A stretch of 19,855 nt of DNA from a virus. Its lineage: Duplodnaviria > Heunggongvirae > Uroviricota > Caudoviricetes. Shown piece by piece: positions 1 to 19,855 of the stretch (its first letter is position 1; the number at the start of each line of letters is the position of its first letter). The translations under genes were made by a program, and so were the position numbers. The notes under the pieces are model-generated. The model was not told the DNA's origin. It was given only the letters and a program-made list of their open reading frames with translations, and ran no database searches. The DNA lies in the IMG/VR virus record IMGVR_UViG_2795385714_000007. The stretch is one strand, 5' to 3'.

Positions 1-210
1 GTGACCGTCACAGAGACTGCGTGTGAAGTAGTGGAGTTGACCTCAGATGAAGGTGCCGAGTTGTTCGACAGCATCGCTCAGAACAACATGGGCATCACAG
101 GGGCGGAGTTTGTGCGACGTTGGAACGCAGGGGAATTTGAAGGGATCAACTGGGACGACGTTCCAGGGCTGACGTCGGTCGCGACGGCGCTGCCTTTCGC
201 AGGCATCTGA
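1..210 (+). CDS. Small acidic protein, putative antitoxin (TumA-like by eye); start may lie upstream of the window
   Basis: 69 aa with 'LFDSIAQNNMGITGAEFVRRWNAGEF', located 17 bp upstream of a toxin-like ORF on the same strand. Confidence 0.5.
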   Translation: MTVTETACEVVELTSDEGAELFDSIAQNNMGITGAEFVRRWNAGEFEGINWDDVPGLTSVATALPFAGI

Positions 211-227
211 GAGACACGTTTGCCAAA

Positions 228-797
228 GTGCCTGGTCGCACCCCTCACGACGCGATCCGTAATTACATAGATCCGCTTCAACAGGCGGTTTCATGTTTAG
301 GGTGCGCCAAGATCCAACTTTCACAAACGCCCAAGAGGTACGGCGAATTCGGAGCATGGATCCTCAACGGGGGCAACGGAATGGTGCTCCGAGGATTCGG
401 TAAGTTCTACGCCACCCAGCGGTTTGAGTTAGTTCCTACGACAGCGGATCTGCACGATGCTCCTGAAAAGGAGCCCTTTCGGGTTTCGACGCGCGAATAT
501 ATCTACCGACTCGAAATTGCTAATGAGAGTCATGTCATCGAATGGCACTGGCACCCGGTAGGGAACAGCGACGAGCGGCGCCCCCACATCCACCCTGCAA
601 TCAACCGGGATGCGCATCTCCCCGGTCCCCGGGTGGTGCTGGAAGACGTAATAGAGGGCTGTATCGCACTAGGCGCGACACCTGCCTGCGAGGACTGGAA
701 AGAGCGGCTAGCCGCCAGCGGTGGCGTCCACAAGCTGTACAGGACATGGGTCCACGAGCCTGGCGATCTAAAGAAGCCTGCAGTAAAAGAGGACTAG
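228..797 (+). CDS. Putative toxin/defence protein with His-rich motifs (DUF6516/TumE-like by eye)
   Basis: 189 aa with 'YIYRLE...IEWHWHP...PHIH...HLPGPRVVLEDVI'. Protein-like composition. The family assignment is tentative. Confidence 0.55.
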   Translation: MPGRTPHDAIRNYIDPLQQAVSCLGCAKIQLSQTPKRYGEFGAWILNGGNGMVLRGFGKFYATQRFELVPTTADLHDAPEKEPFRVSTREYIYRLEIANESHVIEWHWHPVGNSDERRPHIHPAINRDAHLPGPRVVLEDVIEGCIALGATPACEDWKERLAASGGVHKLYRTWVHEPGDLKKPAVKED

Positions 798-1007
798 CTA
801 GCTTTCACGTGGTCCCGAACTTGGGACGCGTGAGCGCCAAGAGCCGCTGAGGCCGCCGGGAGAGGGCCACATCGCACCAGCAGCCGGTTTCACCTTCCGT
901 GGATCGTGTTGGTGGCGAATAAAAAACGGGATTTCAGTGACGGTTGGGTGTTGAAAACAAATTGGGGCAGGGGGGGCGTTTGCCTAAGCCATGAGGGGCG
1001 GGCGCCG

Positions 1008-1037
1008 GACCCCTCGGGTTCACTCCCCCGGGGGGTC
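1008..1037. terminator. GC-rich hairpin spanning the stop codon of the 248-aa gene
   Basis: gacccctcggg (1008-1018) pairs with cccggggggtc (1027-1037) with one imperfect pair. No U-tract. Lies between convergent transcription units. Confidence 0.4.
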
Positions 1038-1766
1038 GTCGTGGAGTGCGGCTTGTCCGAGGCGCTCGACGTAGCCGCTGACGGTGGGCAGCACTGGCCG
1101 AAATCCGCAGCGGGCCACGTGCCAGGCGTCGCGCAGATCAGACTTGTTCTTGGCGCGGGCGGCGACGATGCGTGCAGCGGAGGCATCGCCGTTAGGGATC
1201 AACGTGTGGGCGCGGTCGCCACCGATCCCGGCAGATTGCAGCAGCGCGCCGAGTCCTTCGACGGCGTAGCCGAATCGTTCGCGCGCCACGAGGGCTTCGG
1301 ACCATGCGATGACGGCTTTCGGTCCGGCCTTGGTGATCGTCGGCCCGTCGTTGAGGTCATCGGTCGGGATCACTTCAGCGGCAGCTTCAAGCGAATTAGC
1401 GTATGGTTCAAGGGATTTAGACCACTGGGCCAATATGGTGTCGGCGTGAGCGTTGAGCGCCTCACCGATCGTGCGCCCCTCCTCGTCCTTGGCGGCGCGG
1501 TCTAGGCCGAGCTGCGCAAGCATGTGGTCAAGAAGGTGGCCGGTTACCACAGGGTCAGCGTGGTAATCCTGGTCCTTCTTCATGCAGCTGAGCACGGAGT
1601 ACCTGAGGGCGTCCGCGCTGCCAGCACCGATCTGCGCCTTCTCGACCAACGCTCGGGCCGAGGCCACAGCCTCTACGAATGGATCGGGCAGCGGAATTTC
1701 AAGGCGTTCGGCGGCGCGTTGCACCTGGACGAGGTAGGAACGGGTTGTGGCGGTGTAGACGGACAT
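1020..1766 (-). CDS. Hypothetical, probably alpha-helical protein; last gene of the divergent operon
   Basis: 248-aa ORF with an AGGAG Shine-Dalgarno (taggagacaaacacATG) directly after the upstream gene's stop. Confidence 0.75.
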   Translation of the reverse strand: MSVYTATTRSYLVQVQRAAERLEIPLPDPFVEAVASARALVEKAQIGAGSADALRYSVLSCMKKDQDYHADPVVTGHLLDHMLAQLGLDRAAKDEEGRTIGEALNAHADTILAQWSKSLEPYANSLEAAAEVIPTDDLNDGPTITKAGPKAVIAWSEALVARERFGYAVEGLGALLQSAGIGGDRAHTLIPNGDASAARIVAARAKNKSDLRDAWHVARCGFRPVLPTVSGYVERLGQAALHDDPPGE

Positions 1767-1777
1767 GTGTTTGTCTC

Positions 1778-2077
1778 CTAGTAGTTTTCGTTGAAAGCGA
1801 TTTCGCCGGTTAGGGCTTCGCGCAGGAAGTTGATTTCGACTTGACGCGGGTGTTTCCGGGGCCGGTGATTGTTGCCCTCGCCCGGTACGTAGTTGGACGA
1901 TTCAGGCTGCGGTGCGGGAGGAGTGCCGAGGCGTTCGTAAAGACGCTTAAGGTCCTCGGAATCGGCACTGTCCGTTGCGGTCTCGTCGCCACGCAGTCGC
2001 CGTAGCAGATCGGTGGCAGGGGCTTCGGTGTCACTGTTGAGCTGCTGTAGCACCTGCTTCCAGTCGGGTTTATCCAT
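1778..2077 (-). CDS. Hypothetical protein (99 aa, MDKPDW...)
   Basis: The ATG at 2077 overlaps the end of the HTH gene (stop 2070-2072). The longer 1778..2257 ORF would overlap that gene extensively. Confidence 0.65.
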   Translation of the reverse strand: MDKPDWKQVLQQLNSDTEAPATDLLRRLRGDETATDSADSEDLKRLYERLGTPPAPQPESSNYVPGEGNNHRPRKHPRQVEINFLREALTGEIAFNENY

Positions 2078-2432
2078 GTGGTTCTTGCCTTTCGTCGAAG
2101 ATCCAGCGCCCGCCGACTTTGCGTTGCCCGGATTTGAGTGCGTGGCGGCGGATGGTGCGGGGCGAAACTCCAAGGCGCTCAGCCCTTTGTTGCACTGTCT
2201 CCAATTCTGCTCCCGCCGTTTCGGGGTGTCCAGAAACCTGTCCGCTATCGGACACACTGCGCTGCAACGCTTCCCATGTTCGATGCAAGGCCGGTGGGAT
2301 CGGGGTGCCTTGGCGGCGACGGCGCGCTAGTTCCTCCCCGAGCACCCATGCGGCGGTGCGAAGATCCCGCACGCTGACCACGCGGTGCTCTCCCGTGGCG
2401 CATTGGGTGCAAGGCTGCGCTGTCGTGCTCAT
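2070..2432 (-). CDS. HTH DNA-binding protein (C-terminal excisionase/MerR-like HTH), 120 aa
   Basis: ATG at 2432 overlaps the whiB stop (ATGA). C-terminus 'ETVQQRAERLGVSPRTIRRH...RKVGGRWIF'. Confidence 0.75.
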   Translation of the reverse strand: MSTTAQPCTQCATGEHRVVSVRDLRTAAWVLGEELARRRRQGTPIPPALHRTWEALQRSVSDSGQVSGHPETAGAELETVQQRAERLGVSPRTIRRHALKSGQRKVGGRWIFDERQEPHG

Positions 2433-2752
2433 GCCGCCCCCGTCGCCTCGTCCTGGCCGTCTTTGGTGGTGATTTCCTGCTTCTTTCGCGGCGGGTACGA
2501 GTTGACCACCACGGCGGCGGTAACCCCGAGCGGCCGCTGCTCGTGCGGCAGGGAATCGAACCACTCCCGGCACGAGGCCAGCGCAGGGCATTGGCGGCAT
2601 ATCCGCGTCGCTGCCTGGCGGGCGTAGTCGCGCTCGTCCAGGGCGCCTCGGCCATCGCCGATAGCGGCGTCGAACAACTCGTGCCGTCCCCGGCAGCGCG
2701 CCCCAGGCAGTACAGGCGTGGCTAGTTCGGCCAGCAGCGTGTCCCAGTTCAC
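2429..2752 (-). CDS. whiB: WhiB-family Fe-S transcription regulator (phage type)
   Basis: GTG at 2752 overlaps the upstream stop (GTGA) and has a GGAGG SD. Four Cys arranged C...CxxC-x5-C ('ARCRG...ICRQCPALASC'). The GVWGG turn is replaced by GVTAA. Confidence 0.8.
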   Translation of the reverse strand: MNWDTLLAELATPVLPGARCRGRHELFDAAIGDGRGALDERDYARQAATRICRQCPALASCREWFDSLPHEQRPLGVTAAVVVNSYPPRKKQEITTKDGQDEATGAA

Positions 2753-2955
2753 CGCGCCCCCTCCTGGTCCTGAGCATCTGTTTCGTTGAGTGCTTGTGCG
2801 GCAGCCCAATTGCCGTGTCGTGGGCAGTCGGTGAGGTTGTCCAGGCGCCCGTAGTCGTCACAGTGTGGGCAGTTGCGTATCTGCCGGATCGCTTCGCGGC
2901 GGGTGTTGGCGCGCTCGCGTGTCTTGCGGCAGTGTGCGCAGTAGCGGCAGGACAT
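2749..2955 (-). CDS. Small Cys/His (zinc-binding-like) protein, paralog of the Rep C-terminal domain
   Basis: 68 aa with CxxC...CxxCDDxGR...CPRH. Start overlaps the rep stop (TGATG). Confidence 0.7.
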   Translation of the reverse strand: MSCRYCAHCRKTRERANTRREAIRQIRNCPHCDDYGRLDNLTDCPRHGNWAAAQALNETDAQDQEGAR

Positions 2956-3749
2956 CAGGCGGTTCTCCCTCCCTGGGCTTGCGCCCAGCTGACGTGACGC
3001 GGGCAGGGCTTGAGTCCGTCATCGACTTCGATCCGGCCCAAGTCGTCGCAATCCGGGCAGTCCCGAATCACCTGCACGGCTGCGCGTTTGCGTTCGGCCT
3101 CCGACGCCGTGGCAGCCTTGCGCAGCGCTGCGCAGTCGCGGCAGCTCTCACCCACCCAGGCATCAGGTGCGATGTGCGCGTGCTTGGCGCAACGCGTCCC
3201 CGTCTCATTGCCGTTAGCTGATTGCCGCCCTCGGCTGGCGGGGGTGATCGCGTAGGCGTCCGGGTCGTCAAGTTCCGTACCCCCATAACGCAACCCCCTC
3301 TTTTGATGTGGTCCTGATGTGGTGGGGGGCACCGCCGTGCGGGTCAAAGAGGCACCGCCGTACGGGCTATCGGACCGTTGACCCGCACCGCTGTGCGGGC
3401 TTTGGCTGTTTTGACCCGCACGGCCATGCGGGGTATCACCGTTTTGACCCGCACCGCCATGCGGGGTATTTGCGATCGGAACCAGCCGATACACGGCGGC
3501 ATGACGCTTGAATCCGTTTGCTGTGCGCTGGATGAGCCCCAGCTCGCGGCCTCGCTTGAGCGCCGTTTCCACAGCCCGTTCGGTGAGCCCGCATTTCCGC
3601 ATGAGCCCTTCTATTCCAGGCCGCGCGTTGGTGCCGTCCGCGTAGTCGGCGAACGTCTCAAGCGCCAGGAGAACTATCCGCTGGGCCAACGTCAGGGCCT
3701 TGGCCCCGAGAACATAATCGCGCCAGTCACGGCGCTGCTCTGGCGTCAC
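2955..3749 (-). CDS. Replication initiator: N-terminal winged-HTH, repeat linker, C-terminal Cys/His domain
   Basis: 'LTLAQRIVLLALETFAD...ARPGIEGLMRKCGLTERAVETALKRGRELGLI' is typical of phage/plasmid initiator wHTH domains. Internal DNA repeats sit where lambda-O-type iterons occur. Confidence 0.75.
   Translation of the reverse strand: MTPEQRRDWRDYVLGAKALTLAQRIVLLALETFADYADGTNARPGIEGLMRKCGLTERAVETALKRGRELGLIQRTANGFKRHAAVYRLVPIANTPHGGAGQNGDTPHGRAGQNSQSPHSGAGQRSDSPYGGASLTRTAVPPTTSGPHQKRGLRYGGTELDDPDAYAITPASRGRQSANGNETGTRCAKHAHIAPDAWVGESCRDCAALRKAATASEAERKRAAVQVIRDCPDCDDLGRIEVDDGLKPCPRHVSWAQAQGGRTA
3325..3469. repeat. Iteron array / putative origin of replication inside rep
   Basis: TTGACCCGCA-N6-TGCGGG at 3378, 3411 and 3444 (33-bp period), a degenerate copy near 3349 and an inverted half-copy tgcgggtcaaa at 3338-3348. 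Confidence 0.8.
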
Positions 3750-3964
3750 GGTAAGCCGCCCTGTGCGTCAGCAGGCAATGCACGGCTTCGGCTAGCGCGC
3801 ACGCTGGCGTGCAACTGGGCCGCGCGATGCACGTCGCAGCGCACAACAGGGCGCACACCATCACGCACCGTGACGCACAACTCGTGCACTCCCCCAGGCC
3901 CATCGGGCAGCCGACCAACAAGCCCGCCGCCCAATGGTGCCCGTGCGCACTCACGCAGAGGCAT
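3746..3964 (-). CDS. Hypothetical protein
   Basis: 72 aa. Stop overlaps the rep GTG (GTGA) and it fills the operon gap. No recognisable motif. Confidence 0.4.
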   Translation of the reverse strand: MPLRECARAPLGGGLVGRLPDGPGGVHELCVTVRDGVRPVVRCDVHRAAQLHASVRASRSRALPADAQGGLP

Positions 3965-4000
3965 CGCGCTCCACCGCGTGATGAGTGCAATCTGTTCCGA

Positions 4001-4498
4001 TCACAAGGACTCCACGACCTCAGCGGCGGCGCGCAGCGCATCAGTCAGGCGTCGCGCCGCGCTCGCTTCCATCCAGTCCTCGACACCATTGACCCAACGC
4101 ACGCCCCACTCAACCGAACCATCTGCGGCCTGCTGGGTGCCCTCTATGAGCACATGCCCCAAGCCCTCGCCCACCTCGAACCGGGCGCCCTCTAGCCTGC
4201 GCCCCCAGTCCGGCGATTCCTTAGAGCCCATGTTCATCCACTGGTCAGCATGTGAGGCTTGAGCTGGGATCGGCACATGCGCGAACCGGATACCAGCTTG
4301 ATGCGTCTCGATATCGAGGGTGATCTTGAAAAGGAGACTCAACGCTGCGTTGTCGGCCTGACTCGTGGCCCGCCATGGCGTGACCCCAGCCGCCGCCAAC
4401 TCCTCGGCGCGCTCCAACTGCGCTACCCAGTCAGCCGGTAGTCGATCAACCAAGTCACGCCATGTCCGGGTGTCGTCGCCAAATTCGATCTGTACCAT
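4001..4498 (-). CDS. Hypothetical protein
   Basis: 165-aa ORF, co-directional with the operon, purine-rich SD region (agaaagtaggt). Confidence 0.65.
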   Translation of the reverse strand: MVQIEFGDDTRTWRDLVDRLPADWVAQLERAEELAAAGVTPWRATSQADNAALSLLFKITLDIETHQAGIRFAHVPIPAQASHADQWMNMGSKESPDWGRRLEGARFEVGEGLGHVLIEGTQQAADGSVEWGVRWVNGVEDWMEASAARRLTDALRAAAEVVESL

Positions 4499-4503
4499 GA
4501 GAT

Positions 4504-4797
4504 TTACCTACTTTCTGTTGATGGTTGGTTGCAGCGGCTCCCGCCCGACGTTGCCGCGTCGGGGACTACGGGGGCCGTTGGCATAGCCGAACTTGTGCCG
4601 ACGAGCTGAACTTGTGCGCGATATTCGCGCTTGGCCCCGTCAGCGTCGGTCACGGTCACCGTGATCACATCGCCCTCGGCCTCCACGCTGGCCGTGGAAT
4701 TCGGAACCACCTTGCCATCCCGAATAATGCATGGCGACAAGGGAACCCACGGCTCTTGCGCTAGCCGCGCCGCGATCCTGTACGCCTCGATACTCAC
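4504..4797 (-). CDS. Hypothetical protein
   Basis: GTG start overlaps the xis stop (GTGA), 97 aa. Confidence 0.55.
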   Translation of the reverse strand: MSIEAYRIAARLAQEPWVPLSPCIIRDGKVVPNSTASVEAEGDVITVTVTDADGAKREYRAQVQLVGTSSAMPTAPVVPDAATSGGSRCNQPSTESR

Positions 4798-4961
4798 GCC
4801 GCGCCTTCAAGCTTGGCGATGTACTCGTTGATCTGCCTGTCAGTGCTGAATCGGCGCTTACCAATCCTCACGCTGGCGAGGGCACCAGAGTGCCAGAGCT
4901 GGAACACCAGCGTTCTGCTGATACCTCCGAGCTTTGCCCCCACTGCCTTGTGGTCGTGCAT
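4794..4961 (-). CDS. xis: Excisionase/AlpA-like HTH protein (55 aa, below the ORF-track cutoff)
   Basis: Hand translation: MHDHKAVGAKLGGISRTLVFQLWHSGALASVRIGKRRFSTDRQINEYIAKLEGAA. Strong SD (GGAGGAGG). First gene divergent from the repressor. Confidence 0.8.
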   Translation of the reverse strand: MHDHKAVGAKLGGISRTLVFQLWHSGALASVRIGKRRFSTDRQINEYIAKLEGAA

Positions 4962-4989
4962 TGCGTCCTCCTCCGTTCATGGCTGCTTG

Positions 4990-5005
4990 TGCGTTCAAAC
5001 ACGCA
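4990..5005. promoter_or_regulatory. Putative repressor operator TGCGT-N6-ACGCA (copy 1)
   Basis: tgcgttcaaacacgca, 28 bp upstream of the xis start. Confidence 0.5.
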
Positions 5006-5075
5006 GACATCCGATAAGTTGCGTTTCTGCGACTCAATAGATACCAGGCGGATGGCAATGAACGCAAGCAGTGCA

Positions 5076-5096
5076 TATCCTGCGTGTCATGACGCA
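5076..5096 (+). promoter_or_regulatory. -10 box of a leaderless repressor transcript plus operator copy 2
   Basis: TATCCT (5076-5081) ends 7 nt before ATG 5089. tgcgtgtcatgacgca (5081-5096) covers the start codon. Confidence 0.5.
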
Positions 5097-5664
5097 ATCA
5101 GGGCCGAAAAGGCCGAGTTGGACGGAACGGCCGCCCGACAGCTGGGCGGAACGTGAAGCGCATAGATTGGCGCGCGAGGTTTACCGGCTTCGCGGAAAGA
5201 GGTCAGCGCAGTGGCTTGCGGCTCGGACCAAGGAACTCGGCCACGAAGTATCCCGTTCGGTGATTTCCGATTTGGAGAATGGGCGACGTAGGTATGTCAC
5301 GACCGCTGAGCTAGTAATACTCGCTGCCGCACTCGATACGTCCCCAGTAACGCTGATGTACCCCGGCCCGTATTCCGATTCGGTGGAATTTCTACCTGAA
5401 CGAGAAGTTCCGGAATTCGATGCAGCGCAGTGGTTTTCGGCAAACGGGTGGTCGCAAGAGCTAGCGAGTGCGTTCGACGGCGATTTCGGATTTGCTTGGC
5501 GCACAGATCAGCTTCGCCAATGGCGACGCCTGGCGGAATTGGAAGATGCCCGCGCCCGCGTGACGGCGCGAGCCGAACTTGACCGTGACCGCGATCAAAT
5601 CGAAATGTACGACAGAATGATTCGCGAATTGTGGCAACAAATCGAGGGTAACGAGGATGCCTAG
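5089..5664 (+). CDS. XRE-family HTH repressor
   Basis: 'SAQWLAARTKELGHEVSRSVISDLENGRRRYVTTAELVILAAALDTSPVTL'. Overlaps the integrase start and is divergent from xis. ATG at 5089 preferred over 5071. Confidence 0.85.
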   Translation: MTQSGPKRPSWTERPPDSWAEREAHRLAREVYRLRGKRSAQWLAARTKELGHEVSRSVISDLENGRRRYVTTAELVILAAALDTSPVTLMYPGPYSDSVEFLPEREVPEFDAAQWFSANGWSQELASAFDGDFGFAWRTDQLRQWRRLAELEDARARVTARAELDRDRDQIEMYDRMIRELWQQIEGNEDA

Positions 5665-6820
5665 GCAGCGGCTCGCTCCGGGGGAGCACGGCAAGATCAC
5701 CGAACGGGTAAGTGGTCGAATGTTTTTCGCTTCTACCTACGTGCGTGACTCTGATGGCAAGCGGCGACGAGTAGAGCGGTCCAGCGAGAAATCTGCCGAG
5801 GATGCGCGGCGCGCGCTCCAGCGGCACTTGAACGCCCGACGCGCGCCGCTCTCCGGGCAACTGGTGACAGAAAAAACCGCCCTCACTGACTTGTTCGATC
5901 TGTGGATCGAAGCAAAGGCAGCCGAGGACGGCGTTCTACAGCAGACGGTAGACCAGTATCGGGCGGTATGGAAAACCCATGGCGCCGCCCAGTTGGGCTC
6001 CCTAAGGGTCACGGAGTTACGCACCCAATCGGCGCACAACTATCTACAGGGGATGGGGGCAACGACTCAGGCCAAGCGGCTGCGCACGGTGCTGTCGGGA
6101 ATGTTCTCGATGGCCGTTAGATTCGATGTCCTACCGGTGAACCCGATCCGCGAGGCGAAGCCGGTCAAAACGACGCGTAAGCCAGCTCGCGCGGCTACAG
6201 CAGCTGAGTTCCGGCAGATCCGGGCTGCCGTCCAGGCGTACTCGACTCGGAAAGGTTCCGGGCCGCGTCCTGGCCGACTTCTCGCCGCATTCATTGACGT
6301 GTTGGTGGCGACAGGTTGCCGACCCAGCGAAGTACTAGCTACGAGGTGGTCTGATGTTGACCTGTTGGCGGACCCACCTACCCTGACGATTACCGGGACG
6401 TTGATCGACCACGGGCGCATCGTGGGTAAGCCACTGCACCGGCAGGACCACCGCAAGCACCATGCTCCCCCGCACACCGTTGTTCTACCCAAGTTTGGTG
6501 TTGAGACCCTCACGGAGCTTGTCGGAGAGTCCGGTATGGAAGGCCCAGTGTTCGCCAATCGTCAGGGCGGCTGGATGTCCCTAGCCAACATGCGTCGGGC
6601 TCTGCGTGCAGCTCTGCCGGATGAACTGAGCTGGGTCACGCCGCACTCGTTCAGACGCACGGTCGCCACCGTTGTCCGTGATGCTCACGGCCCTGATAAG
6701 GCGCAGCAGCAGCTCTCCCATTCCAAGTTGGCCACCACCGAGGCGCATTACTTAGAGCGCCAGACCCGAGGCCCCGATGTCCGAGCGGCTTTGGAGCAGT
6801 TCGCTGAAAGTGGCGGCTAA
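5657..6820 (+). CDS. int: Tyrosine integrase with N-terminal arm-binding domain
   Basis: Catalytic motifs TGCRPSE (R), PHSFRR (HxxR), LSHS (H), EAHY (Y). 387 aa, ending 67 bp from the att core. Confidence 0.95.
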   Translation: MPRQRLAPGEHGKITERVSGRMFFASTYVRDSDGKRRRVERSSEKSAEDARRALQRHLNARRAPLSGQLVTEKTALTDLFDLWIEAKAAEDGVLQQTVDQYRAVWKTHGAAQLGSLRVTELRTQSAHNYLQGMGATTQAKRLRTVLSGMFSMAVRFDVLPVNPIREAKPVKTTRKPARAATAAEFRQIRAAVQAYSTRKGSGPRPGRLLAAFIDVLVATGCRPSEVLATRWSDVDLLADPPTLTITGTLIDHGRIVGKPLHRQDHRKHHAPPHTVVLPKFGVETLTELVGESGMEGPVFANRQGGWMSLANMRRALRAALPDELSWVTPHSFRRTVATVVRDAHGPDKAQQQLSHSKLATTEAHYLERQTRGPDVRAALEQFAESGG

Positions 6821-6840
6821 AAGTGGAGGGAAAGTATCAG
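6807..6840 (+). repeat. Putative integrase arm-type binding sites
   Basis: Three direct 10-mers between the int 3' end and the core: aaagtggcgg (6807), aaagtggagg (6820), aaagtatcag (6831). Confidence 0.5.
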
Positions 6841-6887
6841 ATTCCGGGCGTGTCACGCACTCCGTAACGCGTATTTGCACTGATAGA

Positions 6888-6924
6888 TGGTGCGCCCGAA
6901 GGGATTCGAACCCCTAACCTTCTG
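6888..6924 (-). other. att core: 3' half of a tRNA (Arg-ACG-like) including CCA
   Basis: Minus strand reads CAGAAGGTTAGGGGTTCGAATCCCTTCGGGCGCACCA (T-loop GTTCGAATC, CCA end). Similarity decays in the anticodon arm and there is no 5' half. Confidence 0.9.
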
Positions 6925-7154
6925 GTCAGTAGTTCGAAACCCGTTGACCTGCATCGACACCGAGCCTACAGACCTAGCGGAGCGTCGTAGCAGGCGACGC
7001 GCGCCTCTGCCCGACACTGCGGCCGCTTAGTGCCGGAAATGTGGTTAACGATGTTTGCCAAATTCGCCTGCCAGGTGATCCGAACTTGCAGTTTGATAAC
7101 AAACCCCTTGGAAGTATCTGTGGATTTTCAACTTGGATTTACGGTTCCGCTCTA

Positions 7155-8159
7155 ATGACAACTACAAGGGGGACTGGACCGGCGCCGTTACCGGCGCCAC
7201 CAGAATGGCAGGGGATTATCGCGAAGTACCGCACCGCTATGGAGGCGGACGGTAGCCCGCGTACGACTATCGCGACACGCATGTCGCACCTTCATCGATT
7301 AGCCCGGGGACTAGGCGCAGCACCCCACGAGGTGACTGAGGAAACTCTCACCGATTGGTTTGCTAAGCAAAAGCACTGGCAACGCGAAACTCGTCGCGGT
7401 TATCGGACGACAACTCGGGGGTTTTTCGGGTGGGCGCACGCCAAGGGGCACCTGCTGTCCAACCCGGCAGCCGGATTGGAGACGGTCGCGCCGGAGCCAC
7501 CGGCGCCTAAACCAGCGCCGGACCGCGTGTGGAAGGAGTCGATTCTGGCGGCCGATGCCCGCACCATGGTCATGCTCTATCTGGCCTGTGATGCCGGGCT
7601 GCGGCGCGGCGAGGTCGCCGTGGTGCACACCGACGACCTGCTGGAGAGTTTCGGGGGATACATGCTGGTCGTGCATGGCAAGGGCGGCAAGGAGCGCACC
7701 ATACCTATCTCTGACGGCCTGGCCGACATGGTGGCCGCGGGACCTGGTGGTCACACTCCGGGCCTGGGGTCCGGCGGATATCTGTTCCCCGGGGACGACA
7801 ACGGTCACCTGTCTCCGCGGTGGGTGGGACGATTGTGCGCGAACGCAATGCCTGGCGTGTGGACGATGCATAAGTTGCGACACCGGTTCGCTACACGCGC
7901 ATACCGTGGCACACGGGACATCCGTGCCGTGCAGGAATTGCTTGGCCATTCCTCGGTTGCTACTACTCAGCTGTATACCGCGGTAGATGACGACGAGAAA
8001 CGCGCGGCGATGATGGCTGCTTCTTCTGGACCGCCCCCTCTAGCGAAGGCAGCCAGGTGGGCTGGCAGCGCCGTCGCCGGTGGGGCTGCTGCGGTGACTG
8101 CTATTGCATCAGCGGCATTACTATCTGATCAATTGCCCCCGTTATACCCCGGAAGTTAA
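7155..8159 (+). CDS. XerC/D-sized tyrosine recombinase/integrase with a hydrophobic C-terminal extension
   Basis: GLRRGE (R), HGKGGK (K), HKLRH (HxxR), LLGHSS..TTQLY (H, Y). No arm-binding domain. ATG at 7155 preferred over GTG 7041. Confidence 0.9.
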   Translation: MTTTRGTGPAPLPAPPEWQGIIAKYRTAMEADGSPRTTIATRMSHLHRLARGLGAAPHEVTEETLTDWFAKQKHWQRETRRGYRTTTRGFFGWAHAKGHLLSNPAAGLETVAPEPPAPKPAPDRVWKESILAADARTMVMLYLACDAGLRRGEVAVVHTDDLLESFGGYMLVVHGKGGKERTIPISDGLADMVAAGPGGHTPGLGSGGYLFPGDDNGHLSPRWVGRLCANAMPGVWTMHKLRHRFATRAYRGTRDIRAVQELLGHSSVATTQLYTAVDDDEKRAAMMAASSGPPPLAKAARWAGSAVAGGAAAVTAIASAALLSDQLPPLYPGS

Positions 8160-8184
8160 GCGGGCGCCGGTAGGGTTACGCCGC

Positions 8185-8481
8185 ATGCCTGCCCGTAAGT
8201 CTCCGTGGCTAAACGCACGAGCAAACCTGCTCAAACAGACCCTCAGTGAGCAATACGGGCTGTCCATCACTGAAGACACGGCCCGCGAGGACGTTTCCGC
8301 GCACGTAGATTTTGTTGCCGAGCGTATGAGGATTCAGCGACGCGCAGCCAAGGCGTATGTCACAGAGGACGTCATCCGGGGGTTAGCGGAACACATTGCC
8401 GAATGCGTCCAGGACGCGCTCGCCGCGGAGCCGGACAGCGAACCGAAGCCCCCGAGACTACGGGTCGTCGACCCCGAATAG
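8185..8481 (+). CDS. Hypothetical 98-aa protein ending in ...PPRLRVVDPE
   Basis: ATG at 8185, 25 bp after the recombinase stop, followed immediately by a terminator. Confidence 0.7.
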   Translation: MPARKSPWLNARANLLKQTLSEQYGLSITEDTAREDVSAHVDFVAERMRIQRRAAKAYVTEDVIRGLAEHIAECVQDALAAEPDSEPKPPRLRVVDPE

Positions 8482-8518
8482 AAGGAGGGCCACCCATCCC
8501 CCCGGGTGGCCCTCCTTC
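8481..8518. terminator. Bidirectional intrinsic terminator
   Basis: Perfect 15-bp inverted repeat gaaggagggccaccc / gggtggccctccttc between convergent genes. Confidence 0.85.
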
Positions 8519-8531
8519 GCCCCTACGGCAG

Positions 8532-9716
8532 TCAGCGACCGGCGGCCACGAGCATTGCGTCCACACCGGTGGCTGCGAACTCGTTGGAGCGGTCGACGTC
8601 GGCAATCAGTTGGGCGTAGGAGGTGACGGCTTGCATTACGCCGCCTGCGGTCATCTGGCTGCCCTTGATGAAGTGGTCGAGGATGCCGCGCTGTTCGTCC
8701 TGGCTGTAGGACAGCTTCTTGGCCACGACCTCGATCACATCAGCCGGTGCGGTGAGCGGGGTGCCGCTGGTCTCCTCCAGCTTCTCGATAGCGGTCTTCA
8801 CGTAGTCGACGTTCATGAAGGACGCGACGGCGTCACGGACCTGCTTCTTGATCAGGTCGTTGGCGGCATCGATGGTGTCGGCCGACCAATTCACCTTGCC
8901 GTCGTCGAGCTTCTTGCCCAGGTGGATCTTGCGCATGGCGTCGGCGTTGATGGTGAGGCCGTTGTCGCAGATCCTGATGCGCAGCTCTGGGGTGATGGTC
9001 AGTGCGCCGCCGCCGGTCTCGCTGTTGGTGACCAGCATTCCGGCGTAGACGACCGGCAGAGTGTTGGCAGCTTCGCCTCCGTGCGCGGTGCCTGCCCAGG
9101 GTGAGCGGTAGCCCTCCAGCAGCTTGGGTGCGACGACCTCCAGCTCGGGTGCGGTGACCCGCAGGTACAGCCGCTCGTCGGACAGGTCAGCGCCGCGGAT
9201 GTGCTGGGCGCCGAGACCGGCCGCGCGCATGCCGTCTAGCAGCGCAAGCACGGTGTCTAGGTTGTCGCGGATGCCGTACCGGTCGGACAGCACGGCGCGG
9301 ACGATGCCGTGGGTGCCCGGGTACATGGGGTCGCTGCCGGACAGCATGCGCACGAGGACCTTCTTGGCGGGGTCGTGGACCCGAGCCAGCTCGTTGACGT
9401 TGGTGTCCATCAGCTCCAGGTGCTGTGCACGCAGCTTGCGGACGTAGCGGGTGGGGATGTCGAGGACGTCGCCGAGCTGGCTGTCGGAGCGGTCGGTCAT
9501 CCGGTAGGTCCCGTTGAAGTCGGTGACGCCTTCGTCGTTGATGTCGGGTGCCTGATCCGAGATGACCAGGTTGCCGCTGGTGAAACGGACGTCAGAGACG
9601 GGCATGACGACGTCCACCTTCTGGCGGTGCTGCTGCTCCAGCAGCGTGATGAGGTCGCCGACGTTGGCGTTGCGCAGGGTGCGGGCGGGCACTGCGGGCA
9701 GTGTTGGAGCGGTCAT
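8532..9716 (-). CDS. DUF932-like protein (394 aa)
   Basis: 'RAVLSDRY..RDN', 'NSETGGGAL.ITP..RIRICDNG...KIHLG' resemble the DUF932/DUF945 pattern. AGGAGG SD before ATG 9716. Confidence 0.72.
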   Translation of the reverse strand: MTAPTLPAVPARTLRNANVGDLITLLEQQHRQKVDVVMPVSDVRFTSGNLVISDQAPDINDEGVTDFNGTYRMTDRSDSQLGDVLDIPTRYVRKLRAQHLELMDTNVNELARVHDPAKKVLVRMLSGSDPMYPGTHGIVRAVLSDRYGIRDNLDTVLALLDGMRAAGLGAQHIRGADLSDERLYLRVTAPELEVVAPKLLEGYRSPWAGTAHGGEAANTLPVVYAGMLVTNSETGGGALTITPELRIRICDNGLTINADAMRKIHLGKKLDDGKVNWSADTIDAANDLIKKQVRDAVASFMNVDYVKTAIEKLEETSGTPLTAPADVIEVVAKKLSYSQDEQRGILDHFIKGSQMTAGGVMQAVTSYAQLIADVDRSNEFAATGVDAMLVAAGR

Positions 9717-9755
9717 GGGTTCCTCCTGATTTGTGTTTGCCTTACTGGTAGATCG

Positions 9756-9785
9756 AATGTATAGCGCACTATACGTTTTAGGCAA
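9756..9785 (-). promoter_or_regulatory. SigA-like promoter containing operator GTATAG-N4-CTATAC (9759-9774)
   Basis: Minus strand TTGCCT-18 bp-TACATT, with the palindrome spanning the spacer and the -10. Confidence 0.65.
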
Positions 9786-9808
9786 GCATGAAAAGGAATA
9801 AAGCGAGA

Positions 9809-9835
9809 AACCCCCGCCCATTTAGGGCGGGGGTT
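9809..9835 (-). terminator. Intrinsic terminator after the 102-aa gene
   Basis: 11-bp stem aacccccgccc / gggcgggggtt with a T-rich tail on the minus strand. Confidence 0.8.
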
Positions 9836-9851
9836 ATCAGTAACCGGAAGT

Positions 9852-10160
9852 TCAGGTGGGGATCACACCGGGCCAAAAGTGGATGCGACCTTGGCGGTGG
9901 CACGGCCCAAGGGATTCGATGGCCCGGCGGATCGCGTAAACGTCGTCACCTCCCCGCCTGGCCGCGAGGACGACAGCGACCTCGTATCCGAACTCGACTA
10001 CCCGGTCGCCGCGGTAGGCAAGGCACGGCGGCCGGTGGCCGCGGCCCACCCAGTCGAATGCCGGGCGTACATCCGAGTGTGGTTCGTGAGCCAGCATGGA
10101 GCGGTTGACCGTATCCAGCTCGTCCGAGGTCAGTGCGATTGCAGTGCTTGCAATTGACAT
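9852..10160 (-). CDS. Hypothetical protein (102 aa)
   Basis: Has its own SD (AAAGGAAGG), promoter and terminator. Confidence 0.7.
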   Translation of the reverse strand: MSIASTAIALTSDELDTVNRSMLAHEPHSDVRPAFDWVGRGHRPPCLAYRGDRVVEFGYEVAVVLAARRGGDDVYAIRRAIESLGPCHRQGRIHFWPGVIPT

Positions 10161-10199
10161 GATGGAGCCTTCCTTTGTGTTCGCTGAGAATTTCGATTG

Positions 10200-10228
10200 A
10201 ACGTATAGCGTGCTATACGATATGTCGA
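10200..10228 (-). promoter_or_regulatory. SigA-like promoter containing operator CGTATAG-N4-CTATACG (10202-10219)
   Basis: Minus strand TCGACA-17 bp-TACGTT, in the same register as the 9756-9785 promoter. Confidence 0.65.
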
Positions 10229-10282
10229 GGGGCTGGCCGTCAAGGCTCCACTACATCGGCTGCCCCGGTTTAGAGTTCCGCC

Positions 10283-10735
10283 ATGAGAATTAGGCGGGGG
10301 CTATGCATCGTGGTGGCAGCGGCTGCGATGGCGGGGTGCGGCGGTGCACCGACGGAGAAGACGCCAACTACATCCACGGCGCAGAAACCGGCGATACTGC
10401 CCCAGACGTCGGTCGACATGGAGGGCTGGAAGGCCGAAATACTTGCCGCCAGCCCGGAGGCATCACCCGACATGGCACGCATGTACGAGCTGACGGTGAG
10501 CAACTGCGACAAGACCGTCGACGAGTTCGAGTCGATGATCGCCGCCGACACCGACGGCACCATGGCTATCGTCCGCCGGGGCATGCGTTACGTGTGCCCC
10601 ACCCGCCTGGAAAGGGTTAACCAGGCCCAGTCCAACAACAACCAGGGCAGCCGAGATGTGGACCGAGCATGCGCCACCTCGCCCGACAACCGGACACCAC
10701 GGGAGCAGGATCTAGCCGCCGCCGCCGGTTGTTAG
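10283..10735 (+). CDS. Putative lipoprotein
   Basis: Basic N-terminus, hydrophobic stretch, lipobox-like MAG-C, Thr/Pro-rich linker, four further Cys. Confidence 0.75.
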   Translation: MRIRRGLCIVVAAAAMAGCGGAPTEKTPTTSTAQKPAILPQTSVDMEGWKAEILAASPEASPDMARMYELTVSNCDKTVDEFESMIAADTDGTMAIVRRGMRYVCPTRLERVNQAQSNNNQGSRDVDRACATSPDNRTPREQDLAAAAGC

Positions 10736-10888
10736 CGCAACCCCTGCATACCGCCCGTGACGGTGCAGCCATGCCCCGCTTACTGCGCGAATATCCTCGT
10801 TTGGCTGGACGCCAGCCAATTCCTACTACTACGCTCCCAGTAGCCAATCAGCCGGACTAGAGGCCGGTTCTAATTAATTGCGCCGGGG

Positions 10889-11215
10889 GTGTTGATGTCG
10901 GGCGACGAGAACGTTCTCAAGGTTGACCTTTCGGCTTTGGGCAAGCTCGGCCCTCACCTGCGGACACTCGCCGATCAACTCACAGGTAGCGTCGCGGCCA
11001 ATGTTGCGCCCCCGGCAGGTGCTGATCCGGGATTGGCGGCGCTGTACGGGGTGTCCAAGGCCATCGCGGACGTGAAGCGGATCGGGGCCGCGCGGTTGAA
11101 CACCATCGCTGATTTCGCCGATGAGGCTCAGCAGGCTTTCGCGATCACGGAGAGTTCACTGGCGGCCGGGTACGGCAATCTACCCAGCATCTATCAGCCA
11201 CCGAAGCGGGCATAG
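10889..11215 (+). CDS. Small ESX (type VII) substrate-like protein (WXG100/EspC-like)
   Basis: 108 aa helix-turn-helix-like ('VDLSALGKLGPHLRTLADQL...ADFADEAQQAFAITE'), directly upstream of the WXG toxin. No literal WxG motif. Confidence 0.7.
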   Translation: MLMSGDENVLKVDLSALGKLGPHLRTLADQLTGSVAANVAPPAGADPGLAALYGVSKAIADVKRIGAARLNTIADFADEAQQAFAITESSLAAGYGNLPSIYQPPKRA

Positions 11216-11223
11216 GGGCACTC

Positions 11224-13419
11224 GTGGTGACGCCGCTGGATGAGTTCATGGCCAAGAAAGCCAATGACTACATGGCGGTGGTGGATACCTGGCGACCGCA
11301 AACCCGGCAGTTCAAGGAGACCTACGACGAGTACAAACGTTGGGTCGGGGCTCCAAATGGCACGGAGTGGACCGGGCGCACCTCGAACGCAGCCTATGAC
11401 ACGGCATCCACCGATTGCCACGGCTCGGATAACACCGACGACGCCGCCGAAGACGGCGGAAAACTCGTCGCCGCCACCATCCAATACGAAGTCGTCGAGC
11501 CACTGGTCAACGGCCAACGCCTCATCGAGAGCGTGCTGGCGCACAAGGACCAGGGTGTCTCGATCGATCAGAGCTACAACATGGCCTATCACCCGGCCGA
11601 GGGTGAGAGCGATGAGTCGATAGCAAAGAACCGCGAACATGTGGCCGACATCGAGCGCCAGGTCAAAGGGTATGTCGCCCAGTGGGACAAGGGCTGTCAA
11701 ACCCTCAAGGCCCAGGCTGACGCCATAGCCCAGAAGATCACCGGCTGCATCAACCCTAAAACCGCCCTGGTCGATGGCCGCAAGATTCTGCGCGACGCCG
11801 CCGCCACACCCGCCGAACCGACTGCCCAGCCCGCCAACTTCTACAAGGACTGGTACCCCAAGGCCACCGACCCGGCCAGCACGCAGGCCGCAGCCGCTAC
11901 CGCTGCCGATCCGCATGCACCCGTGCTGGGTCCGCCCTCGCCCGGCGACAAGCCCTTCCAACCCGATCCACGTGCAGGTGGCCTCACCGACAAACTGGGC
12001 GTGATGGGCATTACCGAGCCCAAGAGCCCTCTGGATAAACCGCCGCCGCCACCGGATGCGCGCACGGTGCCCGCGCCCAAGCTGGACCCCAACACTCCCC
12101 AGGGCAAAGCGGCCATCGACAAGTTCCGCAGCATCTTGGCCACGCAGTATCCGCCTGATCAGGTGGAGGCCAAGCTGTCCGAGGCCATCAAGGGCGCCCA
12201 GCAGGACCGGCCCATGGTCGCAACACCCGAACCCGGCACACCCGAGCGTGTCCGGCAATCAGGTGGTGGGGCATTCGCCGAGTCGTGGGATCAAGCTGGC
12301 CGCGCCAAGGATGACCTGCTGGGAATCAACGGCGGCGACCACGCCAAAGAGGCGTGGAAGGGCGTCGCTAAGGGGCTATGGGATGTGGTCAACCCCGATC
12401 CCGTCCACCAGGTGGAACGCGGGATCGACCAGGCTAAGGGCGCTATCGATGAGGTCAAATCCGGCATCGACAACCCCAAAGCCTTCATCGGCAAACACGG
12501 AATCGAAATCGCCGCAGGCATCGCAACAGCACCCGTGGGCGGCGAAGGCGCACTACTCGGCACCGAAGGCCGCGCCCTCACCCACGGACTCGAAGACGCT
12601 GCGCCAGGGCACCCGCCCACCCCGCACACCGCTGAACCCCACACACCAGTCACAGGACACGCGCCCACCGAACCGCCAAGCGGCACAACACATCCCGCAC
12701 CAACAGTGGACCACCCGGCACCCGCAGCAGATCACAATGGCGGCGGAAATCACGGCATTCCCGCCAACATCGAACACGCTGCCGGACTCCCCCGCTCAGC
12801 CGACGACATCCTCAACGACTCACGCGCCGCACACCGCTTCGAACGCGACCAACTCGACTGGGACAGAGGCGAACAGAACCTCGCTGACCTCGCAGCCCAC
12901 CGGGGCGTGCACGTCGACGATCTACCGCGCACCCCGGTGTACGACGTTGACCACCCGGCGTACACCGACAAGCACGCTGCCGACCACTCGGCTGAGATCG
13001 ACCGACACACACAGCTGTGGGAACACGGCCTCAACACCCAAAGCGTCCAACAAGTCCTCGACAATATGGAGGCAACGCGACCGCCATCCTCTGACCTGCG
13101 AAGTGACTTGCGCACAGAGCTGGGAGTGCGTGGAACGCAAGACCTTATCGATGCCGGTTACAGTCCGATGGAGGCTGACAGGCTCGCGAACAACTACGCG
13201 TCGGAGCAATTCCCCGAAGGCCCCGGACTAATTCCGCAGCCTGTGATCCATAACCCGGATATCAAGTTCGGCGGGTACCGCGACGGCCTGACTTATGGTG
13301 ACTGGCAAGTCAACAACGCGCTTGGTAACTTGACGAAACAGGAGAGAGACGCCTTCAAGGCATGGCTTGAAACCCAAGATCCGAACGCGATAGTAAACAC
13401 CAGATTTGGCAAAAGGTGA
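11224..13419 (+). CDS. ESX-secreted polymorphic toxin: WXG N-terminus, Pro/His-rich linker, Tde1/Ntox15-like DNase tip
   Basis: WTG at 11368-11376. C-terminal 'IHNPDIKFGG...GDWQVNNALG' carries the HxxD motif (13249-13260). Followed by a GAD-like immunity gene. Confidence 0.85.
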   Translation: MVTPLDEFMAKKANDYMAVVDTWRPQTRQFKETYDEYKRWVGAPNGTEWTGRTSNAAYDTASTDCHGSDNTDDAAEDGGKLVAATIQYEVVEPLVNGQRLIESVLAHKDQGVSIDQSYNMAYHPAEGESDESIAKNREHVADIERQVKGYVAQWDKGCQTLKAQADAIAQKITGCINPKTALVDGRKILRDAAATPAEPTAQPANFYKDWYPKATDPASTQAAAATAADPHAPVLGPPSPGDKPFQPDPRAGGLTDKLGVMGITEPKSPLDKPPPPPDARTVPAPKLDPNTPQGKAAIDKFRSILATQYPPDQVEAKLSEAIKGAQQDRPMVATPEPGTPERVRQSGGGAFAESWDQAGRAKDDLLGINGGDHAKEAWKGVAKGLWDVVNPDPVHQVERGIDQAKGAIDEVKSGIDNPKAFIGKHGIEIAAGIATAPVGGEGALLGTEGRALTHGLEDAAPGHPPTPHTAEPHTPVTGHAPTEPPSGTTHPAPTVDHPAPAADHNGGGNHGIPANIEHAAGLPRSADDILNDSRAAHRFERDQLDWDRGEQNLADLAAHRGVHVDDLPRTPVYDVDHPAYTDKHAADHSAEIDRHTQLWEHGLNTQSVQQVLDNMEATRPPSSDLRSDLRTELGVRGTQDLIDAGYSPMEADRLANNYASEQFPEGPGLIPQPVIHNPDIKFGGYRDGLTYGDWQVNNALGNLTKQERDAFKAWLETQDPNAIVNTRFGKR

Positions 13420-13422
13420 TTT

Positions 13423-14070
13423 GTGGCCGACGAATACTTTGAGTACTTCCTAACGAAGTTCCCTCTCTCAACCAGCGGACCTGCGTGCACCGATGAACAC
13501 GTGCGCGACTACACCGGGCTGGTTCCTGATTGCCTTATCTCGTATTGGCAGGAGTACGGGTTCTCTGGCGTTGGCAACGGAATCGCCTGGCTTGTTGATC
13601 CAATCGAGTGGAAGGTCACCACCGACGAGGTCCTCCTCGACACCCTCCGACACCCTCGCCTAGACGAAAACGCGCTGTATATCCCGTTCCTACGTAGCGC
13701 CTTCGGGAAGACGTTCTTCTGGACCCCGGGGTATGGAATGTCGATAACCGTTGAGCCCGCCCGGGGATCGGCATTTTTCTGGGCACCCCCGAAAGACTCG
13801 TCGCCACAGAGCCTTGAACGCGCAATGCAGGCTTTCTTCACGGCTGCAAGGAAAGACCAGTTCGACTTCCGCGGGCGCGATGAGGAACCCATGTTCGATC
13901 GGGTGTATGAGCACCTGGGGCCGTTGCAGTTCGACGAGGTGTATGGGTTCGCGCCTGGTCTACGAATTGGCGGTGCTGCGATTGTGGAGAGCACGCACTT
14001 GTTCCAGATTCACGTGCACATGGCGTTCCTGCGTACGGCAATCGGAGACGACTGGTACGTCGCGGGCTAG
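13423..14070 (+). CDS. Immunity protein, GAD-like + DUF1851 (Tdi1-like)
   Basis: 'LVPDCLISYWQEYGFSG..NGIAWLVDP' (GAD-like) and 'FDRVYEHLGPLQFDEVYGFAPGLRIGG' (DUF1851-like). Starts 3 bp after the toxin stop. Confidence 0.85.
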   Translation: MADEYFEYFLTKFPLSTSGPACTDEHVRDYTGLVPDCLISYWQEYGFSGVGNGIAWLVDPIEWKVTTDEVLLDTLRHPRLDENALYIPFLRSAFGKTFFWTPGYGMSITVEPARGSAFFWAPPKDSSPQSLERAMQAFFTAARKDQFDFRGRDEEPMFDRVYEHLGPLQFDEVYGFAPGLRIGGAAIVESTHLFQIHVHMAFLRTAIGDDWYVAG

Positions 14071-14077
14071 CACCCGC

Positions 14078-14299
14078 TCAGGAGATAGAGCCGTCCACGA
14101 TTTTGTAGATACTGTCACGTTTTACCTCGGCATCACGTGCCAGCACAGTGGCGCCGACACCCAACGCCTTGGCCTGTTTGACGGCCTCGTAGAACTCGGT
14201 GTCGGTCTGCTTGCGCAACACAGCCTGACGTCGACGGCGGCGGGCTAGCCGACGGACAGAAGCTCGGGCCGCCTCCTGCTCGTCCGACGAGATATCCAT
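14078..14299 (-). CDS. Small HTH DNA-binding protein (candidate repressor of the GTATAG-N4-CTATAC sites)
   Basis: 'GVGATVLARDAEVKRDSIYKIV' HTH after an amphipathic, Arg-rich helix. Confidence 0.75.
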   Translation of the reverse strand: MDISSDEQEAARASVRRLARRRRRQAVLRKQTDTEFYEAVKQAKALGVGATVLARDAEVKRDSIYKIVDGSIS

Positions 14300-14305
14300 G
14301 CGCGC

Positions 14306-14322
14306 AGTATAACGCGCTATAC
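14306..14322 (-). promoter_or_regulatory. -10 box (TATACT) of a leaderless transcript overlapping operator copy 3
   Basis: gtataacgcgctatac at 14307-14322 (one mismatch). TATACT on the minus strand ends 6 nt before ATG 14299. Confidence 0.65.
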
Positions 14323-14353
14323 ATATGCGGAGACAACCGGCTGGTACGGGAAA

Positions 14354-14379
14354 ACGCCCCGGCCCGAAGGCCGGGGCGT
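14354..14379 (-). terminator. Intrinsic terminator ending the late/lysis operon
   Basis: 11-bp stem with cUUCGg tetraloop and TTT tail on the minus strand. Confidence 0.9.
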
Positions 14380-14399
14380 CCTCCAGCTATCGCGTGGGC

Positions 14400-14810
14400 C
14401 TAGGGGCGGCGGTCCTCCAGATCCGTCACCCGGTCGTACAGGGCGGTGTGTCTGCGGTTCTGCTCGCGAACGTCGCCGTGTAGGCCGCCAACTTCCTTGC
14501 GCAGGTCGGACATCTCCTCGCGGATACCGCGCAGGTCGCGCATGGCATCGGCGAATCTGTCGACCAGATACTCGACGCCGCGGACTGCGCGGTCCACGTC
14601 GTCGCGCAGGTTGGTCTCGTGCGAGTTCACTACCTGCTCCTCCACTCCTGCCAACTTCGCCTCGACCGCGTCGACGCTTTTGTTGACGGCGGTCACGTGC
14701 TTGCGGCTGGAGAAGTGCGAGGTGATGTACGCGGTGCCCCAGCCGCCGACGGCCGCGATGGTCAGCGCGGCCAGGTCCATCCAGGAATCGGCGCCCACTC
14801 CCCCGCTCAC
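14400..14810 (-). CDS. DUF2746-like membrane/coiled-coil lysis-cassette protein
   Basis: N-terminal hydrophobic helix, 'VVNSHETNLRDDVD' motif and coiled-coil. Alternative start ATG 14780. Confidence 0.75.
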   Translation of the reverse strand: MSGGVGADSWMDLAALTIAAVGGWGTAYITSHFSSRKHVTAVNKSVDAVEAKLAGVEEQVVNSHETNLRDDVDRAVRGVEYLVDRFADAMRDLRGIREEMSDLRKEVGGLHGDVREQNRRHTALYDRVTDLEDRRP

Positions 14811-15184
14811 TCAGCCGGGCCGCTCGTCGGAACGATGCTGGGCGTGGTGTTGGTGTTGGCCGCTGCGAGCCCGCCACCCAACAGAATTGGGATGAGCGCC
14901 AGCCATGGCGCGATCTGGTCCTGAGTGAAGATGCCCCACCCGATGAGGAGGGTGGCACCGGTGCCTAGGACGGGGTACACCCAGCGCCGGAAGCCATCGG
15001 CGGTGTTGATGTGCGACAGGGTCGAGTCGAACACCGCAAGCAGCAGTGCGGCAACCAGATTCGCTTTGGTGGCCGTCAGAATTCCCATGGTGACCAGGAA
15101 GACGGCCAACCCGGGTATTGCGGTGTGTATGAAGGCGCGGAGATCACTCCACGTCTTGATGCCCAACAGTGAGGTGTCCTTCAT
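14807..15184 (-). CDS. Holin
   Basis: 125 aa with about four hydrophobic segments, located directly after lysB. Confidence 0.75.
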   Translation of the reverse strand: MKDTSLLGIKTWSDLRAFIHTAIPGLAVFLVTMGILTATKANLVAALLLAVFDSTLSHINTADGFRRWVYPVLGTGATLLIGWGIFTQDQIAPWLALIPILLGGGLAAANTNTTPSIVPTSGPAE

Positions 15185-15237
15185 GTCAAATCCCTTTCAA
15201 CAGTTGCGTTTACACAGTTGCTGGACAGGCCCGCCGA

Positions 15238-16404
15238 TTAGGCGGGGGTTTGGAGCTGGGCAGCGACGTCGAATTGGAATAGCTGGTCCCAGTTGGACCA
15301 TGTGCCCGGGAGCAGGACGAGGGTGCAGCCTTGCGGGGCCACGCGGCGGATGTTGGCGGCGGCATGGTCGACGGCAGTCATGCCGTCCCACAACGCATAT
15401 GCCGGGTCCCCGTACTTTCCGTGCGCGTTGGTGGCGATGAACTTGATGGCGTCGAACAGTAGGTACACCAGGTCTGGTAGCAGGGACAGCAGCTGCACGG
15501 GGTTGAGCAGCTGGCCGATGGTCCCTGCCGGGCCGGTCGTCATGAGTCCGGCGAGGCCGGACAGCGCGCCATGCAGGGGGTCGGCACTTGGGGCGAGGCC
15601 GAGTAGTTCCTGGAATGCCTGTTGCGGGAACTTTGTGAACAGGTAGATGGCGAAGTCCAGGGTCAGCTCGGCGCGGGTGAGGACCTGGTACAGCAGGAAC
15701 AGCAGGCCGCGGGCGCGCGGGTACCAGTCGCCGTCGATGGAGTACGACCAGTAGCGGTCCCGTACCCATTGTGGTTGCGGCAGTTTCGAGATGCCCTCGC
15801 CCGGGTCGTTTCCGAGCAGGCTTCCCTCGGCGGGCATGGATGGGTCACCGAAGGTGGTGACGCCGAGCACGAACTGGCGCCACTCCGGCGGCAGCGCAGT
15901 GAGGCACTTCTGCACGGAGACGCCGCCCATGGAGTAGCCGAGGAGCCAGATGTTGGCGCCCGCCATGGGCCGGTACAGGCGCATGAACTCGTCACGGAAC
16001 TGGTCAGTCGCCTTGTTGAAGCTGTGCGCGTCGGGTGGGTTGAGGAAGGCCCGCGAGTCTGCCCAGACTCCCTGGATCGGGTACTTGGACCTGTACACCG
16101 GCGCGACGTACGCGCCGATGGCCTTTCGCACCGCCAGGTTCGCGACGCCGTCGCCGCGGAGGGGCGTGGTGATACCCAGGCCGCGCAACCGCTCCACTTC
16201 GACAGGGTCGTTGTTCATGAAGCGGGTGATGTCCCGCACGGCCGCCGCGGTGCCGTCCGTGTAGCGGTCGTCCAGCACCACGCCGTGCTCCGCTGCGTGG
16301 CTGTTCTTCGGGTAGGCGTGCAGTAGCCGTCGCTCGATGTTGGTTACCTCTGGGCTGACGTCGCCGGGACCGTACCCGATCCATTTGCCGTCGGGGCCGT
16401 TCAC
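15238..16404 (-). CDS. lysB: Lysin B (mycolyl-arabinogalactan esterase, cutinase-like)
   Basis: GYSMGG nucleophile motif (GxSxG), 'FGDP', 'DWYP', and an N-terminal peptidoglycan-binding-like segment. Overlaps the lysA stop. Confidence 0.9.
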   Translation of the reverse strand: MNGPDGKWIGYGPGDVSPEVTNIERRLLHAYPKNSHAAEHGVVLDDRYTDGTAAAVRDITRFMNNDPVEVERLRGLGITTPLRGDGVANLAVRKAIGAYVAPVYRSKYPIQGVWADSRAFLNPPDAHSFNKATDQFRDEFMRLYRPMAGANIWLLGYSMGGVSVQKCLTALPPEWRQFVLGVTTFGDPSMPAEGSLLGNDPGEGISKLPQPQWVRDRYWSYSIDGDWYPRARGLLFLLYQVLTRAELTLDFAIYLFTKFPQQAFQELLGLAPSADPLHGALSGLAGLMTTGPAGTIGQLLNPVQLLSLLPDLVYLLFDAIKFIATNAHGKYGDPAYALWDGMTAVDHAAANIRRVAPQGCTLVLLPGTWSNWDQLFQFDVAAQLQTPA

Positions 16405-17696
16405 GGCTTTGCCCCGAGCTTGAACCCGGCCTTACCTGCGTCTGTCGACCCGGTGAGGTGGTCGCGAATCTCAGCGACTGCCTCGATGAGCGTCTGCCAT
16501 CCCAGCATCTCCCAGCGTCCGTTGATCTGCTGGAAGGTCTGCTTGTCGAAGTCCGCGGGTATCGCGGTTGGCGACGGGTCGGGCGGCTGGACCACGGGTG
16601 CCTCGCCTGGGAACTGGTATCCGGCCATGTCCTTGGCGACCTCGCCGCGGAACCAGCCCATGTCGATGTTGCCCGGGTCCCACTTCACGTTGGGTGCCGC
16701 GGTCGCATATTCCTTGTGGCCGATGACGCGGTCGGCGCCGTAGCCGAGCTTGGTGAGGACGGCGGCCGTGGCGTCGCGCATGGTGATGATCTGGGCGTCC
16801 GGCCACCGCTGCTGCTTGTCGAAGCTGCCGTCCGGCTGGATGGTCGGCCACGCGCATTCGAAGCCGATGAGCCGCTGGTTGCCGGTGTTGGCGGCGATGC
16901 CCGGGTATTTGCCGATCCCGGCGTGGTTGCAGGGGCCGACTGCGATGAGATGGCACTTGCCGTCTGGGGTGATGAGGCACTGCGACAGTGGCCCGGCAAG
17001 GTCGGAGCGTCCGTCGCGGATGCCTGCGACGGTCTCCCGGTCGTTGCCGGTGTGGTGGATCATCACGCCCCAGATGTCGCCCATCTGGCCGCCGGTGCCG
17101 CGGTCTTTCCAGCCTGCCTCTACGACCAGTCGGTCGCCGAGTGCTGCGCGTAGTACGTCTTCCAGCCAGACGGGGTCTCCTGTGTAGCCCACGTTGTCTC
17201 CTTCGGGTGGTGGTGTGGTTGCGAGGGCGCGGCGCACGACGTCCCACGCCTCGTCCCAGTGCTGCGCGTAGCGTTCGGGGTATGCCGATCCCTGGACGCG
17301 CTGGGCGAATTGGCCTGCCAGTGTCGGGTTTCCGGCGGCGGAGGTGTAGTCGCTGGAGAGTCGACTCAGGAAGAGGTCGGCGGACTGGGCCAGCGTCATG
17401 CGCTGTGCGGGTGTGCCCCACCATGGGGGGCGCTGTTGGAAGTAGCCGGATGAGTCCGCGTCATCGGATTCTGAGTCGTGGGGAAGCTGGAGGGTGTCGG
17501 GGTCTGATTGGTTTGCGGGGCACCACCATTGGCGGTTTCCGTCGTCATCGTCGGCTCCGACTTCGACGCCTACGGTCATGCAGGCGATGACGGTGGCTAG
17601 CTCGTCTAAGCCGCGTTGTAGTGCGACGGCGTGTATTTCACGTGCCACTTGTTCGCGGGAGCGCAGTGGGTGGTCTGCGAGCCAGGTGAAGGACAT
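16401..17696 (-). CDS. lysA: Lysin A: N-terminal lysozyme/SLT-like domain, amidase_2 domain, C-terminal binding region
   Basis: Amidase motifs 'VMIHHTG', 'NHAG', 'IGFEC', 'IGHKEY', 'KWDPG'. N-terminal 'SSGYFQQRPPWWG...AQRVQGSAYP'. Confidence 0.92.
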   Translation of the reverse strand: MSFTWLADHPLRSREQVAREIHAVALQRGLDELATVIACMTVGVEVGADDDDGNRQWWCPANQSDPDTLQLPHDSESDDADSSGYFQQRPPWWGTPAQRMTLAQSADLFLSRLSSDYTSAAGNPTLAGQFAQRVQGSAYPERYAQHWDEAWDVVRRALATTPPPEGDNVGYTGDPVWLEDVLRAALGDRLVVEAGWKDRGTGGQMGDIWGVMIHHTGNDRETVAGIRDGRSDLAGPLSQCLITPDGKCHLIAVGPCNHAGIGKYPGIAANTGNQRLIGFECAWPTIQPDGSFDKQQRWPDAQIITMRDATAAVLTKLGYGADRVIGHKEYATAAPNVKWDPGNIDMGWFRGEVAKDMAGYQFPGEAPVVQPPDPSPTAIPADFDKQTFQQINGRWEMLGWQTLIEAVAEIRDHLTGSTDAGKAGFKLGAKP

Positions 17697-17697
17697 G

Positions 17698-17832
17698 TCA
17701 GTAGCTCGCTTCCATGTCGTGCTTGGACTCGTATACGAACAGGGCGACGCCGAGTCCGATGCCGATGAGAGCGCCGGTGGCTATCCCGGCCAGAATGGCG
17801 AAGGTGTGAGAATGGGTCATCTGGCTTAACAT
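17698..17832 (-). CDS. 44-aa single-pass membrane protein (below the ORF-track cutoff)
   Basis: Hand translation: MLSQMTHSHTFAILAGIATGALIGIGLGVALFVYESKHDMEASY. Ends 1 bp before the lysA ATG. Confidence 0.55.
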   Translation of the reverse strand: MLSQMTHSHTFAILAGIATGALIGIGLGVALFVYESKHDMEASY

Positions 17833-17848
17833 GTTGTGCTCCAATGGT

Positions 17849-18046
17849 TTAAGGGAGGCGCCAGAGAACGAGGGCGCTGAATAGGACGGCGCGGCGGTGA
17901 GGCCACTTGGCTGTGGTGCCGCCGTGGATGGTGTGGTCGACGACGGGGCGTCCGCAGATCGGACACCGGTCCTCGACGTGGCCTTCGTTGAAGGCGGGGA
18001 GGTCTGTTCCGTACTCGTCGCAGAGGGCGAGCACTTCCCGTATCAC
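17849..18046 (-). CDS. Hypothetical protein with CPIC motif
   Basis: 65 aa. Start overlaps the upstream stop. Confidence 0.5.
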   Translation of the reverse strand: MIREVLALCDEYGTDLPAFNEGHVEDRCPICGRPVVDHTIHGGTTAKWPHRRAVLFSALVLWRLP

Positions 18047-18393
18047 AGTCCAGCGCGCCGCATTTCGTTGGTGACGAATAGATCGCCGTTCTTGATGGGG
18101 CGAATATCGACTACCGTTCGAATGTCGAATACCAGAGGGTGCTCGGGTTGGGACATACCCACCGGTGCGCCACCTGTCGGCTCCATCCAGTACGTGAAGA
18201 ACGGGTACCGGCCCGCGGGGGCGTGGACGACTGCCGAGCCCTCGATAGTGCCATTAGGGCTTGGCTGCCAGTCGATCTGGCCGCGGCGGTAATCCGGGTG
18301 CAGGGGTTCGCGGCCGTCTTCACCCGCCAGCCCGATGTAGACGGGCCACACGACGACGTGGAGTATTCCGTCGGCCTTGGCCGGGGCGGTCAC
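18043..18393 (-). CDS. Minor tail-associated protein (116 aa)
   Basis: GTG at 18393 overlaps the upstream stop (GTGA). 'DYRRGQIDW...GSAV' resembles the upstream gene product. Confidence 0.7.
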   Translation of the reverse strand: MTAPAKADGILHVVVWPVYIGLAGEDGREPLHPDYRRGQIDWQPSPNGTIEGSAVVHAPAGRYPFFTYWMEPTGGAPVGMSQPEHPLVFDIRTVVDIRPIKNGDLFVTNEMRRAGL

Positions 18394-18740
18394 GCGATCC
18401 CCAGCGAGGAGGTGAGAACCACGTTGCCCGGGGTTGAGAAGACAGCATTGGTGACGGGGCAGTTGTCGATCATGTTGGCGGCGCCGACGGCCGCCGTAGA
18501 CGCCAGGATGGCGTGGGTAATGGTGGACGCCGGGACGGGGATGGTTACCGCGGAGCCCGTTACATTGCCGCCAGAGCCTGATGTCCAAGTAGTTTGGGCG
18601 CGGGCGTAGCCGCCTCCGGTCGACTCGTTGGAGGGCGTCTGCGTGGTGCCGGGTGCGCCGGTCGCGCACCCAATCCAGTTGCCAAGAGCCTTCCAGGCGT
18701 CGGCCAGGGATTGCCGGGTCTGGGGTACTTGAATTGCCAT
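18390..18740 (-). CDS. Minor tail protein (116 aa)
   Basis: ATG at 18740 with AGGAGG SD. 'ESTGGGYARAQTTW' motif is typical of mycobacteriophage minor tail proteins. Confidence 0.75.
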   Translation of the reverse strand: MAIQVPQTRQSLADAWKALGNWIGCATGAPGTTQTPSNESTGGGYARAQTTWTSGSGGNVTGSAVTIPVPASTITHAILASTAAVGAANMIDNCPVTNAVFSTPGNVVLTSSLGIA

Positions 18741-18748
18741 AGGGCCTC

Positions 18749-19855
18749 CTATTGCCTTGCGTAGAAGTGGGCTTCGCCGCGGGCACCCGCGTTGCCGTTG
18801 CTGAAAGCGCCGCCGCCCTTGCCGCCGGACCCCGGTGCTGCGCCGTCGCCGGTGCCGCCGGTGTAGGTCTGGCCGTTGAGGGAGACGTCGCGGTTGGAGT
18901 TGGCGTTGCCGCCGCCGACGGGGTCGCCGGACTGAGTGCCTATGCCGCCTCGGCCGGTTGCGCCAGGTGCGGTAACGAGGGTGGAGCCGTTGACGATGCC
19001 GGTTGTGGGGCCGCCGTTTCCGCCGTTGCCGCCGCCGGTGCCTGCTGTGCCGCCCACCCCGATTGAGCCGGTGATCTGTGTGGCCGTCCATGGGAAATCG
19101 ACGCCGCGCTCCCAGGTTCCGTACACCCATTGGCCGCCGTCGCCGCCCTGTGCGGGGGTGAAGGAGAATTGGGCGCCGCCACCGCCGCCACCACCGGGCA
19201 GGTACGCGTAGTCGATGTAGCGGCACCAGTACGGGATGTTGTAGGTGTAGGCACCGGTGGTGGTGATGTCGGTACGGGCCGGGGCCATCACCGGGAATGC
19301 GGCTCCGCACGCGAAGGTGCCGGTTGCGGCGAATGCCGCACCTAATTGGTACTTCTGGGCCACCTGGACGGCCAGTGTGCCTGCACCGGCGAGGGCCGCG
19401 CCCAGCGCGTATGCCTGGGCCACTTGCGCCGCCAGCGTGCCCGCGCCGCCAAAGGCTGCGGGCCGCGTGAACTGTTGGAGTAGTTGTGCCGACAGTGTGC
19501 CTGCACCGGCAAGTTGGGCTAGACGGTCCAGGCGGACTCGCGCGTCTACTGACATGTTGCCTGTACCGGCCATGGCCGCTGCGCGCTGGTAAAGCTGCCG
19601 GACATCGGCGGCTAGTGCGCCAGCTCCGCTGAATTCCGCTGCCCGGTCGTATATCTGGGATACTGCGGCGGCGAGTGTGCCTGCACCCGCCATGTCGGCA
19701 CCGACGGTGTATACCTGTGCGACCTCGGCGGCCATGGTGCCCTCAGCGTGCAGGACCGCGGTCCGATCTGGTATCCAGAACCAGCCCGTGACCGCCTCTG
19801 GTGGTTCAGACGGTGGGGGTTCTTTCCACCAACCCAGCTGTGGCTCCGTAGTTTC
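18749..19855 (-). CDS. Glycine-rich minor tail protein, 5'-partial
   Basis: The frame stays open from 19735 to the window edge (ETTEPQLGWWKEPPP...). GGGGGG and Gly-rich C-terminal domain. Confidence 0.85.
   Translation of the reverse strand, partial: ETTEPQLGWWKEPPPSEPPEAVTGWFWIPDRTAVLHAEGTMAAEVAQVYTVGADMAGAGTLAAAVSQIYDRAAEFSGAGALAADVRQLYQRAAAMAGTGNMSVDARVRLDRLAQLAGAGTLSAQLLQQFTRPAAFGGAGTLAAQVAQAYALGAALAGAGTLAVQVAQKYQLGAAFAATGTFACGAAFPVMAPARTDITTTGAYTYNIPYWCRYIDYAYLPGGGGGGGAQFSFTPAQGGDGGQWVYGTWERGVDFPWTATQITGSIGVGGTAGTGGGNGGNGGPTTGIVNGSTLVTAPGATGRGGIGTQSGDPVGGGNANSNRDVSLNGQTYTGGTGDGAAPGSGGKGGGAFSNGNAGARGEAHFYARQ
19310..19729 (-). repeat. Seven tandem 60-bp (20-aa) repeats in the tail gene
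   Basis: Consensus about AxVxQxYxxxAxhAGAGTLA. DNA motif similar to agtgtgcctgcacc recurs at exact 60-bp spacing (19374, 19434, 19494, 19554, 19614, 19674). Confidence 0.85.

Follow-up and report, generated by a model that had tools for sequence, protein, structure and literature searches.

Results

The palindrome GTATAG-N4-CTATAC, which recurs in predicted promoter cores of an M. abscessus prophage of Cluster MabK, most likely serves as the docking site for a small repressor encoded by the phage. On balance, we favor the reading that it would be the operator of a second MabK repressor circuit, separate from the immunity switch, with a 73-aa protein as its likeliest binder. The DNA analyzed here (the window; 19,855 nucleotides, IMG/VR record IMGVR_UViG_2795385714_000007) is the right arm of such a prophage. 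Its closest relatives are prophiGD43A-5 and prophiT37-1, its nearest provirus is G001, and a divergent related prophage, L102, was included in the MabK-type comparison.

The palindrome lies in three predicted promoters of the window

Three sites had been reported in a preliminary description of this DNA, and our motif scan found the same three:

9759..9774, putative operator copy A, GTATAG-CGCA-CTATAC, promoter of the DUF932-like gene
10203..10218, putative operator copy B, GTATAG-CGTG-CTATAC, promoter of the 102-aa gene
14307..14322, putative operator copy C, GTATAA-CGCG-CTATAC (one mismatch), promoter of the 73-aa gene

At up to one mismatch, these three matches compare with 0.01 expected in the window, and 0 of 200 shuffles reached that number. 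Allowing up to three mismatches added no site in the window. The earlier statement that there are no other copies thus holds within the window but not beyond it, as whole relatives hold three more. The symmetry of copy B reaches 10202-10219 (CGTATAG..CTATACG), and the extended consensus is AAC-GTATAG-N4-CTATAC-GTT. As described before, each site stands 5' of a minus-strand open reading frame:

8532..9716, minus strand, 394-aa DUF932-like protein, phrog_1362; 42-nt leader with AGGAGG
9852..10160, minus strand, 102-aa gene; 42-nt leader with a ribosome-binding site
14078..14299, minus strand, 73-aa protein, candidate regulator; predicted long helix (5-45) and helix-turn-helix (HTH; 50-57, 61-69)

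For the first gene, a longer 429-aa frame was rejected and the start placed at the ATG at 9716, behind AGGAGG. The 394-aa protein matches phrog_1362 (E 1.5e-97) and has homologues in 244 phage records. The Atlas feature search placed it with DUF932 clusters at 0.97, in which just 16-30% of the members carry the family, and a Pfam search (E 0.01) returned no match, PF06067 included. No family was found for the 102-aa protein in Pfam, PHROGs, or the Atlas; its L102 homologue is 73% identical and lies behind the same putative operator.

Promoter and terminator elements around the sites were then read from the sequence:

9756..9785, minus strand, predicted SigA-type promoter A: TTGCCT (9780-9785), 18 nt, TACATT (9756-9761)
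10200..10228, minus strand, predicted SigA-type promoter B: TCGACA (10223-10228), 17 nt, TACGTT (10200-10205)
14306..14311, minus strand, predicted -10 hexamer TATACT of the 73-aa gene
~9795..9835, minus strand, GC-rich terminator-like hairpin with a short T tail, after the 102-aa gene and 5' of promoter A
14348..14379, minus strand, GC-rich hairpin and short T tail at the end of the lysis operon, 5' of promoter C

The last five palindrome bases and one further T make up the TATACT of the 73-aa gene, which ends only 6 nt from the ATG and so predicts a leaderless mRNA. Counterparts of this gene in L102 and in the Cluster Y phages Bipper and Typha share its arrangement (TA[TG]ACT, 7 nt, ATG). 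The elements proposed to insulate each gene from upstream transcription are present: hairpins 5' of promoters A and C and a divergent plus-strand gene 5' of promoter B. A terminator scan placed its site after the 102-aa gene at 9819-9801 on the minus strand, while the hairpin at 14348-14379 fell below the T-run rule of that scan. The leader said to be shared by the first two genes, AACACAAA, was found at 9730-9737 and 10174-10181, but relatives keep it only partly, as GCRAACAY.

Six conserved copies make up the set in complete prophages

prophiGD43A-5 contains exactly six copies, its mismatch spectrum being four sites at zero, two at one, none at two, and five at three mismatches, and prophiT37-1 and G001 carry six copies each. 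Beyond the window, one site each precedes a BrnT-like toxin-antitoxin pair, the gene 55-66 block, and an unannotated gene that encodes a secreted protein and adjoins the tRNA/Ro-like cassette. The idea of a three-gene circuit defined by the toxin cassette is therefore abandoned. Nor does the notion that the sites straddle this cassette survive: in relatives, the cassette between copies B and C is swapped or inverted while the sites stay where they are, so that the straddling is incidental.

At all six sites, the predicted context (-35, 17 to 18 nt, -10) fits SigA, although the -35 match is weak at site E. The promoter of gene 55 in prophiGD43A-5 (site F), TCGACA-17-TACAGT, has a layout identical to that of promoter B and was the sole promoter reported by a consensus promoter scan of that region. 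The palindrome spans the spacer and the first -10 bases, about -26 to -11 from the predicted start. Four copies lie 7 to 10 nt before an ATG that has no ribosome-binding site, which predicts leaderless genes, and two lie 42 nt before an ATG with a ribosome-binding site.

All 16 bases of copy A are invariant in 8 distinct relatives, compared with 87% mean identity in the 40-nt flanks. The 12 specified bases of copy B are likewise invariant in 8 distinct relatives, its N4 center varying, and copy C occupies the same place in 7 distinct relatives, with position 11 alone varying (C/T/G). Overall, five of the six sites show no variation in the 12 specified bases (4 to 8 distinct relatives), while the N4 center and the flanks vary, and L102 keeps all three right-arm sites. 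Dyad symmetry is thus combined with conserved half-sites and a free center, as in a dimeric operator; at the level of sequence, invariant half-sites next to drifting centers and flanks are the signature of a dimeric DNA-binding protein. From its conservation and promoter context, the palindrome appears to behave as a conserved protein-binding operator within promoter cores.

It is very improbable that the palindrome is no regulator site at all and represents instead a junction at which cassettes recombine or are exchanged, an RNA hairpin, or a shared promoter sequence. Such readings could draw on the differing cargo between sites B and C among relatives, on the everted sequence GCTATAC-CGCG-GTATAGC, which forms a terminator-like hairpin 3' of the unannotated gene in prophiGD43A-5, and on 33 REP-like elements with the same core in Rhodococcoides kyotonense. 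However, the swap boundaries lie off the palindromes, and the 150-aa gene at site B and the HTH gene at site C are kept. The spacing to the -35 and -10 elements and to the start codons is fixed, which points to transcription control, and the left half-site is invariant, even though SigA spacers are not normally conserved. As RNA, the sites would give only a weak hairpin (-5 to -8 kcal/mol), which at site C is not the favored structure, and no Rfam match was found.

The 73-aa protein is the likeliest binder

The 73-aa gene is its own unit between a terminator and a convergent immunity gene. The AlphaFold2 model of its product (pLDDT 92.8) has a three-helix fold with a recognition helix, and its predicted HTH superposes on that of IstA at 0.7 A rmsd over 34 residues. 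Fold matches of the HTH are the IstA and resolvase HTH domains, with weak E-values; the Aca11 structure appears among the weak fold matches of the protein, and some small HTH matches resemble sigma-70 region 4. In the AlphaFold DB, small HTH-named proteins and clusters have the same shape (TM 0.8 or more). By sequence, the protein matches PHROG HTH families at an E value of 4e-4 and no Pfam or NCBIfam family at threshold, and its relatives match HTH_7, HTH_23, and HTH_31 below threshold only. The L102 counterpart is 62% identical over a full-length alignment. The earlier view of this small protein as an HTH protein is upheld by a confident prediction, and in every relative its gene has a predicted leaderless promoter with a copy of the site. 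The copy at the 73-aa gene itself is the least perfect in the window (one mismatch). In addition, all seven IMG/VR contigs with several copies encode a 73-aa-type protein directly behind a copy, in line with the expected co-occurrence; because the MabK-type genomes are all close kin, these cases are only weakly independent.

Another phage protein could bind the palindrome as a repressor, the 73-aa gene being merely one regulated member; we consider this unlikely. Further candidates are a TetR-like gp116 homologue adjoining the integrase, the HTH protein gp46, a larger HTH protein common to Cluster Y, and the antitoxin of the BrnT pair. Several more DNA-binding proteins are indeed annotated in prophiGD43A-5 and conserved in prophiT37-1, L102 retains a 99-aa gp116-like gene, and the toxin-antitoxin promoter carries a perfect copy; antitoxins often repress their own promoters. 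Yet no homologue of the MabK antitoxin gp49 was detectable in the Bipper and Typha loci examined, where motif promoters are present, and in Bipper the stretch from the DUF932-like gene to the integrase, the place expected for gp116, contains no other gene. Apart from the BrnT antitoxin, the alternative binders have no copy at their own promoters, whereas every lineage carries one at the small HTH gene.

A related arrangement is found in Cluster Y phages

The Cluster Y phages Bipper (KU728633) and Typha (MK494099) resemble MabK in that the lysis cassette is immediately followed by a small gene for a homologous HTH protein, behind a predicted leaderless promoter with a 6-4-6 palindrome. Their homologue is 29% identical to the 73-aa protein (E 1e-3, pairwise). 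In Bipper, a perfect GTCTAG-AGAG-CTAGAC lies 8 nt before the ATG of this gene, while only the right half of the palindrome (GAGCTAGAC) is intact in Typha. Eight further Bipper promoters carry GTCTAG-TGAG-CTATA, giving nine in total in one orientation, with sites also in the right arm. Among the genes they precede are gp49, a DUF932-like protein 55% identical to the 394-aa protein, and a gene annotated as a BrnT-like toxin, without sequence similarity to the toxin of the MabK pair. Unlike in MabK, where the half-site is GTATAG, the Cluster Y half-site is GTCTAG and the right half at target promoters is CTATAA. Protein and half-site thus differ together between the two groups, which amounts to two states of co-variation. 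Our literature search found no published description of such a switch for this phage group, and the papers searched do not describe the Cluster Y arrangement.

Few copies are found in the related bacterial genomes sampled

That a host transcription factor binds the sites and places the phage units under host control seems quite improbable to us. An identical palindrome does occur in Rhodococcus-type chromosomes, as a tandem of GTATGG-N4-CTATAC and then GTATAG-N4-CTATAC about 20 nt 5' of an operon for a 135-aa membrane protein and a 66-aa XRE regulator, so that cellular regulators of this specificity probably exist. However, the named homologues of the 66-aa regulator come from Rhodococcus, Nocardiaceae, Microbacterium, Arthrobacter, and Corynebacterium, and none from Mycobacterium or Mycobacteroides. 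An exact copy was absent from 376 of the 401 family genomes sampled, 23 had one to three copies, and the scan of these 401 related genomes gave no sign of a widespread host regulon. Scanning IMG/VR with GTATAG-CG-NN-CTATAC returned several copies at MabK-like positions in MabK proviruses only. Finally, in the Cluster Y phages, whose host differs, the motif shifts along with the phage protein.

Discussion

A model for a proposed second circuit

In the circuit that we favor, the 73-aa protein, encoded just after the lysis cassette, would bind as a dimer to six predicted host-type (SigA) promoters. Because the palindrome covers the spacer and the first -10 bases, the bound dimer would block RNA polymerase, and since the leaderless promoter of the 73-aa gene itself holds one copy, the protein may repress its own synthesis. 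Five other units would be kept low, namely, the DUF932-like gene, the 102-aa gene, the BrnT-like pair, the secreted-protein gene, and genes 55-66. The timing would be a burst of expression in a cell without the 73-aa protein, followed by throttling. RNA-seq of the GD43 lysogen showed most of prophiGD43A-5 to be silent, the toxin-immunity locus excepted (PMC8092301), which agrees with promoters of constitutive appearance being kept off.

This silence argues against a role of the 73-aa protein as an activator or dual regulator that would switch the six units on together, a reading that we regard as improbable. Sequence does not tell positive from negative control, several imperfect hexamers occur among the -10 and -35 elements (e.g., TACGTT and TTGCCT), and the small HTH matches resembling sigma-70 region 4 would also suit an activator. 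But coverage of the spacer and -10 is the classical position for steric repression, not activation, and the spacers are 17 to 18 nt, compared with 19 to 20 nt in MerR-type activation.

More broadly, it is possible, and we put it forward only tentatively, that MabK and Cluster Y share a portable accessory-gene regulon. An autorepressor of 70 to 85 aa from an uncharacterized HTH family would gate changing stand-alone cargo through one operator class, independently of lysogenic immunity; expression would pulse when the phage enters a naive cell and be throttled in lysogens. The cargo of the proposed regulon would include the toxin-antitoxin pair, the Ro/tRNA cassette, the DUF932-like gene, and secreted proteins.

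Interest in M. abscessus prophages stems from how they affect virulence, phage resistance, and phage therapy. A second repressor circuit over six accessory units would help explain why these units look silent in lysogens and when they act. The six units include the toxin-antitoxin pair and genes adjoining the secreted-toxin cassette. The operator-repressor pair, together with the Cluster Y half-site variant, could also serve as compact orthogonal switches in mycobacterial genetics.

Comparison with known systems

The putative operator is distinct from the main immunity region, as had been proposed. In prophiGD43A-5, this region (positions 1-700) has TGCGCA-type repeats, and no GTATAG-like site was found within 1,600 bp, even at three mismatches; this excludes operators of the integration-dependent immunity repressor. 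Stoperators of Cluster A (L5-type) and MabJ phages are asymmetric sites of 13 to 14 bp, oriented with transcription, present in 14 to 30 copies per genome and bound by the immunity repressor (PMC9934374). The MabK sites are similar in that many copies of a short site are dispersed over a mycobacteriophage genome, where one small repressor would bind them. In contrast, MabK prophages have six copies of a symmetric 16-mer, each within a predicted promoter core and none in the immunity region, and a Cluster A-type stoperator system is therefore ruled out.

Aca-type proteins such as Aca1 are tiny HTH autorepressors that bind an inverted repeat overlapping a strong phage promoter and allow an early burst before shut-off. 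A very small predicted HTH protein, an inverted repeat over a predicted phage promoter, and the burst and shut-off that would result are features in common with MabK. However, aca genes share an operon with the genes they control, while the 73-aa gene stands alone as a unit and its putative operator lies over six promoters; we therefore do not assign it to this class. No anti-CRISPR gene was identified, and the 73-aa protein shows no sequence relationship to Aca proteins.

P22 immI (Mnt/Arc) and the dispersed C1 operators of P1 are second repressor-operator circuits whose operators overlap promoters, and like the MabK circuit proposed here, they stand apart from the main immunity repressor of a temperate phage. 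Unlike the predicted HTH protein of MabK, which would target accessory genes, Mnt/Arc are ribbon-helix-helix proteins controlling an antirepressor; the annotated antirepressor gene 6 of prophiGD43A-5 has no operator site. KorA/KorB of IncP plasmids use one operator class in several promoters of a mobile element and are autoregulated, as proposed for MabK, but they differ in protein family, site positions, and plasmid context, and homology is absent. Repression by a dimer bound to a palindrome within a promoter is a textbook mechanism, and the proposed switch would be of an ordinary kind.

Palindrome sites in the window and in complete MabK prophages

A GTATAG-N4-CTATAC palindrome had been described at three promoters of the window, and its placement was exact (A, 9759-9774; B, 10203-10218; C, 14307-14322). 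With at most one mismatch allowed, the window holds these three copies (0.01 expected), a number that was reached in none of 200 shuffles; allowing up to three mismatches added no site within the window. All three lie just 5' of minus-strand ORFs:

true start ATG 9716, after AGGAGG, minus strand: 394-aa ORF (DUF932-like), operator A
9852-10160, minus strand: 102-aa ORF, operator B
14078-14299, minus strand: 73-aa ORF, operator C

The features behind the proposed insulation of these genes are present, namely hairpins 5' of promoters A and C and a divergent gene 5' of promoter B, and so is the common AACACAAA leader. The sites themselves thus stood, but a regulon limited to three promoters did not, since whole-record scans found six sites each in prophiGD43A-5, prophiT37-1, and the nearest IMG/VR provirus, G001. 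Of the matches to the motif in the rebuilt prophiGD43A-5 genome, four were perfect, two had one mismatch, none had two, and five had three. The gap at two mismatches indicates that the operator family is sharply bounded. The three additional sites are as follows:

site D: 10 nt 5' of the ATG of a leftward BrnT-like toxin-antitoxin pair
site E: 48 bp from site D, facing right, 10 nt 5' of an unannotated, leaderless 112-aa ORF with a clear signal peptide (L003:4417-4755, corresponding to 25416-25754 of the prophiGD43A-5 record)
site F: 10 nt 5' of gene 55, the first of a block through gene 66; the terminase gene starts only at 42.5 kb

The 112-aa ORF faces the tRNA-Thr and Ro-like genes located past it, and its start is identical in prophiT37-1 and G001. 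A terminator-like hairpin about 55 nt past this ORF (L003:4810-4827) carries the hexamers in everted order (GCTATAC-CGCG-GTATAGC), which may be chance or an operator relic. Two annotations of prophiGD43A-5 are also likely to be wrong. For the BrnT-like toxin, the probable start is an ATG three codons 5' of the called GTG, 10 nt after the operator (L003:4081-4335), and gene 114 was assigned to the strand complementary to that of the 102-aa ORF (L001:2960-3290). Promoter, ribosome-binding site, and terminator all belong to the strand of the 102-aa ORF, which is also the strand used by prophiT37-1 gene 107.

Genomic setting

From about position 6,900 to its end, the window consists of the right arm of a Mycobacterium abscessus prophage belonging to Cluster MabK. 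The minus-strand order is lysin A, lysin B, holin, a small gene, and the 73-aa gene, after which come a plus-strand lipoprotein/WXG/toxin/immunity cassette and, beyond it, the 102-aa gene, the DUF932-like gene, and a tyrosine integrase adjoining attR. The closest records were prophiGD43A-5 (87% identity over 6 kb) and prophiT37-1, both placed in MabK (PMC8092301, PMC9934374). Left of attR, positions 1-6890 belong to a different integrated element, which also encodes an HTH gene. Similarity of G001 to the window stops at its attR, indicating that the left element is absent there. The left element and the MabK prophage form a tandem insertion at a single att site. Further features of this region are the following:

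2955-3749: replication-initiator-like gene of the left element
5657-6820: arm-type tyrosine integrase of the left element
10283-10735, plus strand: 150-aa ORF with a lipobox-like N terminus, between operator B and the WXG/toxin genes

The 150-aa ORF is retained in prophiGD43A-5 and prophiT37-1, even with the toxin cassette exchanged.

Conservation and promoter anatomy

The 12 specified bases were invariant at sites A, B, D, E, and F (4 to 8 distinct relatives), and at site C position 11 alone varies. The central four bases differ (CGCA, CGTG, CGCG, CACA, CAGA, CGAA) and the flanks drift, the 40 nt upstream of site B showing 68% mean identity. In a more distant prophage (L102, GCA_015023905.1), all three right-arm sites persist amid changed flanks and beside another toxin cassette, and the homologue of the 73-aa protein is 62% identical. 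Invariant half-sites around a free center are what a dimeric DNA-binding protein produces, and are not expected from a SigA spacer or an RNA stem. An RNA-structure reading was rejected, the hairpins being weak and no Rfam family being found.

Once the sites were oriented to their genes, one recurring layout was read from the sequence: a predicted -35-like hexamer (TCGACA, TTGCCT, or TTGTTC, with only a weak match at site E), 17 to 18 nt, and a -10 in which the palindrome's final three bases are joined by three others (TACGTT, TACATT, or TACAGT). For the 73-aa gene, the -10 is displaced by two bases, giving TATACT. The palindrome would therefore fill the spacer and the beginning of the -10. A strict consensus scan reported TCGACA-17-TACAGT at site F as the sole promoter in that region. 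Sites C, D, E, and F lie 7 to 10 nt 5' of the ATG, without a ribosome-binding site, a predicted anatomy that fits the expectation for leaderless mycobacterial mRNAs, and sites A and B lie 42 nt 5' of the ATG, with a ribosome-binding site. We conclude that the palindrome is, almost certainly, an operator that binds a protein within promoter cores.

The silence of most of prophiGD43A-5, the toxin-immunity locus excepted, in published RNA-seq of the GD43 lysogen (PMC8092301) fits constitutive-looking promoters that are held off. Contigs assembled from transcriptomic run X8 span 10337-14317, taking in the complete 73-aa gene, and one terminates within the palindrome, whereas no contig fell on 9624-10235; strand, ends, and level are not given by contigs, and they were counted neither for nor against the operator reading.

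The 73-aa protein as candidate binder

According to the preliminary description, the HTH protein represses its own gene and the others. Its predicted structure, a long helix followed by a helix-turn-helix, was of high confidence (pLDDT 92.8), and its helix-turn-helix can be overlaid on the equivalent motifs of IstA and resolvases. The AlphaFold DB contains many small actinobacterial HTH proteins with the same overall shape, and no curated family reached threshold. The family is tiny: among billions of proteins, wider homologues amounted to three proteins or clusters in a word-based search and five in an exhaustive profile search. Upstream of a distant metagenomic homologue (L105), there is a single, unrelated palindrome. 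In the proposed check on co-occurrence of motif and HTH gene, all seven multi-copy IMG/VR contigs were found to encode the 73-aa protein 7 nt behind a copy.

A main immunity repressor acting on these sites is unlikely, since the immunity region harbors TGCGCA-type repeats and no GTATAG-like site, in agreement with the proposed separation of the two circuits. The MabK attP sits within the immunity repressor gene, which places the main repressor some 70 kb off, at the opposite prophage end.

Additional evidence came from Bipper and Typha, Cluster Y phages of M. smegmatis with broad synteny to MabK. Each has a homologue (83 or 77 aa) in the corresponding place after the lysis cassette, the Bipper protein being 29% identical to the 73-aa protein (pairwise E value, 1e-3). 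A perfect GTCTAG-AGAG-CTAGAC lies 8 nt 5' of the ATG of the Bipper homologue, and in the Typha promoter the right half alone is intact (GAGCTAGAC). Eight further Bipper promoters, three of them in the right arm, carry GTCTAG-TGAG-CTATA, including those in front of the DUF932-like gene and of an annotated BrnT-like toxin, which has no sequence similarity to the MabK toxin. Taken together, these observations link the protein with the 6-4-6 site, with the placement of this site in the protein's own promoter, and with the DUF932-like gene as at least one common target, all of which travel as a set. Furthermore, recognition helix and half-site differ jointly between MabK and Cluster Y, a comparison of only two states. 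Upstream of the DUF932-like genes in VanLee, a Gordonia phage, and in Phrappuccino, there are repeats of other kinds, not the GTATAG motif.

The Cluster Y parallel is the strongest added evidence and, though circumstantial, points to the small HTH protein as the putative binder rather than another factor. The BrnT-pair antitoxin could occupy site D, in its own promoter, but the Bipper and Typha loci examined encode no homologue of it. Similarly, the product of the TetR-like gene beside the integrase is a candidate, but this gene has no Bipper counterpart. On balance, we lean towards the 73-aa protein binding the palindrome as an autorepressor.

Separately, the Bipper promoters are followed by a conserved leader, ACCGGGGCAGGTACCAGACCAGCCCCC, with a GGGGC/GCCCC stem (L100:1900-7000), repeated 5' of genes 42, 43, 44, 45, and 49 and likewise found in Typha; it is possibly a shared 5' UTR element.

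Chromosomal copies of the palindrome

A host factor is another possible binder, and the palindrome does occur in chromosomes. Among 401 sampled genomes of the family, however, 376 had no exact copy and 23 had one to three, and nothing links the chromosomal uses to the phage's host. The host flank of G001 had no close match among these 401 genomes. Among the matches listed for the 14-base form of the motif in bacterial contigs, copies were only scattered, one or two per stretch, in unrelated bacteria.

In nine Rhodococcus-group genomes (L241-L250), the same palindrome immediately precedes the start of a gene for a small membrane protein; it is paired there with a degenerate twin (GTATGG-N4-CTATAC) or occurs as two perfect, abutting copies. 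One locus was examined in full and has this order:

L250:3014-3045: palindrome pair, 5' of a 135-aa membrane-protein gene, then a 66-aa XRE (HTH_3) regulator gene

These genes probably form an autoregulated operon with the half-sites of the phage operator. Named homologues of the XRE regulator included none from Mycobacterium or Mycobacteroides. Two genomes, Rhodococcoides kyotonense (G003) and G041, hold 32 to 33 exact GTATAG-N4-CTATAC copies. In G003, the one examined of the two, the copies (e.g., L230-L239) are the cores of 46-bp perfect palindromes (CTCGTGAGTGAAAAT...ATTTTCACTCACGAG), which are intergenic, some at contig ends, and look like a REP- or MITE-like family. The operon and these repeats indicate that the palindrome sequence serves other purposes elsewhere.

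Comparison with known systems

The two papers describing MabK prophages mention no palindrome and name operators only as MabJ stoperators (PMC8092301, PMC9934374), and literature searches on Bipper promoters and "MabK" returned nothing relevant. The protein family and the regulon are without description in the literature searched; the kind of system is familiar. The present analysis adds the parallel in Cluster Y, the distant prophage L102, the sharp limit in the mismatch spectrum, and the Rhodococcus look-alikes. Unlike a stoperator system, and distinct from the immunity operator set, the proposed MabK circuit is functionally akin to Aca-type autorepressors, to P22's second immunity region, and to the global regulons of plasmids.
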